Part shown: positions 1 through 64,000 of the stretch, piece by piece
How the letters are laid out: each line of letters starts with the position of its first letter
Numbering within the stretch: the first letter of the stretch is position 1
DNA from: Escherichia phage vB_EcoM_RZ
DNA: 64,000 nt
Sequence record: MW598459
Reading direction: 5' to 3' (one strand)
Program-made: the position numbers and the translations under genes
The notes under the pieces: generated by a model
The model's input: only the letters and a program-made list of their open reading frames with translations
What the model was told of the DNA's origin: nothing
The model's database searches: none

Positions 1-1768
1 TGGTGATTACCTTCGTCTCGGCGGTCAAAAAATAAACAATAACTTTGACGACCTTTATTATCAGCTGGGTGATGGTGAAAATCCTCATGCGGCTGGTGCA
101 TGGAAAACTTGGACTACACAAGAAGGCACCGAGTTGTCTGCTGTTATGGGTCGAAGCTATACCATCGATACATCAGCCGGTGCGGTTCGAGTCGTCCTCC
201 CGAAAGGAACAACTCAAGAATACAATTATGTAATTCGATTGCGTGATGTGTTTGCTACCTGGCAAATCAACCCGGTGACAATTGTTCCTGCAGTCGGGGA
301 TACGATTAAAGGCTCACCAAATCCAGTAGAAATTAAACGCAACTTAGCCGACCTTGAACTTGTATATTGTTCACCAGGTCGTTGGGAATATATCGATAAT
401 AAACAAGTCGATAAAATTTCAAATAACGACGTTGCTACGGTTGCATCCCAACAGTTTATTGCTACCGAAGGACAAACTGACTTTATCAATGTGTTTGGTG
501 CTATTCCGTATAGCGTATCGAACTTAGAAGTCAAACATCGTGGTAACGACCTGTTTTATGGTAAAGATGATATTTTCGACCCGGTGAATGCTGAATTTGG
601 TTCCCCTGGTGCAAACCCTGGTGAAATCGTTGCGCTTGATGGTAAAAGCATCCGTCTGAAAATGCCATGCGCTGAAGGTGATACGGTTATCATCCGAACA
701 TTTAATGATGGCATTGCACAATGGCGTAGTTCGTATAATCGTCGTGATGTACTTGTTCGTAGTCAAGACAGGACCAAAGAAACAACAATTAATGGTTCTT
801 TGATTGTTACGGATTTGACAACCAAACACACCTTTACAATTGAAGAACTTGGCATTTCTCCGGGTAGCCCAATTAACCCAAACGCATGTCAAGTATTCAT
901 TAACAGTATTTTACAACACCAAGCCGGGACTGCAGGAACTCCAGTATTTTATTGCGAAGGTGCACAAGGTTCCACTGCGGCAGAATGTAGCGCAAATGGT
1001 GGCAGTTGGTCTGAATCAACCCAGGATTATTTGCTGCAATTTGATGATGACAACCGCATCGAAGGTATTAGCATTTATCGTGAATTTGAAGACGGTGATA
1101 TTCTGTCGGTCATTTGGTACAATAACGATATCGGCACAACTATGACCATGGATGAAATCCGTGATGAGACTGACACTCTTTATGTTTCTCAGGGAAATAC
1201 ATTGAGCCTAACTGGTCGTGTACGTATTACAGATTTTGATAATCCGTTTGCACCAAACGTTGAACCGGTCGGTCTTCAGGAAGTTGTTCCATCTTCTGTT
1301 GGCGCTATCTTTGAATTATTCTATCCGGTTGGTACAATTTACGAAAATACGGTTAACCCGAATAACCCGGTTACTTATATGGGATTCGGTTCATGGAAAC
1401 GTTTGAAAGAACGTGTAATCGTTGCCTGGTCTGATGACCCTGCCTCAAACTTCCATACAAACAATAATGACCTGGATTCTGGTGGTAACCCACAAGCGAC
1501 GGCGGGTGGCACAGGTGGTAGTGTTGAAGTTCATATTAAAGATATAAACGTACCTAAACTTGAAACCGATGAGAAAGTTTTGGTTGTTGATGATAATGGT
1601 CCGATTGTTGTTGGCGGTTGTCAGGTAGACCCGGATGCACAAGGTCCAGCTTATACCAAATACAGAGAAGATAAAGCCACCATTAATCAGGCGCAAGACC
1701 CTCAAGCTCAACCGGTTTATACAATGCCTCCATATTTGATTGCTCATCGCTGGGTAAGGATTGCTTAA
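1..1768 (+). CDS. 10: baseplate wedge/tail pin protein gp10, 5' end outside window
   Basis: Frame open from nt 2 to stop at 1768 (at least 588 codons); sits directly upstream of gp11/gp12/wac as in T4; T4 gp10 is about 602 aa. Confidence 0.7.
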   Translation, partial: GDYLRLGGQKINNNFDDLYYQLGDGENPHAAGAWKTWTTQEGTELSAVMGRSYTIDTSAGAVRVVLPKGTTQEYNYVIRLRDVFATWQINPVTIVPAVGDTIKGSPNPVEIKRNLADLELVYCSPGRWEYIDNKQVDKISNNDVATVASQQFIATEGQTDFINVFGAIPYSVSNLEVKHRGNDLFYGKDDIFDPVNAEFGSPGANPGEIVALDGKSIRLKMPCAEGDTVIIRTFNDGIAQWRSSYNRRDVLVRSQDRTKETTINGSLIVTDLTTKHTFTIEELGISPGSPINPNACQVFINSILQHQAGTAGTPVFYCEGAQGSTAAECSANGGSWSESTQDYLLQFDDDNRIEGISIYREFEDGDILSVIWYNNDIGTTMTMDEIRDETDTLYVSQGNTLSLTGRVRITDFDNPFAPNVEPVGLQEVVPSSVGAIFELFYPVGTIYENTVNPNNPVTYMGFGSWKRLKERVIVAWSDDPASNFHTNNNDLDSGGNPQATAGGTGGSVEVHIKDINVPKLETDEKVLVVDDNGPIVVGGCQVDPDAQGPAYTKYREDKATINQAQDPQAQPVYTMPPYLIAHRWVRIA

Positions 1769-2433
1769 TGAAAACATTAACGAATAAAAAGGCTGGAGTA
1801 ATTTCCCGCCTTGCTAGTTACTTAGAATTTCAAAATACATCAAAAAATATTACGGCTGTCATGGGTCAACGAGCAATCGGCGGCCCATCCGCAACACAAA
1901 CAACCGAGGGTATTTTTTATCCAACAGTTCAGAGCGCAATAGATGATATTGCGTTTCGATATGAGCTTCCGGTTGGCAGTGTAATTACTAATACGAATAA
2001 CCTTTCTCCTGCGGCAATTAGTCAGTCGGATAAAATTAAATTCACCGGGTCTATTTCTGGTGCTGGGGTTGGTGATACTGTTTTATTTTTCATTTTTGGT
2101 ATTCCAGTTGAGGTTATTGTCGGGGATTCGGCTGTATTAGTTGCTTCCAAGGTTAACGATGCTTTGCTGACGGCTGTTGCTGATAGTTTAATTGTGTCAA
2201 GCTCTGCAATTGATAGCGTGGACCAGTCTATATTAAATATTACATATAACGACTACCAAAACCATAATTTTGCACCTTTCACTCAATATGGTTGTACGCT
2301 TAGCCAGACTATTACACAGCAACCGCGCGGTGGGTATGGTTCATGGGAATATCTTGGAACTTCAACCCAGACATTATCAGGTGGCACAGCAAATGGCGCA
2401 ATTTCACTTTACCATTATAAGCGAGTATCGTAA
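1768..2433 (+). CDS. 11: baseplate wedge/short-fibre attachment protein gp11
   Basis: 221 aa (T4 gp11 about 219 aa); stop/start overlap with flanking genes; synteny 10-11-12. Confidence 0.75.
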   Translation: MKTLTNKKAGVISRLASYLEFQNTSKNITAVMGQRAIGGPSATQTTEGIFYPTVQSAIDDIAFRYELPVGSVITNTNNLSPAAISQSDKIKFTGSISGAGVGDTVLFFIFGIPVEVIVGDSAVLVASKVNDALLTAVADSLIVSSSAIDSVDQSILNITYNDYQNHNFAPFTQYGCTLSQTITQQPRGGYGSWEYLGTSTQTLSGGTANGAISLYHYKRVS

Positions 2434-3983
2434 TGACAACGACTAACACGCTAAAACACATTAGCGATAAATCCGAATATAAAACATTCGACCCGACGGG
2501 AACAGCTTTCCCGTCGACTGTTACCAACGTACAAGAGGCTTTAGGGTCTCTTAATAAAATTGCGTTAGATGGATATATCCCAGCCTCTTCCGAAACGACC
2601 GCAGGGCTCATCAGGCTAGCCACCACACAAGAAGTTATTGATGGTATTAGTCCAGACTCTGCAGTTACTCCAGCGACCTTAAAAGCTCGTTTAGACATCC
2701 CTACGCAAGCCACAGAAACTTATGTAGGTATTACCCGTTATGCAACCAATGCTGAAGCAATTGCCGGAACAGTAACCGATGCGGCTATTGTTCCATCTTC
2801 ATTAAAAGCAACAATTGATGATGTTTTTGCTGTTCGTGTCGGTACCGAAAATAATTTGGGTGTTCTTCGTATTAGTACCGAGGATGCAGCTTTAGCTGGT
2901 ACAGATGATACAACCGCTATGTCTCCGTTGAAAGTTGCTCTGGCAATTGGCAAAGCAACAGCAGCGCTTCCGACTTATTCAACTGCCACACAAACTGTTT
3001 CTGGTTTAGTACGAATTGCTACAAATGCTGAAGTGCAAGCAGGAACCCTGGGTGACGGTGTGGCAATTTCTCCAGCAGGTTTAAATGCTCGTACAGCAAC
3101 ACAAGACCGCGCTGGGATTATTCGTCTTGGTACTCAGTCAGAGATTAATAACAGTGTTGATGGTGTTGCGGTAACCGGAGCAACTCTTAATGACCGTGGC
3201 GCTACAACCGATATTCGCGGTGTTGTTAGATTAACTAATCAGGCAGGGGTTGCTCCCGGGGGTGACGGTGCTGGTGCCTTGGCTTGGAACGCTGATGTAA
3301 TTAACACTCGCGGTGGTCAACGAATTAATGGAAGTCTTTCTTTAGATTATATTTCCACCGGCAATTTTGATTCCAATACAGCTCATATGGGCGGTCAATT
3401 ACTTTCTACACAGCGTTATGCTTCTGAACGGGTTCCTGTCGGAACGGTGATGATGTTCGCAGGTGATAGTGCTCCTCCTGGCTGGATTATGTGTCATGGT
3501 GGCACCGTTAATGGTGACCAATTCCCTGACTATCGAAATACTGTTGGGACTCGTTTTGGTGGTGATTGGAATAACCCTGGCGTTCCTGATATGCGCGGCT
3601 TATTCGTTCGTGGCGCAGGTACGGGCGGTCATATTCTGAATAACCGTGGTCAAGATGGTTATGGTAAAGACCGTTTGGGTGTTGGTTGTGATGGAATGCA
3701 TGTTGGCGGTGTTCAGGCACAACAAATGTCATACCATAAACACGCTGGTGGCTGGGGTGAATATCAACGCAATGAAGCTCCATTTGGTGCGTCAGTTTAT
3801 CAGGGTTATCTTGGTACCAGAAAATATGCAGACTGGGACAATGCCTCGTATTTCACAAATGACGGATTTGAATTAGGTGGTGGTCGTGATTCTCTCGGAA
3901 CGTTAAACCGTGAAGGCCTTATCGGATATGAAACAAGACCTTGGAATATGTCTTTAAACTATATTATTAAAGTTCACTATTAA
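2433..3983 (+). CDS. 12: short tail fibre protein gp12
   Basis: 516 aa, Ala/Thr/Gly-rich repetitive fibre-like N-terminal two-thirds; position between 11 and wac; T4 gp12 about 527 aa. Confidence 0.75.
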   Translation: MTTTNTLKHISDKSEYKTFDPTGTAFPSTVTNVQEALGSLNKIALDGYIPASSETTAGLIRLATTQEVIDGISPDSAVTPATLKARLDIPTQATETYVGITRYATNAEAIAGTVTDAAIVPSSLKATIDDVFAVRVGTENNLGVLRISTEDAALAGTDDTTAMSPLKVALAIGKATAALPTYSTATQTVSGLVRIATNAEVQAGTLGDGVAISPAGLNARTATQDRAGIIRLGTQSEINNSVDGVAVTGATLNDRGATTDIRGVVRLTNQAGVAPGGDGAGALAWNADVINTRGGQRINGSLSLDYISTGNFDSNTAHMGGQLLSTQRYASERVPVGTVMMFAGDSAPPGWIMCHGGTVNGDQFPDYRNTVGTRFGGDWNNPGVPDMRGLFVRGAGTGGHILNNRGQDGYGKDRLGVGCDGMHVGGVQAQQMSYHKHAGGWGEYQRNEAPFGASVYQGYLGTRKYADWDNASYFTNDGFELGGGRDSLGTLNREGLIGYETRPWNMSLNYIIKVHY

Positions 3984-3991
3984 GGACCAAA

Positions 3992-5623
3992 ATGATTAAT
4001 AAACTCAGTCTCAAAGAACTGCCGTATAGCATCGGTATTCCAGACGAAGGCCAACAGAGAATTCGTTGGATACAAAACGGTGATTGTATGACTGCGGCCA
4101 GTACCAAATATGGTCATGATGGTAATTTGAACGCCGCCGCGGTTGGCGTTCAAACAAACGTAGATACACTCGACGACAACTCAAATACATCTAAAGAAAA
4201 AATAAACGAAATTATTGATAACGTCAATAATATTCAGGAAGCTTTGGATATAACAACTAACACGGAAGTTGTTAAACAAATTGAAAAAAACCGTACGGAT
4301 ATTCTTGACCTTGATGAACGTCAATTTAATACCGAATTACTGTCAAGCGAAACATCCGAAGGCCTTAAAACGTTAAAAGAAGATGTTGGTGCTTATGACC
4401 CGTTAACCGATTCATATTATCGCACAGTTCGTAATGACCTCGTATGGATTAAAAATGAATTAGGCCAGTATGTTGACCAAGATATAAATGGTCTCCAGGT
4501 TATCGGCAATCCGTCAAAAGGCATGAAACGCCGCATCATCGATAACAGTTCTGCTATTGTTGCTCATGGAGTTCGTATTAAGACTCTTGAGGACAATTAC
4601 CATGATTCTGATGTCGGTTCTCTTAACGTAAAAGTAATTAAAATTCGTGAAGAATTAGGTGAGTCTACTTTAGCAATAGGTAAACCGGCTGTATTTGTTA
4701 GACTGAATACTCTTGATGGTAAAGCAGTCGAAATTGACGAAGATATTACCAACATTCAAGAAGCTATTGGTTTTGGTACAGGGATTGCAATTACAACCCG
4801 CGTTGAAAATCTCGGCGGACGTGTTTCAGTCAATGAAACAGATATTGCGAATATCAAACCAAGACTCACGAAGGTTGAAACTGATATTGGAACAGCACTG
4901 GAGCCATTGACAATTAATGGTCGAATCAGTGCTTTACGCGCGGATGTCAATGGATTACAGGTTGTTGTTGGCCAGGATTCAAGTTCCGGTTTGCGTGGTA
5001 CCACTGCATGGCTTTCTCAGAGAATCGGTACAGAGCAATCTCCAGAGCCAAACACTATCACGTATAAGTTGAATGCAACCACTACGCTGGCTAACGAAAC
5101 TGCATCAGGTCTCCAGGATGTACAAGCTGAAATTGGTACAAATAACACTGGTATGAAAGGTTCTATTTTGACTTTAACTAGTCAGATGAATGGTACAAAC
5201 CCTAACGGTGCTACTGTGGCTGAACGTGGTGTTCTTCCGGTTGTAATTAACTTGGATATGCTGATGGCGTCCAAGCTGAACGATGCACCATTGGACAATA
5301 AGTTATATGGTCGCAAGCAAGGAACCTGGGCTGAAATTATCGATGCTGAAACCGAGATTGATGCAATTAAACTTGATACTGCAAAAATTGCACCATTAAC
5401 CACTCGTGTGACAACCCTTGAAGGTACAGTAACTCCGCTCCCTGGTCGCCTGGATGCGGCCGAGACGAAGATAACTACTTTAGAAGGTAAAGTATCAGCC
5501 TTAGAAACAGAGCTCGCCAAAAGGCCTCCTGTCGCTCCTGTGGCCGATGGTCTCCCGTATGTTCTAGTTGATAATGCATGGGTTCTTTTGTCAACATTCG
5601 TGACATTAAATCCAGCACCATAA
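3992..5623 (+). CDS. wac: fibritin (whisker/collar protein)
   Basis: 543 aa, long heptad coiled-coil; C-terminus GLPYVLVDNAWVLLSTF resembles the T4 fibritin foldon; followed by terminator. Confidence 0.85.
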   Translation: MINKLSLKELPYSIGIPDEGQQRIRWIQNGDCMTAASTKYGHDGNLNAAAVGVQTNVDTLDDNSNTSKEKINEIIDNVNNIQEALDITTNTEVVKQIEKNRTDILDLDERQFNTELLSSETSEGLKTLKEDVGAYDPLTDSYYRTVRNDLVWIKNELGQYVDQDINGLQVIGNPSKGMKRRIIDNSSAIVAHGVRIKTLEDNYHDSDVGSLNVKVIKIREELGESTLAIGKPAVFVRLNTLDGKAVEIDEDITNIQEAIGFGTGIAITTRVENLGGRVSVNETDIANIKPRLTKVETDIGTALEPLTINGRISALRADVNGLQVVVGQDSSSGLRGTTAWLSQRIGTEQSPEPNTITYKLNATTTLANETASGLQDVQAEIGTNNTGMKGSILTLTSQMNGTNPNGATVAERGVLPVVINLDMLMASKLNDAPLDNKLYGRKQGTWAEIIDAETEIDAIKLDTAKIAPLTTRVTTLEGTVTPLPGRLDAAETKITTLEGKVSALETELAKRPPVAPVADGLPYVLVDNAWVLLSTFVTLNPAP

Positions 5624-5624
5624 T

Positions 5625-5646
5625 AAAAGGGCTTCGGCCCTTTTTT
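5625..5646 (+). terminator. intrinsic terminator after wac
   Basis: GGGCTTCGGCCC hairpin (5629-5640) followed by TTTTTT. Confidence 0.7.
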
Positions 5647-5648
5647 CG

Positions 5649-5656
5649 TATAAATA
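5649..5656 (+). promoter_or_regulatory. late promoter (TATAAATA) for gene 13
   Basis: exact TATAAATA 19 nt upstream of gene 13 ATG; T4 late promoter consensus. Confidence 0.6.
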
Positions 5657-5674
5657 CAGTAAAGAGGAAAACAT

Positions 5675-6613
5675 ATGGCAACTGAATCATACAACCCGAA
5701 ACAATTAAAAGATGCAATCCTTCGTCGTCTTGGTGCTCCAATCACGAATATCGAAGTTACGACCGAACAGGTTTATGATTGCATCCAGCGCGCATTAGAA
5801 TTATATGGCGAATATCACTATAATGGTTATAACAAAGGTTATCAGGCTTTTTATATTGGCCATGATGAAGTTTCACAGCAGAAATTCCGCGATGGCGTTT
5901 TCGATTTAAAAGGACGTAATATTTTTGCAGTAACGCAGATTATTCGTACTAATGTCGGTTCATTAACTTCGATGGATGGTCAAGCTACATATCCGTGGTT
6001 CACAGATTTCGTTCTGGGACTGGCCGGGATTAACGGTGGAATGGGTAGCTCATGTAACAGCTTTGGTCCAAATGCTTTTGGTGCAGACCTTGGTTATTTT
6101 ACACAGCTTATGCAATACCGTTCAATGATGCAAGACCTGATGGTTCCGCTGCCAGATTACTGGTATAATGACGATACTGAACAACTTAAAATTATGGGCA
6201 ACTTCCGTCAGGGAGATGTGATTGTAATTGAAGTTTACACCAAATCCTTTAATGGTGTTGATGCAATGGCCAGCAATACAGCTGGATATGGTTTTGCTTC
6301 GGCCGATTGTGATAATCCGTGGAATGCTGGTGCACAGTGGGATAACCCAGCGCGCAGAATAAGCGGTATGAGAGCCGGTGAGGACCTTGGACTTCAAGAT
6401 GGTGCATACAACAACCGTTGGGTGAAAGACTATGCCACGGCGCTCGTTAAGGAAGTTAACGGCAACGTATTGGCTAAACACCAGGGGATGATGATGCCAG
6501 GTGGTACCACGGTTGATGGTGTTCGTTTAATTGAAGAAGCTCGTATGGAAAAAGAACGGCTCCGCGAAGAACTTGACCTGCTGGATGCACCCGCTGGAAT
6601 ACTAATTGGGTGA
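5675..6613 (+). CDS. 13: neck protein gp13
   Basis: 312 aa (T4 gp13 about 309 aa); SD AAGAGGA; synteny wac-13-14. Confidence 0.8.
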
Positions 6614-6616
6614 TTA

Positions 6617-7252
6617 ATGGCTACTTACTATAGACTTTATGTATCAACATTTGAAACATCTAATGGGATAATGGTATATGGCGGTAAACGCCATTCACAT
6701 TATGAAGATTCTAAAGCGGATAGTTATTTCGGTTCTGGTACTATTGTCAAGCGAGCTAAACAAAAATACGGAAGGAAATGTTTAGTCGACATTACATGGT
6801 CTAAACCTTTTGAATCGCCTGCCCTATTAAAAGAAGCCGAAGCCTTACTAGTCAGTGAGCTTTTAGAAAGTTTTGATAATTGTGCAAATTTACATCCAAC
6901 AGGGGGAGGCGGACCAGAAGGTTATAGTTGTCCAGAAGATTCCCCTGCCTTTGGTAAAAAGAGAACAGCAGAATCAAGAAAACGAATGTCAGACGCAGCA
7001 AAACAAAGGGAATGGTCAGAAGAAGGATTAAAACGTCGTAAAGAATCAACAGCTCGAATGTGGATTGATTTTAAGGACAGACATCCAGATTTTTCTGATG
7101 ATAAAAATCCGGCCGCGCGTAAAATTATTACAGGCGACCTAGAATTTTGTACCGGAAGAAAATGTGCAGAATATTATTCGATAACACCGGCGACGGTCAT
7201 TTACAGATGTAAAAGTACAGCCGAAAAATGGAAATTATGGAATTATGCGTAA
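6617..7252 (+). CDS. GIY-YIG-like free-standing endonuclease (Seg-like) candidate
   Basis: N-terminal YYRLYV-x10-VYGGKR resembles the GIY-x10-YIG motif; [11 protein letters not shown] / [10 protein letters not shown] repeats resemble NUMOD-type DNA-binding motifs; no T4 gene between 13 and 14 as far as I recall. Confidence 0.5.
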
Positions 7253-8033
7253 TTCTTATGATGCAAGCTTATTCGCTCGGCTCGAAGATGGAACCGGGTA
7301 TGACAATACAAACTCGTCAGAGATACTCAACCAATATGTAAACTTTATGCATCATGAAAATACCCAGACTTTAGCTGATGCTATTGTTGCTGAAAGTATT
7401 CAGATGCGCGGAATGTCTCTATATTATATCCCAAGACAATTCGTTAAACCGGATTTGTTATTCGGTGAAGACCTTCAGAGTAAATTTGATAAAGCATGGA
7501 AATTTGCTGGCTATCTGGATACGTTTGACGCATATCAGGGTGATGGTTCTATCTTTAGTAAATTCGGTATGACTGTGAACGATGAAATCACAATATCGAT
7601 TAACCCTAATCTGTTTAAACATCAATGCAACGGAACCGAACCTATTGCAGGGGATTTGATTTATTTCCCTCTTGATAACAGTCTGTTCGAAATTACATGG
7701 GTGCAACCTTACGACCCATTCTATCAGGTAGGTCAAAACGCCATTCGTAAAATCACCGCGAGCAAATACATTTACTCCGGGGAAGAGCTTAAACCTGAAT
7801 TGCAACGGAATGAAGGTATTAATATTTCAGAATTCAGCGAGCTCGATTTACAACCAATCCACAATATCGATGGCCTTACAGATATCAGCGATATCCCTTA
7901 TGCTGAATCCAATGAGATTAACGCAGAAGCAGCTGAATATGTTAAACCATATTTTGTGCAGAATGGCCGTGGACTTGAGGCTCCTCCGAAGGCAAAACAG
8001 GATAGCTTTGACGATAGTTTCTTTGATGAATAA
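7245..8033 (+). CDS. 14: neck protein gp14
   Basis: 262 aa (T4 gp14 about 256 aa); start overlaps stop of preceding ORF (ATGCGTAA). Confidence 0.8.
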
Positions 8034-8045
8034 ATACATTTATTA

Positions 8046-8064
8046 ATGCGCCCGAATTGGGCGC
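8046..8064 (+). promoter_or_regulatory. hairpin just upstream of gene 15 ribosome-binding site
   Basis: GCGCCC-GAATT-GGGCGC, 6-bp stem, no T-run; GGAGG SD follows. Confidence 0.4.
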
Positions 8065-8076
8065 CTGGAGGTTACT

Positions 8077-8948
8077 TTGTTTGGGCATTTTTATAATTCG
8101 TCTCTGCGTCGCTATATCGTTTTAATGGGCGATTTATTTTCCCATGTACAAGTGGCCAGAACCAGAGAAGACACTGGACTTAAATATATTAAGGTCCCTA
8201 TTTCTTATGCTTCAAAAGAAAAATTCATGATGCAGCTTGGAAAATGGACCGCTATTCAGAATACACCGACTCCTGACATGACACCACAAGAACGTGCTGC
8301 TCAGAAGGCTAAAATCGAGACCGTATTGCCCCGTATGAACCTACATATGGTTGACTTGATGTATAACGGGCAATATAAAACGGCTCTCCAGAATCACACA
8401 CAAGCGCGATTTGCTAATAACGACCCTCGCAAGCAGATATCTCAATATTCTCCTGTGCCGGTCAAAATGATTTTCGAGCTTGGAATATATACAAGGCATC
8501 AAGATGATATGTTCCAGATTATCGAACAAATCATGCCTTACTTCCAGCCACATTTTAATACAACCATCACTGAACTTTACACGAATGAAATTACATTCGA
8601 ACGTGATATAAGAATCGTATTGCAGTCAATTGCTATGGATGAGCAAATTGAAGGTGATGCAATGACTCGTCGTAGACTCGAATGGTCCATTATGTTCGAA
8701 GTTAACGGTTGGTTATATCCACCGGTCAAGGAAGTAGCCGGGGAAATCCGTACTATCTATCTTGACTTCTTTGCAAATTCCAGAGAGCTTGCACCGGAGG
8801 GCAATTTCGAATCTGTTGACTCGGAAGCTGTTCCACGAGACGTCGACCAAGAAGACTGGCAAGGTGAATCTGTTCAAACATATTCGCAGGATATTCCTGT
8901 GCCGGTTGACCCAGCACCGCCAGCCCCAAGAAAAAATAGGGTACCACT

Positions 8949-8952
<4 letters not shown>
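8077..8952 (+). CDS. 15: tail sheath stabiliser/completion protein gp15
   Basis: N-terminus [13 protein letters not shown] matches remembered T4 gp15 (MFGYFYNSS...); 291 aa; apparent TTG start 5 nt after GGAGG. Confidence 0.8.
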
Positions 8953-11259
<2,307 letters not shown>

Positions 11260-11288
11260 AAGTAAAGCAAACTATTAGAGGACTCAAA

Positions 11289-13268
11289 ATGGCTTTATTA
11301 TCTCCGGGCATTGAGCTCAAAGAAACAACGGTCCAAAGCACTGTTGTTCGTAACGCGACGGGTCGTGCGGCGCTGGTTGGTAAATTCCAGTGGGGCCCAG
11401 CTTTCCAGGTAACTCAGATTACAAACGAAGTTGAACTTGTTGATTTGTTTGGTGGTCCGAATAATGAAACAGCAGATTACTTTATGAGTGGGATGAACTT
11501 CCTGCAATATGGTAATGACCTCCGTACTGTACGTGTTGTTAACCGTGACGAAGCTAAAAACGCATCCCCGATTGCTGGCAATATTGAAACTACCATTGTA
11601 ACTGCTGGTACAAACTATGCTGTCGGTGATGTTATTCAGGTTAAACACAACCAGACTGTTGTTGAACCAGCTGGCCGTGTGACCAAGGTCGATGTTGATG
11701 GTAAAATTCTGGCAATCTTTATTCCTACCAATAAGATTATTGCATTTGCTAAAACTATTAATCAGTATCCTAATTTGGGCAGTGCATGGACTGCAGAAGT
11801 TACGACCACTTCTTCCGGTGTATCTGGTACCATCACTGTCGGGAAAATTGTTACCGATTCTGGCATTCTGTTGACTGAAGCAGAAAACAGTGAAGAAGCA
11901 ATTACTTCTCTGGAATTCCAGGCATCATTGGCAAAATATGCAATGCCGGGTGTTGTTGCTCTTTATCCTGGTGAAATTGGTTCGACTCTTGAAGTTGAAA
12001 TCGTATCCAAAGCTGAATTTGAAAAAGGCGCAACTGCAAATCTGGATATTTTCCCCGGTGGTGGTTCCCGCGCTTCTATAGCTCGTGCAGTGTTTAACTA
12101 TGGTCCTCAGACCGAAAACCAATATGCAATTATCGTTCGCCGCGATGGTGCAATCGTCGAAAACGTTGTTTTGTCTACTAAGCAGGGCGAAAAAGATGTT
12201 TATGGTAATAACATTTACCTGGATGACTACTTTGCAAAAGGTACTTCCAACTACATCTATGCAACATCTCGCAACTGGCCTGTAGGCTTCAGTGGTATCA
12301 TCAATCTGTCTGGTGGTATTTCTGCAAACGATAAGATTACCGCTGGTGATTTGATGCAAGGTTGGGACCTGTTCGCTGACCGTGAAGCTCTGCATATCAA
12401 CCTGCTTATCGCTGGTGCTTGTGCTGGTGAAGGTGATGCGACCGCTTCCACTGTTCAGAAGCACGTAGTTTCTATTGCTGACGAACGTCAGGATTGCTTG
12501 GCATTCATTTCCCCGCCGAAAGGTCTGTTGGTTAACGTTCCTCTGACCCGTGCAGTGGATAACCTGATTGACTGGCGTACAGGTGCTGGTGCATTTGATA
12601 CTGATAACATGAATATCAGCACGACTTATGCAGCGATTGATGGCAACTATAAATATCAGTATGATAAATATAACGACGTTAACCGTTGGGTTCCTCTGGC
12701 AGCTGATATGGCTGGACTGTGTGCTCGTACTGATGATGTTTCTCAGCCTTGGATGTCTCCGGCAGGTTATAATCGTGGTCAGATTCTGAACGTTCTGAAA
12801 TTGGCTGTTGAACCACGTCAGACCCAACGTGACCGCATGTATCAGGAAGCTATCAACCCGGTTGTTGGTTTCGCAGGTGGTGATGGTTTTGTTCTGTATG
12901 GTGATAAGACTGCAACTAAAGTTCCATCTCCGATGGACCATATCAACGTTCGCCGTCTTACGAATATGCTGAAGAAAAATATCGGTGACGCATCCAAATA
13001 TAAACTGTTTGAGCTTAACGATAACTTCACTCGTGCATCATTCCGTATGGAAACTTCTCAATACTTGGATGGTATTCGTGCGCTCGGTGGCATTTATGAA
13101 GGTCGTGTGGTTTGTGATACTACTAACAACACCCCGGCGGTTATTGACCGAAATGAGTTTGTTGCTAGCATTTATTATAAACCTGCCCGCAGTATTAACT
13201 ATATACAGCTTAATTTCGTTGCCACTAGCACTGGTGCTGATTTCGATGAGCTGATTGGGCCACAATAA
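11289..13268 (+). CDS. 18: tail sheath protein gp18
   Basis: 659 aa, same length as T4 gp18; strong SD GAGGA; synteny 17-18-19. Confidence 0.9.
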   Translation: MALLSPGIELKETTVQSTVVRNATGRAALVGKFQWGPAFQVTQITNEVELVDLFGGPNNETADYFMSGMNFLQYGNDLRTVRVVNRDEAKNASPIAGNIETTIVTAGTNYAVGDVIQVKHNQTVVEPAGRVTKVDVDGKILAIFIPTNKIIAFAKTINQYPNLGSAWTAEVTTTSSGVSGTITVGKIVTDSGILLTEAENSEEAITSLEFQASLAKYAMPGVVALYPGEIGSTLEVEIVSKAEFEKGATANLDIFPGGGSRASIARAVFNYGPQTENQYAIIVRRDGAIVENVVLSTKQGEKDVYGNNIYLDDYFAKGTSNYIYATSRNWPVGFSGIINLSGGISANDKITAGDLMQGWDLFADREALHINLLIAGACAGEGDATASTVQKHVVSIADERQDCLAFISPPKGLLVNVPLTRAVDNLIDWRTGAGAFDTDNMNISTTYAAIDGNYKYQYDKYNDVNRWVPLAADMAGLCARTDDVSQPWMSPAGYNRGQILNVLKLAVEPRQTQRDRMYQEAINPVVGFAGGDGFVLYGDKTATKVPSPMDHINVRRLTNMLKKNIGDASKYKLFELNDNFTRASFRMETSQYLDGIRALGGIYEGRVVCDTTNNTPAVIDRNEFVASIYYKPARSINYIQLNFVATSTGADFDELIGPQ

Positions 13269-13300
13269 GACTTTACTTCTGATTTAACTTGGGTTATAAT

Positions 13301-13323
13301 GCGCGTATAATATAAATACGCGC
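13301..13323. promoter_or_regulatory. palindrome GCGCGTAT-AATATAA-ATACGCGC containing a late-promoter TATAAATA (13311-13318)
   Basis: 8-bp perfect inverted arms; TATAAATA 18 nt upstream of the HNH ORF. Confidence 0.5.
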
Positions 13324-13335
13324 AAGGATTTACAA

Positions 13336-13941
13336 GTGATTATTTCTAAATTTGTTGAAGTTAAAATACGAAATCATGCAAAATGGTGGAGTGAATACTT
13401 AGGTAAAACTCTAACATACCATGATGTAATTTCTGTTCCAGTTGAACAAATGCCAGATAATAGTAATAAAAAGATTGAGTGTTCCTGTGATGAATGTGGG
13501 GTACATTTTGAGCGCGGCATTCAGCTGCTTCGTCGTGTTGATAAACATTTATGTAAAGCATGTTCAAGAAAAGATATTGGACAAAAGAATGTTATTGCGC
13601 AAGGTGGTGTACCAAGACCATGGCAACGCGGTGAAAAACATCATAGCTGGAAGGGTAATAAGCGCGAATTCTATTTGTATGCTCAACGCGTTCATGCATT
13701 GACAAGAGCAAAACATCTAAAGAATATTTGGTCAACATGGGAAAATGCAGATAAGATAGGAAAATGTGGAGAAGATGGTGCATATCAACTTGACCACAAA
13801 GTTTCTATTGCATATGGATTTTATAATCACATACCAGAGACTGTTATCGCTTCGCTCAACAATTTAGAAATAGTCACTTGGGAATCTAATAGGTCCAAAG
13901 GAAAATCAAATAGTATTGACTTATGGGATATATTATCCTGA
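13336..13941 (+). CDS. HNH-family homing endonuclease-like protein
   Basis: C-terminal QLDHKVSIAYGFYNHIPETVIASLNNLEIVTWESNRSKG fits an HNH/HNN motif; CxxC...CxxC zinc-finger-like pairs; GTG start after AAGGA; T4 has no gene between 18 and 19 as far as I recall. Confidence 0.6.
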   Translation: MIISKFVEVKIRNHAKWWSEYLGKTLTYHDVISVPVEQMPDNSNKKIECSCDECGVHFERGIQLLRRVDKHLCKACSRKDIGQKNVIAQGGVPRPWQRGEKHHSWKGNKREFYLYAQRVHALTRAKHLKNIWSTWENADKIGKCGEDGAYQLDHKVSIAYGFYNHIPETVIASLNNLEIVTWESNRSKGKSNSIDLWDILS

Positions 13942-13965
13942 CAGTAAATGTAATTAAGCAGTAAA

Positions 13966-14018
13966 CCGTAGAACCATTATACAATGCTATAAATAAAAGC
14001 ATATCATCGGTTCTACGG
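13966..14018. repeat. 10-bp perfect inverted repeat (CCGTAGAACC / GGTTCTACGG) enclosing TATAAATA
   Basis: arms at 13966-13975 and 14009-14018; loop carries TATAAATA (13988-13995) and, on the other strand, TATAAT. Confidence 0.6.
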
Positions 14019-14076
14019 ACTCCTCAGAGCTCCTCCAGCGACCTAAATACATTTATTGATGAATCATATTACCTAG

Positions 14077-14084
14077 TATAAATA
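14077..14084 (+). promoter_or_regulatory. late promoter (TATAAATA) for gene 19
   Basis: exact TATAAATA about 50 nt upstream of gene 19 ATG. Confidence 0.55.
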
Positions 14085-14136
14085 CATGCATCAGGGACGC
14101 GTTCGCGCGACCTGTGTCTATAAAGAGGATTCCTTA

Positions 14137-14628
14137 ATGGAGTTGACCGATATCACACGCGCTTTCGAATCCGGCGACTTTGCTCGCCCTAACCTGTTCG
14201 AAGTCGAAATCCCATTCCTGGGTAAAAACTTTGCTTTCCATTGTAAAGCAGCCCCGATGCCTGCTGGCATTGTAGAAAAAGTTCCTGTTGGTTACATGAA
14301 CCGTAAAATCAACGTTGCGGGCGACCGTACATTTGATGACTGGACTATTACGATTTATAACGACGATGCTCATAAAGTTCGTCAAGCAATTGTTGATTGG
14401 CAAAATCTGTGTCACGGTATGACTAACGAAATCACCGGTGCAGCTCCTGCTGATTATAAGAAAACCGCTACTGTCCGCCAGTTCCATCGTGATGGCAAGA
14501 CCGTTACGAAAGAAGTTGTTATTACCGGCATGTGGCCAACCAACGTTGGGGAAGTCCAGATGGATTGGGACTCCAATAACGAAATTGAAACGTTCGAAGC
14601 GACGTTCGCAATTGACTGGTGGGAATAA
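14137..14628 (+). CDS. 19: tail tube protein gp19
   Basis: MELTDITRAFESGDFARPNLFEVEIPFLG matches remembered T4 gp19 N-terminus; 163 aa; start moved to the internal ATG after SD AAGAGGA. Confidence 0.9.
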   Translation: MELTDITRAFESGDFARPNLFEVEIPFLGKNFAFHCKAAPMPAGIVEKVPVGYMNRKINVAGDRTFDDWTITIYNDDAHKVRQAIVDWQNLCHGMTNEITGAAPADYKKTATVRQFHRDGKTVTKEVVITGMWPTNVGEVQMDWDSNNEIETFEATFAIDWWE

Positions 14629-14629
14629 G

Positions 14630-14637
14630 TATAAATA
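14630..14637 (+). promoter_or_regulatory. late promoter (TATAAATA) for gene 20
   Basis: exact TATAAATA; followed by GAGGCTTCGGCCTC hairpin (14648-14661) in the leader. Confidence 0.55.
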
Positions 14638-14685
14638 AAGTTATTATGAGGCTTCGGCCTCATTTCCCAAACTTCGGAGACTCTA

Positions 14686-16260
14686 ATGGCAGGTTTTAAT
14701 ACAATACTAAATTTTCTTAAGCCTTGGGCTAAAGAAGATGAACAAGAATATAAGCAACAAGAAAAAAATAATTTAGAGTCAATGACCGGGCCGAAGTTTG
14801 ATGATGGGGCTCGCGAAATTGAGTCACAAGAACAAAACGTCCCGTATAATGCATTGATGCAACAGATGTTCGGGAGCAATGAACCTGAAGTAAAAAATAC
14901 CAGGGAATTAATTGACACCTACCGCAACTTACTAAATAATTATGAAGTTGATAACGCAGTGCAAGAAATTGTGTCTGATGCTATCGTTTTTGAAGACGGT
15001 AAAGATGTTGTAGCTCTTAACCTTGATGCTACCGAATTTAGTCAGAAAATTAAAGACCGAATCCTCGAAGAATTTTCGGAAGTCAATAACCTCCTTAATT
15101 TCGAGCGCAAAGGTTCTGACCACTTTAAACGTTGGTATGTGGATTCTCGAATTTTCTTCCACAAAATTATCAACCCATCAAAACTTAAAGATGGAGTTCA
15201 AGAACTTCGTCGCCTTGACCCAAGACAAATCCAGTTCATCCGTGAAATCGTTACACGCATGGAAAACGGTACAAAAATTGTCGACGGTTACAGAGAATAT
15301 TTTGTATACGATACTGGCCATGAAAGTTATTGTGCCGATGGTCGTATATATGAAGCAGGTACTAAAATAAAAATTCCTCGTGCGGCGATTGTATATGCGC
15401 ATTCTGGATTACTTGATTGCTGCGGCAAGAATATCATCGGATACTTGCAACGAGCAATTAAACCTGCAAACCAATTAAAACTATTAGAAGATGCTTTAGT
15501 CATTTATCGTATAACTCGTGCTCCAGACCGCCGAGTCTTTTATATCGATACCGGGAATATGCCGTCCCGTAAAGCAGCAGCACACATGCAACATATTATG
15601 AACACGATGAAAAACCGTGTCGTATATGATGCAACTACGGGTAAAATCAAAAACCAACAGCACAACATGTCAATGACGGAAGACTATTGGTTGCAACGTC
15701 GTGATGGTAAAGCAGTCACTGAAGTTGATACACTCCCGGGTGCACAAGGCATGTCGGATATGGACGATGTTCGCTGGTTTAAGAACAACCTATATCAGGC
15801 TCTCCGAATTCCATTATCTCGTATCCCTAATGACCAAAACAGTGGTGTTATGTTTGATGCGGGCGCGACAATTACTCGCGATGAATTGAATTTCTCTAAA
15901 TGGATTCGACAGCTACAGAATAAATTTGAAGAAGTTTTCCTCGACCCACTTAAAACCAACCTTATCCTGAAAAAAATTATTTCAGAAGAGGAATGGGAAA
16001 AGGAACTAAATAATATTAAAGTTACGTTCAACCGTGATAGCTATTTCACTGAAATGAAAGATGCAGAAATCATGGAACGCAGAATCAATATGCTAACGAT
16101 GGCTGAACCGTTTATCGGTAAATATATTTCGCATCAAACGGCTATGAAGGATTTCCTCCAGATGTCTGATGAAGAAATTAATCAAGAAGCTAAGCAAATT
16201 GAATTGGAGTCCAAAGAGGCTCGTTTCCAAAACCCTGAAGAAGAAGAAGAGGATTTCTAA
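14686..16260 (+). CDS. 20: portal vertex protein gp20
   Basis: 524 aa (T4 524 aa); acidic C-terminus; synteny 19-20-67. Confidence 0.9.
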
Positions 16261-16520
16261 TGGATGATTTATTTGAAGCCATTAAATCAAACGACCTCGT
16301 AGCCGTTCGCAAATATTTTGCTGAAAACATTGGCCCAGTATGCGGTAGTTTGATTGAAGAACGTAAGATTGAAATTGCACGTTCCATCATGATTGAAGGC
16401 GAAGAGCCTAAAGATGATGAAGATGAAGACAAGGACGACGGTAAAGCAGAAAAGAAAGACAAAAAAGAATCTGATGACGCTGACGAAGGCGACGATGATG
16501 AAGATGAGGACGATGAATAA
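16260..16520 (+). CDS. 67: prohead core protein gp67
   Basis: 86 aa with highly acidic D/E-rich C-terminal half, as in T4 gp67; ATGA coupling with gene 20. Confidence 0.7.
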
Positions 16521-16948
16521 TGTTTATTATCCCTGATGATTACGAATTAACTCTTGAAAACATCGAAAGTGTTTCCGAAGAAGCTCAGGGACAATTTGAT
16601 TCATTATCTGAAGCCTTAGAAAAAGACGATATAAATATTATTGTAGAAAACATGTTTGCAGCCGGTGAATACGAAAAAGCAACGGTTATCGGCGCTCTGA
16701 ATGAAGGTGTTCAGCTTAACGAATTTATCGTTAAACATGTATCGTCTCGCGGTGAGTTAACCCGCACAAAAGACCGAGCTACTCGTAAGCGTAATGCTTT
16801 CCAAACAACTGGTCTTTCTAAAGCTAAACGTCGTCAAATTGCCCGTCTGGCTACTAAAACGAAAAGAGCAAACCCATCTACGCAAATCAGAGCAGAGCGC
16901 AAGCGCAAAAAAGCTCGAGCTAAGCGTAAAGCATTCGGACTTGATTAA
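16520..16948 (+). CDS. 68: prohead core protein gp68
   Basis: 142 aa (T4 141 aa); basic C-terminus; translationally coupled. Confidence 0.7.
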
Positions 16949-17586
16949 TGGAACAGAAACCAGAGTTACTAATCGAACACTGGGGTCAACCGGGCGAAAT
17001 TAAAGATGGTGTACCGATGTTGGAATCTCATGATGGTTCCAGCAGCGGTTTAAAGCCAGGACTTTATATTGAAGGTATTTTCCTACAAGCTGAAGTTGTT
17101 AACCGTAATAAACGACTTTATCCTAAACATATTTTGGAAAAAGCCGTTGCGGACTATATCGCCGAACAGGTTGAAACCAAGCAGTCTCTTGGAGAATTAA
17201 ACCATCCACCTCGTGCAAACGTTGACCCTATGCAGGCGGCAATTATTATCGAGGAAATGTGGTGGAAAGGGAATGATGTATATGGCCGCGCTCGTATTAT
17301 CGAAGGCGACCATGGCCCAGGTGATAAACTTGCTGCGAATATAAGAGCAGGTTGGATTCCTGGTGTATCTAGTCGTGGACTTGGTTCCCTGACTAAATCA
17401 GCAAAAGGTTATAGCATCGTTAATGAAGGTTTTAAATTGACGGTTGGAGTAGACGCAGTATGGGGGCCAAGTGCTCCGGACGCTTGGGTCAAACCAAAGC
17501 AGATTACAGAATCACAAACGGCTGTTGCCGATACCAGTGCCGATGACGCCTTTATGGCTCTCGCAGAGGCTTTAAAGGCGTTATAA
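16948..17586 (+). CDS. 21: prohead core protein/protease gp21
   Basis: 212 aa; LIEHWGQPGEI...GVPMLESHDG...GELNHPPRANVDPMQAAIIIEEMWWKGNDVYGRARIIEGDHGPGDKLAANIRAGWIPGVSSRGLGS near-identical to remembered T4 gp21. Confidence 0.9.
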   Translation: MEQKPELLIEHWGQPGEIKDGVPMLESHDGSSSGLKPGLYIEGIFLQAEVVNRNKRLYPKHILEKAVADYIAEQVETKQSLGELNHPPRANVDPMQAAIIIEEMWWKGNDVYGRARIIEGDHGPGDKLAANIRAGWIPGVSSRGLGSLTKSAKGYSIVNEGFKLTVGVDAVWGPSAPDAWVKPKQITESQTAVADTSADDAFMALAEALKAL

Positions 17587-17589
17587 ATA
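17582..17589 (+). promoter_or_regulatory. late promoter (TATAAATA) for gene 22
   Basis: exact TATAAATA 30 nt before gene 22 ATG. Confidence 0.55.
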
Positions 17590-17618
17590 AATGTATATCT
17601 TAACAACAGGACTACAAA

Positions 17619-18437
17619 ATGCTTAAAGAACAACTCATTGCCGAAGCTCAGAATATCGATGCTTCCGTTGCTCTCGATAGTATTTTCGAATCAGTTAATT
17701 TGTCCCCGGAAGCGAAAGCTACCTTCGGCACTGTATTCGAAGCTACCGTCAAGCAACACGCCATCAAACTGGCAGAATCTCACATTCACGCCATCGCTGA
17801 AAAAGCTGAAGAAGAAGTCGAAAAGAATAAAGAAGAATCCGACGAAAAAGCAGAGAAAAAACTGAAAGAATCTGCAGCTAAATTCCTGGACCACGTTGCT
17901 AAAGAATGGCTTGCTGAAAATAAACTGGCTGTCGACCGTGGCATTAAAGCTGACCTGTTCGAATCCATGTTCACCGGCATGAAAGAACTGTTCGTTGAGC
18001 ACAACGTTGTTGTTCCGGAAGAATCTGTCGATGTTGTCGCAGAAATGCAGGAAGAACTGGCTGAACAGAAAGAAGAAACCGCTAGCCTGTTCGAAGAAGT
18101 TTCTAAGCGTGATGCTTATATCAATTATGTCCAACGTGAAGTTGCGTTGACTGAAGCAACTAAAGACCTGACTGAATCTCAGAAAGAAAAAGTTGGTTCT
18201 CTGGTAGAAGGCATGGAATACTCTGATGCATTCGGTACCAAAATTGGCGCTATCGTTGAAATGGTTAAAGGACAGGTAGAACCCACCGACAAACCAATCA
18301 CCGAAGCCGCTATAAATAAAAATGTAGACGATGCTGCGGCACTGAATTACATTTCAGAAGCAGTTGAAGAAAAAGGCGCCAAGCCTACCCTGTCCTTCGC
18401 GGACTTGTCTGCTCTCGCAGCATCACGAATTTCTTAA
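17619..18437 (+). CDS. 22: prohead core scaffold protein gp22
   Basis: 272 aa, E/K-rich helical scaffold-like sequence (T4 gp22 about 269 aa); between 21 and 23. Confidence 0.85.
   Translation: MLKEQLIAEAQNIDASVALDSIFESVNLSPEAKATFGTVFEATVKQHAIKLAESHIHAIAEKAEEEVEKNKEESDEKAEKKLKESAAKFLDHVAKEWLAENKLAVDRGIKADLFESMFTGMKELFVEHNVVVPEESVDVVAEMQEELAEQKEETASLFEEVSKRDAYINYVQREVALTEATKDLTESQKEKVGSLVEGMEYSDAFGTKIGAIVEMVKGQVEPTDKPITEAAINKNVDDAAALNYISEAVEEKGAKPTLSFADLSALAASRIS
18311..18318 (+). promoter_or_regulatory. TATAAATA inside gene 22, candidate late promoter for gene 23
   Basis: exact motif 141 nt upstream of gene 23 ATG; no TATAAATA in the 22-23 intergenic spacer. Confidence 0.4.
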
Positions 18438-18458
18438 TTTAATAAGGTTATACAACAC

Positions 18459-20018
18459 ATGAAAAAGAATGCATTAGTTCAAAAATGGTCCGCTCTGCTG
18501 GAAAACGAAGCTCTTCCGGAAATCGTTGGTGCTTCTAAACAAGCTATCATCGCTAAAATCTTTGAAAACCAGGAACAAGATATTCTGACCGCTCCTGAAT
18601 ACCGTGACGAAAAAATCTCCGAAGCATTTGGTTCTTTCCTGACCGAAGCTGAAATCGGTGGTGACCATGGTTATGATGCTACCAATATTGCTGCTGGCCA
18701 GACCTCTGGTGCAGTAACTCAGATTGGGCCGGCAGTTATGGGTATGGTTCGTCGTGCTATCCCGCATCTGATTGCGTTTGATATTTGTGGCGTACAGCCT
18801 CTGAACAACCCGACTGGCCAGGTATTTGCACTGCGTGCAGTATACGGTAAAGACCCTGTCGCTGCTGGTGCTAAAGAAGCTTTCCATCCGATGTATGCTC
18901 CGAACGCTATGTTCTCTGGTCAGGGCGCTGCTCAGACTTTTGAAGCACTGGCTGCAAGCAAAGTTCTGGAAGTTGGTAAAATTTATTCTCACTTCTTCGA
19001 AGCAACCGGTTCTGCACACTTCCAGGCTGTTGAAGCTGTAACTGTTGATGCTGCTGCTACCGATGCTGCTAAACTTGACGCTGCTGTTACCGCTCTGGTT
19101 GAAGCTGGTCAGCTGGCTGAACTGGCTGAAGGTATGGCTACCTCCATCGCCGAACTGCAAGAAGGTTTTAACGGTTCCCAGGATAACCCGTGGAACGAAA
19201 TGGGCTTCCGCATCGACAAACAAGTTATCGAAGCTAAATCCCGTCAGCTGAAAGCAAGCTACTCCATCGAACTGGCACAGGACCTCCGCGCTGTTCACGG
19301 TATGGATGCTGATGCCGAATTGAGTGGTATTCTGGCTACCGAAATTATGCTGGAAATCAACCGCGAAGTTATCGATTGGATTAACTACTCCGCACAGGTT
19401 GGTAAATCTGGTATGACCAACACCGTTGGCGCTAAAGCTGGTGTGTTTGACTTCCAGGACCCGATTGATATCCGTGGTGCTCGTTGGGCTGGTGAAAGCT
19501 TCAAAGCTTTACTGTTCCAGATTGATAAAGAAGCCGCTGAAATCGCTCGTCAGACCGGTCGTGGTGCAGGTAACTTCATCATCGCTTCCCGTAACGTAGT
19601 TAACGTGCTGGCTGCTGTTGATACTTCTGTTAGTTATGCTGCTCAGGGTCTGGGTAAAGGTTTCAACGTTGACACCACTAAAGCTGTGTTCGCTGGTGTA
19701 CTTGGTGGTAAATACCGCGTATACATCGACCAGTATGCTCGTGCAGATTACTTCACCATCGGTTACAAAGGCGCTAACGAAATGGATGCTGGTATCTACT
19801 ACGCACCATATGTTGCACTGACCCCGCTGCGTGGTTCTGACCCGAAAAACTTCCAGCCGGTTATGGGCTTCAAAACCCGTTACGGTATCGGTATCAACCC
19901 GTTTGCTGACCCTGCTGCTCAGGCTCCGACCAAGCGCATTCAGAACGGCATGCCGGACATCGTTAACAGCCTTGGCTTGAACGGTTACTTCCGCCGCGTA
20001 TATGTTAAAGGAATTTAA
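18459..20018 (+). CDS. 23: major capsid protein gp23
   Basis: 519 aa (T4 521 aa); typical N-terminal propeptide region; codon usage of a highly expressed gene; followed by strong terminator. Confidence 0.95.
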   Translation: MKKNALVQKWSALLENEALPEIVGASKQAIIAKIFENQEQDILTAPEYRDEKISEAFGSFLTEAEIGGDHGYDATNIAAGQTSGAVTQIGPAVMGMVRRAIPHLIAFDICGVQPLNNPTGQVFALRAVYGKDPVAAGAKEAFHPMYAPNAMFSGQGAAQTFEALAASKVLEVGKIYSHFFEATGSAHFQAVEAVTVDAAATDAAKLDAAVTALVEAGQLAELAEGMATSIAELQEGFNGSQDNPWNEMGFRIDKQVIEAKSRQLKASYSIELAQDLRAVHGMDADAELSGILATEIMLEINREVIDWINYSAQVGKSGMTNTVGAKAGVFDFQDPIDIRGARWAGESFKALLFQIDKEAAEIARQTGRGAGNFIIASRNVVNVLAAVDTSVSYAAQGLGKGFNVDTTKAVFAGVLGGKYRVYIDQYARADYFTIGYKGANEMDAGIYYAPYVALTPLRGSDPKNFQPVMGFKTRYGIGINPFADPAAQAPTKRIQNGMPDIVNSLGLNGYFRRVYVKGI

Positions 20019-20035
20019 TCCTAGATTAAATTAAA

Positions 20036-20068
20036 TAGAAAGGGACCCTTGAGGTCCCTTTCTTGTTT
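20036..20068. terminator. bidirectional intrinsic terminator after gene 23
   Basis: AAAGGGACCC-TTGA-GGGTCCCTTT hairpin with flanking A/T runs on both strands. Confidence 0.75.
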
Positions 20069-20350
20069 TCATACCATACCATTTAAATGAACTTCTACCC
20101 GGCGCTTGATAAGGTCTCTGAAGTTAACATTGTTTTCTTGAAGTTTCAACCAGTTACCATTTTTATCTTTAGTGTGAGTAGAATAATTACCATTCCACCA
20201 GAAATCAGTGTCATATGCTAAGTTTTCATATTTTTTAACTAGTTTGTTCAGAGCATTACCATTAACACCATTTGGGTATTTGTTGACCAAGGCAATAACT
20301 TCAATTTCCAGATTTTTAAAGGTGTTCAGAAGGAAAGTTGCTTTGTTCAT
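20069..20350 (-). CDS. hypothetical protein, antisense to the late-gene cluster
   Basis: 93-aa ORF with SD GGAG and a sigma70-type early promoter upstream on the minus strand; no recognisable motif. Confidence 0.5.
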   Translation of the reverse strand: MNKATFLLNTFKNLEIEVIALVNKYPNGVNGNALNKLVKKYENLAYDTDFWWNGNYSTHTKDKNGNWLKLQENNVNFRDLIKRRVEVHLNGMV

Positions 20351-20390
20351 TTTTAAACTCCAGGTTTTGTTTGTTAACTCAGTATGGAAT

Positions 20391-20421
20391 CATTATGTCT
20401 TATCTTAATCTGGTTGTAAAC
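20391..20421 (-). promoter_or_regulatory. early-type promoter (GTTTACA-N17-CATAAT)
   Basis: reverse complement reads GTTTACAaccagattaagataagaCATAATg. Confidence 0.55.
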
Positions 20422-20427
20422 AACTTT

Positions 20428-20435
20428 TATAAATA
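20428..20435 (+). promoter_or_regulatory. late promoter (TATAAATA) for gene 24
   Basis: exact TATAAATA 25 nt before gene 24 ATG. Confidence 0.55.
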
Positions 20436-20460
20436 AAGTATATCACAAAAGGAAATAGCA

Positions 20461-21741
20461 ATGGCTAAAATTAACGAACTCTTAAAAGAGTCGACCACGA
20501 CCACAAGTTCTTCGATTGGTCGACCGAATCTAGTAGCTTTAACCAGAGCTACGACTAAACTGATTTACACCGATTTAGTAGCACAACAGCGCACATCCCA
20601 GCCACTGGCGGCATTATACGGTCTTAAATACCTGACTCAGCAAGATGAATTATCTTTCCAGACTGGTGCAACCTATTCCGGTGCAGTATCAGCAAAAGAC
20701 CGTGCGACCATTCCGGTTTTTGTTGCTGGCACAGTTTATGCTAAAGACGATTTGTTCCAGTTTGAAAATGTAGTTTATAAAGCGCTGGTAGCAACTCCAT
20801 TTGCTGGAGCAACGGGCGATGAGTATGACCAGCTTCAAGAAGCGATGGTTAAATTGACCATCCGTATTATGTCCGAAGCTGCAATCACCGAACGTTTTGA
20901 AGGACCACAGGAAGTCGAAATTGCCGAAGCTAAATTTTTGGTTAACAAATGGAATGCTCCGGTTAAATCTCGTAAGCTGAAAAGCACTGTTACAGTGGAA
21001 CTGGCCCAGGACCTGGAAGCAAATGGTTTTGACGCTCCAAACTTCCTGGAAGACCTGTTAGCTACCGAAATGGCTGATGAAATTAACAAAGATATCCTGC
21101 AATCCCTGGTAACAGTTTCCAAGCGTTATAAAGTTGCTGGGCTCTGTGATGATGGCCTGATTGACCTGTCTTATACTAACTCTCCGGAAGCTTCACGCAA
21201 GTTGTACGAAATCATGTGTGAGATGGTCTCCCATATTCAGCGGGCAACTTCTTACACCGCAACATACGTTGTTGCTTCTACGCGTGTAGCTGCAGTTTTG
21301 GCTGGTTCTGGTTGGTTGAAGCATCGTCCACAAGATGAGAAATATCTCTCCGATAATGCGTATGGTTTCTTGGATAATGGTCTACCGCTTTATTGCGATA
21401 CGAACACTCCATTTGATTATGTGACTGTTGGTGTTAAAGAAGATTTCGGTGGGAAAGAGATGGTGGGTTCACTGTTTTATGCACCTTATACCGAAGGTCT
21501 TGACCTGGAAGACCCTGAACATGTTGGTTCGTTCAAAGTTGTCGTTGACCCAGAAAGTTTGCAGCCGTCTATTGCATTAATGGTTCGTTATGCGTTAGCA
21601 GCTAACCCTTATACAGTGACTGCTGATGATAAACAAGCTCGTATTATTGATGCAACAAATATGGATTTGATGGCAGGACGTTCAGATATGTCTGTACTGC
21701 TTGGTGTGAAACTTCCTAAAGTTCTGACTGAAATAAATTAA
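20461..21741 (+). CDS. 24: head vertex protein gp24
   Basis: 426 aa (T4 427 aa); evident paralogy to gp23 core; followed by terminator. Confidence 0.9.
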   Translation: MAKINELLKESTTTTSSSIGRPNLVALTRATTKLIYTDLVAQQRTSQPLAALYGLKYLTQQDELSFQTGATYSGAVSAKDRATIPVFVAGTVYAKDDLFQFENVVYKALVATPFAGATGDEYDQLQEAMVKLTIRIMSEAAITERFEGPQEVEIAEAKFLVNKWNAPVKSRKLKSTVTVELAQDLEANGFDAPNFLEDLLATEMADEINKDILQSLVTVSKRYKVAGLCDDGLIDLSYTNSPEASRKLYEIMCEMVSHIQRATSYTATYVVASTRVAAVLAGSGWLKHRPQDEKYLSDNAYGFLDNGLPLYCDTNTPFDYVTVGVKEDFGGKEMVGSLFYAPYTEGLDLEDPEHVGSFKVVVDPESLQPSIALMVRYALAANPYTVTADDKQARIIDATNMDLMAGRSDMSVLLGVKLPKVLTEIN

Positions 21742-21742
21742 A

Positions 21743-21769
21743 AAGGGACCTTCGGGTCCCTTTATTTTT
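21743..21769. terminator. bidirectional intrinsic terminator between gene 24 and rnlB
   Basis: GGGACC-TTCG-GGTCCC hairpin flanked by A-run and T-run. Confidence 0.75.
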
Positions 21770-22775
21770 ATTCACTAACTAATGCAATCCAAACATGTCT
21801 TAATGTTTCTCTTACATTTGCGATGAGTTGCTTTTTAACTTCAACAGGATTTTCCGTCAGGGACAATTCAAGACCTTCGCGCCCCGCTTCTTCCAGAATA
21901 TCTTGGACTGTTAACCCCATTACTTTTCCAAAATCCTTCGGTGTTACTTCCCCAATTTTACTGATAACATTGTTGATACGGTTAACAGTCACATAATCAG
22001 TGAAATTCCACAGTAAATCCATATCATTTTGGCTCAGAACCACTGCAGCCTTAATAGGCTTATCAGACTTTTTCTTTTCACTGAATTTAGAGTTCTTACA
22101 TTTAATCGCTACACGCTCGCCGTTAGGTAACCATGCAGGAACATCAGGTTTTAATACAAATCCTTCAGCAGTGAATACTTTACCTTCCACCTTTGCATCA
22201 AAATCAGTGGTATTTGCTGTAGTCAAACCTGCGTTATCCACTGTAAAATTGTAATCAGGGACAACAGAATCCAGGTCATTAGGGAGCTTAATTAATTCTT
22301 CAAAACTACCTGTAGCCAGGCGCGGCGCAACCTTAAACTTATGGATAATACAGAATGCTTCCATCAGGGTGTCAGTCAGGACGGATTCAAAACCATCTTC
22401 TTTAGTAACGCGGATATCAAATACATAAAAATCTTTATCACCGTAATCCACATTCTTCTGGATACCTGCCCCGGCAAACTCACCATAAATCTGGTATGCC
22501 TGGTAATTAATATCCTGCAAAAGTTTCTGCACAGATTTAATAGAATCTGCATAGTTCTTTAATACAATTTCATAACCATAGAAATCTTCTGCAGGCAGGA
22601 TAGGTCCAGTGCGTTTCGCACATGTTACATTGTCTTGTTCAATGATTAATGAAAAGTTGGTACCATGAATCTTCTCGCGAGCTACCCATTCACCGCTGGT
22701 GAAGCCTTGCAGGCGAATCTTTTCAATGAACTTGTTGTTATAGTGATTTTCAAGGCTGTTGTATTTCTTAAACAT
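21768..22775 (-). CDS. rnlB: RNA ligase 2
   Basis: 335 aa; [12 protein letters not shown]...[10 protein letters not shown]...[19 protein letters not shown] closely matches remembered T4 Rnl2 including the KxHG nucleotidyl-transferase motif. Confidence 0.9.
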
Positions 22776-22873
22776 AATCTCTCACTTTTGATGTTATAAA
22801 TATCATTATAAATTAGACCCACTATACTTTCTTTCTCTGAAAGGAATTAATAGTCGCAAAGGGGTCTAGAACC

Positions 22874-22899
22874 ATTATACCACAATTTTATTTGAAGCA
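22874..22899 (-). promoter_or_regulatory. middle-type promoter (MotA box TGCTTCA + TATAAT) for rnlB
   Basis: reverse complement: TTTGCTTCAaataaaattgtggTATAATGGTTCTAGACC. Confidence 0.5.
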
Positions 22900-22905
22900 A
22901 AAAGG

Positions 22906-23169
22906 TCAGAATTTTACATACAGCATTGGCTTGGCTTCTTGCCAATCATAATTCCAGGTAAATGATGTAAATTTTTCTGCTCGCAGAAATTCAGATATCT
23001 TTGCGCGGTTTCCTTCTTCATACTCTTTTTCAGAAACTGCCATATTAACAGCATCTTTGCCATTTTCAGCGGCGGCAATAGCCACTTTGCGGAATATAGC
23101 AATAAAGTCATTTGCAACTTTATCTTGTGACTCTTTGGCCATTTGACGTAGTTCTTCTGCGAATGTCAT
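22906..23169 (-). CDS. hypothetical protein (24.2-like position)
   Basis: 87-aa ORF, coupled to the upstream ORF; position only. Confidence 0.5.
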   Translation of the reverse strand: MTFAEELRQMAKESQDKVANDFIAIFRKVAIAAAENGKDAVNMAVSEKEYEEGNRAKISEFLRAEKFTSFTWNYDWQEAKPMLYVKF

Positions 23170-23369
23170 TTCTTCACCTTTTTGTTATTCAAACGTTTAC
23201 GATAAACAATCTTTTCTTTCGCTTTAAATTTAGCTTTAGCTTGTTCTACATCAACCCAGGCCTTTGCCATCTCTTTAGCAGTCCCGCCTAATACCTTGGC
23301 AATTTCAATAAATGTCATACCAGATTCATGCAGAAAATGTACTTTAACCTTATCCATAATGATTCTCAT
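23166..23369 (-). CDS. hypothetical small basic protein (24.3-like position), possible HTH
   Basis: 67-aa ORF, Lys-rich C-terminus; segment TFIEIAKVLGGTAKEMAKAW looks helix-turn-helix-like. Confidence 0.45.
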   Translation of the reverse strand: MRIIMDKVKVHFLHESGMTFIEIAKVLGGTAKEMAKAWVDVEQAKAKFKAKEKIVYRKRLNNKKVKK

Positions 23370-23456
23370 GTTGAGTTAGTGAAGCTATCTTAACATGGAA
23401 TTTTTAACTTGTAAACAGGGTTTTTATGCCAGGCAACGTTTGTACAGTACCATAAA

Positions 23457-23485
23457 AACAAAGGGACCCGAAGGTCCCTTTTTAA
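23457..23485. terminator. intrinsic terminator downstream of hoc
   Basis: AGGGACCCGAAGGTCCCT hairpin with T-runs on both strands. Confidence 0.7.
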
Positions 23486-24334
23486 TTAATAAACGTAATC
23501 GTATATAATACCAGCTTCTAAAGCGGTGCGATGAATAATTCGACCATTACGAGATTCTTGTACATCAACCTCTGGATAGTCGGTAATCATTTTTTGAAGG
23601 GTATATCGGTGCAAATAATACGGGCTATCTGGAGCATCAGTTTTCCAGTCTTGCCCAGCAAGAGTCATTTTCTGAATTTCGTCCATAACCCACCAACCAC
23701 ACCAGATATAAGCTGAATTACGAACTGGCAGCGGATGAACGTAAGGTAGTTCGCCCTCTGGTTCAGGAGCTACTTTAGCCGTGACTGTTACATTACCAGT
23801 TTTTGTAACGGTTACAGGGTTATAATCAGTAGCAGATACAACAACAGAAACTTCAATTACCTGGGAACCTTCGGTGCTTGTATCGATTGCTAGAGTATCC
23901 GTGGTGTCAACTACAGGAGAACCGTCTTTCTTCCATGAATAGGCAAAAGTAGCACCAGCAGGCGCGCCAACTACATCTGCTTTAAATGAAGCTAGGGTGT
24001 CTTCCGGAACATTAATCGAAGCTGGAGTTAATGTCACAGAAACACCAGACATTGTTTTATTCTGGATAGTTAAAGTTGTTTCGGCTTCAGCTGTTTCTGG
24101 TTCGCCGTCCGCTGGTGTAGTTGTTGCAACAACTTTAATAGTCTTACTGTCTGCTGGACCAACAGCAACATAATCCATTGCAGCAGTCACAGAAGATTGA
24201 GGAACGCCATCAACGGTCCAGACAAATGATTCGGTACCTTCAGCTGCAGCACCGGAACCGGTCGCAGTGAAATTGGTTGTTGCTCCAATAACGGCCGTAG
24301 CCGTCAAAGGAGCAATAGTTACGGTATAAGCCAT
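23486..24334 (-). CDS. hoc: highly immunogenic outer capsid protein Hoc (short form)
   Basis: C-terminal TVTKTGNVTVTAKVAPEPEGELPYVHPLP...SAYIWCGWWVMDEIQKMT...YYLHRYTLQKM matches remembered T4 Hoc; 282 aa versus about 376 in T4. Confidence 0.85.
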   Translation of the reverse strand: MAYTVTIAPLTATAVIGATTNFTATGSGAAAEGTESFVWTVDGVPQSSVTAAMDYVAVGPADSKTIKVVATTTPADGEPETAEAETTLTIQNKTMSGVSVTLTPASINVPEDTLASFKADVVGAPAGATFAYSWKKDGSPVVDTTDTLAIDTSTEGSQVIEVSVVVSATDYNPVTVTKTGNVTVTAKVAPEPEGELPYVHPLPVRNSAYIWCGWWVMDEIQKMTLAGQDWKTDAPDSPYYLHRYTLQKMITDYPEVDVQESRNGRIIHRTALEAGIIYDYVY

Positions 24335-24343
24335 AATAAACCC

Positions 24344-25009
24344 TTATTTTAAAGTGACAAAAGATGAGTTACGAGTTTCTCGTACTAGAACAGACCCATT
24401 ACGATTGATGTAATAAATCAAACTGAATAGAGTTTGGTGTGCGGTGGGATGTGGGAAAGCAGTTGGACGTTCTTTCCAATCTGGAGTCTCGGCAATCCAC
24501 TGATAAATCCACCATGGAACAGTGCAGAATCCAGGGTTCTTACCAATAAGCATTAAATTCGGGCTAAAGTTTTTTGGCAGAGCAAATACGGGTTTTTCAG
24601 ATTCGATAACCTTAGCAACAGCAGCTTCGAACCTTTCTTCGACAAAAGGAATATCTTCTTCAACCACAACAACTGGTTCTTCGATTTCAACAACTTCAAC
24701 CTTTGCTTCGGTTGGAGCATCAAATAAGAGTTTAGCTTCTTCTTTAGCTGACTCATCGCCATCAAATTTAGCACCTGACAATTCATCATCGGCATCGATA
24801 AGGTCAGTGATGCTCAGGCCTTCATTATCATCAGGCATAGGCATGTCAGCAAATGCTTTAAGTCCTGCTTCCAGGTCAGCCAACATATTATCAAAGGTTT
24901 TTGTTTTCTTAACATCAACACCAAGTGATGCTGCATATTCGGCTAATTTTTCTTTGGCTTCTTTTTTCTCGAGGACACGAATTTCCTCAATGTAGTTCTT
25001 GTCAATCAT
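24344..25009 (-). CDS. inh: inhibitor of prohead protease (Inh)-like protein
   Basis: 221 aa (T4 Inh about 226 aa); position between hoc and uvsW. Confidence 0.6.
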   Translation of the reverse strand: MIDKNYIEEIRVLEKKEAKEKLAEYAASLGVDVKKTKTFDNMLADLEAGLKAFADMPMPDDNEGLSITDLIDADDELSGAKFDGDESAKEEAKLLFDAPTEAKVEVVEIEEPVVVVEEDIPFVEERFEAAVAKVIESEKPVFALPKNFSPNLMLIGKNPGFCTVPWWIYQWIAETPDWKERPTAFPHPTAHQTLFSLIYYINRNGSVLVRETRNSSFVTLK

Positions 25010-25027
25010 GATGAACCTCGGTTAGTG

Positions 25028-25035
25028 TATAAATA
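25028..25035 (+). promoter_or_regulatory. late promoter (TATAAATA) for uvsW
   Basis: exact TATAAATA about 28 nt upstream of uvsW ATG. Confidence 0.55.
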
Positions 25036-25063
25036 TAGATATATTTATTACCTTGGAATCATC

Positions 25064-26563
25064 ATGGATATTAAAATCAACTTTCTAAATTTTAGTCACG
25101 TGCATGTTGAATGTGAAGATGGAATCTTCTACGAACTCCGTGATTACTTCAGCTTCGAAGCTGAAAACTATCGCTTCAATCCAAAGTTCAAGCAGGGAGT
25201 TTGGGACGGACGAATCCGCCTCCTGGATTACAACCGTAAATTACCATACGGTTTGGTTAATCAAATTAAAAAGTTCGCTGACCAGTTTGGCTATTCATTC
25301 TGGATTGACCCACAAATCACCGAGAAAGAAGAAATCTCTCGCGAAGAATTCAACAAATGGGTCGAGTCAAAAGAAATCTATTCAGGCAATACCAAGATAA
25401 CGCCCCATTGGTATCAATCTGACGCCGTATATGATGGTCTGGTCAACAGAAGAAAGATTCTGAACTTACCTACGTCTGCAGGTAAAAGCCTCATCCAGGC
25501 GCTTCTGGCGCGATATTATCTCGAGAACTATGAAGGCAAGGTGCTTATCCTTGTTCCTACAACTGCGCTTGTTGACCAGATGATTAATGACTTTGTTGAT
25601 TATCGGCTTTTCCCTCGTGCAGCTTGTCTGGGTATTCGTTCTGGGACTAAACGCGATTCTGATGCGATGATTTATGTATCGACTTATCAGACGGCTGTAA
25701 AACAACCTAAAGAATGGTTTGAACAGTTTGGCCAGTTTATGAATGACGAATGCCACATGGCTACAGGTAAATCGATTTCGACGGTTATCGAAGGCCTTAC
25801 GAATTGCATGTTTAAATTTGGTCTGTCAGGTTCACTCCGTGATGGCAAAGCCAACCTTATGCAATATATGGGTCTGTTTGGTGATATCTTTAAACCAGTA
25901 TCAACATCTAAATTAATGGAAGATGGCCAGGTTACTGACCTTAAAATAAATAGTATTTTCCTTCGTTACCCTGATGAATTCACCGTTAAAATGAAAGGTA
26001 AAACTTATCAGGATGAAATCAAGGTAATTACAAAAGCTACACGCAGAAATAAATGGGTAACAAACCTTGCCCTCAAGCTTTCTAAAAAAGATGAAAACGT
26101 CTTTTTGATGTTTAAGAATATCGAGCACGGTAAATCGATGTTTGAAATGATTAAGGAAGCTGGTCATGAAAAAGTGTATTATGTTTCTGGGGAAGTCGAT
26201 ACCGAAACTCGTAATGCTCTGAAGGTCATGGCAGAGAATGGAAAGGGAATTATTGTTGTAGCTTCATATGGTGTATTCTCGACGGGGATTTCCGTTAAAA
26301 ACCTCCATCATATTATTTTCGCTCACCCAGTCAAGTCAAAGGTAATTGTACTCCAGACAATTGGTCGTGTGCTTCGAAAACATGAATCCAAATCGACCGC
26401 AAACGTGTGGGACATTGTGGATGATATGGGGGTCAAACCCAAATCAGCAAACGCTAAAAAGAAATATGTTCATATTAACTTTGCGCTTAAACATGCACTA
26501 GAACGTATTCAGCGGTATGCAGACGAAAAATTCAATTATGTAATTAAACAGGTGGAAATATAA
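25064..26563 (+). CDS. uvsW: UvsW DNA/RNA helicase
   Basis: from MDIKINF...; NLPTSAGKSLIQALLARYYLENYEGK (Walker A), DECH box, LQTIGRVLRKH; closely matches remembered T4 UvsW; about 500 aa. Confidence 0.9.
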   Translation: MDIKINFLNFSHVHVECEDGIFYELRDYFSFEAENYRFNPKFKQGVWDGRIRLLDYNRKLPYGLVNQIKKFADQFGYSFWIDPQITEKEEISREEFNKWVESKEIYSGNTKITPHWYQSDAVYDGLVNRRKILNLPTSAGKSLIQALLARYYLENYEGKVLILVPTTALVDQMINDFVDYRLFPRAACLGIRSGTKRDSDAMIYVSTYQTAVKQPKEWFEQFGQFMNDECHMATGKSISTVIEGLTNCMFKFGLSGSLRDGKANLMQYMGLFGDIFKPVSTSKLMEDGQVTDLKINSIFLRYPDEFTVKMKGKTYQDEIKVITKATRRNKWVTNLALKLSKKDENVFLMFKNIEHGKSMFEMIKEAGHEKVYYVSGEVDTETRNALKVMAENGKGIIVVASYGVFSTGISVKNLHHIIFAHPVKSKVIVLQTIGRVLRKHESKSTANVWDIVDDMGVKPKSANAKKKYVHINFALKHALERIQRYADEKFNYVIKQVEI

Positions 26564-26790
26564 TGAAATCCTTCGAAGAAATTATGTACGAAGCATCAAT
26601 TGAAGGCTTTATGGCTAAGATTGGTTCCTGTCAGACCATGGACGGTCTGAAGGAGTTGGAAGGCTATTATAAGAAACGCAGCAAAGAAGCTGAACTGAAA
26701 GATTCCGATGATATCAGTGTTCGCGATGCTCTTGCCGGTAAACGCGCCGAGCTTGAGGATATGGACGACGAAGAAGACGAAGATTTCTAA
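26563..26790 (+). CDS. uvsW.1: UvsW.1 small acidic protein
   Basis: 75 aa; ATGA overlap with uvsW stop; acidic C-terminus. Confidence 0.7.
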   Translation: MKSFEEIMYEASIEGFMAKIGSCQTMDGLKELEGYYKKRSKEAELKDSDDISVRDALAGKRAELEDMDDEEDEDF

Positions 26791-26792
26791 AT

Positions 26793-26826
26793 AAAAAGGC
26801 CCCAACCAAAAGGAAGGGGCAAAACC
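26793..26826 (-). terminator. candidate minus-strand terminator at the end of the uvsY operon
   Basis: GGCCCC...GGGGC hairpin followed on the minus strand by a T-run. Confidence 0.4.
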
Positions 26827-26847
26827 AAAAATGGTTAACAACACTAG

Positions 26848-27015
26848 CTAAATTAAAAGTTGGGTCTCGTTCAGTTGCTCTTCTGTATTTTCCGTAACTG
26901 GCAAACTCTGAACATAATTATAACAGGCGCCCGGATGCACCGGACCTTGGTCTGTATCCACAACCAATGCAGAATCGATTGGAGTTTTACAGACAACACA
27001 AATCTTATCTGACAT
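26848..27015 (-). CDS. small Cys-containing protein (uvsY.-2-like position)
   Basis: 55-aa ORF below the ORF-track cutoff; SD GAGGAG 6 nt before ATG; CxxC motif. Confidence 0.45.
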   Translation of the reverse strand: MSDKICVVCKTPIDSALVVDTDQGPVHPGACYNYVQSLPVTENTEEQLNETQLLI

Positions 27016-27043
27016 GATTGTCTCCTCAGTTAAACTTACATAT

Positions 27044-27154
27044 CTATTTAGTGCTCTTCATAATAGCAGCACGAGCTTTCATCTCATTAACAATTTCGGT
27101 TATTCGGTTTGCAGAGATAACCATCTCGTCGAGAATCTTACTAATATTTTTCAT
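27044..27154 (-). CDS. micro-ORF (36 aa)
   Basis: ATG immediately after the stop of the upstream ORF (TAAATG); helical-looking sequence; speculative. Confidence 0.3.
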   Translation of the reverse strand: MKNISKILDEMVISANRITEIVNEMKARAAIMKSTK

Positions 27155-27388
27155 TTAATTTTCCTTAAAGTATCTCATACCGGTATCTATTCCCATATTG
27201 TGAGAATAGAACGCATCATCGATGTATCCTGCAAATTTACCTTTAACATAGATAACATCTTCACCACAAGGGTGGTCAGCGCAGATACGAATATCTGCAC
27301 GATTCAATTTCCATTCCTTCATCATATACTTAATTTCTTCTTCGAACTCTTCGTCTTGGTTAAACGCATCGTCGATAGAATATCGCAT
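27155..27388 (-). CDS. hypothetical protein (uvsY.-1-like position)
   Basis: 77-aa ORF directly downstream of uvsY; acidic with Cys/His cluster. Confidence 0.6.
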   Translation of the reverse strand: MRYSIDDAFNQDEEFEEEIKYMMKEWKLNRADIRICADHPCGEDVIYVKGKFAGYIDDAFYSHNMGIDTGMRYFKEN

Positions 27389-27822
27389 TACTTGCCCGCC
27401 TCAAATTGTCTTATTTCTAACATATGTTTAAGTGCGAAACTTCGTGACTTAACACCATCTAATGCAGCGCTACAGAAGTCCTGGAGCAGTGTCCAATACT
27501 GAATTGACGTATCAATCTTCAGTACGCTTGAATCTGCGGCCATGACTGTTTTCAATTCTGACTTCTCGTACACATCCATGCATACTTCTTCCCCTGGGTC
27601 ACCCCTTCCTGTATAATGGTCTAGTCGTTTTTTCAGTGCAGTTTTCTTCTGAATCTCAAGACGCATTATTTCTTTCTTGCAGTTGGTATACAATCTCAAC
27701 CATTTGCTATGCAACAAAACGTTGTTTTGTGTTTCATATTGAAGTTGTGTACCATCAATTTTTAAATCTGCATCTAACTCATCCTGAAAGACTTCTAACT
27801 TATATTCAATCTCTGTTTTCAT
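27388..27822 (-). CDS. uvsY: UvsY recombination mediator
   Basis: from MKTEIEY...; LQYE..NNV.L.SKWL...EIMRLEIQKK.ALK.RLD.Y.GRGD...YEKSE.KTV..AD..VLK.DTS.QYW matches remembered T4 UvsY. Confidence 0.85.
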   Translation of the reverse strand: MKTEIEYKLEVFQDELDADLKIDGTQLQYETQNNVLLHSKWLRLYTNCKKEIMRLEIQKKTALKKRLDHYTGRGDPGEEVCMDVYEKSELKTVMAADSSVLKIDTSIQYWTLLQDFCSAALDGVKSRSFALKHMLEIRQFEAGK

Positions 27823-27850
27823 AATGTATCCAATGTAAGGGTCTAGAACC

Positions 27851-27875
27851 ATTATACAGCCATAAAATTAAAGCA
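27851..27875 (-). promoter_or_regulatory. middle-type promoter (MotA box TGCTTTA + TATAAT) for uvsY
   Basis: reverse complement: aaTGCTTTAattttatggctgTATAATGGTTCTAGACC; 12-nt box to -10 spacing. Confidence 0.55.
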
Positions 27876-28265
27876 TTAACCGTTTTGACTTAGCTGAATC
27901 CTGATTTGTTCGAGGGTATCAGGGTCATCAACAATGCTGAACTGAACTGTTACGATAATGGAGTTATCATCATACATAGGGACAACTGCCACCTGTAGAT
28001 TGCTTATCCTTGGTTCGAAGTTCCGCACCGCGGAGACGATGTTGCGTTTAATGGTATCTGTGATTAATGGAGTGATATTCTCGAAAAGCTGATTACTTAT
28101 ATCACATCCAAATTCAGGCATAAAAGGCCTTGACCCTTTTCTTGTGGTGATTATTCCCAAAAGACTGTTCTTAACAGACCTTGCACCAGTTACTTTAGCA
28201 ACGTCTTTATCCCAACTTGTAGATAAGTCGGGAGACACATCGCTATACATTTTGTTTATATTCAT
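27876..28265 (-). CDS. 25: baseplate wedge protein gp25
   Basis: 129 aa; NKMYSDVSPD...KNSLLGIITTRKGSRPF.PEFGCD.S.QLFEN.TPL matches remembered T4 gp25. Confidence 0.9.
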   Translation of the reverse strand: MNINKMYSDVSPDLSTSWDKDVAKVTGARSVKNSLLGIITTRKGSRPFMPEFGCDISNQLFENITPLITDTIKRNIVSAVRNFEPRISNLQVAVVPMYDDNSIIVTVQFSIVDDPDTLEQIRIQLSQNG

Positions 28266-28889
28266 TTACATAAACTTAAAGAATTCTTTAAGCCCCTTAA
28301 TTACATGGACAGAATGTGCTCCGCACTCGCAAGAGATAGGAATAGCCATTTGGACCTGTGGCTTGAGAAGTTCTTCTGTTAGTGCATTTATATCATCGAG
28401 GGTAATTGCATTGTACAGGTCCTCGATTTCAGCTTCATTTAAGTCATCAACAACGATGCGCTCACCGCCTTCCGTGATAATATATTCGATACAACAAGCA
28501 ATCATTTTTCCTTTATCACCATCTTCAAACAGTCCAGGATAACGGAATTTAATTTTAAACGCCCCGAAATCACGAATAACTTCAGACTCATCCACGATGC
28601 TTGCGCGACTTATAGTCACAGGAATATCTTGTTCCTTTCCGCACTCACATACCCATGTATGCTCGACGTTAACAGCTCCGAGACTATTTGCCCAGAGATT
28701 AATAAGAAGCAGCTCGGCTTCCTGTTTGTTTAACCCTTTAGCATCAGTGCATTTATTAAGCAGTTCAATTATTGCAGGTTCCATACGCTTTTCTAATTTT
28801 GCCTGAAGCAAATCTTTGTATTCGCGCAAGGTAAAAGCCCTACAATTTATAGTTTTATTTTTAATTTGGACAATAAATTCATAAGTCAT
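28266..28889 (-). CDS. 26: baseplate hub protein gp26
   Basis: 207 aa from MTYEF (T4 about 208 aa); SD AAGGAG; start chosen downstream of the late promoter that lies inside the longest ORF. Confidence 0.75.
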   Translation of the reverse strand: MTYEFIVQIKNKTINCRAFTLREYKDLLQAKLEKRMEPAIIELLNKCTDAKGLNKQEAELLLINLWANSLGAVNVEHTWVCECGKEQDIPVTISRASIVDESEVIRDFGAFKIKFRYPGLFEDGDKGKMIACCIEYIITEGGERIVVDDLNEAEIEDLYNAITLDDINALTEELLKPQVQMAIPISCECGAHSVHVIKGLKEFFKFM

Positions 28890-28906
28890 AATTTGCTCCT
28901 TTACTG

Positions 28907-28918
28907 TATTTATAAATA
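28907..28918. promoter_or_regulatory. back-to-back late promoters within palindrome TATTTATAAATA
   Basis: TATAAATA on plus (28911-28918, gene 51) and on minus (28907-28914, gene 26). Confidence 0.55.
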
Positions 28919-28942
28919 TCAATAAAGATAAAAGGGGATTCT

Positions 28943-29695
28943 ATGGCCAATATCGTAAGATGTGAAATGCCAGACGGAGTTCATCGTTTCAAACCGTTTA
29001 CAGTCGCTGATTACCGTGATTTACTGCTTGTGCGAAACGACATGAACAACAAACCCGTCGAAGAACAAAAACAATTATTAGACGAACTGTTGGAAGATTA
29101 TTTTGGAGAGTATCCAAAAGCATGGAGGCCTTACATATTTCTGAAGGTATTCACTTCCTCTATCGGTAAGACAAAAGTCCCGGTAGCGTTTGAATGTCAA
29201 AAATGTAAAAAGACAAAGCAGACTTTGTTTAACCTGAATCAGGGTCCATTAGTAAATCCAACGATGGAAACCGCCGGGATAAAAATACAATTTAAGTTCC
29301 CTGAAGTGGAATATAAAGATAAGTCAGAGCTTGTCTTGAATACCATCCAGACTGTCGAAGACTCGGAACAAAAATACAATTGGGAAGACCTTCCTGAAGA
29401 AACAAAGATGCAGGTTATCGATGCAATTGATATAGAGAGCCTCGAAGCACTCCTTAAGAAAATGCATTCGGTTTATATTCCATTTACATATGGCTGTTGT
29501 GAAAAGCACAAAACCGAATACACTGACCTGCTTGACGTCTTTAAGCTTATCCTTAACCCGGATGAAGTCTTTGTATTTTATCAAATTAACCACTTGCTGG
29601 TAAAGAATCAATATTCGCTGGATAGCATCATGCATATGATTCCTATTGAACGAGGTATTGCTTTATCACTAGTTGAGAAGGACTTGAAAAAATGA
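28943..29695 (+). CDS. 51: baseplate hub assembly protein gp51
   Basis: 250 aa (T4 249 aa); Cys-rich (CxxC pairs); upstream of 27. Confidence 0.75.
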
Positions 29696-30861
29696 CAGTT
29701 AAATCTATGCAGCGCGAAGGCTTTCCTAATATCAGCATCCGCCTTTACGAAGATTATGATGCATGGCTTGAGCACCGTTTTGTGGAACTAGCTGCTACCT
29801 TTACAACGTTAACCATGCGCGATTCCCTTTACGGAAGAAATGAAGGTCTCTTGCAATTCTATGATACGAAAAACCTACATACAAAAATGAATGGTGAACA
29901 GGTTATTCAGATTTCCGTTAAGAATGCCAACTCTGACCGAACCCAATCTAGAATATATGGAAGTAAACACTTTGCCGTTTCCGTGGATTCAAAGGGTGAT
30001 AACATAATTACAATTCAGTTGGCTCCTATTCACGAAATTGAAGACTTGAAATTTAGTCGTATGTTTTACCCGAGCGTACAGGAAACATTAGTCGAAATGG
30101 CCGGGGTAATTTATCAAGATAGACCATTACTTTCCCCACCAATAAACGGCATAAACGTTTATGCTCCTAACGTTCCATGGTGTGATTCGATGCACCAATA
30201 TATGGAATTCATAAGGGAAGTTGGCCTGTCGGTAGAAACTGATAAATTTGTTTTTGTATGGGAAGATATTGATGGGATAAGTATCCAGGATTATGAATGG
30301 TTAACATCACAAGAGCCAATTAATTTTGTGGTGGGGGAACCTCGATTGGTTGGGCAATTTGTACAAAACCTGACTACTCCTTTAGCCTTCGATTTTGAAT
30401 GGTTAACAAAGGCAAACCAACACACAAGAAAACCATACGAAAACGCAACTGTGTATGCGCATTCATTCCTTGATAAGAACGCAACCAGAATAACTTTTGG
30501 GGAAGGACAAAACAGTATTCTGGTATCTCGTTCCGGTGGCTATGCAGATTACACATACCGAAATGGTTTCGAGGAAGCACAACGATTGATAACTATGTCA
30601 CAATACGACGGTTACGCGCATTGCAAAACATACGGGAACTTTGAACTGACCCCGGGTGATAAGATAAATTTCTTTGACCCTAAGAACCAATTCAAATATG
30701 ATTTTTACGTAGACGAAGTTATTCATGAAGTGAGTAACAATACATCAATTACAAACCTCTATATGTTTACCAATGGTAAGCCTATCGAAGTTGAAGAACC
30801 ACCGAAGGTTAAAAATGAACTTAAAACTGATTCTGCCGACGAAGAAAATACAGCTGGGTGA
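29692..30861 (+). CDS. 27: baseplate hub subunit gp27
   Basis: 389 aa (T4 391 aa); synteny 51-27-28-29. Confidence 0.85.
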
Positions 30862-31333
30862 TAAAGAGATTCATGTTCCTAAGCTTGGTCTCAAGCATCA
30901 CAATCTGATTAAAAACGAACCTAACCCATACGCTGCATTAAGAAAGATTATGCAATCGATATTCCCTAATCTTACAGCAGCCGAATCCGACTTTGTATCT
31001 TTACATCTCCTGGAATTCAATGGTAAGCTAAAAGACAAACGCGAGATTAATGGATTTACATATAAGCTGGATGATGTTTATATCTGTCAGCGCCTTGAAT
31101 TTTCTTATCAAGGGAAGACATTTAAATTCCGCTCCAATAAACCGTATGAAGAATTCGGACCAGTTGACAATCTCCTGGAGACCCTTTATCTCGGGGAAGA
31201 TGTTCCAGACTTTCTGGATATGCCTGCTTTTGTTGCTAAGTGGGCAGACGATATCACAAGCACATTAGCAATCCCGGGCCCGAATGGTCCTGTTAAGGGG
31301 TTACTGAAAATAATGGAACTCCTAAATGAATAA
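30815..31333 (+). CDS. 28: baseplate hub distal subunit gp28
   Basis: 172 aa from MNLKL (T4 about 177 aa); overlaps the 3' end of gene 27. Confidence 0.7.
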
Positions 31334-33071
31334 GAACTCCGAACAAACGAGCTTCAGACGCGGTGGACCGAATAAAAAGCTTATTGAAGAATTAGCACCA
31401 CAAAGGAGGGCGGAAGCCCTCTCTGCCGAACAGAATGACGAACTATCGAATCTGAATACAACTCTTACAAATACTCAGGCCGCAACCGAACTTGTGTCGG
31501 AAGCTATTGAGGATAAGGGTAATCAGATTATCGAGAATATCCAAACCAATAATGGAGTCCTCCAGGATATCAGTGCTGGGGTCGAACTGACGGCCGAAGC
31601 CACCGAGAAGACTCAACAAGGGATTAAAAACCTCACGGATATTCTCTCGGATAAACTCGACAAACTCAGTGCAATGATAAGCGGTAAACTAGGCGTCACG
31701 TCTCCTGTGGCTGGTTCTGAAAGCCTTAAACCTGTGGAGGATGCATTACCAGAGCCTGAAGAGAATAAGCCCACGGCGAGCGTTCCAGAGCTCATACCGC
31801 CAGAAGAACAAAAGCCAGACGCAGACTTCATTCCAGAACCAGAACAGCCAAAAACCGATGCAGAAGGTAAAGAGACTAATACCTGGTCACTTGGTGATAA
31901 GCTTGATACCCTTTCGAAGATAACCGAAAAAGGATTTAAGGCATCGGTTTCTGTTGCTGACCGAATCTCCGGGATGCTGTTCAAATATACAATTACGGCA
32001 GCAGCCGAAGCAGCCAAGCTTATTGGTGGATTATTGTTGTTGGTATTCGGTATCGATGCGATACGAGTTTACTTCCAATATTTCATGAAGCAATTCGAAA
32101 AAGGATGGGCCGAATTTAATGACAAGTTCAAAGAATGGGGACCGTTACTCGAAGGACTAATGACTTGGGCTAAGAATGCTGAAGCGATGTTTAGTGAAAG
32201 GAACTGGTTGGGATTAGCTGAAGCTATTATCCGTGGGATGGTTAACTTAACGAAGAACATGGCTCAACTTCTTATGCTTGGGATTTCGAAACTGATTTCA
32301 GCTATCTTAAACAAAATCCCTGGGATGGGTGATTTAGCAGATAATGTGGAAGCCTCGGCTTTGATGTCTTATCAGCAAAATACAGGGGCAACTCTGGATG
32401 ATGAAGACCAAACCAAGATAGCAAAATATCATGACAAACGTTCGGCCGAAGCAATGGAAGCTGCAGAGAAGATGAATAAGAAGTATAAGGATAAACCTGA
32501 ACTAATTAATCAAGCCGAAAAATATGGTAACCTTACCAAGGAACAAGCTGACCAGCTTCGCGCGGGTGGTATTGACACAAGCTTCAGAGACCTTCCAGAA
32601 GAAGAACGTCTGGACTATTTCAAGAAGCGTGACAAAGCGCAGGCTGATATTATTCGTTTGACCCAAACTGCTGACAACCTAATGAAGCCAGATGCGACCG
32701 ATAAAAAGAATGCGCTGGAAATGAGAGCTAACATTGAAAAACAATTAGCTGACCCTGCTATGGCAAAAGGTGGAGCTCCGAAAGACTTGAATATACGTGC
32801 TCTCCTGGAAAAACTTGATAAGTCTCTTGAGAAGTTCAAAGATGAACCGAAGGTTAAACCGCCAGACATTAAGACTTCTCCGGATGCGCAACAAGCCGCG
32901 AAGGTTGATGAAGGCATGAAGGCCAAAGAAAATAAATACAAGGATGCACCGGCCCAGGCCCAAATTAACACAGTCAATAATATTCAGAAGACTTCCAGGA
33001 CGCAATACAATATGCCTCCCCAAAGTTCAACCCCTGCCCCTGGCATGAGACAGGCTACGAGAATTAACTAA
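31326..33071 (+). CDS. 29: baseplate hub/tail length determination protein gp29
   Basis: 581 aa (T4 about 590 aa); helical, Ala/Lys/Glu-rich tape-measure-like sequence. Confidence 0.8.
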   Translation: MNKNSEQTSFRRGGPNKKLIEELAPQRRAEALSAEQNDELSNLNTTLTNTQAATELVSEAIEDKGNQIIENIQTNNGVLQDISAGVELTAEATEKTQQGIKNLTDILSDKLDKLSAMISGKLGVTSPVAGSESLKPVEDALPEPEENKPTASVPELIPPEEQKPDADFIPEPEQPKTDAEGKETNTWSLGDKLDTLSKITEKGFKASVSVADRISGMLFKYTITAAAEAAKLIGGLLLLVFGIDAIRVYFQYFMKQFEKGWAEFNDKFKEWGPLLEGLMTWAKNAEAMFSERNWLGLAEAIIRGMVNLTKNMAQLLMLGISKLISAILNKIPGMGDLADNVEASALMSYQQNTGATLDDEDQTKIAKYHDKRSAEAMEAAEKMNKKYKDKPELINQAEKYGNLTKEQADQLRAGGIDTSFRDLPEEERLDYFKKRDKAQADIIRLTQTADNLMKPDATDKKNALEMRANIEKQLADPAMAKGGAPKDLNIRALLEKLDKSLEKFKDEPKVKPPDIKTSPDAQQAAKVDEGMKAKENKYKDAPAQAQINTVNNIQKTSRTQYNMPPQSSTPAPGMRQATRIN

Positions 33072-33079
33072 GGAATAAC

Positions 33080-34174
33080 ATGAAAGTAAAAGAACTCGAT
33101 ATTGATATTGCGGGTTTGTTTAACGGAGGTTCTAAGACCTCTGCGGGGCAGTCAAAAGCTGCCCCGACTCAAGCTACTATTGTGGCGCAATATCCAGCAG
33201 AACGAGCTTCCGGTAATGATTCTTCAGATGATATGCGAGTTAATGACCTTTATAAAAATGGTCTGTTATTCACGGCATACAATTTCAGTTCAAGAACATC
33301 TCCGGAATTACGCTCAGATAGGTCAAGCCAATTGACTTCATTAAAGAACGTTTCAAATGGTGCTTCATTTAACCCGGTTAAAAGTTTAACATCTTTTGCT
33401 AAATCGAAATTAACCGGCGCAGGCTCAACGGGTAAAAGTTTTGATTCAAACGCTGTTGCAAATATCCTATTGCCTCGTTCGAAGTCTGATGTAGAATCCG
33501 TGTCGCATCGATTCAATGATGTTGGTGAATCTCTTATTACGAAAGGGGGCGGCTCAGCCACCGGTATTCTTAGTAACATCGCATCGACTGCAGTTTTTGG
33601 CGCACTCGAATCAGTTACAAACGGTGTAATGGCCGACCACGGTGAACAGATTTATACAACCGCACGAAGCATGTATGCTGGCCCGGATAACAGGACAAAA
33701 GTTTATACCTGGGAAATGACTCCACGTTCGGCCCAGGACTTAATCCAGATAGTGAAGATATACGAGATTTTTAACTATTACTCCTATGGGGAAACAGGTA
33801 AAAGTTCGTTTGCTTCCGAGTTGAAAGATAAAATCGACACATGGTATAAATCTACCTTCAAAAAAGAAGCAATTGATAACTTTGATGGTAAGTTACTCGG
33901 TGAAGAGATAACAAGCTTCCTAACGAACGTTCTGGTGGTCTCTAACCCTACTATCTGGTATATCCGCAACTTCGGTGATACAAGCTCGTACGATGGTCGT
34001 GGGGAGCTATTTGGGCCATGTCAGATTCAGAGCATAAGATTTGATAAATCTCCGGATGGTCATTTCGGCGGATTAGCTATTGCTCCTAACCTGCCATCGA
34101 CTTTTGTACTTGAAATCACTTTCCGTGAAATCATTACGCTTAACCGTGGCTCGTTATATGCGGAGGGTTTCTAA
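33080..34174 (+). CDS. 48: baseplate-tail tube junction protein gp48
   Basis: 364 aa (T4 364 aa); synteny 29-48-54. Confidence 0.85.
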   Translation: MKVKELDIDIAGLFNGGSKTSAGQSKAAPTQATIVAQYPAERASGNDSSDDMRVNDLYKNGLLFTAYNFSSRTSPELRSDRSSQLTSLKNVSNGASFNPVKSLTSFAKSKLTGAGSTGKSFDSNAVANILLPRSKSDVESVSHRFNDVGESLITKGGGSATGILSNIASTAVFGALESVTNGVMADHGEQIYTTARSMYAGPDNRTKVYTWEMTPRSAQDLIQIVKIYEIFNYYSYGETGKSSFASELKDKIDTWYKSTFKKEAIDNFDGKLLGEEITSFLTNVLVVSNPTIWYIRNFGDTSSYDGRGELFGPCQIQSIRFDKSPDGHFGGLAIAPNLPSTFVLEITFREIITLNRGSLYAEGF

Positions 34175-35133
34175 TGTTTACTTTACAAGAATTCCAAACG
34201 CAGGCGATTAATATCGACTTACAAAGGAATAACCTTTTTAGTGTGGTCTTCGCGACCACACCTTCCTCCAAATCTCAGAATCTTCTGGACCAGTTTGGTG
34301 GCGCATTATTCAGCAACCTTCCTGTTAACTCAGATTGGTTTGGTTTAACGCAAGGCGACTTAACTCAAGGGATAACAACTCTTGTTACTGCTGGGACACA
34401 AAAGCTTATTCGCAAATCAGGGATAAGCAAATATCTTATCGGGGCAATGAGTAACCGTGTTGTGCAATCATTATTGGGGGAATTCGAGGTTGGTACTTAC
34501 CTGCTTGATTTCTTTAATATGGCCTATCCAACGGCTGGTCTATTGGTCCACTCTGTTAAGCTTCCGGATAACACGTTGAACTACGAAATGGACCTCAACC
34601 ATAACGCACCAAATATCAAGATAACAGGAAGAGAATATTCTCCATTGGTATTGAGCTTTAGAATGGATTCAGAGGCAGGGAACTACAGAGCATTTAACGA
34701 TTGGGTCAACTCTGTACAGGACCCAGTTACCCAGCTAAGGGCTTTGCCTGAAGACGTTGAAGCTGATATTCAGGTTAACCTTCACTCACGAAATGGTTTG
34801 CCCCATACGGTTGTTATGTTAACTGGTTGTGTTCCTGTAAGTGTATCAGCGCCTGAATTGAGTTATGAAGGGGATAATCAGATAGCTACATTTGATGTGA
34901 CTTTTGCTTATCGCGTTATGTCAACTGGTGCGGTGGGAAGAGCTGCTGCATTGGAATGGTTAGAAGATAAGGTTATTAAGGGTGTATCCGGTATTAGTTC
35001 AGATAACAACTTGAACGCAGAAGTTGCCAAATTGAGCCGCTTGTCTGGTGCCCAATCTGGATTAACAAGTCTGTACAATACGTTCACTGGTTCTGGGAGA
35101 ACAGTCTCTGGTGGAAGTCAACGTATATTATAA
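34174..35133 (+). CDS. 54: baseplate-tail tube initiator gp54
   Basis: 319 aa (T4 320 aa); ATGA coupling with gene 48. Confidence 0.85.
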   Translation: MFTLQEFQTQAINIDLQRNNLFSVVFATTPSSKSQNLLDQFGGALFSNLPVNSDWFGLTQGDLTQGITTLVTAGTQKLIRKSGISKYLIGAMSNRVVQSLLGEFEVGTYLLDFFNMAYPTAGLLVHSVKLPDNTLNYEMDLNHNAPNIKITGREYSPLVLSFRMDSEAGNYRAFNDWVNSVQDPVTQLRALPEDVEADIQVNLHSRNGLPHTVVMLTGCVPVSVSAPELSYEGDNQIATFDVTFAYRVMSTGAVGRAAALEWLEDKVIKGVSGISSDNNLNAEVAKLSRLSGAQSGLTSLYNTFTGSGRTVSGGSQRIL

Positions 35134-35137
35134 AAAG

Positions 35138-35163
35138 AAAGGGACCCGAAGGTCCCTTTTTAT
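35138..35163. terminator. bidirectional intrinsic terminator after gene 54
   Basis: GGGACCCGAAGGTCCC hairpin, A-run before and T-run after. Confidence 0.75.
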
Positions 35164-35450
35164 TTGCGGAATGAAATGAAACCTGCTGCAGTCATTACAG
35201 CTTCTTTCTTAGCAAAGACTGTAATTGCAATTGGTGCTTCAGATTCAAGTTGTCCAGTTACTACACCATTAAAAATATTTTCTGTTTGTTCAGAATTTAC
35301 AAAGTTTTCAACAGGGCGAAGGTCAAACTTCTTATCTTCACCAAATACACGGCGCAATTCATTACCCACCGCGCTGTCAAACTCTTCTGAAGCCGGGATA
35401 ACATTCTCAACTACCAGTTCCTGACCATTAAAGCGAAAAGATGATTTCAT
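35160..35450 (-). CDS. hypothetical protein downstream of alt
   Basis: 96 aa from MKSSFRF; SD GAGGA; first ATG of the longer ORF lies inside the promoter. Confidence 0.5.
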   Translation of the reverse strand: MKSSFRFNGQELVVENVIPASEEFDSAVGNELRRVFGEDKKFDLRPVENFVNSEQTENIFNGVVTGQLESEAPIAITVFAKKEAVMTAAGFISFRK

Positions 35451-35478
35451 TTTGTTTTCCTCATGTGCAATTGATATG

Positions 35479-35509
35479 AACATTGTATCGCACTTCCTTG
35501 TGCTTGTAA
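35479..35509 (-). promoter_or_regulatory. early-type promoter (GTTTACA-N17-TACAAT)
   Basis: reverse complement: GGTTTACAagcacaaggaagtgcgaTACAATg. Confidence 0.5.
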
Positions 35510-35513
35510 ACCC

Positions 35514-37574
35514 CTACGAAAGGAATTTAGGAGGAATAGCTTCCAAATTAATACAACTAGCAAGAATACCAAGACCTTGATTGACTTTCTTCGTTACCCC
35601 AGAGGATGCAAACGATGCAAAGTCAACAGATTCTACTGGCTCTTCTGTTTCCTCGCCCTGATAAACGACAAGCTCACCAGTTTCCATCAACACATCACCA
35701 TCATAGATAACTGCATTTTCATCCAGTTGGTCCGTAGTCTGGATATCAGCTTCCAGCATTTTGACGTTCGCGTTTCCTTGATACGAAGCATCAGTAATTT
35801 TGGTAATCTTAACTACAGTCCCACGAGGAAGAATAACTTCCTGCTCGGACGGGTTGCTTGACAATTCCCCAGGAACAATTACGTTAATTAAGTCCGCCCC
35901 AGAAATTTTCCAACCAACATGCATCATTACGTGGTCGCGGCGTGCATCCGGCATATCTGGTAAAACAATTTCGTCATCAGCCTGGAAAGATGTCCCATCA
36001 CGATAGTCCTGATGAACTGCAGCCATAGCAACGTTCGCCACCCAGCCACCAAAGATAATCGGTTTAAACGACGTTGATACATAGTTCCTGAAATAAAATA
36101 ATTTAGATTTCTTAATTTTATCAAATGTAGGAACGTTTAAATATTGACCACGCCAAAGAGTTGTATTAGGCGGCAACTTATGTCCAATTTCAAAGGCCGA
36201 ATCCAATTCCTTAATTGTTTCGACAACTCTGTCTAGATTTAGGAATTCAGCTTCTTCTTCATAATATTTGCCCATCAAATAATTATTAATATCGACATAG
36301 TTTGCTCCACAATAATCTGCAATTGCTTCTCGCTGACCATAATGGAAACGGTTGTCAGTATACCCTGCTGTGAAATTAAGAGTATTTTCTGATGCTTCTT
36401 CGGCAAAGTCTTTAACTGCAACACGAATGGCGCTTGTGTATTCTTTTTCCCAGAGCGAGGCTGCATAAGTGGCTGCATCCAGGTTAGGAGGAGCATCATT
36501 CATTTTTCTTTCGATAAATGCGGCTTTGCGAAGGTTAAGAATCTCTGCACATGATTCGGCAAAAATCTGCATCTGCTTCATACTGCCAACAGGAGCACGT
36601 TTAAGTTCACGATGCATACGGTTAAAAATTGGGTCAGAGTCTTCAACACGAATTTCTTCTTTCCAAACACCATTTGCTCGCATAGCCTCATCTGCTGCGC
36701 GCATACGAGCCATAGTATTCGTTTCGGAAGGTCGAACAAAAATTTCCAGTTCTTCATAATCATCGATAAGTTCTGCCGTAGCCGGTCGACTAAACTTAGC
36801 AGCTTCTGCATCAATTTCGTCCCAACCGTCTGGTACGGAATCACTTGGAGCGTACTGGGCTTGCGCAATAGCTCGGCGACTGATTTTAGTTTTCTGGGCA
36901 ACAGCAGCATCGGTCTTTTTGTTTGCTGCGTCAATCAGAACTTCGGCTGCGATTTCTTGTTTGGAGACTTGTGCGCCTGTATCTTTATTAGTGAATACAT
37001 CGCCGACTTTAGTTTCAACTTTTTGATATTTCTCAGGGACCGGTGGCATACCATCAACCGAAAGCAGGTCAACACCCTTTTTGTACATAATTACATAAGC
37101 GTTCTTTTTACCGAGGCCAGAAGCATTCGGAAGAACATGATAACGCCCGCTGGTTTTCATTTGAATCAGTCGATTCATAATACGAATAACAGCTTGGTCT
37201 TGTCCTTTCATCTTTTTGGATGGGAAACGGAACAAGACTACATCAGGTTTGCCTAGTTTAATGCTTTCCCAGACTGTAACAAAAATCAGGTTAATTGCAT
37301 CAAGAGGTTTTTCACCTAGACCACCCTTCAGAGGAACAGCATGGCCATGTGAAGTCCCGGAGAGCAGGAATACCTCGGCAATTGCATCACCGCGTTTATA
37401 CTGTTTAACTGTTTCTTTGCCCGTGAATTGCATCAAACGTGCCATAAGAGAATTGGTCCCAGGAACACCGAATTGCCAAACCTGTGGGACCTTGTATTTT
37501 GGATTCATATTAATGACAGGATAACCGAAGGCTTCGATATATTTGTCAAAGAGTTCATTTAATTGTTCAGACAT
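35514..37574 (-). CDS. alt: Alt ADP-ribosyltransferase
   Basis: 686 aa (T4 Alt 682 aa); position between gene 54 and DNA ligase; minus-strand late promoter upstream. Confidence 0.8.
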   Translation of the reverse strand: MSEQLNELFDKYIEAFGYPVINMNPKYKVPQVWQFGVPGTNSLMARLMQFTGKETVKQYKRGDAIAEVFLLSGTSHGHAVPLKGGLGEKPLDAINLIFVTVWESIKLGKPDVVLFRFPSKKMKGQDQAVIRIMNRLIQMKTSGRYHVLPNASGLGKKNAYVIMYKKGVDLLSVDGMPPVPEKYQKVETKVGDVFTNKDTGAQVSKQEIAAEVLIDAANKKTDAAVAQKTKISRRAIAQAQYAPSDSVPDGWDEIDAEAAKFSRPATAELIDDYEELEIFVRPSETNTMARMRAADEAMRANGVWKEEIRVEDSDPIFNRMHRELKRAPVGSMKQMQIFAESCAEILNLRKAAFIERKMNDAPPNLDAATYAASLWEKEYTSAIRVAVKDFAEEASENTLNFTAGYTDNRFHYGQREAIADYCGANYVDINNYLMGKYYEEEAEFLNLDRVVETIKELDSAFEIGHKLPPNTTLWRGQYLNVPTFDKIKKSKLFYFRNYVSTSFKPIIFGGWVANVAMAAVHQDYRDGTSFQADDEIVLPDMPDARRDHVMMHVGWKISGADLINVIVPGELSSNPSEQEVILPRGTVVKITKITDASYQGNANVKMLEADIQTTDQLDENAVIYDGDVLMETGELVVYQGEETEEPVESVDFASFASSGVTKKVNQGLGILASCINLEAIPPKFLS

Positions 37575-37599
37575 AATAGGTTCCTTATAAAATATGATG

Positions 37600-37607
37600 T
37601 ATTTATA
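37600..37607 (-). promoter_or_regulatory. late promoter (TATAAATA on minus) for alt
   Basis: plus-strand TATTTATA 26 nt upstream of alt ATG. Confidence 0.55.
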
Positions 37608-37610
37608 CTA

Positions 37611-37632
37611 AAAAAGGGCCGAAGCCCTTTTG
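37611..37632 (-). terminator. intrinsic terminator after DNA ligase gene
   Basis: GGGCCGAAGCCC hairpin; T-run on the minus strand. Confidence 0.7.
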
Positions 37633-39171
37633 TTATTTTAACCCGGTCTTTGACCAGTCGCCAAATACATCTTCGAATGTGTCTGCATGGTCTTTATCGA
37701 AACGGAACCCTTTGATAATCGGCAGGAACAATGCAACCGTATTATCTTTACGAGTTTCGGAAGTCAACCAACCATTACATTCACAGTCAGCAATCATTCC
37801 AACCAATTCACCTTTACGAGCTTTAACCATTAAGGCTTCACGGTCCATTTCATGACGCTCATCAATCGGAATAGAAACCCATTTTTTGGTTTTCTTATCT
37901 TTAACTTGAGTTGTGTCTTTAAAACCAGAACCACAGTTATTTCTAATCTTACCACAAGAAGAACGAAGCACAACACCGCCAATCTTATTCGGGTCTTTAT
38001 CGTGCTCGTAATATTCAATGATTTCCATTGCAATGTCAATTACTTCTTTGAACTTATACAGGTTCTTTGAGCGCTTGTTTTCCCAAATCGATGCCATGTT
38101 CTTAAGGATAATACCTTCAAGACCTTCATCCACATATTTCTTATAGATAACCTTCGCTTCATCGAGATTGTTAACAACATGGTTTTCAATCAGAATCATG
38201 CGGTCGAAACCATGTAGCACCACGTTATCTGCAATCATCTTTTCCAGAACAGCAAAACGCACATCATATTTCAACGGATTGAGAATCTTAACATCAGAAT
38301 AGACTTCAATCAGTGGAACATAATCCCAAACCTGGAATTTCATGCAAGAAGCTTCTGTTGCAGAAATAGTTCCTTTCAATGATTTGTTTGCCAGACCATT
38401 TGAAAAGGTTCTTGATTCCGCAGTTTCTTGTACAGGGGCAATCTCATCTGAATCGTCAAAAAGGAAGCCCAAACCGTCATTCTGGGGAGCTATTTTCTGT
38501 TCATGATATACTAACTCACCGTCAATCAAAACGCCCTCAGGATGTCTCTCACGCGCTTCACGGGTAGCTTCAATCAATTCCTTTTTAAGGAGGTCAAGCT
38601 TGAGGTATTCGTTGCCAGCTCGGGATAACAATCGAACATCATCCAACTCATCGCCACGAACTTCTGCAAAACACCGAGCGCCGTCGGCTTTCAATTGCGC
38701 AAAGGCCGGGAACTTAATGTTCTTGGCAATACCAGCTTCATCATAGGAAGAAGCGAGCATCTGCGGTTGTTCAGGAATTAAACCTTTCCAAACCTTATTT
38801 GCAATTGATACGGATGCCCCGCATTCCAGGTCACGCATCATCACACGGCGAAGAACTTCAACATCTGCTTTTTTACCATCAGCAATATAGCCAGATAATT
38901 CCTCGATTGCAGCATTACCTGTTAATTTACGAGAGGCTAATGTAAATTCGATAAAGTCAAGCATATCATCAATATTCAACATGCCAAAGCTTTGAGACGT
39001 TGTACCAGGTTTAGGCCATTTCTTAATATAGAACTGGATGCCTTTGGAATATGTCAAACGATACACACGTTTGAGGGTTTCATTGTCAGAATACGATTCC
39101 AGAATAGCTTGTTTCTCTTTAGTGGAATCGGTTGCAGCAATTTCATTTAAAATATCTAAAATCATAATCAC
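37633..39171 (-). CDS. 30: ATP-dependent DNA ligase gp30
   Basis: KADGARCF (KxDG adenylation motif); N-terminus and most of the length match remembered T4 ligase; true start may be the third codon (39165). Confidence 0.9.
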   Translation of the reverse strand: MIMILDILNEIAATDSTKEKQAILESYSDNETLKRVYRLTYSKGIQFYIKKWPKPGTTSQSFGMLNIDDMLDFIEFTLASRKLTGNAAIEELSGYIADGKKADVEVLRRVMMRDLECGASVSIANKVWKGLIPEQPQMLASSYDEAGIAKNIKFPAFAQLKADGARCFAEVRGDELDDVRLLSRAGNEYLKLDLLKKELIEATREARERHPEGVLIDGELVYHEQKIAPQNDGLGFLFDDSDEIAPVQETAESRTFSNGLANKSLKGTISATEASCMKFQVWDYVPLIEVYSDVKILNPLKYDVRFAVLEKMIADNVVLHGFDRMILIENHVVNNLDEAKVIYKKYVDEGLEGIILKNMASIWENKRSKNLYKFKEVIDIAMEIIEYYEHDKDPNKIGGVVLRSSCGKIRNNCGSGFKDTTQVKDKKTKKWVSIPIDERHEMDREALMVKARKGELVGMIADCECNGWLTSETRKDNTVALFLPIIKGFRFDKDHADTFEDVFGDWSKTGLK

Positions 39172-39174
39172 CTC

Positions 39175-39456
39175 TTAGTCGTTGGCTCTATTATATGCCA
39201 CATCTTCCAAAAGCAAATCCAGGCGTTTGTGATAAGTGAACACAAATTTAGTCGACCCATCCGGTTTCATTTTAGTCATGAAGTGAACATAGATAAATCC
39301 TTGCTCAACGCATTCACGCCAAACGGGGTTATCTTTAGCCGGATTAATATCAAACGAGTAATTATGATTCACATGACGAATAAACTGGTTAACATGACCG
39401 TAATCCATCGTGGTAGTTGGACCACGGTCAGAAATAGTATGAACGACAAACATCAA
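39175..39456 (-). CDS. hypothetical protein (30.1-like position)
   Basis: 93-aa ORF, tightly packed after the ligase gene. Confidence 0.5.
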   Translation of the reverse strand: MMFVVHTISDRGPTTTMDYGHVNQFIRHVNHNYSFDINPAKDNPVWRECVEQGFIYVHFMTKMKPDGSTKFVFTYHKRLDLLLEDVAYNRAND

Positions 39457-40277
39457 TTACCCCCTTGGCCACCGGTCGGTTGATTGTACCAGTATTCAAT
39501 ACCAGTACCTACACGCTGGCCATATTGATATGGATATGCTGGATTATATCCAGGAGTCCACGGTTGACCAGGCTGCCAGCCTTGCTGCATTTGTTGTTGA
39601 AGGCGTCGAGTTTCACGAAACAGCTCTTCCAGTTTACGGAGTTCATCTGGAGTGAATTCTGGTTTGACCGGTTCATCTTTGTGTTTCAGTTTAAGCTGTC
39701 CAGCAACATCGTCCCAATTAAAAACTTTGGAAGCTGTTTTAGGAATAGCATCACGTTCGCCGCGGGCCATCCAATAAACCGGAACCTCAAGAATTTCACT
39801 CGCATGGTCGCAATGGTGTGCAAGGTCATCAATATAACAAATGACATTATATTTGTTTTTTGCCTTCTGAAACAAATCCTCTTTAGAGGCTGTATGACCA
39901 CACATCATCACTTCTTTAAACGCTCCAGGGAACAAAGCATTCAGGTTAAATTGACGATTCAAGCGTGCGTCAATGGAATCACCCAGGGCTGTAACAGCCA
40001 CAAAATCATATTGCTCTTTGAGGTTATTAATAACCCTTAATGCATCCGCATAAGGAGACAAATAGCGAATAAAGTCTGAACAGTTATATTTTTCAATTAA
40101 CTGCGCGCCTAACTCTTCATCACAATTGAAAAGTTTACCAGGGGTCACAAATTTTTCATCCTGAATCATCTTAAGGATATGTTCCAGGGGTAAATTATAT
40201 TTTTGGGCGAAATAAGGTAAGCCAGACTGCCATGACAAACATACGCCATCAATATCTGTTAAAATAACGGGTTTCAT
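39453..40277 (-). CDS. HAD-superfamily nucleotidase-like protein with low-complexity C-terminal tail (30.2-like position)
   Basis: N-terminal ILTDIDGV (DxDxV HAD motif I); C-terminal 45 aa rich in Q/P/G/Y. Confidence 0.55.
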   Translation of the reverse strand: MKPVILTDIDGVCLSWQSGLPYFAQKYNLPLEHILKMIQDEKFVTPGKLFNCDEELGAQLIEKYNCSDFIRYLSPYADALRVINNLKEQYDFVAVTALGDSIDARLNRQFNLNALFPGAFKEVMMCGHTASKEDLFQKAKNKYNVICYIDDLAHHCDHASEILEVPVYWMARGERDAIPKTASKVFNWDDVAGQLKLKHKDEPVKPEFTPDELRKLEELFRETRRLQQQMQQGWQPGQPWTPGYNPAYPYQYGQRVGTGIEYWYNQPTGGQGGN

Positions 40278-40741
40278 AATGCATCTCTCAATTGGTTAAG
40301 TATGTCAATAAATTCTTGTTCAGTCAATATTGTATCATGAACAGTAAGGTGGCTCGCCATCGAATGCTTTAAAACTTTGCCTTTTGTAGCTTGTAATGCG
40401 TCGCGGAATCCTTTGTTTTGGAGCGCTGCTTCAAAATATGCATTTGTATACAACTCTTTCCATGCTGCAGAGTATCTTGAAAAGGGAATTCCAAGCCAGA
40501 AAAGCGTCCCACGGTCCGCAGCTCTTGCATAAGCTCTTCCACTTTGCTGGGCGGCCAATCCGGACATCCCAAATATACGTTTTTGTTGTTCATGATTTCT
40601 CACCTTGCACCCTTGTAGGAAACCTTCGAGACCTCCAAACTGGATACCCTCCATAACAAAAGGCCATTTGGCAAAGTTACTTAATGCACATGATGGCCAC
40701 GGGAAATTGCTTCTTATTTCTAACTCAGACATCTTTGACAC
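40274..40741 (-). CDS. YbiA/NADAR-like (DUF1768-like) protein candidate (30.3-like position)
   Basis: ALSNFAKWPF...EGFLQGCK resembles the FSNF...W...EH.FQA.K signature of the YbiA fold; weak, motif-level only. Confidence 0.4.
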   Translation of the reverse strand: MSKMSELEIRSNFPWPSCALSNFAKWPFVMEGIQFGGLEGFLQGCKVRNHEQQKRIFGMSGLAAQQSGRAYARAADRGTLFWLGIPFSRYSAAWKELYTNAYFEAALQNKGFRDALQATKGKVLKHSMASHLTVHDTILTEQEFIDILNQLRDAL

Positions 40742-40937
40742 TGATAATATCTACATCAGCCCAATGACCATAACCAGGTAGACGGTCTTTAATAGATAAT
40801 CCGCCGTCAGATTTCAGCATTTTAATTGTTTTAGTATATGGTTCAATATTTCGGGCCCATGGACTTACGTCAGTCACGCGATAAGTAACTTCAACCATTT
40901 CTGTTCCCAAAATTTTCTGAATCAGTTTCTTAAACAC
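40725..40937 (-). CDS. hypothetical protein
   Basis: 70-aa ORF in compact early array. Confidence 0.45.
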   Translation of the reverse strand: MFKKLIQKILGTEMVEVTYRVTDVSPWARNIEPYTKTIKMLKSDGGLSIKDRLPGYGHWADVDIISVKDV

Positions 40938-40938
40938 A

Positions 40939-41133
40939 TTATCCTCGCTTTAAACATTTGATTACAGACAACTCACCACCCATGCGAACGTCTTCAGTTC
41001 CATCAACCCACAAGACTGCATATGCTTCTTTAATTTGGGTATTGCCTAATTTAAACGCAGGCAGGACCTTTGAAATCATTCCAGGAATACCCACACCTTT
41101 TAACTGAACAGTTTGTGATAAGAATAATTTCAT
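40939..41133 (-). CDS. hypothetical protein
   Basis: 64-aa ORF, coupled to neighbours. Confidence 0.45.
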   Translation of the reverse strand: MKLFLSQTVQLKGVGIPGMISKVLPAFKLGNTQIKEAYAVLWVDGTEDVRMGGELSVIKCLKRG

Positions 41134-41420
41134 TAGAACCTCATCTGGAAACCGTGTGATTTAACATTACCGCCATTAATATCAGATGAATTAATTTCAC
41201 GTGCTGCAATTGGGGCAATATCAATGTCGCGTCTAAGCTTGGTGATTGCCAGAGTATCGCGTCCATTAACAGTCCGGAATTCTAGTGGGCAAACTACATC
41301 AACATAGTTCTTAATGGAATCACGTGTTGGTTCACACCCAGCAGGAACATTAGGGCCTTTTTTAGAGAAAACAACTTCACAGAAATTTTTACGTGTATCA
41401 AAGTAAGTAGTCATAAACAT
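41133..41420 (-). CDS. hypothetical protein
   Basis: 95-aa ORF; SD upstream. Confidence 0.5.
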   Translation of the reverse strand: MFMTTYFDTRKNFCEVVFSKKGPNVPAGCEPTRDSIKNYVDVVCPLEFRTVNGRDTLAITKLRRDIDIAPIAAREINSSDINGGNVKSHGFQMRF

Positions 41421-41458
41421 AGTATTTTACTCAAGGGGGCTTTCGCCCCCATTTAAGA

Positions 41459-41824
41459 TTAGATATCAAATTCATTAAGAACTACATCAAAGATTGCTTC
41501 CAGGTGTTCAGGTTTTGCTTTGTTGCTCAGGATATGACGAATCCAAGTTTTAACCAGAAGCTTGCGATTAACACCATTCCAGCAAGGATGAGTCCCTAAA
41601 TCACGCTCACGGAAATCATCATCTAATGCGATTTTGAATACCGAACCTTCCATCGTGATTGAAAGAGTGATACCATTTTCAAATCGCATATAAACGTAGT
41701 TAGGAGTCATATACTGTTCAATTTCACACACTGAACCGTTTTGATGTTTCCACAAGCAAATAACTTCAGAAGAACCTGGGATGCAGTTAGAAACATATTT
41801 GCGTTCAAAGTTGATGTAGTTCAT
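41459..41824 (-). CDS. hypothetical protein
   Basis: 121-aa ORF with SD GGAG and promoter in inverted repeat upstream. Confidence 0.5.
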   Translation of the reverse strand: MNYINFERKYVSNCIPGSSEVICLWKHQNGSVCEIEQYMTPNYVYMRFENGITLSITMEGSVFKIALDDDFRERDLGTHPCWNGVNRKLLVKTWIRHILSNKAKPEHLEAIFDVVLNEFDI

Positions 41825-41851
41825 TTTATTCTCCAGTTGTTTTCATTTGTT

Positions 41852-41882
41852 GGTACAGGTCTATAATATCATAACCTGTACC
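41852..41882 (-). promoter_or_regulatory. early-type promoter whose -10 lies in the loop of a 9-bp inverted repeat
   Basis: GGTACAGGT-ctataatatcata-ACCTGTACC; GTTTAC -35 upstream on minus. Confidence 0.45.
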
Positions 41883-41895
41883 AAAGTAAACTGTT

Positions 41896-42264
41896 TTATG
41901 CGACTTTAATCCAATTATCTAAATTTAATTCACCCTTAGCTTTCATTTTTTCAATCAGAAGGTCTGCAGTGGTGCGACCATTTTGATACCATGTAACATC
42001 TTCAGAATAACCAGTTTCTTCATCTTCATAGGTCTTACAACGAATCTTACCAATAATCAAAGTTTTCAGTTCGTAGGTATCACCAGTAAAAAAGTTTGTT
42101 ACCATAATTTTCCAAGAGAAGTCATCAGAAGGACCTTCTGGAGTCATGCAACCTACAAATTCAAACTGCTCTTTATACAAGTGCCATTGCATCTCTTTAG
42201 TTTCGATTGCTTTGTAGCCGTCGTGGTCTTTACCTTTGATGTATGAGTTAAGATTGATTTTCAT
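41896..42264 (-). CDS. hypothetical protein
   Basis: 122-aa ORF; conserved leader with GGAG SD. Confidence 0.5.
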   Translation of the reverse strand: MKINLNSYIKGKDHDGYKAIETKEMQWHLYKEQFEFVGCMTPEGPSDDFSWKIMVTNFFTGDTYELKTLIIGKIRCKTYEDEETGYSEDVTWYQNGRTTADLLIEKMKAKGELNLDNWIKVA

Positions 42265-42304
42265 TTTATGCTCCAGTGTTTTATTGTGTAACTCAGTATG
42301 AAAT

Positions 42305-42334
42305 CATTATGCACTGGACCAACCCTGTTGTAAA
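42305..42334 (-). promoter_or_regulatory. early-type promoter (GTTTACA-N17-CATAAT)
   Basis: reverse complement: GGTTTACAacagggttggtccagtgCATAATg. Confidence 0.55.
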
Positions 42335-42354
42335 CCCCTTTATGGAAAATAAAA

Positions 42355-42380
42355 AAGGGACTCCGAAGAGTCCCTGAACT
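42355..42380 (-). terminator. intrinsic terminator (minus strand)
   Basis: GGGACTC-CGAA-GAGTCCC hairpin followed on minus by TTTTTTATTTT. Confidence 0.7.
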
Positions 42381-42543
42381 TATGCTTTCGGCTTACCAAA
42401 GCAAGCTGCATCGGCGCGCAATACCGCACGAGCACGAGCCTGAAGTTTATCAGTCACCTGATTGATTCGCTTGTTGGACGCACGCTTGTAACCAGCGCGT
42501 TTGGAGGAGCCATCAACAACTTTAACTTCTTTCTTAGCCATAT
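42381..42543 (-). CDS. small basic protein (54 aa)
   Basis: ORF below ORF-track cutoff; SD AAGAGAA; K/R-rich MAKKEVKVVDGSSKRAGYKRASNKR...; terminator downstream. Confidence 0.4.
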
Positions 42544-42589
42544 TAAATTCTCTTTAAAATAGAATGCAGGACTTATTGGCATTGCCTGC

Positions 42590-42939
42590 GCAAGCCCTCG
42601 AAGGGAACATTAGGTTTCGGATATTTAACGACAGGATAACCATAAACCTCGTCATCATACCTTATAGCTCTTATCTGTTGCACACCGTTAGCTTAAAGGT
42701 TCCGGGTTCGATTTCTCGAGGATAAGATATATACTGATGGATATATAGGCCTTGAGGCGTACTCCCGATTGGCCATCACCTCGGGGTAGCATGCACTTGC
42801 CGCTATAAGAATAACATTCAAGAGGTACACCGTAAAACTGCCGGGGTCTTAAAACTATAATGATTCGCAAATCATTAATCAGACGGTTCGACGGCTCCTC
42901 GATTTTCTAGCCGCACTAAGGTAGCGAATCACCTACAGC
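42590..42939. other. ORF-free, hairpin-rich intergenic island (candidate structured RNA or regulatory region)
   Basis: 350 bp with stops in all frames, several local inverted repeats (e.g. TAATGATTCGCAAATCATTA, CCCTCGAAGGG). Confidence 0.4.
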
Positions 42940-43194
42940 TTACTTCAGGGTTACGACAAAATGGCGAACAGCTTTACGGGCAGCAGATGCCAGCGGCTTA
43001 GCAAATTTCAGTTCATCTTTTGCTTCGAGCACTGCGCGAAGGTCGGTTTGAACCGGGTTAAGATGTTTGAAATACTGCAGAATTTCCAGTGCTTCGGCTT
43101 CAACATCAATAGATGCGCCGTAGTTTTCGTGACCGTTATTCCATGCAGTGCGTTGCAGTTCGAGAGCGTGTTGTAATTGTTTGTTTAAAGACAT
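42940..43194 (-). CDS. rIII: rIII lysis inhibition accessory protein
   Basis: MSLNKQLQHALELQRTAWNNGHENYGASIDVEAEALEILQYFKHLNP...KPLASAARKAVRHFVVTLK near-identical to remembered T4 rIII. Confidence 0.9.
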   Translation of the reverse strand: MSLNKQLQHALELQRTAWNNGHENYGASIDVEAEALEILQYFKHLNPVQTDLRAVLEAKDELKFAKPLASAARKAVRHFVVTLK

Positions 43195-43348
43195 TTTAGA
43201 AGCCTCAATATGAAGTGAATATTTGGTGGACACGTTCTTCTGAATTTCACTTCCTTTCGGCAAGTCTCTCAGTTGTAGTCCACCGTTTAGGATTGGCTAA
43301 CCCCATACACCAGCAAAGCTCTGTATGACATCAACCAATCCATATTAT

Positions 43349-43356
43349 TATTTATA
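43349..43356 (-). promoter_or_regulatory. late promoter (TATAAATA on minus) upstream of rIII
   Basis: plus-strand TATTTATA between gene 31 and rIII. Confidence 0.45.
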
Positions 43357-43365
43357 ACGCTAATT

Positions 43366-43713
43366 TTACTTATAAAGACAAGGAACAGCTTTATAATGAC
43401 AAGTCACAAATTTCTGCTTAACTTCTTTAGCCTGCTTAAGTCCCAGTGCAACCAGAGGATGTGGAACGTTTGCAATCTTGCCAACCGGAAGAGGAGTCAA
43501 ATCACCTACTTCGCAGAATCCTTCAGGAACATCCGGACCAACCGAAAATACTTCACACATCTCCGGGATTTCACCCTGATGGAGTTTTCCGATAACGATA
43601 CCTGATGCCGTAGTTTCTTCATCACCAGCTTGCTTTGGCTCAGAAACCAAAATAATATATTCACCTACTGCTTTAATTGGTAATTCCATATTTAATCCAT
43701 GTTGTTTGGTCAT
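43366..43713 (-). CDS. 31: co-chaperonin gp31 (GroES-like)
   Basis: [25 protein letters not shown]...[57 protein letters not shown] matches remembered T4 gp31; start may be the internal ATG at 43689. Confidence 0.9.
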
Positions 43714-43715
43714 GT

Positions 43716-43744
43716 ATTAATAATAGCATGCATTGTTTGAAGCA
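43716..43744 (-). promoter_or_regulatory. middle-type promoter (MotA box TGCTTCA) for gene 31
   Basis: reverse complement: tTGCTTCAaacaatgcatgctaTTATTAAT. Confidence 0.45.
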
Positions 43745-44044
43745 TTAAAGGACGAGCAGAGTCTCGGTCTGCAGTCCATTCACGGAAATCAATTTATTGA
43801 AACAGAATGAACGCCATTCATTAAGCTTGGTATCAAATACCCGGATATAGCTAACTGGTTCTTTATTGGCTTCTGGTCCAGGGGCCTGGATTTCTTTATA
43901 CGGTAGCAGGTCCAGGTCGCGAGTACAAGTCATACGACGGATGCTACCATCTGCTTTTTCAAACAGAACTTCGTGAAAACCAACAGACAAAATAGTCTTG
44001 ACTTTTTCACGGAGACGAATTGTTTCTTGTTCAGTTAAAATCAT
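43745..44044 (-). CDS. hypothetical protein
   Basis: 99-aa ORF in early array. Confidence 0.5.
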   Translation of the reverse strand: MILTEQETIRLREKVKTILSVGFHEVLFEKADGSIRRMTCTRDLDLLPYKEIQAPGPEANKEPVSYIRVFDTKLNEWRSFCFNKLISVNGLQTETLLVL

Positions 44045-44046
44045 AA

Positions 44047-44280
44047 TTATTCCAGAATAGTTTTGATAGTGGTTGCATTACGCTCTTTTAGAGCTCTTAA
44101 TAGGCTATGGCAATTATCAAGAATAGGCACCGTTTTATATTTCATTTCGGGGCGAACCCACTCGGATTTATAGTACGATTTCCAACGAGAGAAAAAGTAT
44201 TTTTTATATTCTACTGAATAGGCTACCAGGTTTTCACCTTTTGAGTTCAGACCTGAAAACTTAACTAGACGAAATTTCAT
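44047..44280 (-). CDS. hypothetical protein
   Basis: 77-aa ORF in early array. Confidence 0.45.
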   Translation of the reverse strand: MKFRLVKFSGLNSKGENLVAYSVEYKKYFFSRWKSYYKSEWVRPEMKYKTVPILDNCHSLLRALKERNATTIKTILE

Positions 44281-44861
44281 TATTCACCACAAAATTCGTT
44301 AATGTTTTCCCAGTTCAATTTGTCTAGACTACGCTTAGGCACATTGAACACCTCAATTCCCGCGTTCTTCAGGATATCATCCCAACCAGGAATATTCTTA
44401 TCATACGTTTCACAGTAAACCAATTTCTTGATTCCTGATTGAGAAATTGCCTTTGCACAATCAGGACAAGGAGAAAGCGTCACATACATAGTAGCGCCTT
44501 CAATTGACGAACCCATTCTGGCTGCGAACAGAATCGCATTAAGCTCAGCATGAATTTCGTTGTTCTTTGACCATGCAGAATGTTCTTCGCGATGAGCTTT
44601 CGCCAATACAAAACGGTCAACCTGACTGAATCTCACGCATTCTGGCTTATGACCAGGGATGAGAACAGGTTTAGGTTTATTCAGTAACCAACCTTGCTCT
44701 TCCGCATGCTCGCAACAGTTAACCCCACCTGCAGGGGAACCATTATACCCTGTAGAAATAATGCGGCCATTCTTTTCAATAACAGCTCCCACTTTCCAGG
44801 AGCAACATTTGGATTCTTGAGATACAAGGTATGCGATTTGCAGAACAGTAGTTGGTTTCAT
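44280..44861 (-). CDS. cd: dCMP deaminase
   Basis: 193 aa (T4 Cd 193 aa); HAELNAI...SPCPDCAKAI zinc-dependent deaminase motifs. Confidence 0.85.
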   Translation of the reverse strand: MKPTTVLQIAYLVSQESKCCSWKVGAVIEKNGRIISTGYNGSPAGGVNCCEHAEEQGWLLNKPKPVLIPGHKPECVRFSQVDRFVLAKAHREEHSAWSKNNEIHAELNAILFAARMGSSIEGATMYVTLSPCPDCAKAISQSGIKKLVYCETYDKNIPGWDDILKNAGIEVFNVPKRSLDKLNWENINEFCGE

Positions 44862-45197
44862 TTACATCACCACGAGATAATTGGTTTTAATAGTTTCAAC
44901 ACGATATAATTCATGTCGCAATTTAGTAATGCTCTTAACATGTGTTGTAATTATACTATCACCGTCGCTGAAGCGTTTTTTCTTATCGCCAAAAATCACC
45001 CCAAACATTCGCTCACCAATTTCTACAGGAGCTTCTGTGATAACAACCGCATCATAATTACTTGGGTGAATACTTTTAAACAGAGCATCATTCACAAGCG
45101 TTACTTTGATAAATGCAGCTGTCTCCGGGTCCAACTTACGATGGTCACCCAAATCATTTTTAAGTGCTTCCTGAAAAATATCCATTAAATTCATCAT
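44862..45197 (-). CDS. hypothetical protein
   Basis: 111-aa ORF. Confidence 0.45.
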   Translation of the reverse strand: MMNLMDIFQEALKNDLGDHRKLDPETAAFIKVTLVNDALFKSIHPSNYDAVVITEAPVEIGERMFGVIFGDKKKRFSDGDSIITTHVKSITKLRHELYRVETIKTNYLVVM

Positions 45198-45439
45198 TGA
45201 ATATACACTCGCTGCGCTTCAACCAGACCGTCAGAACCCAATTTCAGTTGGGTCAACTGGTCACCACCTTTTAGAGTAATTTTCGGATTAATGACAATCA
45301 TAAAACTGCGTGCAGATTCCTGAATAACTTGCAAAGTCGCAGCAGGGAATCGCTGTGATACGCGGTTAATCATCTCTTGAGCAAATGCCTTCACTTTTTC
45401 GTGGAACTCTTCAACAGTAATTGGGGTTTCGCTAAGCAT
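45194..45439 (-). CDS. hypothetical protein
   Basis: 81-aa ORF, overlapping stop/start. Confidence 0.45.
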   Translation of the reverse strand: MLSETPITVEEFHEKVKAFAQEMINRVSQRFPAATLQVIQESARSFMIVINPKITLKGGDQLTQLKLGSDGLVEAQRVYIQ

Positions 45440-45981
45440 CAGATTGTCTCCTGTTTTACTTGTTTAACGATAGAAGCTTTTGTGATATCACCTTTGATAA
45501 TATAACAATCTTCTGCAGTACCGCGGTTTAACAGGCGCTCTGCTTCGTCTTCCGCATATTCTTTTGACACATGACGAGAGTTAATCTCAATCTTGCCATT
45601 TTTAACCACAAGCAATTTCCAAACTGATGCAAGTTTTACTGGCACAGGTTCAACTTCTGGCTTAACACCAACTTCTGCCTGGATGAAATAATCAAATTCA
45701 TCAGACAATGGACCAGCAGAAACAAACATTGCCCCATGATGCCTGTTCTGTGTGCCAGATATTTTTGGCAAATCCACAAAATCATTTTCATCAATCAAAC
45801 GAATCTCACAAACTTTTTTACCGCCGCTGATGTCATCGGATAAAATCTTAACTTCAAACGGAGTCATACCGATGTATCCAGCAATTTGGTAATTGGCTGC
45901 CCAGCCTCCGGCAATAAACTGTTTTTTGGCATTTTCAGATACAAATTTGTAAAACTTACCTTCTTCAAAGAAATCGCTCAT
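45439..45981 (-). CDS. hypothetical protein, N-terminus paralogous to ORF 59478-59846
   Basis: 180 aa; GKFY...KKQFIAG shared with the 122-aa ORF. Confidence 0.5.
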   Translation of the reverse strand: MSDFFEEGKFYKFVSENAKKQFIAGGWAANYQIAGYIGMTPFEVKILSDDISGGKKVCEIRLIDENDFVDLPKISGTQNRHHGAMFVSAGPLSDEFDYFIQAEVGVKPEVEPVPVKLASVWKLLVVKNGKIEINSRHVSKEYAEDEAERLLNRGTAEDCYIIKGDITKASIVKQVKQETI

Positions 45982-46041
45982 TTTGTTTTCCTCATGTGTT
46001 GATGAAATTCATTATACACCATCCATGGTGAAAGTAAACAC

Positions 46042-46320
46042 TTAAATTGCTTCGACAACTACCGTTTGTTTCTGGAAGTCCATTTTGCATGAAATAGCCA
46101 AAATATGGTTATCAATTTTAAATGGAACAATTGCAAATGCTGCACCAGGCGTGAGTTGAACAGTGATTGCATCAACTGCATCCGGGAACATGATTTCCAG
46201 AATAGCAGACAAACGACCGTGCACTTTTAGTTCAGTCGACACGTCGACGCTTTCGTATAGATAATCAGATACAATCTGACTAAAAAGTACTTTAACAATT
46301 TCAGAATATGTAGGAAACAT
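46042..46320 (-). CDS. hypothetical protein
   Basis: 92-aa ORF. Confidence 0.45.
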   Translation of the reverse strand: MFPTYSEIVKVLFSQIVSDYLYESVDVSTELKVHGRLSAILEIMFPDAVDAITVQLTPGAAFAIVPFKIDNHILAISCKMDFQKQTVVVEAI

Positions 46321-46391
46321 TTCTTTTCTCGCTTAGTTATTGGGGTATCCAAAGGACCTAGACCCCATTATACCATAAAATTTTTAAAGCG

Positions 46392-46676
46392 TTAATGGAC
46401 GGTATGCACCTTGACATTAACGATAAATCGGTCAATGACTTCAGTCAGCGGAACGAATTCAACATAATATTCGCCCTTGTACCGTTCGTTGATGTCATTA
46501 CGCAGTGCAGCCAGGTTATTGATAAGAGCAGGAGACATATTCTGACCTACCAGTTTCTGAAGCTCTTTATAAGCTTCTTCTTCAACTTCATGGTGTTTGT
46601 TATACATAATGTTCTTCCAAGAAGGCCAAGAGTTCTGGAGCGGATTTAAAGATACCGCCATCGACCTTGTCTTCAT
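46392..46676 (-). CDS. hypothetical protein (start uncertain)
   Basis: 94-aa ORF; overlaps the upstream 65-aa ORF unless initiation is at the internal ATG 46607. Confidence 0.4.
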   Translation of the reverse strand: MKTRSMAVSLNPLQNSWPSWKNIMYNKHHEVEEEAYKELQKLVGQNMSPALINNLAALRNDINERYKGEYYVEFVPLTEVIDRFIVNVKVHTVH

Positions 46677-46797
46677 CTTTATAGTCCATTACATCCAGGC
46701 CAATACGTCCATCAGTTAAAGGCCATACGCTGAAAAAGTATTCGTAACGTTTTTCAATCTCTTCGATTGTGCGAAAAATTTTTTCAATGTTATTCAT
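46600..46797 (-). CDS. hypothetical protein
   Basis: 65-aa ORF. Confidence 0.4.
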   Translation of the reverse strand: MNNIEKIFRTIEEIEKRYEYFFSVWPLTDGRIGLDVMDYKDEDKVDGGIFKSAPELLAFLEEHYV

Positions 46798-46989
46798 AAG
46801 TTTTCCATGGTAATTGGATTCGAGTTTGTTTTACAGTAAGCTCGACCTCGGGATTCAATTTTTTCAATCGGAGACATTCTTCCCAGGCGTCTGATTCGTT
46901 ACTGAACGTATAGAAACGGCCGTCAATAACTACAATCTTTTTCTGATTGGTAATATTAACAATGGCCCAGGTATCGCAATAATAGCCCA

Positions 46990-46990
<1 letters not shown>
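46790..46990 (-). CDS. hypothetical protein
   Basis: 66-aa ORF immediately upstream of pseT. Confidence 0.4.
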
Positions 46991-48208
<1,218 letters not shown>

Positions 48209-48212
<4 letters not shown>

Positions 48213-48691
48213 ACACCAAGCTCCTTATAAAGTTCTTCGCGGCAAGTTTTAAGGATTTTACCAGTTTCATAAGCTGCACTTTCAGAAACATCACCAAGTG
48301 CAGCGGCAGATTGCATTTGACCATGGCGTTTAGCTGCATATTCAAAACTTTTTACTAGCTCACGAATACGTTCTTTTTCATTGTACTCTTCAATGAATTC
48401 AGGGTATTCCCAAACTGGGCGCATCATACGATACCACTGTTGGATGGTAATATAATTACTTCCATCCAGATTAATAATTTGCGAAGGCTTAATAGCGCCC
48501 GGAGCATAAAAAGTTACCTGTCTTACTACATCAATACCGTCCACCATAGCCCAAGCAAAATCGAAAGTTGCCTTCTTTTCAATTGGTGTACTTGCACAGG
48601 ACCCTAATTTTAAGAGCTTTTGTAATGCAGGGGATTTAACACCTGAAATGTATTCAGGCTTAGCCACAAAACTGTTATCACGTAATGTCAT
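48209..48691 (-). CDS. hypothetical protein
   Basis: 160 aa from MTLRDNSF; SD GAGGAAA; early promoter lies inside the longer ORF so the upstream 39 codons are rejected. Confidence 0.5.
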
Positions 48692-48721
48692 AATATTTTC
48701 CTCAAATATTTTATAATCCGT

Positions 48722-48765
48722 GGGAGCATTATACTCTGCTCCCATAAGTTTGTACACTACTTTCC
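48722..48765 (-). promoter_or_regulatory. early-type promoter with -10 inside inverted repeat GGGAGCA/TGCTCCC
   Basis: reverse complement: GTGTACAaacttatGGGAGCAgagTATAATgCTCCC. Confidence 0.5.
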
Positions 48766-48860
48766 AAAAAGACCTTGGACACATAAAGTGGCCGCAATTC
48801 CAAAACAAAAACAGAATGCACCAAATCTAACAATATCCCAACCAAGGCTACAGGTCTCAA

Positions 48861-49151
48861 TCATTTACAACGTTCCTCTTTTAGTTCAGAACGATAATAA
48901 CATAACATACCTTTTTGGTCATGTACATATCTTTTTACATCATTCATCCAAATCCTGAATTCTTGCGATGCTTCAAAAGGCATACCAACCCAGGCTTGAC
49001 CCTCAATTACCTTAACTTCCCATTGCTGTTTGTAATCAGCCAATGCAACAGGCCAATTAGGATGAACTTGGATTGTGGGCTCCACAACGGGCTTCTGGGC
49101 ACATGAAACGAGTCCAATAGCCAAACATACTGCCATGATAGATTTCATCAT
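48861..49151 (-). CDS. outer-membrane spanin (lipoprotein) candidate
   Basis: 96 aa; signal peptide with lipobox LVSC; immediately downstream of the i-spanin candidate. Confidence 0.55.
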   Translation of the reverse strand: MMKSIMAVCLAIGLVSCAQKPVVEPTIQVHPNWPVALADYKQQWEVKVIEGQAWVGMPFEASQEFRIWMNDVKRYVHDQKGMLCYYRSELKEERCK

Positions 49152-49501
49152 TTGGTGAGCTCCTGAAAGTCCTGGGCGAACTTATCAAAAGACTGATTAA
49201 TCTGTTTTTCAACTAATTTAGGCTTCGCAGCCACAACCTTAGTACGTTTTGCATCTGCACGAAGTTTATCATTTTCCTTCTGTAGGTGTTCAACATATTC
49301 CTGACGCTGTTGGTCAAGGAGATTAATTTGATTAACCTGGTCTTTTATTGATTGCAGATTTTTCGCATTATCTTCTGCGACTTTGGTGACTTCCGCCACC
49401 GCTGTCTTGAGATTATCCACTTTTGCTTTTAGATAGAAACCACTACCAGCAGTTACTACCAGGGCGAGCATAAGCCCTGCAGTGAGATTACTTATTTGCA
49501 T
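49148..49501 (-). CDS. inner-membrane spanin candidate
   Basis: 117 aa; N-terminal TM helix then long coiled-coil; ATGA coupling to the o-spanin ORF. Confidence 0.55.
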   Translation of the reverse strand: MQISNLTAGLMLALVVTAGSGFYLKAKVDNLKTAVAEVTKVAEDNAKNLQSIKDQVNQINLLDQQRQEYVEHLQKENDKLRADAKRTKVVAAKPKLVEKQINQSFDKFAQDFQELTK

Positions 49502-49995
49502 AACTTGATGATTACCTCAACAATATCATCCTGGGATAAACCATTCAGGAGGATGTGATTTGTACTGTCAGATGCTGAAATGCGGAACTGATTACCAACT
49601 TCATCCGCCATATCATCCTGGGTTAACACTGGGTGTTTAATTCCCAGGCGGTGTTGAAGTGTCAGGGGTTCAACCACAACATAACAAACACATCCATTGA
49701 TATGCACATTAGGTTGGGTCTGATTGATGAACACTTCTGCATCATATTTAACCAAATGGTTCTTTAAGAAGTCAACCATTTCAGGAACAGATTCATGCAG
49801 TGCTTCTTTCCGCTCTTCTGATTTTTTATCGCGATATTCTTTTTGTTTCGCCTTCAACTTTTTGTTAGAGGCGAGTTTTTTCCGCAGGTCAGTCATAAGA
49901 CCAATTTTCTTGGTCCCTTTATAGACATAAATTCCGTCATGACGGTCACCATATTCATTGACAATCATTTCATTTGAAATCAGTTGCATATCCAT
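49492..49995 (-). CDS. alc: Alc-like transcription termination factor (by position and size)
   Basis: 167 aa from MDMQLIS (T4 Alc 167 aa); between rnlA and spanin ORFs; SD GAGGAAA. Confidence 0.5.
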   Translation of the reverse strand: MDMQLISNEMIVNEYGDRHDGIYVYKGTKKIGLMTDLRKKLASNKKLKAKQKEYRDKKSEERKEALHESVPEMVDFLKNHLVKYDAEVFINQTQPNVHINGCVCYVVVEPLTLQHRLGIKHPVLTQDDMADEVGNQFRISASDSTNHILLNGLSQDDIVEVIIKLCK

Positions 49996-50008
49996 AATAT
50001 TTTCCTCA

Positions 50009-50242
50009 TTAGTAGCGGTTATAACCCCGGGGACCAAAAGAGTTGGCACCCAGGCGCTCATCTTTCTTTTTGGCTCTTGCTCTAAACCCGGAATCACCTG
50101 TTTGAGCTTTCAGTTCTTTTAACAATTTGGCCTTTAGGTCAGTAATGAAACCAATCCGGCGGTCTCCCTTATAGACATAGATTCCATCATTTCTGTCACC
50201 ATATGCCTTTGTAACTCTGTCATTTGTAATTAAGTTTAACAT
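50009..50242 (-). CDS. short paralogue of the N-terminal domain of the alc-like protein
   Basis: 77 aa; NDRVTKAYGDRNDGIYVYKGDRRIGFITDLKAKL vs alc NEMIVNEYGDRHDGIYVYKGTKKIGLMTDLRKKL; own promoter and SD. Confidence 0.5.
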   Translation of the reverse strand: MLNLITNDRVTKAYGDRNDGIYVYKGDRRIGFITDLKAKLLKELKAQTGDSGFRARAKKKDERLGANSFGPRGYNRY

Positions 50243-50261
50243 GTTTTGGTCCTCATCAGTA

Positions 50262-50297
50262 GTTGATGGAACCATTATGTATAGAAAGAAGGGGCTT
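50262..50297 (-). promoter_or_regulatory. early-type promoter (GTGTACA-N17-CATAAT)
   Basis: reverse complement: GGTGTACAagccccttctttctataCATAATgg. Confidence 0.5.
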
Positions 50298-50312
50298 GTA
50301 CACCCCTTTTTA

Positions 50313-51449
50313 TTATTCAGGAAGGATTACTTCCGCCTGGTAGTCTAACGGAATGTAAAGTTTATGATTTTTAAGGAAAACTTTATTGATTTGAGCAATC
50401 GTTTGTTCAGTTTCCTGTGGGCGTTGATAGGTGTTCATTAATACGGAGAACAATCCCGGATATGGTTTACATAACTCTTGACCTTTAATCGCAAACTCGC
50501 GACGGTCTTTTCCTGCTAACTGTTTTTGTGCATCAAGCAACAGTCCAAGAGTGTTGGACAGATAATCCAGATGTGTTGCAGTAAAGGCAGTAACTTTTTC
50601 ACGAGCATAAGTATCGCCAGTAAACATGGCAATAACATCATCCGCGCCGCCAGCAACAACAACTTCAAACAGTCGCTCATTATTATTAATGGAGTCTTTA
50701 GTATGATGCAGAGCACAATACCATTCTGTTTTCATCTTGAACTTCTGACCGTTAGCCATCTCATAGACGAAGCCTTCAATCTCTTTCATACCGCGAACAT
50801 TCTCAATGGTTGCCGGGTCATATGCTTCAACCAGGAAAGGACGAAGCGCTGCATCTTTGAACAGCTCCTGATAAGGAATATATTCACCAGTTTCATTATG
50901 ACGAACGTTCAGTAAAATCAGGTCACGTTCCTGGTAAGGCAAAACAATGCGGTTGGTCGGTGCAACATATTCCATGTTGCATGTATAACCAGCTTCAGTG
51001 ATTTCAGTCACACGAGCCCTGAATGCACTGCGATGTTCTTGTTTAAACACCTGCAAGGATTCAGCTGCTTGGGAGCTTTTGATTGACCCTTTGGATTTAA
51101 AGGCGATATTGGTCTGGTCCATATAAGTGGAAACCAAACTACCATCAGCTTTTGCAGTAACCAGGACAACTTCATCAAGGTTAAGGTCCATGGTCATTGG
51201 ATTCTCACCCAGATTAAAGAATTTTTCCATAGGACGAGCAGCAATGCGAACTGGACCATTGTCATCCATTTCAAACATAATGCCACGGCACTCCAGCGCA
51301 TCATCAAGAAGCCAATCACTATAGGAAGCATAGTTATAGCTAAAGATGCGGAACTTAGTTTCAAATGGAGAAACAAAATCCGTATAGAAAAACTTACCTT
51401 TATCGGATTCGGCACAAAGCTTCATTAAGTTATCATATAATTCAATCAT
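50313..51449 (-). CDS. rnlA: RNA ligase 1
   Basis: 378 aa; FRIFSYNYASYSDWLLDDALECRGIMFEMD...PMEKFFNL matches remembered T4 Rnl1. Confidence 0.9.
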   Translation of the reverse strand: MIELYDNLMKLCAESDKGKFFYTDFVSPFETKFRIFSYNYASYSDWLLDDALECRGIMFEMDDNGPVRIAARPMEKFFNLGENPMTMDLNLDEVVLVTAKADGSLVSTYMDQTNIAFKSKGSIKSSQAAESLQVFKQEHRSAFRARVTEITEAGYTCNMEYVAPTNRIVLPYQERDLILLNVRHNETGEYIPYQELFKDAALRPFLVEAYDPATIENVRGMKEIEGFVYEMANGQKFKMKTEWYCALHHTKDSINNNERLFEVVVAGGADDVIAMFTGDTYAREKVTAFTATHLDYLSNTLGLLLDAQKQLAGKDRREFAIKGQELCKPYPGLFSVLMNTYQRPQETEQTIAQINKVFLKNHKLYIPLDYQAEVILPE

Positions 51450-51856
51450 TTCTTCACCTTATGTTGGTAATTCCACGGGGGATTAAAAAGCTTGATGAAC
51501 ATCGGCTCTTCCAGAGACATCGTTTCGACTGACATTGTGCCAAGTTCATTGGTCATTGACAGATTGAAACATTGTCGTGCATAGAATACCACCTTTTTGC
51601 CTTCTTGTAAAGCTTCATGTATCATCCGGGATTTGTTTGAATCACTCGTCTGTTCGATTCGGTTAATTGCAGTCCGGTAATAGTTGATACGCTTCTTAAG
51701 GTTGTTCGTCTTACCAATATACACTAGTTCATCATCAACTGAAATAGCATAGATAACATTTTTCTTGTTTGCGAGAGTAAGGATAGGGATTTTATCATCG
51801 ACTAACTCTAACTCCGCGTATTTTATAAAACTGTATTCGTCAGCGATTTGTTTCAT
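51446..51856 (-). CDS. denA: endonuclease II (GIY-YIG)
   Basis: 136 aa from MKQIADEYSFIKY; NVIYAI...DELVYIGKT...KRINYYRTAINR...FYARQCFNLSMTNELGT matches remembered T4 EndoII. Confidence 0.9.
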   Translation of the reverse strand: MKQIADEYSFIKYAELELVDDKIPILTLANKKNVIYAISVDDELVYIGKTNNLKKRINYYRTAINRIEQTSDSNKSRMIHEALQEGKKVVFYARQCFNLSMTNELGTMSVETMSLEEPMFIKLFNPPWNYQHKVKK

Positions 51857-51857
51857 A

Positions 51858-51882
51858 GACAAAAAGGGCCGAAGCCCTTTCC
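51858..51882 (-). terminator. intrinsic terminator after nrdB
   Basis: GGGCCGAAGCCC hairpin followed on minus by TTTTTG, ending 2 nt before denA ATG. Confidence 0.65.
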
Positions 51883-53061
51883 TTATAGATATTTACGGAA
51901 ACCAGCAAGAACGTTCTCATCGACGTCATTGTCAATCTGGGCTACCAGGTAAGCAGACAACTCAACTTCTTGTGGTGCTGATTGCACATTATCAGAGTTA
52001 AGATATTCGCGAATCCATGGAATCGGGTGCTTAGTAGATTCTAACACGATTTCACACGGGAGACCGCATTGCTTCATACGAGAAACCGTCAGGTAATCGA
52101 TGAACCGGTTAAGAATCTCGACGCTCAGCCCAGGGAGTCCACCATCTTTAAACAGATGCACGGCCCATTCTTTTTCCTGGCGATTAACTTCCATGAAAAT
52201 GGCTGCGGCTTCTGCTTCACATTCGTGAGCGATTTTAACCCATTCGTCACCGTCAACACCAGTCTGCAGCTGACGAAGAATATATTGGGTCCCCTTAAGG
52301 TGGAGCTGTTCATCACGGGCGATGAACTTCATTATCTTCGCATTGCCTTCCATGATTTCCATGTTCTTATGGAAGTTGAAAGTGCAAGCAAAAGATACAT
52401 AAAAACGAATAGCTTCCAGGGCATTAATGACATGCAGACAGAGATAAAGAGACTTCATCAATGCTCGTTTGGCGATAGCTTCTTGTTTGATAGCTCGTTC
52501 CAAACGTTCGTCCGCTTCGGGAGTTTCTTTGGCCAGTTCAACAAAAGCAATCTGGTTTTGCCATTGACGAGTTTTATTCAGAACATCATCATAGTAATGG
52601 CCAATGGATTCTGCACGCTTCATGATTGCATCATCTAACAGGATTTCGTCGAATACCTTCGCCGGGTCCGTATAGAGATTTCGCATGATGTGCGTATAAG
52701 AACGAGAGTGAATTGTCTCGCTGAATGTCCAGGTCTGAATCCATGTATCAAGACTTGGGTCAGAAACTAATGCGGCTAATGCTGCAGCTGGAGCACGACC
52801 CTGGATACTATCCAGAAGTGATTGGTATTTCAGGTTGTTGGTAAAAATATTTTGTTGATGTTCAGGAAGCTTATTAAATTGAGCTCCGTCCATCATCAGG
52901 TTTACTTCCTCTGGACGCCAGAAGAATGATAATTGCTTTTCTGTTAATTCTTCGAAAACTTTATGACGCTGGATATCATAACGGGCAATCCCCAATCCTG
53001 AACCGAAGAACATTGGCTCGGCTAAAACATCCACCGGAGTGGTATTAAAAACTGTACTCAT
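51883..53061 (-). CDS. nrdB: ribonucleotide reductase small subunit NrdB (uninterrupted)
   Basis: 392 aa continuous ORF (T4 NrdB 388 aa); diiron-site E..H motifs; no intron. Confidence 0.9.
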   Translation of the reverse strand: MSTVFNTTPVDVLAEPMFFGSGLGIARYDIQRHKVFEELTEKQLSFFWRPEEVNLMMDGAQFNKLPEHQQNIFTNNLKYQSLLDSIQGRAPAAALAALVSDPSLDTWIQTWTFSETIHSRSYTHIMRNLYTDPAKVFDEILLDDAIMKRAESIGHYYDDVLNKTRQWQNQIAFVELAKETPEADERLERAIKQEAIAKRALMKSLYLCLHVINALEAIRFYVSFACTFNFHKNMEIMEGNAKIMKFIARDEQLHLKGTQYILRQLQTGVDGDEWVKIAHECEAEAAAIFMEVNRQEKEWAVHLFKDGGLPGLSVEILNRFIDYLTVSRMKQCGLPCEIVLESTKHPIPWIREYLNSDNVQSAPQEVELSAYLVAQIDNDVDENVLAGFRKYL

Positions 53062-53786
53062 TTATTAACCTTTATCCTTCCTCTGACCCATCCATCGGGG
53101 ATAATTTCAGAGGATTCAATTAATTTATTTGTAAACCCGTCATTAATACAGATTTTACCACGGGCACCTTTATATTGTCGTGGAGTTATTTTATCAAATG
53201 TGGGTTGAAGCGAATATGACCATCTAAATCCATAGGCATATTGAAATTTTCCACTCGCACAATACTTGATGTTTGATGCGTTTCCATTTACGGACCGAGC
53301 TGCTTCTTGCAATGACCTAAATTTTTCAACAAATTCACCATCAAGAGTAAATTGATAAATTTCTGTAGATGGAACAGCTAACTTATTCTTTTCACTTACA
53401 ATTTGCTTAGATTCTTCACTGTGATGCTTACCCAACATACCACGGGGATGTGGGTTATTTTTCCAGTGTTCCTTAAAGAATTCAGAATTTGCTTTGGCAA
53501 ATAGCTTTCGATGGAAACTATACAAGTTATTATTAATACGATTTCCAGCTTTATCCGTTGCCATTAAAGTTAGGGCCGAGACCAATCCAAAATGACCGGG
53601 ATTTATTTTGCATAAAAGCAAATGAGCAATAAAATGTTCTCGAGCTGTTAACTCGACAAGGTTTGTTCTTTCATCAGTACCGCCCATACATCTTGGGATA
53701 ATATGATGAATCTCTTTATATTCGGTTAAAGGTTCCCGGGTTTTACCCCGGGATATTAAATTATTATAAATGTTTTGATAATTCAT
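53058..53786 (-). CDS. HNH homing endonuclease (MobE-like position)
   Basis: EIHHIIPRCMGGTDERTNLVELTAREHFIAH (HNH); GKHHSEESKQIVSEKNK (NUMOD3-like); IYQFTLDGEFVEKFRSLQEAARSV (NUMOD1-like). Confidence 0.7.
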   Translation of the reverse strand: MNYQNIYNNLISRGKTREPLTEYKEIHHIIPRCMGGTDERTNLVELTAREHFIAHLLLCKINPGHFGLVSALTLMATDKAGNRINNNLYSFHRKLFAKANSEFFKEHWKNNPHPRGMLGKHHSEESKQIVSEKNKLAVPSTEIYQFTLDGEFVEKFRSLQEAARSVNGNASNIKYCASGKFQYAYGFRWSYSLQPTFDKITPRQYKGARGKICINDGFTNKLIESSEIIPDGWVRGRIKVNK

Positions 53787-56041
53787 TACAGTTTACATGC
53801 CGAGCAATCATCAGCTTTTGGCATTTCCAATTCATAATCGTCAGTTCCCGAGCCATCACGAGTATTGTGATAGTAAAAATTCTTGATTCCGTAGTACCAA
53901 CCATACATCAAGTCGTCAAGCATAACTGACATCGGAACTTTTCCTTTCGGATAATTCTGCGGGTCATAATATGTGTTTGCTGATGCTGACTGACAAATCC
54001 ATTTCAACATAATCGCAACTTGGGTCAGATAAGGTTTGTTACCTTGCTTAGCTAACACCCATGCGTAATCGTACAATCCTTTATTGTGCTCAATATTGGG
54101 CACGACTTGATTAAAGGAACCCTCTTTTGACTCTTTAATAGAGACTGGTCCACGCGGAGGTTCGATACCGTTTGTACTGTTAGAAACTTGGGAAGATGAC
54201 TCACAAGGCATAAGTGCTGATAATGTGCTATTACGGATGCCATGTTCAACCAGGTCTTCCCGCAACTGCGCCCAGTCACAAACGTAGTTTGGAGCTGCGA
54301 TTTGGTCAATCTTTTTATTGTACCAGTCGATAGGTAATTCGCCTCGAGCCCAACGAGTGTCTGAATAATATTCGCAAGGTCCTTTTTCTTTGGCGAGCTT
54401 GATTGATGCTCGGATAAGGCCATATTGTAATCTCTCGAACAGTTCATGTGTTAAATCGTTTGCATCAGCATAGGAAGCGAAATTGCTTGCCAACCATGCA
54501 GCATAGTTAGTAACCCCAACACCCAGGTTGCGCCGTTTTTTGGCTTTCAGAGCTTCTTTAACCGGATAACCCTGGTAGTCCAACAGATTATCAAGAGCAC
54601 GAACTTGTACTTCGGCCAGCTCGTTAATTTTATCTTGGTCCTGCCAGTCAAAACTATCCAGAACAAATGCAGACAATGTGCACAATCCGATTTCAGCATC
54701 TTCGCTGTTCACATCAGTAGTCGGGATTGCAATTTCGCAGCAAAGGTTTGATTGACGAATCGGAGCCTTATCACGGATGAACGGAGTGTAGTCATTCACG
54801 TTATCGACGAACTGCGGATAAACCCTGGCTGTACCGGAACGTTCGGTCATGAATAATTCAAATACATCTTTTGCTTTGATGCGTTTCTTACGAACCGTCG
54901 GGTCTTTTTCTAAAGCTTCATATAACTCGCGGAATTTATCTGGGTTATCAAAATATGAATAATACAATTCCCCGCCAGCTTCGTGTGGACTAAACAGGGT
55001 GATGTAATCATTCTTAGCCAGTCGTTCCATCATCAGGTTATTCAGCTGGACACCATAGTCCATATGTCTGATGCGGTTTTCTTCAACGCCCTTGTTGTTC
55101 TTCAGAACGAGTAAATTTTCAACTTCCAAATGCCAAATAGGATAATAAGCAGTAGCAGCGCCGCCACGGATTCCACCTTGTGAACATGATTTAACAGCTG
55201 TTTGGAAATGTTTCCAGAACGGAATAACACCAGTATGCTTGACTTCGCCCATACCGATTTTAGAACCTTCAGCACGAATCATGCCAACGTTGATACCGAT
55301 ACCTGCACGCTTACTGATATATTCGATGATTGAATTAGCAGTTTTATTAATTGACTTCAGGGAGTCCGCCGCTTCGATAACCACACATGAACTGAACTGC
55401 CTGGTAGGTGTTCTGGCGCCCGCCATGATAGGTGTGGGCAACGAAACCTGTCGGGTGGATACTGCATCATAAAAACGGCAAACGTGCTTCAGACGGTCCG
55501 TTGGTTCATCCTGGTGCAGTGCCATGCCAATGGCCATGATAGCGAACTGTGGAGTCTCATAGATTTTCCCAGTGGTTTTATCTTTAACCAGGTATTTCTC
55601 TTTAAGCTGCATTGCGCCTGCATAAGTCAGGTCAAAATCGCGTTCGTGCTTAATACGAGATTCCAGGTAAGTAATCTCTTCAGCGGAATAGCTTGACAAC
55701 AGCTCCGGGTCATATTTACCTTCATTAACACAATAAGAAATCTGGTCAATAAAAGAACGTGGCTCAAATTGTCCATAAACATCTTTACGCAGAGCAAACA
55801 TCGTAGCCTTCGCTGCAACGTATTGGTAATCTGGTTCTTCAACCGAGATAAGCCCAGCAGATACTTTGATGATAACCGTCTGAATATCGCGAGTAGTCAT
55901 ACCATCGCGCAGATGTGGTTTAATTGTTTCGTATAATTCGTATGGGTCGATATTAGTTCCTTCACATGACCAGGAAAGAACTTTAATAATTTTTTGGCCA
56001 TCAAAATCTTGAGATACACCACTACTTTTTTGTACTTGCAT
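53786..56041 (-). CDS. nrdA: ribonucleotide reductase large subunit NrdA
   Basis: 751 aa (T4 754 aa); class Ia RNR motifs (NLCCEI active-site Cys region, C-terminal CSACKL). Confidence 0.9.
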   Translation of the reverse strand: MQVQKSSGVSQDFDGQKIIKVLSWSCEGTNIDPYELYETIKPHLRDGMTTRDIQTVIIKVSAGLISVEEPDYQYVAAKATMFALRKDVYGQFEPRSFIDQISYCVNEGKYDPELLSSYSAEEITYLESRIKHERDFDLTYAGAMQLKEKYLVKDKTTGKIYETPQFAIMAIGMALHQDEPTDRLKHVCRFYDAVSTRQVSLPTPIMAGARTPTRQFSSCVVIEAADSLKSINKTANSIIEYISKRAGIGINVGMIRAEGSKIGMGEVKHTGVIPFWKHFQTAVKSCSQGGIRGGAATAYYPIWHLEVENLLVLKNNKGVEENRIRHMDYGVQLNNLMMERLAKNDYITLFSPHEAGGELYYSYFDNPDKFRELYEALEKDPTVRKKRIKAKDVFELFMTERSGTARVYPQFVDNVNDYTPFIRDKAPIRQSNLCCEIAIPTTDVNSEDAEIGLCTLSAFVLDSFDWQDQDKINELAEVQVRALDNLLDYQGYPVKEALKAKKRRNLGVGVTNYAAWLASNFASYADANDLTHELFERLQYGLIRASIKLAKEKGPCEYYSDTRWARGELPIDWYNKKIDQIAAPNYVCDWAQLREDLVEHGIRNSTLSALMPCESSSQVSNSTNGIEPPRGPVSIKESKEGSFNQVVPNIEHNKGLYDYAWVLAKQGNKPYLTQVAIMLKWICQSASANTYYDPQNYPKGKVPMSVMLDDLMYGWYYGIKNFYYHNTRDGSGTDDYELEMPKADDCSACKL

Positions 56042-56074
56042 GTTTTCCTCTATAGTTCAAAAGGGTTGGGAACC

Positions 56075-56320
56075 TTAAATTGTCTCTGGTAGTTCCGAAG
56101 TCATTTCATCATTATATTCTTCTTCTGACTGGACAGTGATGTCAAAATATGACTGGACGTCACCGGCTGAATCATGACAGTAGACACGTTCATGTCTTTT
56201 GGCCAGAAATTTGATTCCGTCAATAGTGATATAAGAATTTGGGGCAGGTAAATCCTGTTCGGTAAATTGTGGCATTTCAAAAATGACTTCGCCTGACTGG
56301 CGTTTAAATCGTAAATTCAT
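56075..56320 (-). CDS. hypothetical protein
   Basis: 81-aa acidic ORF. Confidence 0.45.
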   Translation of the reverse strand: MNLRFKRQSGEVIFEMPQFTEQDLPAPNSYITIDGIKFLAKRHERVYCHDSAGDVQSYFDITVQSEEEYNDEMTSELPETI

Positions 56321-56379
56321 AATTTCCTCTCATTAAATTTTAAATAATTATATCACGGTGTCCTGGAGCGGAATCGTAT

Positions 56380-56679
56380 TTATGTACCCAAATCCTCGAG
56401 CGAAAAGGTGTCTTTGAAAAGTTTGTTAACGACCAGAGCGATAATATCACCATGACATGACTTCGGTTTGCATGTGCAGGCTAATCGCATTCCGCGGAGA
56501 GTTTCAAGGTGTTCTCTTTTGATTTCACCCGATTTAATCTTTGCTATGAAATATTCTTTAAAGTTTTTTATGTTTTCTTCTCGGGTACCATCTTTATATG
56601 GGTTTCCCCACATGGTACCCCGTTGAATATTCACATCAAAGTCGGATTGATATTTGTTAACAACCCGACAGGCTTTCAT
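56380..56679 (-). CDS. hypothetical protein with Cys/His cluster
   Basis: 99-aa ORF; CTCKPKSCHGD motif. Confidence 0.45.
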   Translation of the reverse strand: MKACRVVNKYQSDFDVNIQRGTMWGNPYKDGTREENIKNFKEYFIAKIKSGEIKREHLETLRGMRLACTCKPKSCHGDIIALVVNKLFKDTFSLEDLGT

Positions 56680-56741
56680 AATAGGAAGTTAAGCCCGACC
56701 ATTACGGCCAGAAATAAAATACCGGCAATTTGAATTTTCAT
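56677..56741 (-). CDS. micro-ORF encoding 21-aa hydrophobic peptide
   Basis: MKIQIAGILFLAVMVGLNFLL; start overlaps upstream stop (TAATG), stop overlaps downstream start (ATGA); speculative. Confidence 0.3.
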
Positions 56742-56937
56742 TATACCTCGACAATAAACCAGATAGACCGATTGAAATCATCATATTCATACGATTTAAT
56801 CACACGCATAACATAAAGTTCTTTGTTCTGGACAAAAATCGTTGTTTTCTCTTTAGGCAGTTCATCGAGACTTATGTTCATTTTTTCAAACAGCACCTCA
56901 TTGGTGCCGTATCTATTGTTTACTATACGAATATTCA

Positions 56938-56938
<1 letters not shown>
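56741..56938 (-). CDS. hypothetical protein
   Basis: 65-aa ORF directly downstream of td. Confidence 0.45.
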
Positions 56939-58713
<1,775 letters not shown>

Positions 58714-58714
<1 letters not shown>

Positions 58715-58905
58715 TATATTTTCCTCAAATATTTTTTAACCATATAATATTGAAATTCAAACATTTTGGAATCAATTACCCAAATCTGACGTTTAGGACA
58801 CTCATTCAAACGCACCGCGGAACATCCAGAGGAAAGGAATGAATACTGTTCCTTTTCTGTTTCAGAAAGACATGTTCTTAAAAAGCGGAAAAATAAATCA
58901 TGCAT
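58714..58905 (-). CDS. hypothetical small protein (63 aa)
   Basis: C-terminal part of a longer ORF; ATG overlaps the stop of the 82-aa ORF. Confidence 0.35.
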
Positions 58906-59146
58906 TTTTATTTGCCTTAACGACTTTCCAGTCAGCTTTAAATTGGTCAACATCAGAGTGGTGAATCCAGAAACCAGATGAGCTACCATCTTCATAAAGA
59001 GGACAACCATCACACTCATCTTTCCAACCCATTGCACACAAAGTTTCTTCAGCTTTTTCCAGAGCTTCTGGATTGTTACCCTGGATTGTGAAATACCATT
59101 TACCTTTAACTTCTGAATCTTTGATGCTCTCACGTTGTAATTTCAT
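58898..59146 (-). CDS. hypothetical protein
   Basis: 82-aa ORF with conserved leader/SD and early promoter. Confidence 0.5.
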   Translation of the reverse strand: MKLQRESIKDSEVKGKWYFTIQGNNPEALEKAEETLCAMGWKDECDGCPLYEDGSSSGFWIHHSDVDQFKADWKVVKANKNA

Positions 59147-59185
59147 TTTATTCTCCAGTTTTGTTGTGTAACTCAGTATGGGACC

Positions 59186-59214
59186 ATTATGTCATAGCCC
59201 CATTTGGTTGTACA
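59186..59214 (-). promoter_or_regulatory. early-type promoter (GTGTACA-N17-CATAAT)
   Basis: reverse complement: GTGTACAaccaaatggggctatgaCATAATgg. Confidence 0.55.
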
Positions 59215-59221
59215 CTACTTT

Positions 59222-59488
59222 TTAAATTTTATCAAGCCATTTTCCAAGTTTAGTCATTTCCTTGGTGGCCTTTTCCATACTTCTGAACTTAATTAATAAA
59301 GGATGAACATCCATACCCATCACCAGATTGGTTGCAAGACTGTGCTCACCAACAAGCCATAATGAGTATGTTTGAACATCCAGACCATAATTTCTGTCTT
59401 TATGAACTCGTACACCCATTACTTCAAACTGTTCGCTTGCTTTTTCTACTGCATCCAGGAAATCATCTTTAGTCATGTTAGACCCCAA
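59222..59488 (-). CDS. hypothetical protein
   Basis: 88-aa ORF. Confidence 0.45.
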   Translation of the reverse strand: MGSNMTKDDFLDAVEKASEQFEVMGVRVHKDRNYGLDVQTYSLWLVGEHSLATNLVMGMDVHPLLIKFRSMEKATKEMTKLGKWLDKI

Positions 59489-59846
59489 AAGTTGCTTTAA
59501 TCAGTGCAATGACTTCTGCTGCATTTTTGTGATTGACTTGCACATGAATGGTTTGGGTATCAACATCAGGAGCATCACCATCAACTTCCAGGAAGTGACG
59601 GAATTCCCATTCACCAAGTTCAAAGTACTCATCAGAATCACCCATACTATTCAGGATGGTGCCATCTTTCATTTCAACTTTTTCAACAAAATAATCGCCA
59701 TCAATAAAGCACATGTCCAGGACTTTGAAGGAACTACCATGTTGTTCCATCAACTTAATCATACGCGAATTGTCATCAGGACTACCAGCGATGAATTGTT
59801 TTTTGGCAGCAGGGTCTAATACGTAAAATTTACCAGTTTCCATCAT
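59478..59846 (-). CDS. hypothetical protein, paralogue family member A
   Basis: 122 aa; shares DYFEL.E.EF..F and C-terminal IALIKA/IELLQKA with ORF 60196-60558. Confidence 0.5.
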   Translation of the reverse strand: MMETGKFYVLDPAAKKQFIAGSPDDNSRMIKLMEQHGSSFKVLDMCFIDGDYFVEKVEMKDGTILNSMGDSDEYFELGEWEFRHFLEVDGDAPDVDTQTIHVQVNHKNAAEVIALIKATFGV

Positions 59847-59871
59847 TTTAATTTCCTCATATTCAATTGAG

Positions 59872-59906
59872 GGAACATATTATCATGTTCCAGTTGGTTT
59901 GTATAC
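59872..59906 (-). promoter_or_regulatory. early-type promoter with -10 inside inverted repeat GGAACAT/ATGTTCC
   Basis: reverse complement: GTATACAaaccaactGGAACATgaTAATATGTTCC. Confidence 0.5.
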
Positions 59907-60133
59907 TAAGCTTGAATCAAGCCCATATAAAATTCAGCATCTTCCGGGTGCATCCCTTCGCAATATTCATTTTGCATAAAGCGGGTAAGGTCTTTGAGAG
60001 GACCTTGAACTTCAATTTGAATACTAAAGAATTGGGTATCTTTAATGTAAGTCATACACAAAGAAGGATACCGATTACGAATAACTTCGTAAGTGTATTC
60101 AAAATCAACGATATCAATATTAACCTTGGCCAT
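59906..60133 (-). CDS. hypothetical protein
   Basis: 75-aa ORF. Confidence 0.45.
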
Positions 60134-60156
60134 TTTATTTTCCTCATGTAGTTGAT

Positions 60157-60195
60157 GGGTCTATAATAACATAATCATAGACCCGTTGTAAACTG
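60157..60195 (-). promoter_or_regulatory. early-type promoter with -10 inside inverted repeat GGGTCTAT/ATAGACCC
   Basis: reverse complement: GTTTACAacGGGTCTATgattatgtTATTATAGACCC. Confidence 0.5.
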
Positions 60196-60558
60196 CTATT
60201 TGAAAGCTTTTTGTAGAAGTTCAATGATTTGGTCGACGTTATTAGCATCTACAACACAATTAATAGAAACCGCCCCCGAAGGTGTTTTTGTATAATTGGA
60301 GTATTCACGGAAGCAATAAAACTCTTCTTCGCTAAGTTCAAAATAATCATCACCCATGCCATCATCATTATAGATTGCACCATTAGCACAAATGATTTCG
60401 GTTACATAATCATAGCCGTCTGCACTTGATATTGATTTAACTTCAAACCAACCGCCATTTTCTTGGATGATGTCGACCATACTAGCATTCGATGAACTAA
60501 TATCAATGAAAGATTTAATACGATGTGGATTGAACTCATATTTTTTGCCGATTTCCAT
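60196..60558 (-). CDS. hypothetical protein, paralogue family member B
   Basis: 120 aa; paralogous to ORF 59478-59846. Confidence 0.5.
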   Translation of the reverse strand: MEIGKKYEFNPHRIKSFIDISSSNASMVDIIQENGGWFEVKSISSADGYDYVTEIICANGAIYNDDGMGDDYFELSEEEFYCFREYSNYTKTPSGAVSINCVVDANNVDQIIELLQKAFK

Positions 60559-60595
60559 TTTTATTTCCTCAGTTGTTATCAGTAGTTGATGGAAT

Positions 60596-60626
60596 CATTA
60601 TGCCTTAGCTCAAAGGACTTGTACAC
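60596..60626 (-). promoter_or_regulatory. early-type promoter (GTGTACA-N17-CATAAT)
   Basis: reverse complement: GTGTACAagtcctttgagctaaggCATAATg. Confidence 0.55.
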
Positions 60627-60639
60627 TACTTTTTGAAAA

Positions 60640-60668
60640 TAAAAAGGGGACCCGAAGGTCCCCTTATA
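60640..60668 (-). terminator. intrinsic terminator after gene 32
   Basis: GGGGACCCGAAGGTCCCC hairpin followed on minus by TTTTT. Confidence 0.75.
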
Positions 60669-61574
60669 TTAAAGGCCAGCCAGCAGGTCATCAAGACCAT
60701 CATCGGAAGGCTCTGGAGTGCTTGGGGCAGTCGCAGTGCGTTCAGACTTAGCAGGTTTGCTGGAAGTGAAGTCTTCCATATCTTTATCGAAATCGTCCAG
60801 GTCAGCACCCAGTTTATCGGCTTGTGCAGCAGCTTTAGAAGCAGCGCCACCGAGAGCAGCTGTGCCCATTACTTTAGAGAATTTCTTCTGATTCTCTTCA
60901 AGAGATTTAAATACCAGCAATTCATTCAGGTCAGACATGTCGTCCCAAAGTTTTTTCTGGAATGCTTCATCATTGATACCGGCGATTTCAGACTGGTTCA
61001 TGAATTTGGAATCATCGTAGTTTTTATAACCGGAAACCAGTTTAGATTTCAGTACGAAGTTTGCACCATCAAACGGACAAGTTACATCAACAGCTTCTTC
61101 GCCCATGTCAACATCAACTTCAACCATCTGGTTGATTTTGTCCATGATTTTCTTACCAAAGCGATATTTGAATACTTGGCCTTCGTTAGACGGAACAGCA
61201 GGGTCTTTAATGACCAGGATGTTAGCCCAGTAAGAAGTATTACGCTTCAGTTTACGATATTCAGATTCGTTTGTATTGTACAGGTCATTCTTATTCATGT
61301 ACGCACACACAGGGCAGTTTTCATAATCGCCGTGAGTAGAAGTACAGTTTTCAATATACCATTGACCAGCATTTTTAAAGCCGTGGTTAACGAGCTTGAT
61401 GAATGGAGATGGATTTTCTTCATTCTTAGAAGGCAGGAAACGAATAACCGCAGAGCCGACGCCATCAGTATCTTTCAGTTTCCATTCTTTTTTATCGTCA
61501 GAAGAGAAACCAGCGCCACCTTTCAGAGCGTTAAGGGAAGCAGCCAGGTCAGCAGGGTTTTTACGTTTAAACAT
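60669..61574 (-). CDS. 32: single-stranded DNA-binding protein gp32
   Basis: MFKRK...EWKLK...[11 protein letters not shown]...LVNHGFK...WYIENC.STHGDY; acidic C-terminus; matches remembered T4 gp32 (301 aa). Confidence 0.95.
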
Positions 61575-61629
61575 AGACATATGATTTTCCTTAGATTATT
61601 TGATTTTTAGCAGTTGTTTTGATTACGTA

Positions 61630-62268
61630 TTAATTATACTTCAAAGTGATTGAAGCGATAAACTTTTGAAATTCAGAATCAAGATGGGGATTCCATCCTA
61701 ATTTGAATTTATTTATAATGGAAATACCGGTCGTGTGTGTACACGGTAAACCAGTTTCTCTTGCCATAATAACTGGACCAAGTCTGGAAGTTCTATGCGG
61801 TCCTATATACCAGTCATAATATATTCCAGCATTTAACCAAACTAAATGAGCACCTTTAGCTATTGTATTAGGATGTTCCCAAGGCAATAAACCTTTAAGG
61901 TGAGAATTTAATTTCATATTTATTTTATGTGATTCTGATTTTGGTTTACCTTTTAATGAAGACTTAAAGGTTCCACGAGCACTCGCCTTATTGAAAAACA
62001 ATGGCGATTTAACCACATTATAGTGTTGATGGTAAAACTCTTCTTCTGACAACACATCGTCACACACATGCAGAATTTTAACGGTTGGTTTTTCAGACAA
62101 TGCCTCAATAAAACGAGATTGTTTGCATGAAGACCAGTATTCTTTATTATGTGAATCAATTATAACACCATTTTCAAAAGCACAATTATGCTTTGACCCA
62201 ATGTAAAAATAAGGAGGCGTTTTATTTTTCAGACGAGTTTCAAATGTAAACCAATATACAACATTCAA
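61630..62268 (-). CDS. GIY-YIG-like free-standing endonuclease candidate (SegG-like position)
   Basis: 212 aa; N-terminal VVYWFTF-x14-YFYIGSK resembles GIY...YIG; located between genes 59 and 32. Confidence 0.45.
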   Translation of the reverse strand: MNVVYWFTFETRLKNKTPPYFYIGSKHNCAFENGVIIDSHNKEYWSSCKQSRFIEALSEKPTVKILHVCDDVLSEEEFYHQHYNVVKSPLFFNKASARGTFKSSLKGKPKSESHKINMKLNSHLKGLLPWEHPNTIAKGAHLVWLNAGIYYDWYIGPHRTSRLGPVIMARETGLPCTHTTGISIINKFKLGWNPHLDSEFQKFIASITLKYN

Positions 62269-62918
62269 AACTTACACCCTTTAACAGTCTCGATGAACAA
62301 TTTACGGGCTTCAAGAGAATCGATATTTAAGATTTTCTTATAAGCATTTAGTTTAGTTGAATACTTTTCCCAAACCAAGTCGTTAGTCTGTTCATCATGT
62401 TGGTCTATTATACCTAAAAATGAATCAAGCAAACAAAACGTTTCAAATGAAATAACATTCGATTGGAGAAGTTTGAAAATATAACTTGTATTCACTTTAG
62501 TATTATACTCGAAAATCTCTTGGAGCGATTTGACTTCGACTTTCTTACTGAAGTAATAGATGTTCTTTATATCATCTTCGTATACTTGTCTAATTCTTTT
62601 AAGTCGGCCAATGTATTCTCTATAAAATATCAGAGCATCGGCATCACTTATATCGCCTATCCATGCATCCTGGTTCGCAACCAGGTTTGACATGAATATT
62701 AACGTTAATTCTTTAAGAGTGTACTTATCGCTAAGCTTTTCGAAAAAATACTTATCGCGACGTTTTTGATAAGCACTATCGGAGATTCGCATGGTCCAGT
62801 TATATTTGATAATATCATAACGACCCGAAAAATGCTGTTTGATGGATAAGTACAGTTGGTATACTGATTTACCATTTATATATCGGTTGTTATTTGGAGG
62901 CATGCGAATCGTAATCAT
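62265..62918 (-). CDS. 59: helicase loader gp59
   Basis: 217 aa; GKSVYQLYL.IKQH..G.YD.IKYNW.MR.SD.AYQKRRDKYFF.KLS.KY.LKEL.LIF.SNLVANQDAWIGDISDADAL matches remembered T4 gp59. Confidence 0.9.
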   Translation of the reverse strand: MITIRMPPNNNRYINGKSVYQLYLSIKQHFSGRYDIIKYNWTMRISDSAYQKRRDKYFFEKLSDKYTLKELTLIFMSNLVANQDAWIGDISDADALIFYREYIGRLKRIRQVYEDDIKNIYYFSKKVEVKSLQEIFEYNTKVNTSYIFKLLQSNVISFETFCLLDSFLGIIDQHDEQTNDLVWEKYSTKLNAYKKILNIDSLEARKLFIETVKGCKF

Positions 62919-63208
62919 AACAAAAAGTCCAGCGTATTAGTTTTCTGTGTACGAGACATACTCGGGCGAAGCAAGTTATCATCATATGCTTCATTCATAA
63001 TCTTATCGACGATTCCCGCAGGGATATATCGCGCAAAATTACCTTCAGGAATTCCACGTTCTTCCAACCAGGCAGTCGCAGCTTCCAGATAAGACATTTC
63101 AGTTGTCTCGACCATGGCTTCAATATCAAGCCCGTTTTGCTGCTTACTAATCGCCCCGGAAGGCGATTCAGTTTTCTGTGTATCAAAATTAACTAAAGAG
63201 GACATCAT
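62915..63208 (-). CDS. 33: late transcription co-activator gp33
   Basis: C-terminal TEMSYLEAA...NLLRPS.S..QKTNTLDFLL gp33-like; start set to ATGATG just after SD GGAG, overlapping the end of dsbA. Confidence 0.65.
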   Translation of the reverse strand: MMSSLVNFDTQKTESPSGAISKQQNGLDIEAMVETTEMSYLEAATAWLEERGIPEGNFARYIPAGIVDKIMNEAYDDNLLRPSMSRTQKTNTLDFLL

Positions 63209-63458
63209 AGAGCTCCACAGCTTCGGTTTTTTCATCTTCAAAACGCTCACGAGTGCCTTTATGATACAGGCCGAGCTGTGTATTGAACATCTTACCGTCA
63301 ACGCCTAATTCGGTTTTTGCCTTGTCTTTAAGGTCTTTAATTTCGTCTGCATATGCTTCCATTTTTAATTTGGTATCGGAAGCAGCTTTAATCAGCTTGG
63401 CTAGTTCAGCACCATGAGTATCAGGACAAAATTCAACTTTCACTTTTTTCTCTTTCAT
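63189..63458 (-). CDS. dsbA: dsDNA-binding late transcription enhancer DsbA
   Basis: 89 aa (T4 DsbA 89 aa); immediately upstream of 33. Confidence 0.7.
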   Translation of the reverse strand: MKEKKVKVEFCPDTHGAELAKLIKAASDTKLKMEAYADEIKDLKDKAKTELGVDGKMFNTQLGLYHKGTRERFEDEKTEAVELYDVLFS

Positions 63459-63466
63459 AATATACC

Positions 63467-64000
63467 TTAATAAAATTCAGCAATATTTGCAGTTAGTTTA
63501 GACAGACCAGACTTAACAAAGTAAGGATAAACTTTACTTTTGGCTGGGATAACGTAGTTATTATATCGTTCTAATATTGAAGCGGATATTTCCGTTGGGA
63601 TAAAGTCCATATCAATCAACAATTGGTTTTCACAGAATCTATTATATTGCTCTTCTGTTAAAAGCGTTTTCAAAACGTCATGGTCGTAATAGTTGAGTGC
63701 AATTTGTTCAAGCTCAGCTGCACGGGTTGGCGGAGTACGTTCACCTTCTTCATGAGTGTAATAAAAATCACCACGAACCTTGATGCTCGACACGTTATCT
63801 TTTTTGTCGCCTTTAACAACCTTTGTCACGCAATCCATAAGGGCATCGCCTGATTTAGTTTTGACATATTTTTTCTGCATCGGGGACCATTGTTTCACCC
63901 CAGGGAATTTATGCAACTGGGTAAAGTCACCATCCGAAGAAACAACCATAACCGGATGTCCGAGACTGGTGAGCAACTTCGTTAATACTGCAATATGGTC
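63467..64000 (-). CDS. rnh: RNase H (5'-3' exonuclease), C-terminal part; N-terminus outside window
   Basis: ORF continues past the window end; position upstream of dsbA-33-59-32 as in T4 (RNase H 305 aa). Confidence 0.75.
   Translation of the reverse strand, partial: DHIAVLTKLLTSLGHPVMVVSSDGDFTQLHKFPGVKQWSPMQKKYVKTKSGDALMDCVTKVVKGDKKDNVSSIKVRGDFYYTHEEGERTPPTRAAELEQIALNYYDHDVLKTLLTEEQYNRFCENQLLIDMDFIPTEISASILERYNNYVIPAKSKVYPYFVKSGLSKLTANIAEFY

Follow-up and report, generated by a model that had tools for sequence, protein, structure and literature searches.

The stretch of DNA analyzed here (hereafter the window) comprises 64,000 nucleotides of Escherichia phage vB_EcoM_RZ (MW598459), a Gaprivervirus (SP18/VR7 group). 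Between the neck genes 13 and 14, the window contains an additional open reading frame (ORF) on the same strand. The genes and the promoter that make up the locus are as follows.

5649–5656, plus strand: late promoter of the T4 type, an exact match to TATAAATA; the closest promoter ahead of all three genes listed below
5675–6613, plus strand: gene 13 (neck protein, head-tail adaptor Ad2; PHROG 211, E = 6e-42; called gp13 in SP18 and VR7)
6617–7252, plus strand: predicted SegC-like free-standing homing endonuclease ORF (211 aa, ATG start), assigned from the PHROG match, homologues, and comparisons with SegC and I-TevI
7245–8033, plus strand: gene 14 (neck protein, head closure Hc2; Pfam T4_neck-protein, E = 1e-101)

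The 211-aa ORF is present between genes 13 and 14 as originally predicted, starts with ATG, and is tightly coupled to its neighbors on both sides. On the left, the stop codon of gene 13 (TGA, 6611–6613) is separated from the ATG at 6617 by the three nucleotides TTA. On the right, the stop codon of the ORF (TAA, 7250–7252) and the start codon of gene 14 (ATG, 7245) lie within ATGCGTAA, an 8-nt overlap in which the gene 14 ATG falls inside the final two sense codons of the ORF (TAT GCG, Tyr-Ala). In T4, genes 13 (last base at 94553) and 14 (first base at 94555) are 1 nt apart and no gene lies at this junction, in agreement with the original prediction. No paralogue of the endonuclease was found elsewhere in the 64-kb window, and an Rfam search detected neither a group I intron nor any other known RNA. 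Further downstream, the mechanically called ORF of gene 15 starts at TTG (8077 of the window); the annotated start of gp15 differs between records, with a later ATG (828 nt) in SP18, P8 and DK-13 and a gene of 876 nt in VR7, VR26 and P479.

The late promoter is located 19 nt ahead of the gene 13 ATG, and no further late promoter with at most one mismatch was detected between positions 5657 and 7300. The endonuclease ORF has no MotA box (middle promoter), and sigma-70-like matches occur at chance level (10 found vs. 7.9 expected). Since no promoter of the late, middle or sigma-70 type was found, a promoter of its own, the absence of which had been predicted, was rejected for this ORF, which belongs to the late polycistronic transcript initiated at TATAAATA ahead of gene 13. 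Across the whole window, this motif occurs 19 times in exact form, compared with 4.1 occurrences expected from shuffles; 15 of the 19 are on the plus strand, 14 of these at 5.6–25 kb, which is consistent with a block of late structural genes.

A Shine-Dalgarno-like sequence, GGGUGAU (6608–6614), overlaps the gene 13 stop codon and is created by the left flanking tract typical of SP18-type phages (see below); the predicted anti-Shine-Dalgarno pairing at the endonuclease start is −10.6 kcal/mol, as against −6.3 kcal/mol for the VR7/VR26 type. The corresponding value at the gene 14 start, −3.3 kcal/mol, is the weakest examined, the other carriers ranging from −6.4 to −12.8 kcal/mol. Given this weak Shine-Dalgarno sequence of its own, gene 14 may need an open upstream frame, and it is probably translated for the most part by ribosomes that terminate on the endonuclease ORF and then reinitiate. 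A hairpin hiding the ribosome-binding site, as in I-TevI and mobE, was also considered and rejected because the folds at the two junctions are no more stable than those of shuffled sequences (z = −1.1 and +0.4).

Domain architecture of the ORF product

From its N-terminus onward, the protein has a GIY-YIG-fold domain, a linker rich in glycine, a NUMOD3-like motif and a helix-turn-helix of the I-TevI type, which are encoded as follows.

6617–6895, plus strand: GIY-YIG-fold nuclease domain, aa 1–93
6638–6640, 6677–6679, 6839–6841 and 6887–6889, plus strand: codons of the conserved residues Tyr8, Tyr21, Glu75 and Asn91, respectively
6941–6991, plus strand: NUMOD3-like motif, aa 109–125 (Pfam PF07460, E = 0.01, 16.2 bits vs. 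a cut-off of 20.4)
7052–7249, plus strand: I-TevI-type C-terminal DNA-binding domain (helix-turn-helix), aa 146–211

The protein matches the PHROG family 314 “homing endonuclease” (E = 2e-29) and is homologous to T4 SegC (BLASTP, 30% identity, E = 5e-10); the Phi1 protein named SegC is 32% identical (BLASTP, E = 2e-18). T4 SegG was rejected as a relative for want of meaningful similarity (E = 0.26). When 1.8 billion representatives were searched, 7,156 relatives were obtained at E ≤ 0.001, 270 of them at E ≤ 1e-10, from which an alignment of 47 sequences was built; the profile of this family aligns with T4 SegC with a probability of 98.5 (E = 1.5e-15).

The N-terminus had been described as a degenerate GIY-x10-YIG motif. 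A motif of this type is indeed present, in the form RLY (residues 6–8)-x12-YGG (residues 21–23), but its spacing is x12 rather than x10, that is, 2 residues over the canonical length. Tyr8 and Tyr21, the two motif tyrosines of the GIY-YIG superfamily, together with Gly23, are invariant in all 47 relatives, as are Asp35, Tyr37, Gly39-Ser40-Gly41 and Glu75, and Asn91 is conserved in 46 of the 47. The GIY-YIG core fold (beta-beta-alpha-beta-alpha, with a three-stranded sheet and flanking helices) is recovered, and hhalign pairs Glu75 and Asn91 with Glu75 and Asn90 of I-TevI, which correspond to the metal-binding glutamate and the conserved asparagine. The alignment of catalytic residues thus bears out the glutamate and the asparagine, but no invariant counterpart of the catalytic arginine (Arg27 of I-TevI) could be placed in the corresponding loop among the 47 sequences. 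The candidates are position 25 (Arg in 27/47, His in 19/47), Arg6 (43/47) and Lys50 (46/47); in a structure model of the protein, the helix that bears Arg27 in I-TevI is shortened.

The YGG variant had been taken as a hint of an inactivated nuclease, an interpretation that is not supported: the middle residue of the “YIG” motif varies among the relatives (A in 25, G in 14, V in 4 and I in 3), the two tyrosines, the glycine and the glutamate are invariant, and dN/dS is 0.04 (see below). Judging from the alignment, YAG or YGG is normal for the clade and YGG is no sign of decay.

Direct profile matches to known GIY-YIG families, to which the original prediction had looked for confirmation, were not obtained in either Pfam or NCBIfam: neither the ORF protein nor 8 close homologues match PF01541 or PF19835 at E ≤ 1, and PF19835 (SegE_GIY-YIG) is matched by 4 of the 47 relatives only, all of them more distant (best E = 5e-7). 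Likewise, HMMER searches of the PDB sequences with the single protein and two profiles gave no match between the N-terminal domain and any solved GIY-YIG structure, and Foldseek matched no GIY-YIG structure.

The C-terminal half had been thought to carry several basic repeats resembling NUMOD motifs; what is found is one NUMOD3-like stretch, below the Pfam cut-off in this protein and matched at E ≤ 1 by 9 of 9 close homologues (best E = 3.9e-4). Downstream of this element, a profile of nine homologues matches the solved DNA-binding domain of I-TevI (PDB 1i3j) over aa 146–206 (E = 2.5e-5), and 8 of the 9 close homologues match the Pfam family I-TevI_DNA-bd, so that both elements of the I-TevI-type module, NUMOD3 and the C-terminal helix-turn-helix (PF20987, PDB 1i3j), are accounted for. 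NCBIfam adds a weak, sub-threshold match to a group-I-intron endonuclease over the C-terminal half. With full-length I-TevI, the profile of close homologues aligns over aa 42–209 (hhalign probability 91.7, E = 8e-7); the Cys-rich segment that forms the linker zinc finger of I-TevI falls in a gap of this alignment. Together with the SegC homology, the I-TevI alignment upholds the prediction that the protein is an endonuclease of the GIY-YIG type whose DNA-binding half is of the I-TevI/NUMOD type.

Insertion, recurrence and spread at the 13/14 junction

The region is 93–98% identical to those of the Gapriverviruses SP18, VR26, Yersinia phage P8, TH40 and pEC-M719-6WT.2, and the records of these five phages contain the same ORF, labeled either “segC” or simply homing endonuclease. 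The ORF, which had been treated as unusual, is real, but genes of its kind were known before and copies of it are already annotated. It is present in 7 and missing from 24 of the records that reach 90% identity or more, the latter spanning only 73% of the query because the ORF is absent. In VR7, VR20, VR25, DK-13, P479 and EAWsc9, the site is empty, and genes 13 and 14 overlap as TAATG. Such sporadic presence and absence at one locus, outside any intron or intein, is characteristic of free-standing homing endonucleases. Some of the annotated starts are displaced. In SP18 (GQ981382; positions 3129–3231 of the locus), gp14 is annotated from the downstream ATG at 3231 rather than from the overlapping ATG at 3129 and is consequently 34 aa short; in VR26 (KP007362; 2497–2551 of the locus), the endonuclease is annotated from an internal ATG at 2551, although the ORF is intact from the TAATG at 2497.

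Comparison of the junction among relatives, which had been proposed along with the original prediction, revealed precise empty TAATG sites and a recurrence of the insertion in other genera. The empty site of VR7 reads ...GGC TAATG GCT ACA TAT GAC..., with gp14 starting MATYDANLFAR, and that of T4 reads ...TAA T ATG GCT ACT TAT GAT..., with gp14 starting MATYDKNLFAK. The VR26 endonuclease ORF starts at the same TAATG and reads MATY|YRLY; in the Tequatrovirus F2, a 60%-identical endonuclease starts exactly at the position of the T4 gene 14 ATG and also reads MATYYRLY. This coincidence of the endonuclease start with the ancestral gene 14 start in VR26 and F2 indicates that the insert lies after codon 4 of the ancestral gene 14 and that the endonuclease uses the old start of that gene (MATY). 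The replacement start of gene 14 is encoded in the last codons of the endonuclease (TAT-GCG-TAA), and gene 14 of the window begins MRNSY|DASLFAR, the first 5 codons (MRNSY) standing in place of the ancestral MATY.

The same design, in which the gene 14 ATG falls within the terminal Tyr-X codons, the two frames overlap by 8 or 14 nt and gp14 has a changed N-terminus, recurs in at least five named genera; the examples are found in Tequatrovirus (F2), Dhakavirus (MX01), Slopekvirus (phT4A), Klebsiella phage Prick1 and Krischvirus (G5211 and, more distantly, the “SegC” of Phi1). The endonucleases of phT4A, Prick1 and Krischvirus have a Shine-Dalgarno sequence of their own in a short spacer. Vertical co-divergence of the endonuclease with the host genes was rejected because the identities are incongruent: between G5211 and Phi1, gp13 is 98% and the endonuclease 31% identical, and between phT4A and Prick1, gp13 is 99% identical (as is gp14) and the endonuclease 74%. 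Since endonuclease identities do not track those of the host genes, the junction must have been invaded repeatedly. The phT4A/Prick1 pair also suggests that one endonuclease allele was replaced by another at an already occupied site. In RB49, genes 13 and 14 are separated by a 36-nt spacer (1841–1876 of the locus) that holds the hairpin GGGGGAGTATTCCCCC. In G5211 (1969–1985 of the locus), the endonuclease is inserted directly after GGGGGAGTATT, with GGGGGAG as the Shine-Dalgarno sequence, and the left boundary is thus unlike that in Gaprivervirus and Tequatrovirus.

Relative to the diverged VR26 allele, the endonuclease gene shows 39.5 synonymous and 7.5 non-synonymous differences (dN/dS of 0.04). 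It is as constrained as genes 13 and 14 and is under strong purifying selection. Its synonymous divergence between the window and SP18 is 0.038, compared with 0.28 for gene 13 and 0.22 for gene 14. Among the five SP18-type carriers, there are only 6 variable sites in 6593–7375, as opposed to about 10% variable positions in the 300 nt on either side. The ORF is flanked by two tracts that differ consistently between carriers and non-carriers.

6593–6616, plus strand: putative left co-converted tract, in SP18-type carriers only (not in VR26), with nine fixed differences from endonuclease-negative phages
7253–7375, plus strand: putative right co-converted tract at the 5′ end of gene 14, common to all endonuclease-positive Gapriverviruses

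The fixed differences of the left flank span 6593–6614, and the tract changes the C-terminus of gp13 to APAGILIG and adds 4 nt. On the right, twelve fixed carrier/non-carrier differences are located at 7262–7334, and the first site variable among the five SP18-type phages is 7376. VR26 combines the right tract with a left flank of the VR7 type. The fixed flank differences and the low-diversity tract 6593–7375 are, on a comparison across genomes, those of a co-converted homing endonuclease gene: near-invariance that covers the ORF plus roughly 24 nt to its left and 120 nt to its right is the footprint expected from homing with co-conversion. Ordinary recombination in these mosaic genomes could also yield, or contribute to, short tracts of identity. 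Sharp mosaicism is apparent nearby, at 5200–5500 of the window (the 3′ part of wac/fibritin). This stretch differs by 31–57% from SP18, VR7, VR20 and VR25, and in the first 200 nt also from VR26, and by 1–7% from P8, TH40, M719, DK-13, P479 and EAWsc9; gene 13, immediately 3′ of it, is 0–12% divergent from all these phages.

Interpretation and alternatives

Taken together, the observations make it likely that the ORF is a free-standing, SegC-like GIY-YIG homing endonuclease gene that homes to the 13/14 junction and to which gene 14 is translationally coupled. Under this scenario, in a mixed infection, the enzyme would bind the uninterrupted 13/14 junction in a relative that lacks the endonuclease and cut there, close by, or inside approximately the first 120 bp of gene 14, and the recombination-dependent repair of the T4 type would then copy the endonuclease gene, along with short flanking stretches, into the broken genome. 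A genome that already carries the gene would be protected because the insertion splits the site, because the flanking substitutions alter it, or both. In the resulting arrangement, gene 14 would be translated largely by termination-reinitiation at the end of the endonuclease ORF. The proximity of the cut is suggested by the shortness of the tracts and the lack of a left tract in VR26; such a cut close to the insertion would be unusual among the free-standing endonucleases of T4. A more far-reaching version, which we put forward tentatively and which may well prove too strong, is that the clade is a lineage specialized for the 13/14 junction, with a composite cassette that supplies the replacement start of gene 14, with gp14 production requiring translation of the ORF, which would serve as a retention device, and with a cut beside the insertion.

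Alternatively, the enzyme might be dead or domesticated, the ORF being kept open for the passage of ribosomes to gene 14 or retained in a DNA-binding role, for instance as a regulator. The nearly absent Shine-Dalgarno sequence of gene 14, the lack of a Pfam GIY-YIG match for the protein and the unplaced catalytic arginine would all fit this possibility, and there is a precedent in I-TevI, which doubles as a repressor (PMC2988022). Nevertheless, it appears unlikely: the maintenance of a frame selects only against stops and frameshifts, whereas the amino acid sequence here is constrained to the same degree as those of gp13 and gp14; the catalytic tyrosines, glutamate and asparagine are kept in 46–47 of the 47 relatives; the near-identical cassette in diverged backgrounds points to recent mobility; and the 64-kb window contains no operator-like copy of the uninterrupted junction, of the kind used by I-TevI, whether close to the late promoter or in any other place.

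An active nuclease could instead function chiefly in competition, excluding the markers of co-infecting relatives through one or more distant cuts, as several T4 Seg enzymes do. The cuts made by free-standing T4 endonucleases usually lie hundreds to thousands of base pairs from the endonuclease gene itself and cause marker exclusion (PMC2988022), but a distant cut requires resection up to the gene, which is difficult to reconcile with shared tracts as short as those observed on the left (none in VR26) and on the right, and the presence of diverse lineages of the family at this one junction across no fewer than five named genera speaks for site specificity; this possibility is accordingly considered quite unlikely. 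Finally, the position in the neck cluster, late expression and translational coupling to structural genes could be those of an accessory neck or other structural protein that is made late with gp13 and gp14 and lacks nuclease activity. Given that both halves of the protein match I-TevI domains, that it is homologous to T4 SegC, and that it is dispensable, being absent from most Gapriverviruses and from T4, such a role is highly improbable.

The chief value of recognizing a homing endonuclease at this junction lies in annotation: the ORF is a mobile endonuclease gene and no component of the neck, some public records mis-place the start of either this ORF or gene 14, and the endonuclease accounts for the locally odd sequence where gene 13 ends and gene 14 begins. 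The locus also provides a clean natural example of a selfish gene that invades a junction without intergenic space, takes the start of the downstream gene and brings a substitute, and different endonuclease lineages have entered the 13/14 junction time and again across T4-like genera. If gene 14 indeed depends on the coupling, this arrangement would be a simple means for a selfish gene to resist deletion.

Comparison with known systems

The protein has the architecture of I-TevI, which is encoded in the td intron of T4: the GIY-YIG domain is followed by a linker containing a NUMOD3-type element and then by a C-terminal helix-turn-helix that ends in KW.W.Y. Unlike I-TevI, the window protein is not encoded in an intron and has no linker zinc finger, no late promoter or operator of its own and no placed counterpart of Arg27. 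The likeness to T4 SegC extends from the homologous nuclease domain to genetic organization, a cassette devoid of a promoter in a late polycistronic unit that overlaps a neighboring ORF; T4 SegC is listed as an active enzyme encoded by such a cassette, and the free-standing, promoter-less lifestyle with overlapping ORFs has already been described for T4 segC and others (PMC2988022). The differences are that T4 segC is located between genes 5.1 and 5.3, that its product comprises 140 aa and lacks the I-TevI-type C-terminal helix-turn-helix, and that it has the canonical YVG and x10 spacing, in contrast to the YGG and x12 of the window protein.

The “SegC” of Phi1, a Krischvirus whose relative RB49 lacks the gene, occupies the same 13/14 site, where it was noted in 2010 as a gene unique to Phi1 (PMC2839356), and has the same two-domain layout; its stop, too, overlaps the start of gene 14 by 8 nt. 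The Phi1 protein is only 32–36% identical to the window protein, and its motif is the canonical YLY-x10-YVG. It further differs in the 66-nt spacer that precedes it (1929–1994 of the locus), which holds a sigma-70-like promoter (TTGACT, 18 nt, TATGAT), a hairpin formed by the inverted repeat GTTCTCGT...ACGAGAAC, and the Shine-Dalgarno sequence AAGGAG, none of which is found at the window endonuclease.

The closest counterpart is the “segC homing endonuclease” of SP18 (GQ981382, ADO19516.1), which is the same gene in the same place, overlaps genes 13 and 14 in the same way and is 99.5% identical in amino acid sequence. Equivalents are present in Yersinia phage vB_YenM_P8 and the Escherichia phages TH40, pEC-M719-6WT.2 (99.5%) and VR26 (96.7%). 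The copies of SP18, P8, TH40 and M719 begin with MTTY and that of the window with MATY, there being no other substantive difference, and in some records, the start of the endonuclease or of gene 14 is mis-placed. Beyond this known annotation, the detail added by the present comparison is the takeover of the gene 14 start codon by the endonuclease and the possible dependence of gp14 on translational coupling.

Follow-up and report, generated by a model that had tools for sequence, protein, structure and literature searches.

A free-standing HNH gene, probably a homing endonuclease gene, in the tail sheath/tail tube spacer of T4-like phages

Between the tail sheath gene (18) and the tail tube gene (19) of Escherichia phage vB_EcoM_RZ lies an open reading frame that raises three questions: whether it is a mobile insertion, what its protein does and which of the surrounding regulatory signals arrived with it. 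The window, which is the whole stretch of 64,000 nucleotides that we analysed (sequence record MW598459), is that of a VR7/DK-13-like Gaprivervirus. The ORF (13336-13941, + strand) begins with GTG and encodes 201 amino acids. It is flanked by gp18 (11289-13268) and gp19 in late-gene surroundings, with the terminase gene gp17 two genes upstream, and is equivalent to gp19.1 of VR7 and T6 (phrog_5104). The initial annotation regarded it as an HNH endonuclease cassette, bracketed by palindromes that carry late promoters. Our analysis indicates that the element is probably a free-standing HNH (H-N-N) homing endonuclease gene, one of a large family (phrog_5104, 'gp19.1'), unnamed until now, that specializes in the sheath/tube spacer.

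Comparison of the 18/19 junction with that of insert-free relatives confirmed that the ORF belongs to an insertion with sharp boundaries. The inserted cassette proper comprises about 658 bp (13269-13926, + strand; an insertion of roughly 660 bp), and it is present in 5 of the 30 Gaprivervirus records and missing from the other 25. Its left edge lies immediately 3' of the gp18 stop (13268) and its right edge within the final codons of the ORF. In the cassette-free allele, CAATAA is followed directly by TTATCATCGC, and the final ORF codons (ATATTATCCTGA) are homologous to this spacer sequence. The cassette interrupts no ORF and lies within no intron or intein; the gp18 stop precedes it and the native 18/19 spacer follows. 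Among Tequatrovirus phages, T6 and RB3 carry the cassette, and T4 and T2 lack it: the T4 and T2 junction reads TAA, TACGGTGC, ATTCTAAAGG, and that of T6 and RB3 reads TAA, about 640 nt, ATTCTAAAGG, so that the 8 nt of TACGGTGC at the T4 junction are not found in T6. Dhakavirus is likewise divided, with the cassette in UP19 and PSD9 and without it in fDHCT2. In VR26, a third variant occupies a different point of the 18/19 spacer, and one family copy lies on the opposite strand; this copy and the alternative insertion points indicate repeated insertion.

Patchy as it is among close relatives, the family is widespread and faithful to one locus. A tblastn search (E <= 1e-3) found 239 places in 238 phage records, with a single place in T6, and there are about 3,900 cluster representatives at 50% identity, none with a Pfam domain; members are mostly intact and 190-210 aa long. 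Across 80 IMG/VR loci, nearly all full-length relatives had gp18 on one side and gp19 on the other, even where gp18 identity was as low as about 34%, and in the remaining loci the locus was cut short or gp19 was undetected. The sheath/tube placement was also seen in Acinetobacter, Sinorhizobium (phiM7) and Vibrio phages and in Straboviridae of many genera.

The segment 13945-14140 is at least 98% identical in all five cassette-bearing records, compared with 84.5-86.5% in all 25 cassette-free ones. On the other side, the gp18 3' flank of the window is 95.7% identical to that of cassette-free MN01 versus 91.0% to that of cassette-bearing VR7, so that the flanks are mosaic and do not agree with the presence of the cassette. 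Together, the cassette-linked downstream flank of about 120 bp and the mosaic gp18 flank may be taken as indirect evidence for co-conversion in mixed infection. The window and VR7 cassettes differ by about 4%, and thus give no sign of very recent transfer. Nuclease-domain identity between genera is 70-81%, similar to the divergence of gp18 and gp19, a pattern that may also fit long vertical residence with repeated loss.

The cysteine pairs and HNN motif that the initial annotation had noted are present: the protein has an N-terminal module with a zinc ribbon, followed by a C-terminal HNH (H-N-N) nuclease domain. The four-Cys zinc ribbon or treble clef (C51-x2-C54 ... C73-x2-C76; 13486-13563, + strand) showed no variation at C51, C54, C73 or C76 in alignments across the family. 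This region gave weak matches to DUF4379 and Zn_ribbon_8; the window protein scored 13.2 bits against the Pfam DUF4379 model, for which the cut-off is 24.5, and 8 of 26 family members matched it at E <= 1. With the full-length family profile, the ribbon matched PDB mS66 (E = 6e-4). The HNH beta-beta-alpha-metal domain (13768-13905, + strand) contains D153-H154 (13792-13797), N176 (13861-13863) and N185 (13888-13890), and an alignment of 39 diverse C-terminal domains left these as the sole invariant polar residues, so that no HNH catalytic residue is missing. In an AlphaFold2 model (pLDDT 82), all of them are carried by a beta-beta-alpha unit: D153-H154 forms the end of a predicted strand (150-154), placing there the expected general-base His preceded by Asp, N176 precedes strand 177-181, and N185 lies on helix 182-188. 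The motif reads LDHKVS in the window protein, and residues 145-201 contain no Cys. The gp19.1-type protein carries the nuclease motif, on a predicted beta-beta-alpha fold.

Profile searches for HNH gave a divided answer. The window protein itself had no HNH match in Pfam or NCBIfam at E <= 1 and none in PDB by sequence search, whereas the domains of its relatives matched Pfam PF01844 (4 of 39, best E 3.7e-5), HNH_4 (5 of 39) and the PHROG HNH families phrog_6050 (8 members, best E 6.5e-7) and phrog_144 (best E 3.2e-6). Against PDB, the full-length family profile retrieved zinc-finger proteins only and no HNH nuclease, and a Foldseek search with the whole model gave no significant match. Leucine-rich-repeat matches of the C-terminal profile to an 'IGxLxNLQxL' stretch were dismissed as compositional. 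Within a GxxHPRW motif, the P-R that is nearly invariant in the family is replaced by H-S in the window and VR7 proteins. Compared with VR7, the ORF shows 22 synonymous and 4 nonsynonymous differences (dN/dS 0.04) and is thus under purifying selection.

Which signals came with the cassette was answered differently for its two sides. Downstream, the 10-bp inverted repeat enclosing TATAAATA and the third TATAAATA before gene 19 are present as initially described. The perfect repeat (arms CCGTAGAACC, 13966-13975, and GGTTCTACGG, 14009-14018) forms the tip (13966-14018, + strand) of an extended stem-loop of about 125 nt (13933-14062, + strand) that lies 3' of the upstream coding region and has the HNH ORF stop in its basal 5' strand. 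The tip encloses the second TATAAATA (13988-13995) and an inner ATGCT/AGCAT hairpin. Both tip arms are identical in cassette-free MN01, SP18, TH54, P479 and VR25, and the palindrome and the second and third TATAAATA are nearly unchanged in these genomes, contrary to the proposal that the cassette had brought or recruited them. Fold z-scores were -4.6 for the window and -5.05 and -6.4 for cassette-free alleles, with none of 200 shuffles folding as well, and the alignment fold contained four pairs with compensatory changes. The downstream palindrome is therefore not a recombination scar: it caps a native stem-loop, whose pairing compensatory changes have maintained in both alleles. An allele-specific patch in the 3' strand region of the extended stem (14019-14047, + strand) is in complete linkage with the cassette. 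Reading it as an immunity polymorphism that protects the target is unneeded, since it belongs to the 3' strand of the native stem and co-varies with the 5' strand after the ORF stop; a comparison of T6 with T4 revealed no patch like it.

The remaining gene 19 signals are native as well. The gene-19-proximal late promoter, the third TATAAATA (14077-14084, + strand), is identical in cassette-free relatives, and a leader hairpin, CAGG..CGCG-UUCG-CGCG..CCUG (14092-14114, + strand), shows no change in an alignment that includes cassette-free genomes. Next come the gp19 Shine-Dalgarno sequence GAGGA (14125-14129) and, at 14137, the true ATG, which agrees with the VR7 and DK-13 annotations. A native hairpin with late promoters is arranged analogously in T4 and T2. 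The window contains 19 copies of TATAAATA, compared with 4.1 +/- 1.95 in shuffled sequence (0 of 100 shuffles reached 19), and the + strand has 14 of the 15 copies that fall within the first 29 kb; by this enrichment and orientation, the copies as a class are evidently real late-promoter motifs. Because the cassette landed just upstream of the native stem-loop and its two late promoters, gene 19 keeps its own signals and its expression is preserved.

Upstream, the palindrome with the AATATAA loop and its TATAAATA also exist, here as parts of the cassette. A 9-bp hairpin (13300-13324, + strand; arms TGCGCGTAT, 13300-13308, and ATACGCGCA, 13316-13324) abuts the Shine-Dalgarno sequence, and the late-promoter motif TATAAATA (13311-13318, + strand) lies within its loop and 3' arm. 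The hairpin stem is identical in Dhakavirus copies, and the loops vary (ACACA, GATATAA, GTTAATAA). The upstream TATAAATA itself occurs only in window/DK-13 and VR7/TH57; DCP80 has AATAAATA and the motif is missing in UP19 and PSD9. Thus, the idea that the cassette brought late promoters holds for this one copy in the VR7/DK-13 lineage and fails for the two downstream. The hairpin is internal to the cassette and its stem is kept in Dhakavirus copies without TATAAATA; it is not a recombination scar, and nothing marks either palindrome as the endonuclease target.

The leader also contains a candidate sigma-70 (T4-early-like) promoter, TTTACT-17 nt-TATAAT (13272-13300, + strand; score 10/12), that had been overlooked in the initial annotation. 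Transcription from it is predicted to start at about 13307, within the hairpin's 5' arm. Similar hexamers occur at equal spacing in DCP80 (TTTACA-17-TATAAT) and in UP19 and PSD9 (TTTACT-17-TATAAT, with TGgTATAAT in PSD9), and the element probably functions as a promoter. Direct reading gives a Shine-Dalgarno sequence AAGGA (13324-13328), a 7-nt spacer and the GTG start (13336-13338; 13324-13338 in all, + strand), and the GTG is kept in all enterobacterial-phage copies. In the minimum-free-energy fold, an outer helix forms between ACUUG (13287-13291, + strand) and CAAGU (13333-13337), the latter including the GU of the GUG start. UP19 and PSD9 have CUUUA/UAAAG in equal register, amounting to three double (compensatory) changes, which come from two lineages only. 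The leader fold reaches a z-score of only -1.7 and the Shine-Dalgarno sequence itself is unpaired. A late start predicted at about 13324 would give a leader without either inhibitory 5' strand. KP185 and Acj61 have a comparable leader design; scanning IMG/VR for the pattern of the GCGCGTAT hairpin yielded a single contig, and leader blastn returned 11 phage records, too few for a statistical covariation test. The architecture of promoter plus hairpin is conserved.

These features can be combined into a model of how a homing endonuclease gene would behave at this locus. In a mixed infection, the protein would recognize the cassette-free 18/19 junction of a related phage through its N-terminal zinc-ribbon module and nick or cut there with its C-terminal HNH domain; a candidate target consists of the junction plus the conserved 3' end of gp18 (TTTGATGAGYTGATTGG). 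Recombinational repair off the cassette-bearing genome would then copy the cassette and about 120 bp of downstream flank (13269 to approximately 14047-14062). The carrier genome would be immune because the insertion splits the target site. Expression would be self-contained and tightly limited by the sigma-70-like promoter, the weak GTG start and the GC-rich hairpin with its outer helix, the last of which would pair with the start codon whenever the heavy transcription of gene 18 reads through into the cassette. For the VR7/DK-13 lineage, the hairpin contains a late promoter whose transcripts may start at the Shine-Dalgarno sequence and so be free of inhibitory structure. From the sequence we infer that the empty site is cleaved, that break repair drives homing, that the promoters are active and that RNA structure represses translation.

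Similar systems are known from other phages. Like T4 mobA-E and Aeh1 mobE, the cassette is an HNH nuclease ORF between conserved phage genes, sporadic among close relatives, with an RNA hairpin at the ribosome-binding site that restrains expression and a promoter inside or beside it (PMC2988022). T6 has three mob-like genes (PMC2993671, Table 5). However, the gp19.1-type protein has no detectable sequence similarity to the T4 Mob family (tblastn found one place per genome even in T6), falls into a separate PHROG, phrog_5104, and alone has an N-terminal zinc-ribbon module before the nuclease. A further difference is the sigma-70-like promoter carried by the cassette; several mob and seg genes have no dedicated promoter. 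Late-promoter-in-hairpin control has been described for I-TevI, I-TevII, I-TevIII, segB and Aeh1 mobE (PMC2988022), and the cassette leader matches it; the early-versus-late hairpin logic of I-TevI is not directly transferable, because gene 18 is itself late. In seg43(25), a segD-like gene of Aeromonas phage 25, a very stable hairpin abuts the ribosome-binding site without sequestering it (PMC2988022). The cassette shares this stable hairpin immediately 5' of the ribosome-binding site, but seg43(25) encodes a GIY-YIG enzyme at another locus, and the extra outer helix that pairs with the start codon is found only in the cassette.

With regard to the enzyme, I-HmuI-type proteins, the Gme HNH protein 4h9d, the GVE2 HNH protein 5h0o and T5 SciA share the His/Asn/Asn residues, an active site without cysteines and, as predicted for the gp19.1-type protein, the beta-beta-alpha-metal core, although I-HmuI is intron-encoded and the gp19.1-type gene is free-standing. 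F-CphI and T4 endonuclease VII belong to the same beta-beta-alpha-metal superfamily, and F-CphI is also a free-standing homing endonuclease in a T4-like phage. The family gave weak PHROG matches to 'endonuclease VII'. Members of the DHHRN family are defined by a DHDH motif that includes a second catalytic His, by a conserved Arg and flanking zinc ligands (CX2-4C and CX2C), and by the lack of a central Asn (PMC6083498). We rejected membership of this family or of endonuclease VII: the motif is D-H-K-V rather than DHDH, the central Asn (N176) is present and no CX2-4C / CX2C pair flanks the nuclease. The DHHRN-family member of VR7 is a different gene (gp6).

One further reading concerns the N terminus. 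Two N-terminal forms, S and L, are polymorphic across Gaprivervirus, Dhakavirus and Tequatrovirus, and the nuclease domain and flanks are genus-specific, with sharp recombination breakpoints. It is possible, if somewhat doubtful, that the family is an ancient lineage locked to one locus whose DNA-recognition module is exchangeable. If so, endonuclease alleles would be rivals for the sheath/tube spacer or would displace one another there, with the conserved first codons and the HNH-coding region acting as homology arms. The family may then owe its retention both to its own spread and to competition between phages.

Could the nuclease instead be kept for the benefit of the phage, as an essentially vertical accessory gene that excludes the markers of co-infecting relatives or degrades competitor DNA? 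Strong purifying selection, a C-terminal domain that tracks the phage genus, and a large, mostly intact family at one locus across very divergent phages would all suit such a domesticated or competition nuclease. We consider it unlikely: any benefit is dispensable, since 25 of 30 close relatives do without the gene, as do T4 and T2, and the antisense copy and alternative insertion points point to repeated insertion. Moreover, marker exclusion and homing are two read-outs of one cleavage event in T-even phages (PMC2988022).

Another view is that the gene is an ancestral resident of T4-like phages that is being lost, without mobility, so that cassette-free genomes are deletion derivatives. Its single position in many Straboviridae genera and in Sinorhizobium phiM7, and between-genus divergence comparable to that of the flanking genes, are what such a history would leave. 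By contrast, the clean, functional empty-site spacers in three genera, the 8 nt of T4 that T6 lacks, the mosaic flanks, the opposite-strand copy, the displaced VR26 variant and the exchange of N-terminal modules between genera make this account distinctly improbable.

The packaging nuclease is built into T4-type gp17 itself, which counts against a terminase-accessory role, and an HK97-type function of this kind for the HNH ORF was judged unlikely. More broadly, a non-catalytic DNA-binding protein that regulates late tail-gene expression, or an HNH factor that assists the terminase as HK97 gp74 does, would accord with the zinc ribbon, the late-gene setting near gp17 and the fact that I-TevI also represses its own late promoter (PMC2988022), but is highly improbable given the invariant catalytic H-N-N triad, the dispensability of the gene in most relatives and the finding, by sequence comparison, of no operator-like copy of the junction around the cassette promoters.

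As a probable free-standing homing endonuclease gene, the cassette is an ordinary kind of element whose family had been annotated only as hypothetical protein, and it leaves the current understanding of phage mobile elements unchanged. A literature search for 'gp19.1' returned unrelated SPP1 papers only, and no paper describing the gp19.1-type gene was found. The analysis distinguishes the native parts of the locus (the stem-loop and two late promoters) from those borne by the cassette, and identifies natural pairs for homing tests, namely DK-13 or VR7 versus SP18 or MN01, and T6 versus T4. A widespread 'hypothetical protein' (phrog_5104, gp19.1 of T6 and VR7) thereby gains a functional label, and the element accounts for the recurrent length polymorphism of the 18/19 junction in T4-like phages, including therapeutic coliphage candidates.

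The region around the 18/19 junction of the window is 99.1% identical to that of Escherichia phage DK-13 and 95.1% identical to that of VR7, both of the genus Gaprivervirus (T4-like Straboviridae). The gene order is gp17 (terminase), gp18 (sheath, 11289–13268), a 201-aa ORF with a GTG start (13336–13941, + strand), gp19 (tube, ATG at 14137) and gp20 (portal). All of the features described in the initial annotation were located: the ORF; an upstream inverted repeat (arms 13300–13308 and 13316–13324) with the late-promoter motif TATAAATA at 13311–13318; a perfect 10-bp downstream inverted repeat (arms 13966–13975 and 14009–14018) enclosing TATAAATA at 13988–13995; and a third TATAAATA at 14077–14084. 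The window holds 19 copies of this motif, with 4.1 expected, nearly all of them on the strand that codes for the late genes, and the motif class is therefore meaningful here.

The ORF had been proposed to belong to a mobile insertion. Comparing the 18/19 junction with that of insert-free relatives supported this proposal and defined both boundaries: most close relatives lack the insert, and the ORF is not conserved in all of them. Gaprivervirus records with an ORF at exactly this place are limited to DK-13, TH57, VR7 (two records) and DCP80, and approximately 664 bp are missing from 25 other records of the genus. When the window and VR7 were aligned against cassette-free MN01 and SP18, the left edge fell immediately past the gp18 stop codon (CAATAA followed by GACTTTAC, versus CAATAA followed by TTATCATC in cassette-free genomes) and the right edge within the final ORF codons, where sequence ending in ATATTATCCTGA is homologous to cassette-free sequence ending in TTATCATCGC. 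The same dimorphism was found at the same point in two further genera. Tequatrovirus phages without the cassette (T4 and T2) have TAA, TACGGTGC and ATTCTAAAGG in succession, those with it (T6 and RB3) have approximately 640 nt between TAA and ATTCTAAAGG, and the insert is missing from most of about 650 matching Tequatrovirus records. In Dhakavirus, the cassette is present in UP19 and PSD9 and absent from fDHCT2. A 9-nt copy of the gp18 end, TTAGT(T/A)TAA, stands at both ends of the Dhakavirus cassette (1128–1136 and ~1822–1830 in the UP19 locus L011; the corresponding site in the cassette-free fDHCT2 locus L099 is ~1064–1072), and this repeat may be a trace left by the original insertion event.

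The ORF had also been read as an HNH endonuclease. Searches of Pfam, NCBIfam and PDB sequences with the window protein gave no HNH match, and PHROGs assigned it to phrog_5104, a family of 'unknown function' (E = 1.7e-76). The C-terminal domains of its relatives did match HNH models: phrog_6050 in eight members (best E 6.5e-7), phrog_144 (best E 3.2e-6), Pfam PF01844 in four (best E 3.7e-5) and HNH_4 in five, as well as the PHROG 'endonuclease VII' in ten. Residues that do not vary across 26 full-length relatives and 39 diverse C-terminal domains are C51, C54, C73 and C76, the four Cys of a putative zinc ribbon, together with L-D153-H154, N176 and N185. An AlphaFold2 model (pLDDT 82.4) places D-H at the end of strand 150–154, N176 ahead of strand 177–181 and N185 on helix 182–188, the predicted arrangement of a beta-beta-alpha-metal unit. 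The motif is D-H-K-V with the central Asn and no flanking cysteines; it is therefore a classical H-N-N motif, which rules out the DHHRN/endonuclease VII family of F-CphI. Conservation, predicted structure and the matches through relatives together argue that the ORF encodes an HNH nuclease missed by standard models. Between the window and VR7 it differs by 22 synonymous and 4 nonsynonymous changes (dN/dS 0.04), and is thus under purifying selection. Residues 102–105 (13639–13650) are H-H-S-W in both phages, at a position where the family motif is GxxHPRW with a nearly invariant Pro-Arg.

The family is present in 238 phage records, at a single place per genome (tblastn). At E <= 1e-3, an exhaustive profile search returned 3,887 cluster representatives (clustering at 50% identity), a number that falls to 769 at E <= 1e-10; among them there were no precomputed Pfam domains save for a few distant matches bearing other domains. 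Each annotated case examined has the gene in the space separating the sheath gene from the tail gene that follows, which is gp19 in Straboviridae; these cases were T6, RB3, Klebsiella KP185, Acinetobacter Acj61, Sinorhizobium phiM7 and Vibrio VmeM-32. Of the full-length matches among 80 IMG/VR loci, nearly all sit between an upstream gp18 and a downstream gp19, down to a gp18 identity of about 34%; the others are in truncated loci or in ones where gp19 went undetected. One environmental T4-like contig (L047) carries a full-length member in the 18/19 spacer on the strand opposite to the tail genes (member 2390–2980, +; gp19 1719–2261, −; gp18 3028–3933, −). In VR26 (L003 1676–2359), a third relative of 227 aa, 36% identical, lies directly upstream of gene 19; its stop codon is 3 nt before the gene 19 ATG, and it replaces the gene's own promoter and leader. 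Like the T4 seg and mob genes, which are described with embedded promoters, it has TATAAATA within its coding sequence (L003 2011–2018). At the sequence level, patchy presence, an identical locus and alternative orientations and insertion points are the apparent signature of a one-site homing endonuclease lineage.

Two records stood out. In Vibrio phage vB_VmeM-32 (L010 1687–2695), the annotated 274-aa ORF stops ahead of the HNH motif, and an HNH-like segment runs on in another frame (tblastn match 2501–2695); either this copy is frameshifted and decaying or the record holds a sequencing error. The 32-kb record MG010123.1, 'Staphylococcus phage SAJK-IND', has a copy at 9098–9709 that scores the same as Tequatrovirus coliphage copies, and is probably chimeric or contaminated.

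The suggestion that the bracketing palindromes are endonuclease targets or scars was not supported, as the upstream one lies inside the cassette and the downstream one is the tip of a native stem-loop. Cassette-free genomes also have the 10-bp palindrome with its TATAAATA, the TATAAATA at 14077–14084 and the hairpin of the gene 19 leader, all of which are native. Thus, the idea that the cassette brought or recruited late promoters to preserve gene 19 expression fails for two of the three promoters; the remaining one, in the upstream palindrome, is cassette-borne and lineage-specific. The palindrome caps an extended stem-loop of approximately 125 nt (window 13933–14062; also in loci L002 1470–1602, L004 and L100–L102), which stands 3′ of gene 18, or of the inserted ORF where present, with a late promoter in its apical loop. 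Its fold z-score is −4.6 in the window allele, cassette-free alleles score −5.05 and −6.4, and 0 of 200 shuffles fold as well. In the alignment fold, the basal helix shows compensatory changes when the two allele classes are compared, and also from one cassette-free genome to another. The structure could serve in mRNA 3′-end stabilization, as a terminator or as promoter context. A comparable native layout, in which a hairpin with a late promoter occurs twice, is seen in T4 and T2 and is identical in both Tequatrovirus allele classes.

The flanking sequence is mosaic, in a pattern that does not follow the presence or absence of the cassette. In its gp18 3′ flank, the window shares 95.7% identity with MN01, which has no cassette, but only 91.0% with VR7, which has one. 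Over the final 100 nt of gp18 (13169–13268, alignment A4), there are two synonymous-codon haplotypes with no consistent split by cassette state, and the window and VR7 differ there at 24 positions; this end of gp18 is a recombination mosaic. Over the 196 nt 3′ of the ORF, identity is at least 98% in all five cassette-bearing records and 84.5–86.5% in all 25 cassette-free ones. This difference is concentrated in a patch (14019–14047) that is the 3′ strand partner of the sequence right past the ORF stop, and pairing in the extended stem-loop thus explains the linkage of the downstream flank with the cassette. The inherited unit is therefore 13269 to ~14047–14062, and the likeliest origin of the linked stem-loop version is the donor, by co-conversion with the cassette.

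A sigma-70-like promoter (TTTACT-17-TATAAT, 13272–13300, 10 of 12 matches) precedes the upstream palindrome and is kept, with the same spacing, in DCP80, UP19 and PSD9. The Shine-Dalgarno sequence AAGGA (13324–13328) directly adjoins the palindrome, whose stem is the same in Dhakavirus copies; the loop differs, being ACACA there and AATATAA, GATATAA or GTTAATAA in Gaprivervirus. TATAAATA is present in this palindrome in the window/DK-13 and VR7/TH57 lineage alone. RNA folding added an outer helix (ACUUG 13287–13291 with CAAGU 13333–13337) that covers part of the GUG start; its counterpart in UP19 and PSD9 pairs CUUUA with UAAAG in the same register, with three double changes. KP185 and Acj61 have non-homologous hairpins at this position, the former predicted to pair the Shine-Dalgarno sequence and start codon, the latter again containing TATAAATA. 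More distant relatives have an ORF that adjoins the gp18 stop or overlaps it by a few bases, an arrangement suggestive of translational coupling.

We propose that plentiful gene 18 read-through RNA would fold the hairpin and outer helix and translate the nuclease poorly, and that transcripts from the cassette's own promoters, beginning inside the hairpin (~13307) or just beyond it (~13324), would be translatable from the weak GTG start. The same expression logic is documented for I-TevI, I-TevII, I-TevIII, segB and Aeh1 mobE, and the upstream hairpin resembles the one adjoining the ribosome-binding site of seg43(25) (PMC2988022). The enzyme would recognize the intact 18/19 junction of a co-infecting relative and nick or cut it, and recombinational repair would then copy in the cassette and downstream flank. 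A speculative candidate for the recognition element is the gp18 3′ end (TTTGATGAGYTGATTGG), which is situated 12–27 bp away from the point of insertion and is conserved across Gaprivervirus, Dhakavirus, Jiaodavirus and Acinetobacter phages.

The VR7, DK-13 and T6 records already list the gene as 'gp19.1 hypothetical protein', and our literature search found no paper describing it. Petrov et al. counted one 'other HNH' gene in T6 (PMC2993671), which may or may not be gp19.1. We file gp19.1 among the free-standing HNH homing endonuclease genes of T4-like phages, a well-known kind.

The N-terminal ~125 aa of the ORF (window 13350–13731; T6 L005 2520–2876) exist in a short form, S (window, VR7, UP19 and T6), and a long form, L (DCP80, PSD9, RB3 and KP185). 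Each form is common to three genera at 51–63% identity, whereas S and L inside one genus are only 37–41% identical; the HNH third is genus-specific (87–96% identical within a genus). The first ~21 nt of the ORF (13336–13356), GTGATTATTTCTAA(A/G)TTTGTT, are near-identical across genera (L005, L006, L007 and L011), beyond which the module diverges among the same genera; this stretch may be a 5′ homology arm for module exchange or a constrained translation-initiation region. Breakpoints are sharp at the nucleotide level, just past the first few codons and at about residue 130, and together with the sharing of S and L across genera they make the recognition module look like an exchangeable module within the cassette. 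This exchange of the N-terminal module is the most interesting by-product of the analysis.

Follow-up and report, generated by a model that had tools for sequence, protein, structure and literature searches.

The window, a 64,000-nt stretch of the genome of Escherichia phage vB_EcoM_RZ (MW598459), comes from a T4-like coliphage with ~97% nucleotide identity to TH44, ECML-359, VR20 and SP18. It includes the canonical T4-type block alt / 30 / 30.1 / 30.2 / 30.3, with the genes ordered as in T4 (Table 1). The original prediction had recognized four ORFs here, all on the minus strand and encoding 686, 512, 274 and 155 aa; their coordinates proved accurate, as did the strings quoted from them (ILTDIDGV, a 48-residue tail, and ALSNFAKWPF...EGFLQGCK), and their family matches in Pfam/PHROG mark all four as real genes rather than chance ORFs. 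A fifth gene, 30.1, had been left out between the ligase and HAD genes; its start overlaps the 30.2 stop by 4 nt. The earlier calls of Alt, a DNA ligase and a HAD-fold enzyme were borne out by Pfam/PHROG matches, fold and motifs. Gene 30 occupies the position of T4 gene 30, and its product matched Pfam DNA_ligase_A_M (PF01068, 2.9e-28) and PHROG 114 (6.7e-156). By comparison with the N-terminus of T4 gp30, the ligase presumably starts at an ATG two codons into the GTG ORF.

Table 1 Genes, protein regions and regulatory elements at the alt–30.3 locus (window coordinates).
Feature	Position	Strand	Evidence or remarks
Terminator-like hairpin, end of alt late unit	35138-35159	-	9-bp stem AAAGGGACC/GGTCCCTTT, then T-run
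DUF5498 ORF downstream of alt, 107 aa	35160-35483	-	Pfam PF17602 2.8e-33; PHROG 1739 8.6e-42
alt, Alt-like RNA polymerase ADP-ribosyltransferase, 686 aa	35514-37574	-	PHROG, Pfam, T4 Alt alignment
T4 late-promoter box TATAAATA	37600-37607	-	25 nt upstream of alt ATG
G+C hairpin AAAAGGGC-TTCG-GCCCTTTT, T/A runs on flanks	37612-37631	.	Terminator just past ligase stop codon
Gene 30, ATP-dependent DNA ligase, 512-aa ORF from GTG	37633-39171	-	Pfam and PHROG
Gene 30.1, DUF3045, 93 aa	39175-39456	-	Pfam PF11243 2.6e-18; T4 30.1 annotated likewise
Gene 30.2, 274 aa	39453-40277	-	
gp30.2 disordered Q/G/P/Y/W-rich tail, residues 233-274	39456-39581	-	pLDDT 43-63; region highly variable across family
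Short linear motif GTGIEYWYNQPT in gp30.2 tail	39474-39509	-	Conserved across 14 tails
gp30.2 predicted linker helix, residues 210-232 (DELRKLEELFRETRRLQQQMQQ)	39582-39650	-	AF2, pLDDT about 86-88
gp30.2 predicted HAD core, residues 1-200	39678-40277	-	Rossmann-like core and four-helix C1 cap
Gene 30.3 (adfN), predicted NADAR-fold DNA ADP-ribosylglycohydrolase, 152 aa	40274-40732	-	Pfam, T4 identity, AF2, PDB
gp30.3 codon H123 (phage-type)	40364-40366	-	
Alternative-frame ORF inside 30.3, annotated T4 gene 30.3', 74 aa	40369-40593	-	Putative gene
gp30.3 catalytic codon K43	40604-40606	-	
gp30.3 catalytic codon E36	40625-40627	-	

Alt matched PHROG 802 over its full length (3.4e-225) and Pfam ADPrib_exo_Tox (3.6e-19), and could be aligned end to end with T4 Alt at 36% identity, with FYFRNYVSTS (Arg and S-T-S) opposite T4 FYFRNFVSTS and SEQEVILPRG (E-x-E) opposite T4 NEMEVILPRG. 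Since a terminator hairpin and a TATAAATA box lie between the ligase gene and alt, the latter forms a late transcription unit apart from the 30.x genes. This hairpin was listed on the plus strand by the terminator scan; on the minus strand its stem runs into TTTTTT. Between 30 and 64 kb the minus strand carries just three such boxes, this one included, and the whole window holds 19 T4 late-promoter boxes against 4.1 expected. The DUF5498 ORF, in which the family match starts at residue 12, is apparently co-transcribed with alt.

The product of 30.3 matched Pfam Phage_30_3 (PF08010, 4e-64). Its alignment with T4 gp30.3, at 86% identity, moves the start of the 155-aa ORF (40274-40741) from GTG 40741 to ATG 40732. 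The earlier guess that this protein is a NADAR was right, as judged from profile match, fold and the retention of E36 and K43. Specifically, the family profile matched YbiA (2b3w) at E = 0.016 over a span covering the catalytic segment, some homologues match both PF08010 and PF08719, and the AF2 model (pLDDT 93.9) had the NADARs 2b3w, 8bat and 8bau as its top three and only high-probability PDB matches in Foldseek. Within the family, E36 and H123 are invariant and K43 is at least 90% conserved; GGLEGFLQGCK is identical in the window and T4 proteins, and the window C-terminus is full-length. The 30.3' frame is open in both the window and T4, with 61% identity versus 86% for the 30.3 frame.

The NADAR protein is thus real but not new, having already been published from T4 as AdfN, for anti-DarT factor NADAR (Johannesman, Carlson & LeRoux, Nat Commun 2025, PMC11825919; preprint PMC11257639), with its function also reported by Cihlova et al. 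(Toxins 2024, PMC11125620). AdfN is a NADAR DNA ADP-ribosylglycohydrolase countering the host DarTG1 defence: E36A and K43A each abolish rescue, and the purified protein strips ADP-ribose from DNA, hydrolysing G-ADPr and not T-ADPr (PMC11257639 / PMC11825919; PMC11125620). Its shown substrate is guanine-ADP-ribose made on DNA by the host toxin DarT1, not protein Arg-ADP-ribose (same sources).

For gp30.2, PHROG 420 was matched at 1e-78, and searches that included the family profile returned no match among Pfam/NCBIfam HAD models or PDB sequences, so that the HAD assignment rests on fold and motifs. The model is a confident HAD fold in which helices 16-86 follow strand 1 as an insertion, and W16 aligns with the Phe that follows DxDGVLAD in cdN. 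Among the catalytic residues, D8, D10, K132, D150 and D151 are invariant across the family and T96 is at least 90% conserved. As modelled, the protein belongs to the C1-capped HAD phosphatases, as a divergent member that keeps all four catalytic motifs. Because the cap is helical C1, a small phosphorylated substrate would be expected, most likely a (deoxy)nucleoside monophosphate.

The C-terminal tail of gp30.2 had been described as Q/P/G/Y-rich and prion-like. This composition holds in the window, where the last 46 residues include 10 G, 9 Q, 6 P, 6 Y and 3 W, but the abundance of Q is confined to the window's phage group, and what orthologues share is Pro and Trp (11.9% P in orthologous tails vs 4.3% in cores; 4.0% vs 1.1% for W) along with a terminal motif. 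The label "prion-like" is a statement on composition only. Absence of the tail from orthologues, which the original prediction had taken to count against its reading, is a mixed picture: T4 and many relatives keep a motif-bearing tail, and about half of the family is tail-less.

Could this tail be low-complexity sequence of no functional consequence, prion-like or simply drifting at a tolerant C-terminus? Its predicted disorder, its absence from 56 of 117 family members and the variability of the remaining sequences, which fall into at least five classes, would all fit; yet we consider neutrality unlikely, given the peptide at the tail end. Its 12-residue consensus, G-x-G-I-E-Y-[WL]-x-x-Q-P-T, persists in 14 tails even though the HAD cores of the lineages concerned share only about 50% identity, with G, E, Y and T invariant and Q and P at least 90% conserved, and the motif is kept across lineages in 18 of the 61 tail-bearing sequences (59 cluster representatives, the window and T4). 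Moreover, an identical GIEYWYNQPT occurs in an unrelated family, in gp042 of Salmonella phage 7-11 and in P0237, two proteins that retain it at 29–40% overall identity, depending on the alignment. The chance probability of this 10-mer is about 9e-15 per position, and synonymous differences are saturated, the third position differing in 7 of the 10 codons between the window and gp042. The peptide most likely docks gp30.2 onto a partner protein, although the motif was not confidently docked in the gp30.2 model itself. A rival reading makes gp30.2 a DNA-end-healing 3'-phosphatase that readies nicks for the neighbouring ligase, with its tail as a tether to the ligase or replisome, much as in PNKP-XRCC1-ligase III. 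This reading, which we hold to be improbable, draws on a weak PHROG match to polynucleotide kinase/phosphatase (E = 0.004), on the same motif in gp042, whose gene overlaps the ligase gene of phage 7-11, and on the position of 30.2 directly upstream of (30.1 and) the ligase gene in the six T4-like genera examined. These include genera where 30.3 has moved: in X20, PEi26 and Aeromonas 31.2, 30.2 and 30.3 lie 55–65 kb apart and 30.2 still immediately precedes 30.1 and the ligase gene.

Such separations also bear on a two-step pathway, in which AdfN would free ADP-ribose from DNA and the HAD phosphatase would detoxify it or a breakdown product, ribose-5-phosphate and phospho-ADP-ribose being candidates. 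The 30.3 stop and 30.2 start overlap by 4 nt, suggesting translational coupling, the two genes adjoin in T4 and Acinetobacter phages, and their distributions are alike (1,509 against 1,437 phage records). However, besides the displaced genes, S16, RL38J1 and Domovoi have a 30.3 homologue with neither 30.2 nor alt within 12 kb, and plasmid-borne T4 AdfN alone suffices to restore RB69 plaques on DarTG1-containing cells (PMC11257639 / PMC11825919; PMC11125620), which makes the pathway quite improbable. The original prediction had gone further in pairing Alt, as a writer of ADP-ribose, with the NADAR protein as its eraser; gp30.3 would then time or limit Alt/ModA/ModB marks by removing them from the host or phage proteins that carry them. 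In the window and in T4, alt and 30.3 are indeed 2.7 kb apart on one strand, each occurs in ~1,200–1,500 of 50,697 phage records, mostly in the same T4-like groups, the N2 of guanine and the guanidino group of arginine should be chemically similar acceptors, and our literature search found no paper directly testing a NADAR on Arg-linked protein ADP-ribose. Nevertheless, the pairing finds no support and such a phage-internal cycle is highly improbable: the terminator and late promoter separate alt from 30.x, Alt is a packaged late protein with the 30.x genes forming a separate unit upstream, fHyAci03, an Acinetobacter T4-like phage, carries alt on the opposite strand, and 30.3 occurs without a nearby alt in S16, RL38J1 and Domovoi. 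The substrate shown for AdfN, too, is guanine-ADP-ribose on DNA; a review ascribes to NADARs a specificity for ADP-ribose linked to guanine on ssDNA, the anti-DarT1 function is demonstrated, and DNA de-ADP-ribosylation fully explains the loss-of-function phenotypes. A side activity of AdfN on the products of Alt is unlikely.

Taken as a whole, we consider it very probable that alt, 30, 30.1, 30.2 and 30.3 are neighbours by inherited gene order with separate jobs, and that the window gp30.3 is an orthologue of AdfN, whose activity was shown for the T4 protein. The identities, folds, catalytic residues, transcription-unit boundaries and conservation patterns established here can be read as follows. 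Alt, expressed late and packaged into the virion as an Arg-type ADP-ribosyltransferase (T4 annotation places it in the capsid), would enter the host with the injected DNA and modify RNA polymerase and other host proteins. gp30 serves as the replicative ATP-dependent DNA ligase. As a NADAR-fold N-glycosidase, gp30.3 would cut ADP-ribose from phage-DNA guanines marked by host DarT1 and so restore replication, acting as an "orphan antitoxin" whose opposed writer is the host's rather than the phage's. gp30.2 would be a HAD phosphomonoesterase that depends on Mg2+, Asp8 acting as the nucleophile and Asp10 as the general acid/base, and its C-terminal ~75 residues form a helix and then a disordered, lineage-variable extension ending in the conserved peptide. 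This peptide is the only new lead, and a modest one, the rest of the block being already known.

Compared with T4 AdfN, the window protein has the same length, genomic position, E36/K43 pair and phage-type last-strand His, and it keeps intact the C-terminal helix that the inactive RB69 allele has lost; it differs in coming from a different genus-level T4-like group and in 22 substitutions, activity being known for the T4 protein. DarG1/BC4488-type NADAR antitoxins and E. coli YbiA (8bat, 8bau, 2b3w; Schuller et al., Mol Cell 2023, PMC11543638) share its fold (Foldseek probability 1.00 each) and the catalytic Glu/Lys pair at 16–17% sequence identity. By contrast, gp30.3 has neither an N-terminal extension nor an adjacent DarT toxin, and its His takes the position of an Asp in DarG1 and a Glu in YbiA. 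T4 Alt (NP_049811), an Arg-specific, head-packaged ARTC-type ADP-ribosyltransferase, resembles the window protein in its full-length collinear alignment, R / S-T-S / E-x-E motifs, late promoter and genomic position, whereas the window alt is only 36% identical, with no alt.1 between alt and the ligase gene and none of the duplicated fragments alt.-1/alt.-2.

T4 gp30.2 (NP_049815, annotated as hypothetical) is 67% identical overall to the window protein, with a near-identical HAD core and the shared tail elements TPG[YF]NP, PYQ and GIEY[WL]YN[QR]PT[GC]G, whereas no alignment is possible over the linker and the tail's first half, and the Q-rich stretch occurs only in the window's group. Mammalian 5'(3')-deoxyribonucleotidases cdN/mdN (2jao, 2i7d, 1q92) and the S. 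epidermidis deoxyribonucleotidase-like 3bwv, the best Foldseek matches to gp30.2, share its DxDGV motif I with an aromatic residue behind it at the equivalent position, its helical C1 cap and its DD motif IV. Finally, the family of 7-11 gp042 (PHROG 38244), encoded directly downstream of an ATP-dependent DNA ligase in Grimontviridae, parallels gp30.2 in carrying GIEYWYNQPT within a Gly/Pro/Trp-rich C-terminal region, in adjoining a DNA ligase gene and in its Enterobacteriaceae hosts; unlike gp30.2, gp042 belongs to an unrelated phage family and combines a helical N-terminus with a CxxC...HxC element in place of any HAD domain.

Across the 5.2-kb region, DNA identity to Escherichia phages TH44, ECML-359, VR20 and SP18 was 96–98%, and the window belongs to a T4-like coliphage. 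The original prediction had named four genes here, for Alt, a DNA ligase, a HAD-type protein and a NADAR-like protein: all four lie on the minus strand where it had placed them, the peptide strings it quoted are exact, and the ORF listing added gene 30.1, a fifth, which separates the ligase and HAD genes. Alt displays a full-length architecture, i.e., PHROG 802 spans residues 1–685, and the R / S-T-S / E-x-E motifs of its ART domain align to those of T4 Alt.

Features of the alt–30.3 block, late-promoter boxes of the window, and the compared gp042 gene of Salmonella phage 7-11
Feature	Position	Strand	Assignment and evidence
alt		minus	Alt-like ADP-ribosyltransferase; PHROG 802 (3e-225), PF03496 (3.6e-19)
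30		minus	ATP-dependent DNA ligase; PF01068 (2.9e-28)
30.1		minus	DUF3045 (profile evidence)
30.2		minus	PHROG 420, unknown function (1e-78)
30.3		minus	Pfam Phage_30_3 (4e-64)
30.3'	40369-40593	minus	74-aa alternative-frame ORF inside 30.3; corresponds to annotated T4 gene 30.3'
alt–ligase gap	37575-37632		58 nt; hairpin terminator and late-promoter box only
DUF5498 / PHROG 1739 ORF	35160-35483	minus	unknown function; directly downstream of alt, before strong terminator 35138-35159
TATAAATA late boxes	28907, 37600, 43349, 61710	minus	
TATAAATA late boxes, fifteen copies	5649-28918	plus	
7-11 gp042	L007:2489-2860		helical N-terminus, CxxC...HxC, then ...GIPWRNPGAGGIEYWYNQPTAIGGQ...

The product of 30.3 is 86% identical to its T4 orthologue across all 152 residues, counted from the ATG at 40732, with an identical catalytic segment (GGLEGFLQGCK) and an intact C-terminal helix, which is lost in the inactive RB69 allele. 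T4 gp30.3 has been renamed AdfN (anti-DarT factor NADAR): the protein is both required and sufficient for T-even resistance to the DarTG1 toxin–antitoxin defence, is inactive as E36A or K43A, and, when purified, strips ADP-ribose off DarT1-modified DNA (PMC11257639, published as PMC11825919). An independent study found that T4 gp30.3 cleaves guanosine-ADP-ribose, not thymidine-ADP-ribose, and that phage NADARs (“gp30.3 proteins”) carry a His in the last strand, as against Glu in YbiA and Asp in DarG1-type/BC4488 NADARs (PMC11125620, PMC11543638). In the window, E36 and K43, the same residues whose Ala mutants are inactive in T4, fall in an E-x-x-x-Q-x-x-K ADP-ribose-binding segment, while H123 comes right after strand 120–122 of the AlphaFold model; E36 and H123 did not vary among 57 homologues, with K43 conserved at 90% or more. 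The AF2 model (pLDDT 93.9) had high-probability PDB matches only to 2b3w, 8bat and 8bau, the three solved NADARs. At the sequence level, phmmer against the PDB returned no match, and E. coli YbiA was reached by the family profile only (E = 0.016, aligned on the catalytic segment). The Pfam NADAR family PF08719 gave no match to gp30.3 at E ≤ 0.1, nor with the threshold relaxed to E ≤ 10, and NCBIfam gave none either, the sister family PF08010 being matched instead; some homologues have precomputed matches to both, and the missing match reflects how the families are partitioned and does not count against NADAR homology. Overall, gp30.3 has the fold and the catalytic Glu and Lys of the NADAR superfamily, and the NADAR guess is borne out by profile search (PF08010), structural matches and catalytic residues (E36, K43, H123). 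Its His is that of the phage gp30.3/AdfN subfamily, and G-ADPr glycohydrolase activity with protection against DarTG1 can be predicted from the T4 orthologue.

Close gp30.3-type NADARs (P0161 and P0219, ~36–40% identical) were also found on large bacterial contigs, e.g., Methylocystis bryophila, 4.5 Mb. Phage genomes are therefore not the only place where the “phage-type” His NADAR occurs, whether the bacterial copies are carried by prophages or are cellular genes. As for 30.3', we make no claim for an extra gene: the frame is open in both the window and T4, yet evolves faster than the main frame, and with only 61% identity, versus 86% for 30.3, it is doubtful as a gene.

Provided that the NADAR assignment held, the original prediction had proposed an ADP-ribose writer paired with a putative eraser in this neighbourhood. 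A module following DarT–DarG-like operon logic would be co-transcribed and linked across genomes; for alt and 30.3, the evidence speaks against both. The 58 nt from the ligase stop to the alt ATG read AAAAGGGCTTCGGCCCTTTTTTAG-TATAAATA-...AAGGAA...ATG, i.e., a hairpin and T-run, followed by a late-promoter box of T4 type and a ribosome-binding site. The window holds 19 copies of this box where 4.1 would be expected, with fifteen plus-strand copies between 5.6 and 29 kb, hence a late structural-gene block there, and only three copies on the minus strand beyond 30 kb. Since a terminator and a late box precede alt, alt and the DUF5498 ORF constitute their own late unit, ending at the terminator downstream, in which the latter appears to be co-transcribed late with alt, while genes 30.8 to 30 form a separate upstream unit. 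The T4 annotation of Alt as a packaged head protein fits such a separate late unit. Gene order elsewhere points the same way: alt of Acinetobacter phage fHyAci03 lies on the opposite strand among baseplate genes, and the 12 kb around the 30.3 homologue contain neither alt nor ligase nor 30.2 in three phages, S16 (Salmonella), RL38J1 (Rhizobium) and Domovoi (Brevundimonas).

The biochemistry is likewise at odds with a phage pair of Alt and gp30.3, which we regard as very improbable. The substrate demonstrated for AdfN is guanine-ADP-ribose on DNA (PMC11825919, PMC11125620), produced by host DarT1, so that the writer opposed is the host toxin; Alt modifies protein Arg. A side activity of the NADAR on Arg-linked ADP-ribose is unlikely, although our literature search turned up no study in which a NADAR had been assayed on protein ADP-ribose linked through Arg. 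What the eraser opposes is a toxin of the host, and a writer/eraser pair should therefore not be deduced from Alt and a NADAR being close together in the genome; this negative result is the useful part. In S16, the 30.3 homologue gp73 (L004:12424-12975) has been relocated to the tRNA region; the 183-aa ORF that comes after it is unannotated and showed no resemblance to gp30.2 in tblastn.

The HAD assignment of gp30.2 in the original prediction proved correct, as did the NADAR assignment of gp30.3, from motifs, models and homologue conservation. HAD motifs were scored as I DxD, II T/S, III K/R, and IV DD or DxxxD: in 65 sequences, D8, D10, K132, D150 and D151 were invariant and T96 was at least 90% conserved, covering all four. 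The model core (pLDDT > 90) is predicted as Rossmann-like, with a four-helix insertion (residues 16–86) directly after strand 1, which makes gp30.2 a C1-capped HAD; core and cap together correspond to the HAD fold. The best Foldseek match was the cytosolic 5'(3')-deoxyribonucleotidase 2jao (2.2e-8), and mdN and 3bwv, a deoxyribonucleotidase-like protein, scored nearly as well. This same 2jao provided the sole sequence-level hint, a weak one (E = 0.29), in which DIDGVCLSW aligned with DMDGVLADF of cdN and the invariant W16 fell on a cdN Phe that presumably stacks on the base. No Pfam or NCBIfam HAD model matched gp30.2 (Pfam searched to E ≤ 10), and the 65-sequence family profile had no match among PDB sequences. 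On predicted structure and motifs, we assign gp30.2 as a Mg2+-dependent small-molecule phosphatase, the second Asp of the DxD motif arguing for a phosphatase rather than a dehalogenase; a nucleotide is the substrate that we favour, more than the fold by itself can decide.

A coupling of gp30.2 to AdfN was suggested by the overlap between the stop of 30.3 and the start of 30.2. In Serratia phage X20, Edwardsiella phage PEi26 and Aeromonas phage 31.2, the two genes are 55–65 kb apart, with 30.2 kept directly upstream of 30.1 and ligase or of ligase alone; 30.2 has the same place directly upstream in the window, as it does in T4 and in the Acinetobacter phage. The conserved linkage of 30.2 is to ligase, the gene to which it stays attached, and gp30.2 is present in ~1,400 phage genomes. 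Our literature search found no paper containing “gp30.2”, and only the AdfN paper as a T4 study covering both 30.2 and 30.3. The most distant gp30.2-like HAD (33% identical), from the KVP40-like Vibrio phage TCU-VP03-AIR1 (L042:3001-3573), adjoins a divergently transcribed nicotinamide phosphoribosyltransferase gene and two radical-SAM genes, not ligase. Such neighbours might point to a role of the HAD clade in NAD metabolism or nucleotide salvage; the homologue was set aside as possibly non-orthologous.

Beyond the HAD core, the gp30.2 model ends in a helix (210–232) followed by predicted disorder. The tail stretch in the window comprises only 46 residues, with nine Q and three N, and the T4 tail is not Q-rich; by composition, there is no long conserved Q/N-rich stretch as in a prion-like domain. 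Common to the tails are instead an excess of Pro and Trp, with Q enriched less consistently, and a fixed motif, so that the label “prion-like” is not apt. The presence of a tail in orthologues held only in part: T4 and others have one with the motif, while 56 of 117 family sequences have none and the others fall into at least five classes. G-x-E-Y-..-Q-P-T occurred in 18 of the 117; in 14 motif-bearing tails, taken from lineages with ~50% identity between cores, there was no variation at the W, P, G, E, Y and T positions and hardly any at Q-P. Between T4 and the window, the cores are near-identical and the linkers unalignable, with TPG[YF]NP, PYQ and GIEY[WL]YN[QR]PT[GC]G common to the tail ends. 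The tail is thus better described as a predicted disordered extension bearing a conserved short linear motif than as a generic prion-like sequence.

An exhaustive profile search with the tail alone as query led to P0237, encoded on a metagenomic contig of 1.1 kb: this 152-aa protein is not a HAD, holds GTGIEYWYNQPT exactly, and is related to gp042 of Salmonella phage 7-11 and its kin (Grimontviridae, PHROG 38244). The other of the two profile hits, P0238, is a low-complexity repeat protein (ANANVNAS...GVNYLLNDPN) and spurious, and the sole match of a word-indexed search with the tail-only alignment, P0236, is a split-off C-terminal fragment of a T4-type gp30.2. In a degenerate-DNA scan of IMG/VR, the exact 10-mer occurred only in the window’s phage group and in 7-11-like phages; a relaxed scan added only other gp30.2 genes and chance matches, i.e., ~15 GIEYxxxQPT matches inside unrelated globular ORFs or crossing stop codons. 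One of these, GIEYEFPQPT, sits in a 313-aa ORF that is presumably methyltransferase-like. Locus L012, considered as a third context of the motif, is another 7-11-like fragment. Within the core, 7 of 30 nucleotides distinguish the window from 7-11, all at third-codon positions; the peptide has therefore been maintained at the protein level, not recently transferred. The chance probability of the 10-mer is ~9e-15 per position.

In all five annotated Grimontviridae genomes examined (L007 and L035-L038), the gp042-family gene is immediately downstream of an ATP-dependent DNA ligase gene, overlapping it in four and abutting it in PKM.Hi.22.6. The latter lacks the motif, A24 and ECO319P1 have a degenerate form, and the 7-11 branch carries it; the GIEYWYNQPT tail is thus found in some branches only, a lineage variability that mirrors that of gp30.2. 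Since two unrelated, ligase-adjacent proteins of enterobacterial phages end in the same peptide, we tentatively read the end of the gp30.2 tail as a portable docking peptide, W...P...G-x-G-I-E-Y-[WL]-x-x-Q-P-T, for a shared partner, a possibility that we hold to be the less probable outcome. Enterobacteriaceae phages would then have attached the peptide to at least two unrelated proteins, gp30.2 and gp042 of 7-11-like Grimontviridae, and it would recruit both to one partner, which might be the ligase or else a replication/repair protein of the host. If true, this would be a new short linear motif in phage DNA metabolism. A ligase-linked gp30.2 whose tail peptide recurs in an unrelated protein offers an entry point to two families of unknown function.

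Taken together, most of these findings were already known: the fold, catalytic residues and anti-DarTG1 role of AdfN were published in 2023–2025, and the rest is a textbook T4 block. The ligase ORF as listed has a GTG start (MIMILDIL..., window 39165-39171); the T4 gp30 N-terminus (MILKILNEI) suggests that translation begins instead at an ATG two codons further in. Unlike the HAD protein gp30.2, gp042 is a zinc-ribbon-like small protein, the two being unrelated and both ligase-adjacent. The T4 reference has the same gene order as the window (alt, alt.1, 30, 30.1, 30.2, 30.3, 30.3', 30.4 and onward), except that the window has no counterpart of the duplicated fragments alt.-1/alt.-2 and only a terminator and late box where T4 encodes alt.1 (62 aa). 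At that position, PEi26 has an annotated alt.1 and X20 a similar-sized unnamed ORF, while the window ligase itself is ~25 residues longer than that of T4, via internal insertions.

Follow-up and report, generated by a model that had tools for sequence, protein, structure and literature searches.

What kind of sequence fills the gap between rIII and 30.9 in Escherichia phage vB_EcoM_RZ, and does it work as a spacer, as DNA or as RNA? The window analysed here is a stretch of 64,000 nt from this T4-like phage, which shares 99.7% identity with Escherichia phage pEC-M719-6WT.2 across the rIII-30.9 region. Its minus strand carries gene 31, rIII and a homologue of gp30.9 in that order. The gap between the last two measures 398 bp (42542-42939, from the 30.9 start codon to the rIII stop codon), and no other true non-coding gap in the window is as large. 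It is framed by two genes and, further downstream, by two transcription signals:

42940-43197, minus strand: rIII, the lysis-inhibition accessory protein (phrog_1457, E = 2e-42; annotated in related records); upstream gene, same transcription unit

42380-42541, minus strand: homologue of gp30.9, a basic protein of 53 aa (phrog_1427, E = 3e-26); downstream gene

42356-42375, minus strand: intrinsic terminator from a consensus scan, 3' of 30.9

42306-42334, minus strand: early-type promoter TTTACA-17-CATAAT from the consensus scan, past the 30.9 terminator

Pfam returned no match for gp30.9 and no informative domain for either protein, and the order rIII-30.9 is maintained in 37 of 42 loci. The predicted terminator and early-type promoter after 30.9 would mark the end of a rIII-30.9 transcription unit. 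No promoter-like or terminator-like site was found by the consensus scan within 42542-42939.

A preliminary description of this DNA had singled out positions 42590-42939 as an ORF-free, hairpin-rich island that might encode a structured non-coding RNA. The lack of coding capacity is clear, as each of the six frames contains 5-10 stops, the longest open stretch is 72 codons and no credible ORF is present; the 60-aa minus-strand ORF already discounted there lies in a frame that is not conserved in homologues. The remark that the region is not AT-rich filler agrees with a GC content of 0.45 in the gap vs 0.41 in the whole window. The gap was also presented as an exception among abutting ORFs, and while it is indeed the largest real one, the gap between gene 31 and rIII (43198-43365, 171 nt) is real too, and is the sole other ORF-free gap of at least 150 nt in the window. 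An apparent ORF-free gap of 347 nt at 61918-62264, seen when only ATG starts are allowed, belongs to a segG-like gene with a TTG start; this homing endonuclease ORF (61630-62268, minus strand) lies in a stretch matched by only 9 phage records.

The pairings on which the hairpin-rich label rested all exist in the sequence. The TAATGATT/AATCATTA hairpin lies at 42858-42865/42870-42877 (one base away from where it had been placed), CCCT-CGA-AGGG at 42595-42605, CCCGA/TCGGG at 42764-42768/42781-42785, and the long-range TGATTCGC/GCGAATCA pairing at 42861-42868/42924-42931. The label itself did not survive comparison with shuffled sequence, for the minimum free energy of the whole gap is -104 kcal/mol vs -103 ± 6 for the shuffles (z = -0.15). 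Nor is the long-range pairing conserved in relatives: only 5 bp of it are found in T4, as read by eye from an alignment, and it is missing from the RNAalifold consensus. A TACCTTA/TAAGGTA pairing was likewise dropped because it is not conserved among relatives.

The view that T4 has no comparable spacer proved mistaken, as a homologous 244-bp spacer lies between 30.9 and rIII in T4 (NC_000866, 130541-130784). Alignment with T4 and other relatives resolves the gap into this T4-type spacer and, inserted in it, some 150 nt here called element E. Read along the minus strand from rIII, the modules of the gap are Z, W, E, X, H1 and H2, and last comes a hairpin over the 30.9 Shine-Dalgarno sequence:

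42907-42933, minus strand: module Z, GGUGAUUCGCUACCUUAGUGCGGCUAG, a small hairpin CGCU-ACCUU-AGUG directly past the rIII stop codon (by eye)

42822-42900, minus strand: module W, a long irregular hairpin with outer stem GAGG/CCUC (RNAalifold); also in T4

42661-42809, minus strand: element E, a 149-nt four-way-junction RNA (covariation, covariance-model matches)

42802-42809 with 42661-42668, minus strand: P0, the closing helix of E, 8 bp (pairing in sequence)

42611-42658, minus strand: module X, hairpin GACG-AGG / CCU-GU-CGUU, then conserved GUUAAAUAUCCGAAACC (covariation by eye)

42595-42605, minus strand: hairpin H1, CCCU-UCG-AGGG, then conserved CUUGCG (by eye)

42566-42589, minus strand: hairpin H2, GCAGG...CCUGC (from sequence, by eye)

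42547-42565, minus strand: hairpin AUUCU/AGAAU, which holds the 30.9 Shine-Dalgarno sequence AAAGAG at 42550-42555 (sequence, by eye)

Relative to T4, element E is an insertion of 149 nt bounded by an 8-bp inverted repeat, CTTATAGC/GCTATAAG, at 42661-42668 and 42802-42809. In the structural model E is a four-way junction with zero linker nucleotides, in which P0 would stack on P1 and P4. P1 is a helix of 3 bp that is invariant apart from one compensatory change in locus L062 (GGU/ACC for GGC/GCC), and the P1-P2 arm contains a conserved internal loop with AAGUGCAU opposite CUCAA. P2 is the CCCGA/TCGGG pairing of the preliminary description and the only one of its hairpins that falls within E. 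P3 is a 7-bp hairpin with a conserved CAU in its loop, and P4 leads to a three-way junction that carries P5, capped by GAAA in the window copy and usually by GAAA or GUAA across copies, and P6, with an invariant loop of 15 nt. The motif GCUAACGGUGUGCAACAGAU is nearly invariant across genera. Near-invariance is seen in a 25-nt unpaired or junction stretch. The 3' strand of P0 and the sequence beyond it are unconserved.

Folding energy is uninformative as evidence for this structure, being unexceptional both for E alone (z = -1.4) and for the gap (z = -0.15). The case is carried by comparison of homologues. RNAalifold on ten MAFFT-aligned copies of E gave 39 pairs, 12 of them compensated, and when the hand-drawn helices P0 and P2-P6 were scored on 20 MAFFT-aligned copies, 95.4% of cells were paired, with compensatory changes in 23 of 44 pairs. 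With divergent copies added, 96.1% of cells were paired and 35 of 47 pairs showed compensatory changes; this last alignment leans towards structure because it was fitted to a covariance model, a bias from which the MAFFT counts (12/39, 23/44) are free. As a control, moving the 3' partners by 1-3 columns left 28-44% of cells paired, and none of 500 shuffles matched the observed pairing values. The helices of E contain 46 G·U pairs vs 2 A·C, which means that the minus-strand transcript, and not its complement, is the strand on which the pairing works.

A covariance model built from E (R1) recovered the divergent copies L028, L062, JC221 and GAP161, and its matches to E scored 82-196 bits at 40+ loci. 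Identity of E to the window copy is 80-95% where the rIII and 30.9 coding sequences reach only 56-76%. No open frame is common to the homologues, each frame having at least one stop in every one of them, and E was rejected as a small protein gene for want of a conserved frame. These comparisons show E to be an RNA domain of the coding strand that is under strong selection and folds autonomously. The covariation check in T4-like genomes that the preliminary description had proposed was thus strongly positive for E, and its core idea of a structured non-coding RNA holds, mostly on grounds that it did not see.

The comparative data bear directly on the simplest alternative, namely that the gap is a spacer or the decayed remnant of a gene, with hairpins arising by chance. 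A folding energy no better than that of shuffled sequence would be expected of such a region, and several public records annotate short hypothetical proteins across it. E is nevertheless more conserved than the genes on either side, covaries strongly and has no frame that is open across homologues, so that this reading, also named in the preliminary description as one that could undo its own, is already contradicted by the comparative sequence data and must be considered extremely improbable.

The annotations in question include short 'hypothetical protein' CDSs drawn over E on either strand, such as L002 1915-2058 (kpv477_220) and L009 1560-1736 (JC221_170), with others elsewhere; one public record labels the E region '1,4-alpha-glucan branching enzyme'. 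The CDSs annotated over E are probably a mis-annotated non-coding RNA element.

How widely E occurs was addressed with BLAST, which found it in 406 phage records, in a single copy each. Between rIII and 30.9 it is present in some members of Tequatrovirus and in Gaprivervirus, Dhakavirus, Moonvirus, Jiaodavirus, Karamvirus, Kanagawavirus, Marfavirus, Muldoonvirus and Roskildevirus. The hosts of the phages that carry it are Escherichia, Shigella, Klebsiella, Enterobacter, Citrobacter, Yersinia, Serratia, Edwardsiella, Erwinia and Cronobacter. In metagenomes, an exact-pattern scan followed by the covariance model yielded 14 further copies, all of the T4-like type. Among 185,000 bacterial and archaeal genomes there were 60 pattern matches, all of which failed the covariance model, and E. 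coli genomes gave no match to E. An origin of E in the host, or mimicry of a host element, was rejected on these two results.

T4 itself has an empty site, and phages with 97-99% flank identity lack E. In VR25, IME281 and UGJNEcP2 an unrelated insert of ~52 nt sits at exactly the point of E, in flanks that are otherwise 97-99% identical. The VR25 insert lies at ~1100-1160 of L006 (IME281 is L007 and UGJNEcP2 is L008), and part of the insert resembles module X (GGTTATCTGTC). Because T4 and close relatives of vB_EcoM_RZ do without it, E is dispensable for phage viability, and any function of E is therefore accessory or conditional.

Such comings and goings also invite the idea that E works as DNA, being either a cassette for recombination or mobility or a site recognised by a protein, with an RNA fold that is a by-product of inverted repeats. 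The element does have 8-bp terminal inverted repeats, its presence differs between near-identical phages, other inserts use the same site, and it is found at two different loci. An excess of 46 G·U over 2 A·C pairs is, however, unexpected for DNA cruciforms or double-stranded sites, and compensatory changes preserve the internal helices as well as the termini. Furthermore, there is one copy per genome, no transposase or homing endonuclease gene adjoins it, and the insertion boundaries are imprecise, the P0 helix of JS98 being built in part from module X. Action at the DNA level is consequently a very unlikely explanation.

The second of these loci is found in Pseudotevenvirus (GAP161, JC221 and the IMG/VR contigs L246 and L250), where E lies away from rIII, 5 nt 3' of a small ORF that itself comes after uvsY and uvsY.-2. 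Beyond E there are only non-coding modules (H1-like and X-like) and a strong terminator common to the convergent uvsW.1, and no ORF lies downstream of E at this locus in GAP161 and JC221. E is thus gained and lost as a cassette, and it is found in two unrelated contexts.

The Pseudotevenvirus arrangement matters for what E could be doing. One explanation is that E is a cis-acting leader of 30.9 (a riboswitch aptamer or an operator bound by a protein), in which binding would alter the hairpins X, H1, H2 and that over the Shine-Dalgarno sequence and so control translation of 30.9 or read-through of the transcript. The location of E on the coding strand, 5' of 30.9, in ~400 genomes is what such a leader would show, as is a junction closed by one helix with invariant nucleotides, which is typical of aptamers. 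The 30.9 Shine-Dalgarno sequence lies within a hairpin, and gp30.9 is small and very basic, which makes RNA binding by it plausible. Nevertheless, E and the 30.9 start codon are separated by anything from ~45 to 185 nt, with intervening modules that vary by genus, and the unconserved 3' strand of P0 and downstream sequence leave no common expression platform visible. T4 and many other phages retain the whole downstream leader without E, no Rfam riboswitch matches E at E ≤ 10, and in Pseudotevenvirus the element has no ORF at all after it. A context without a downstream ORF weakens the riboregulator reading, as far as gene arrangement can tell, and because the RB43-like locus has none, a self-contained RNA cassette is favoured over a 30.9-specific leader. 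We regard a dedicated 30.9 leader as rather unlikely.

Further elements are found in Pseudotevenvirus and Slopekvirus, in the convergent gap from uvsY.-2 to uvsW.1. Cassette F is conserved there, non-coding and 80-86% identical, with 33 pairs, 9 of them compensated, by RNAalifold on four sequences. Its copies and that of a second cassette, G, are:

L236 1201-1355: cassette F in RB43

L261 601-743: cassette F in KP15

L262 601-757: cassette F in D6b

L009 1297-1449: cassette F in JC221

L009 1664-1792: cassette G in JC221, common to RB16 and Lw1

In JC221 the elements G, E, Z and F stand in a row within ~800 nt of non-coding sequence. From the arrangement of these genomes, the uvsY-uvsW locus looks like a hot-spot of exchangeable structured-RNA cassettes.

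The rIII-30.9 gaps of different genera are similarly mosaics of the same small modules in permuted order. Module Z, whose sequence is also given as GGUGAUUCGCUACCUUAGUGCG, adjoins E in Klebsiella phages and in L062, and lies on the other side of E in JC221. The tip of W is the 8-bp TAATGATT-CGCA-AATCATTA stem-loop at 42858-42877. Covariation in W is weak (28 pairs, 4 compensated, in an RNAalifold consensus of 6 sequences), and it is only on the minus strand that G·U pairing accommodates the changes in its apical stem. Module X is present in nearly all rIII-30.9 gaps as a hairpin followed by GUUAAAUAUCC across genera, with different stems such as GUGG/CCAC in Klebsiella phages and GUGGA/UCCAC in L057. 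It was rejected as a sigma-70, MotA-dependent or late promoter on account of poor hexamer matches by eye. X and Z each occur once in the window, and a search of the rest of it for repeats of X, Z and the 5' motif of E gave chance-level matches only, one of which, at 9992, sits within a 610-aa ORF.

H1 is kept from T4 to Klebsiella, Edwardsiella and Erwinia phages, with GCC/GGC in Cronus and a similar hairpin in Pseudotevenvirus. An additional module with a UGUACG loop is found in other genera and is missing from the vB_EcoM_RZ window. Hairpins of different sequence cover the Shine-Dalgarno sequence elsewhere, CCUC/GAGG in Cronus and UCUCC/GGAAGA in Klebsiella phages (by eye). Equivalent Shine-Dalgarno hairpins across genera suggest a conserved translational masking of 30.9, and a consensus fold of the 30.9 leader across genera returned no pairs from a very gappy alignment.

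The modules reach beyond the T4-type phages. In Escherichia phage A5-4 (Vequintavirinae) W and X are 87% conserved, just 5' of two tRNA genes, and T4-type spacer modules are therefore common to two phage families. One of the two tRNA genes is unannotated (L005 1397-1475, minus strand) and lies ~25 nt 3' of the W-X copy and just 5' of tRNA-Met, so that in A5-4 the modules run into a tRNA cluster; with the Rfam tRNA model it reaches 35.8 bits, above the gathering threshold of 29, and it is missed by ARAGORN.

Whether E belongs to a catalogued class of RNA was addressed by database and structural comparison. The preliminary description had fitted neither a tRNA cloverleaf nor any known family by eye, and the programs agree: ARAGORN found no tRNA or tmRNA gene in the window, and Rfam 15 at gathering thresholds matched nothing anywhere in it. 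At E ≤ 10, the copies of E from the window, L062 and JC221 gave nothing but a chance miRNA match in L009 (JC221). Like a tRNA, E has a four-armed junction with a terminal helix of 7-8 bp, and its P3 loop has CAU; it differs in arm lengths, zero linker nucleotides and the lack of T-loop and D-loop signatures. E was rejected as a tRNA, there being no ARAGORN gene and no Rfam tRNA match at E ≤ 10 with a model that does detect the L005 tRNA.

A nearer comparison is with rnaC and rnaD of T4, the species 1 and 2 small stable RNAs, which are T-even-phage non-coding RNAs of 119-139 nt. They and the T4 tRNAs are trimmed out of longer precursors, and we know of no function for rnaC or rnaD. Both are encoded within the tRNA cluster, and the end of rnaC is a tRNA-like T-arm, whereas E has no T-arm. 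R1 run unfiltered on the T4 tRNA/rnaC/rnaD region gave 8 bits at best (E = 0.3), and homology with rnaC or rnaD was rejected.

E resembles riboswitch aptamers and leader RNAs in its junction closed by one helix, its invariant nucleotides and its position on the coding strand 5' of a gene. The covarying helices and invariant junction nucleotides of an aptamer are seen in E, as architecture only. An expression platform is not: the downstream sequence and spacing are unconserved and GAP161 and JC221 have no downstream ORF. E thus departs from these classes in having no Rfam match, no visible conserved platform, variable spacing and a context with no downstream ORF.

The PeSL elements of T4-type phages, reportedly mobile regulatory cassettes made of an early promoter and a stem-loop, offer another parallel. 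They are short non-coding cassettes shuffled among T4-type genomes, and in the gaps that contain E the module order is permuted too. Unlike them, E, with its 149 nt, lacks a promoter consensus and preserves its pairing at the RNA level. A PeSL-type promoter cassette was rejected as there is no early-promoter consensus in 42542-42939, the only one of the region lying at 42306-42334, and a promoter or terminator belonging to E itself was rejected because the scan shows no consensus site. TATAAT-like strings just 5' of E in Cronus and GAP161 were judged incidental because they overlap the covarying 5' strand of P0.

The hairpin ribozyme and some twister-sister ribozymes are built around a four-way junction that has no linkers and carries an internal loop in one of its arms. 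E shares with them a fully paired four-way junction and a conserved internal loop in one arm, and it has a three-way sub-junction that is missing in them. This architecture is one reason to consider E as an RNA-processing element, that is, a self-cleaving ribozyme or an RNase substrate or barrier that would split the rIII/30.9 message or guard the 3' end of rIII. Its start at 0-22 nt past the upstream stop codon in several lineages and its very high nucleotide conservation fit as well. Against this, E matches no ribozyme covariance model of Rfam 15 even at E ≤ 10, and invariant loops would be superfluous in a simple exonuclease barrier. A role in processing seems to us unlikely.

No description of E was found in the searchable literature on rIII/30.9, T4-like structured RNAs and phage sRNAs, and an earlier one, in older T4 work, is possible. 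E appears to be uncatalogued, that is, outside Rfam 15 and the searchable literature.

The reading that we prefer is assembled as follows. The gap would be transcribed on the minus strand within the rIII-30.9 message. We infer that E shares a transcript with the gene upstream of it, since the two are separated by no promoter or terminator consensus and E often starts 0-22 nt past the stop codon, as it does after rIII in Merlin, Cronus, PS49 and EnA02. E would then act as a folded RNA in its own right, whether it stays a domain of the mRNA or is trimmed out of the message to give a stable RNA, in the manner of the T4 tRNAs and rnaC/rnaD. Its invariant unpaired nucleotides may recognise one particular partner (a protein, a second RNA or a small ligand), and the element may spread among T4-type phages as an exchangeable non-coding cassette. 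That E is a self-contained partner-binding RNA of this kind, and not a dedicated regulator of 30.9, has in our estimate about an even chance of being correct; the partner binding, the processing to a stable RNA and any action in trans are guesses. The reasons for not tying E to 30.9 are the ORF-less context, a spacing and module order that vary, the presence of the full 30.9 leader where E is missing, and the invariant unpaired nucleotides. The position 5' of 30.9 in >400 genomes counts against an autonomous RNA, as it also fits a cis-acting leader.

More tentatively, and with odds that we judge to be against it, E may represent a new class of functional RNA that binds a ligand or protein and is possibly catalytic, and that plugs in as a cassette at non-coding hot-spots of Enterobacterales T4-type phages beside W, F and G. 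Acting in trans, such an RNA could have a conserved target in the host or the phage and serve, for example, as a decoy or sponge in takeover or counter-defence. If true, this would explain why E hardly varies although phages can do without it in the laboratory.

Few viruses have been studied as thoroughly as the T4-like phages, and yet E is apparently uncatalogued; one likely reason is that T4 itself lacks it. The element is present in ~400 sequenced phages, several of which are phage-therapy candidates, and the near-identical pairs of phages with and without E provide a ready-made test of its function. More broadly, some intergenic regions of T4-type phages are mosaics of exchangeable structured-RNA modules.

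Follow-up and report, generated by a model that had tools for sequence, protein, structure and literature searches.

A short paralogue of the Alc N-terminal region lies between rnlA and alc in a Gaprivervirus genome

The DNA analysed here (the window, 64,000 nucleotides of Escherichia phage vB_EcoM_RZ, sequence record MW598459) comes from a Gaprivervirus of the Tevenvirinae. The 1-kb region that concerns us is 99.1% identical to that of Escherichia phage DK-13 and 93-99% identical to that of about 30 further records. The genes are arranged in the order denA-rnlA-(short ORF)-alc-pseT.3-pseT.2, with alc between rnlA and pseT.3 as in T4 (Table 1). An earlier note, made from the sequence alone, had read an alc-like ORF and a shorter ORF just upstream of it, and both were found on the minus strand. 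The note also knew of no T4 gene between rnlA and alc, and the T4 gap is in fact 64 bp long and gene-free. Scans for tRNAs and Rfam families over the whole 64-kb window gave no matches.

Table 1. Genes and features at the rnlA-alc locus, in window coordinates
Feature	Position	Strand	Basis
nrdB	51883-53061	minus	ORF list and PHROG profiles
denA	51446-51862	minus	ORF list and PHROG profiles
rnlA	50313-51449	minus	ORF list and PHROG profiles
Terminator-like hairpin AAGGGGT-GTACAA-GCCCCTT followed by CTTTCT, just past the rnlA stop	50289-50308	minus	consensus scan
T4-early-type promoter-like site, -35 GTGTAC/TGTACA, -10 CATAAT	50274-50302	minus	consensus scan
Duplicated unit, copy 1: leader, SD and short-ORF codons 1-36	50136-50273	minus	local alignment
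SD GAGGA of the short ORF, 7 nt ahead of ATG 50242	50250-50254	minus	sequence reading
alcB, short Alc paralogue, 77 aa, 8.8 kDa, pI 10.1	50009-50242	minus	
N-module of the short protein, aa 1-45	50108-50242	minus	AlphaFold2
Conserved tail motif, aa 63-77, RLGANSFGPRGYNRY	50012-50056	minus	codon comparison, three-lineage alignment
Duplicated unit, copy 2: leader, SD and alc codons 1-37	49886-50026	minus	local alignment
Short-ORF stop TAA (50009-50011), one base upstream of the alc SD GAGGA (50003-50007)	50003-50011	minus	
alc, full-length Alc, 167 aa, inhibitor/terminator of host transcription	49492-49995	minus	
pseT.3, spanin pair member	49148-49501	minus	ORF list and PHROG profiles
pseT.2, spanin pair member	48861-49151	minus	ORF list and PHROG profiles

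The 167-aa ORF matches the Pfam family ALC (PF17527) with 166.4 bits against a cut-off of 25 (E 6.5e-49), its residues 1-166 aligning with profile positions 1-176 of 177, and it matches PHROG 1253 with an E value of 1.6e-73. This end-to-end match and the T4-like gene position bear out the identification of the downstream ORF as an Alc homologue. Within Gaprivervirus, Alc varies almost solely in residues 1-60 (pN 0.049 vs 0.0014). A PDB sequence search with Alc as the query gave no match, and NCBIfam holds no models that match Alc or the short protein. To our knowledge, there is no structure or domain map of Alc. In T4, Alc causes the E. coli RNA polymerase to terminate on DNA with unmodified cytosine and not on modified DNA (PMC2988021). 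Its mechanism is described as unknown, and mutations of rpoB in the dispensable region I of the beta subunit block Alc, the site on beta being inferred from these resistance mutations only (PMC2988021).

The 77-aa ORF is almost certainly a genuine protein-coding gene, of the kind annotated as alcb in Shigella phage SP18, with the anatomy described below; its reality, origin, anatomy, selection and distribution can be read directly from the comparisons that follow. BLASTP aligns its product with the neighbouring Alc at 31 of 64 positions identical (48%, composition-adjusted E 7e-17), and the paralogy covers about the first 62-63 residues of that protein. The short ORF also matches Pfam ALC (39.9 bits, the same cut-off of 25, E 4.5e-10), at profile positions 3-62 of 177 only. 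The block common to both ORFs, YGDRxDGIYVYKGxxxIGxxTDL, had been called unmistakable, and both searches support this; it is compositionally ordinary and not a low-complexity artefact. Identity to the Alc of tequatroviruses is 52.7% over residues 2-56. When N-domains are placed in a neighbour-joining tree, the short copy forms a long branch about equidistant from all Alc proteins, and since this placement lacks support the donor lineage cannot be named.

The true start of the short ORF is ATG 50242, giving a 77-aa product, since this codon is preceded by an SD that is kept in 11 of 11 relatives. An 88-aa reading from ATG 50275 was considered and rejected: it has no SD, and an in-frame TAA closes its frame in 4 of the 11 relatives. 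ATG 50275 lies within the -10-like hexamer of the promoter-like site. The match of the short ORF to PHROG 17715 (E 1.5e-53) covers 77 of 77 positions, corresponding to residues 12-88 of the 88-aa reading.

The short gene is already known and has been annotated in public records since 2010. The GenBank record of Shigella phage SP18 from that year names the pair alca and alcb, with the short protein deposited as ADO19581.1 and alcb described as 'similar to N-terminal region of bacteriophage JS98 Alc'. The records of VR7 (VR7ORF243c) and VR20 (VR20_237) remark on a similarity to T4 Alc. The public names of the short protein, 'inhibitor of host transcription' or 'hypothetical protein', were given by homology alone, and literature searches found no functional or structural study of the gene. 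Alc-like matches occur in 795 phage records, about 34 of which have two matching places and about 33 a full-length short gene. The cluster of the short protein at 90% identity holds 38 distinct sequences.

Two uncultured lineages also carry the gene. When 1.84 billion cluster representatives were searched exhaustively with a profile, no more than 33 proved to be of the Alc family, nearly all of 150-190 aa; one of the 33 is P0042, a protein of 78 aa encoded between rnlA and alc on the uncultured contig L013. The Alc of this contig is 77% identical to the one described here, and among cultured phages the contig is closest to Gapriverviruses, with about 71% nucleotide identity. In a third lineage (L024/L025), whose Alc is 75% identical, the same place is occupied by a 77-aa gene. 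The duplication is thus intact in about 33 phage records and two uncultured lineages, which answers the earlier suggestion to look for it in related genomes. In lineages whose Alc is 60-63% identical or less the short gene is absent, and rnlA is directly followed by alc. Since the same gene lies between rnlA and alc in two uncultured sister lineages, it is, on this distribution, older than the genus Gaprivervirus. The short proteins of the three lineages are 47-51% identical to each other, and they diverge faster between lineages than Alc does (47% vs 77% identity). Word-based protein searches returned near-identical short proteins only and missed P0042. Degenerate DNA scans for the tail motif returned VR20, VR25 and VR26 only from the viral collection, and one Gaprivervirus contig plus four chance matches from the metagenome collection.

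The short gene had been proposed to be a tandem partial duplication of the 5' end of alc, and protein and DNA alignments agree on this. The two copies of the duplicated unit are identical at 98 of 136 nt (72%), with an alignment score of 97 against 25 +/- 4 for shuffled sequences, and the direct repeats D1-D3 are spaced by 247-250 bp. The similarity extends into the leader, where 18 of the 24 nt upstream of the ATG, including the SD, are identical and in register with the coding repeats; the score of this leader-only alignment was reached by 5 of 1000 shuffles. Judging from these alignments, the duplicated unit is about 247-250 bp long and includes the leader and SD of alc. Since the homology takes in the leader and SD in register, the unit is read as starting no less than 31 nt ahead of the alc start codon and ending around codon 63-72. 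The leader of copy 2 (50003-50026) doubles as the last residues and stop codon of the short ORF, and by the same alignment these last codons and the stop occupy the former copy of the alc leader. That the leader was part of the duplication is a new point of the present analysis.

A 7-nt sequence, AATGGTT, is found in the leader (50270-50276) and again, at a distance of about two unit lengths, in alc codons 71-73 (49774-49780). This post-hoc observation may point to the break points of the duplication. The pair is not present in L013 or T4, and the segment 50027-50053 is too diverged for alignment, which weakens the case for AATGGTT as the exact duplication junction.

The two genes look like one bicistron, with the short gene first and alc second, since the sole promoter-like site lies upstream of the short ORF. 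Early promoters of the T4 type, which unmodified host polymerase uses early in infection, have a GTTTAC-like -35 and a TATAAT-like -10 element at 17-18 bp spacing. The consensus scan picked up 9 promoter-like sites where chance alone would give 6.5, and the site here has a spacer of 17-18 bp, or 18 bp with GTGTAC taken as the -35 hexamer. Both of its hexamers are identical in the 11 relatives, with a single spacer substitution in two loci. The terminator-like hairpin after rnlA is nearly unchanged in the 11 Gaprivervirus loci, with one substitution in the T-rich tail in two of them. The promoter-like site aligns with GTTTAC...TATAGT in the rnlA-alc intergenic region of T4, and has counterparts in L013 (GTTTAC...CATAAT) and L024 (GTTTAC...TAGTAT). 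The consensus scan found no promoter-like site for alc itself between the short gene and alc. The earlier note had credited the short copy with its own early promoter and SD. The SD and an upstream promoter-like site are indeed present, but the site aligns with the promoter region of T4 alc and is not an additional one.

The start codon of alc lies 13 nt past the stop of the short ORF. In every lineage alc has an SD and ATG of its own, and the stop of the short ORF falls on or beside that SD (TAATGAGGA, TATTGAGGA, TTTTGAGGA, TTCTGAGGA); in VR7-type genomes, L013 and L024 the two overlap as TGAGGA. The shared early-type bicistron, with a stop that overlaps or abuts the alc SD, suggests that the two proteins are probably made together, possibly by coupled translation. 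Promoter use and the bicistron are read from consensus matches, and co-translation is likewise putative. This bicistronic arrangement is likewise a new point of the analysis.

In the AlphaFold2 model of Alc (pLDDT 92.8, pTM 0.70), residues 8-15 form a helix and residues 23-26/29-33 a beta-hairpin; a helix of 47 residues follows at 34-80, and residues 87-166 make up an alpha/beta domain. The modelled short protein has a helix at 7-14, a beta-hairpin at 22-25/28-32 and the start of a helix from residue 33, elements that match Alc residues 1-45. Its pLDDT in successive 10-residue blocks is 78, 91, 93, 92 and 78, or 91-93 over residues 11-40, and drops to about 50 past residue 47, the tail being predicted as disordered. 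On this model, the short protein's N-module seems able to fold independently. No solved structure resembling this small module was found. All positions of the module that are invariant in the family (I, G, D, G, I, G, D and L) are kept in it, and several positions that are near-invariant in Alc are altered (M10, H19, K52, Y54 and the KQKEY stretch).

The short protein ends at residue 77 and lacks the C-terminal alpha/beta domain, which covers about residues 87-166 of Alc and contains the invariant NxTQPNV block. By these comparisons it is a paralogue of one Alc module and not a complete Alc. Termination activity would not be expected of it, since the alpha/beta domain and half of the long helix are missing. 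The C-domain of Alc is acidic, whereas the short protein is basic. The long helix of Alc is highly charged over residues 34-63 and is not a coiled coil of the heptad type. That the short protein maps onto Alc's N-terminal module is a new point here.

The C-terminal part of the short protein has the consensus R-x-G-x-N-S-F-G-P-x3-N-[KR]-[FY]-COOH, with R63, G65, N67, S68, F69, G70, P71 and N75 invariant in the three lineages, and is preceded by a Gly-rich basic 'GF(GW)' stretch. A basic, Gly/Arg-rich tail had been noticed before, and the pI of 10.1 for the whole protein agrees with this. The tail is unrelated to residues 64-167 of Alc and found in no Alc, and comparison with NCBIfam and Pfam gave no known motif or family beyond ALC. 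The description of the protein as a truncated paralogue holds in part: the N-terminal part is a copy of that of Alc, but the C-terminal half is now a distinct motif conserved in three lineages. With this conservation, the short protein is, as far as the alignments go, more than a truncated Alc, its C-terminal half having gained a distinct conserved peptide. The presence of the NSFGP tail in two uncultured lineages is a new point, and the tail is a candidate docking motif, short and so far without a known partner.

Selection on the gene was assessed in 11 Gaprivervirus genomes, with differences summed over pairs. The short gene has a dN/dS ratio of 0.117 and alc one of 0.109, and 17 of the 24 variable sites in the short gene are at third codon positions. 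The last 15 codons have no non-synonymous differences against 182 summed synonymous pairwise differences (pS 0.28); a CGG/AGA swap among them keeps the Arg. This pattern of substitution in gene and tail rules out both a decaying remnant and conservation through the translation signals of alc alone. All four combinations of short-protein and Alc N-domain alleles are represented in the 11 genomes, which gives no indication that the short protein co-evolves with Alc.

An old tandem duplication of about 250 bp, comprising the alc leader, the SD and about the first 63-72 codons, gave rise to the short gene, and we propose that its protein would be the docking module of Alc alone, made together with Alc. 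The N-module of the short protein would dock on the partner of the Alc N-module, most likely the host RNA polymerase. Lacking the effector domain, it would not terminate transcription; it would tune or partition the access of Alc to polymerase, or add a second contact through the tail motif. This proposal, that the short protein shares the polymerase site of Alc without terminating or adds a contact with its tail, is held tentatively, at somewhat below an even chance. The earlier note had suggested a decoy, a modulator or a second specificity. The binding partner and the effect on Alc are both inferred. It is just as conceivable that the N-module serves in oligomerisation or binds nucleic acid, and the short protein may have a different partner than Alc, given its faster divergence and altered near-invariant positions.

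A somewhat unlikely alternative is a new function apart from the target of Alc, in which the N-module would be a scaffold and the basic segment and NSFGP tail would bind nucleic acid or another host protein. The tail is as conserved as the core of the N-module in three lineages and has no counterpart in Alc, and the high pI, the long branch roughly equidistant from all Alc N-domains and the alterations at M10, H19, K52 and Y54 all fit such a role. However, the family-invariant residues of the N-module are all kept, the short gene strictly adjoins alc in every lineage, and the tail matches no known motif or family. In another reading, the short protein would be a regulatory subunit that pairs with the N-module of Alc through a self-association surface and so caps or activates Alc instead of competing for polymerase. 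Co-encoding and probable co-translation from one mRNA are consistent with a subunit, as are the N-module fold kept in the short protein and the near-confinement of genus-level Alc variation to residues 1-60, which fits a changing interface. But residues 34-63 of the long Alc helix are charged and show no heptad coiled coil, and alleles of the short protein and of the Alc N-domain assort freely among the 11 genomes, leaving this account unlikely.

It is very improbable that the short ORF is a decaying, non-functional remnant of the duplication that is open by chance. It is a partial copy, and a metagenome variant, P0002, has a frameshifted tail, but a dN/dS of 0.12 with most variable sites at third positions, a tail without amino-acid change despite its synonymous variation, and intact copies both in about 33 phage records and in lineages whose DNA has diverged by about 30% refute a remnant at the level of sequence evolution. 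Hardly credible is a programmed +1 frameshift that joins the short ORF to alc and yields an Alc with two N-modules. The alc frame is open upstream to 50097 here and overlaps the tail of the short ORF, but inspection of the window sequence by eye showed no slippery site, and alc keeps a separate SD and ATG in every lineage. The fusion was rejected, as a TGA closes the alc frame eight codons before the ATG in L013.

Gapriverviruses are reported in two papers to have no known gene for hydroxymethylcytosine synthesis, yet to keep alc, denA, denB and a dCTPase (PMC8056088; PMC12115623). In VR7 the uvsX-imm interval, the usual place of gene 42 and beta-gt, contains only a gene for a 167-aa hypothetical protein and 42.1. 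The short gene coincides with the loss of the hydroxymethylcytosine genes in the genus; this is a single lineage, and the contigs of the uncultured lineages stop short of the locus, so no link is claimed between the two. As a long shot, the short protein might be a clade-specific retuner of Alc, in phages with a changed DNA chemistry, that shields the differently modified DNA of the phage or redirects polymerase through the NSFGP tail; no natural modulator of a modification-sensing terminator would then have been known before it. That the gene is confined to a clade reported without the usual hydroxymethylcytosine pathway is worth a look. Since the gene had been catalogued before and nothing surprising in its biology has come to light here, we rank it low to moderate as a discovery. 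How Alc works has been a question for about 30 years, and a stand-alone N-module under selection is a ready-made tool for it; the binding partner of the 8.8-kDa protein, once found, would assign the role of the N-module in Alc.

SP18 alcb, VR7ORF243c, VR20_237 and PHROG 17715 represent the same gene as the one described here, which lies likewise between rnlA and alc and encodes a protein of 95-100% identity, and the SP18, VR7 and VR20 proteins show no sequence-level difference from it. T4 Alc has a homologous N-terminal region of about 63 residues with the same predicted helix/hairpin/helix module, at the same locus and behind the same early-type upstream region. Compared with T4 Alc, the short protein lacks residues from about 64 to 167, and with them the latter half of the long helix and all of the alpha/beta domain, and adds the Gly-rich basic segment and the NSFGP tail. 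T4 MotA is a middle-transcription activator whose N-domain binds sigma-70 and whose C-terminal 'double-wing' domain binds DNA. Its possible resemblance, with 9% identity, no sequence similarity and modest scores, concerns the C-domain of Alc, compared with the 'double-wing' fold, and this domain is missing from the short protein; the N-domain of MotA is all-helical, unlike the Alc N-module. Microproteins, or dominant-negative truncated paralogues, consist of a single domain and titrate the partner of a larger relative; the short protein would resemble them in its size, in being built from the interaction module of a larger regulator and in being co-expressed with it. Unlike such titrating microproteins, the short protein has a conserved extra tail, which suggests more than passive titration.

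The alc gene is a mosaic within Gaprivervirus. Its codons 1-60 occur as two diverged alleles (pS 0.34 and pN 0.049, synonymous and non-synonymous differences per site, among 11 genomes), whereas codons 61-167 are nearly invariant across the same genomes (pS 0.06, pN 0.0014). The short gene, the 77-aa copy of the Alc N-terminal part, also has two alleles, and in these 11 genomes the codon 1-60 alleles occur in free combination with them. Since the two sets of alleles lie only ~250 bp apart, this pattern points to frequent recombination in the small short-gene/alc region.

Upstream, the terminator-like hairpin of rnlA overlaps a promoter-like site in the window, and the loop of the hairpin holds the -35-like hexamer of that site. 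The block is the same throughout the 11 relatives, save for one substitution, present in two loci.

Coordinates of the features discussed, in the window unless another record is named
Feature	Record	Position	Strand
rnlA terminator-like hairpin	window	50289-50308	-
promoter-like site	window	50274-50302	-
alc codons 1-60	window	49816-49995	-
alc codons 61-167	window	49495-49815	-
199-aa ORF, TTG start	window	48209-48808	
Alc in two pieces	L014 (Logan SRR10769897 contig)	2894-3431	
uvsX-imm segment	L023 (VR7 record)	24131-25345	

On a distant T4-like contig, L014, the N-part of Alc (61 aa) and its C-part (111 aa) are encoded in separate frames with 16 nt between them; the C-part lacks an SD, and the break point is near the boundary of the short paralogue. 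The gene may truly be split here, or the break may come from a frameshift or from an error in the assembly. The tequatrovirus Escherichia phage vB_EcoM-G28 has a 63-aa Alc (P0038, AVH86055.1). This protein is frameshifted past residue 48; it is a truncation, either natural or from sequencing, and not a duplication.

The 199-aa reading frame is the longest at its place and is longer than the PHROG 4482 profile, whose match covers residues 40-199. Its relatives are annotated at 160-178 aa, and an internal ATG is probably the true start.

Two papers report that Gapriverviruses have no known gene for hydroxymethylcytosine synthesis but still carry alc, denA, denB and dCTPase (PMC8056088, PMC12115623). 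By the annotation of the VR7 record, nothing but 42.1 and a hypothetical gene of 167 aa lies in the uvsX-imm segment, and a-gt is not annotated beside a-gt.2 to a-gt.5. The same place on the T4 map is occupied by beta-gt and gene 42.
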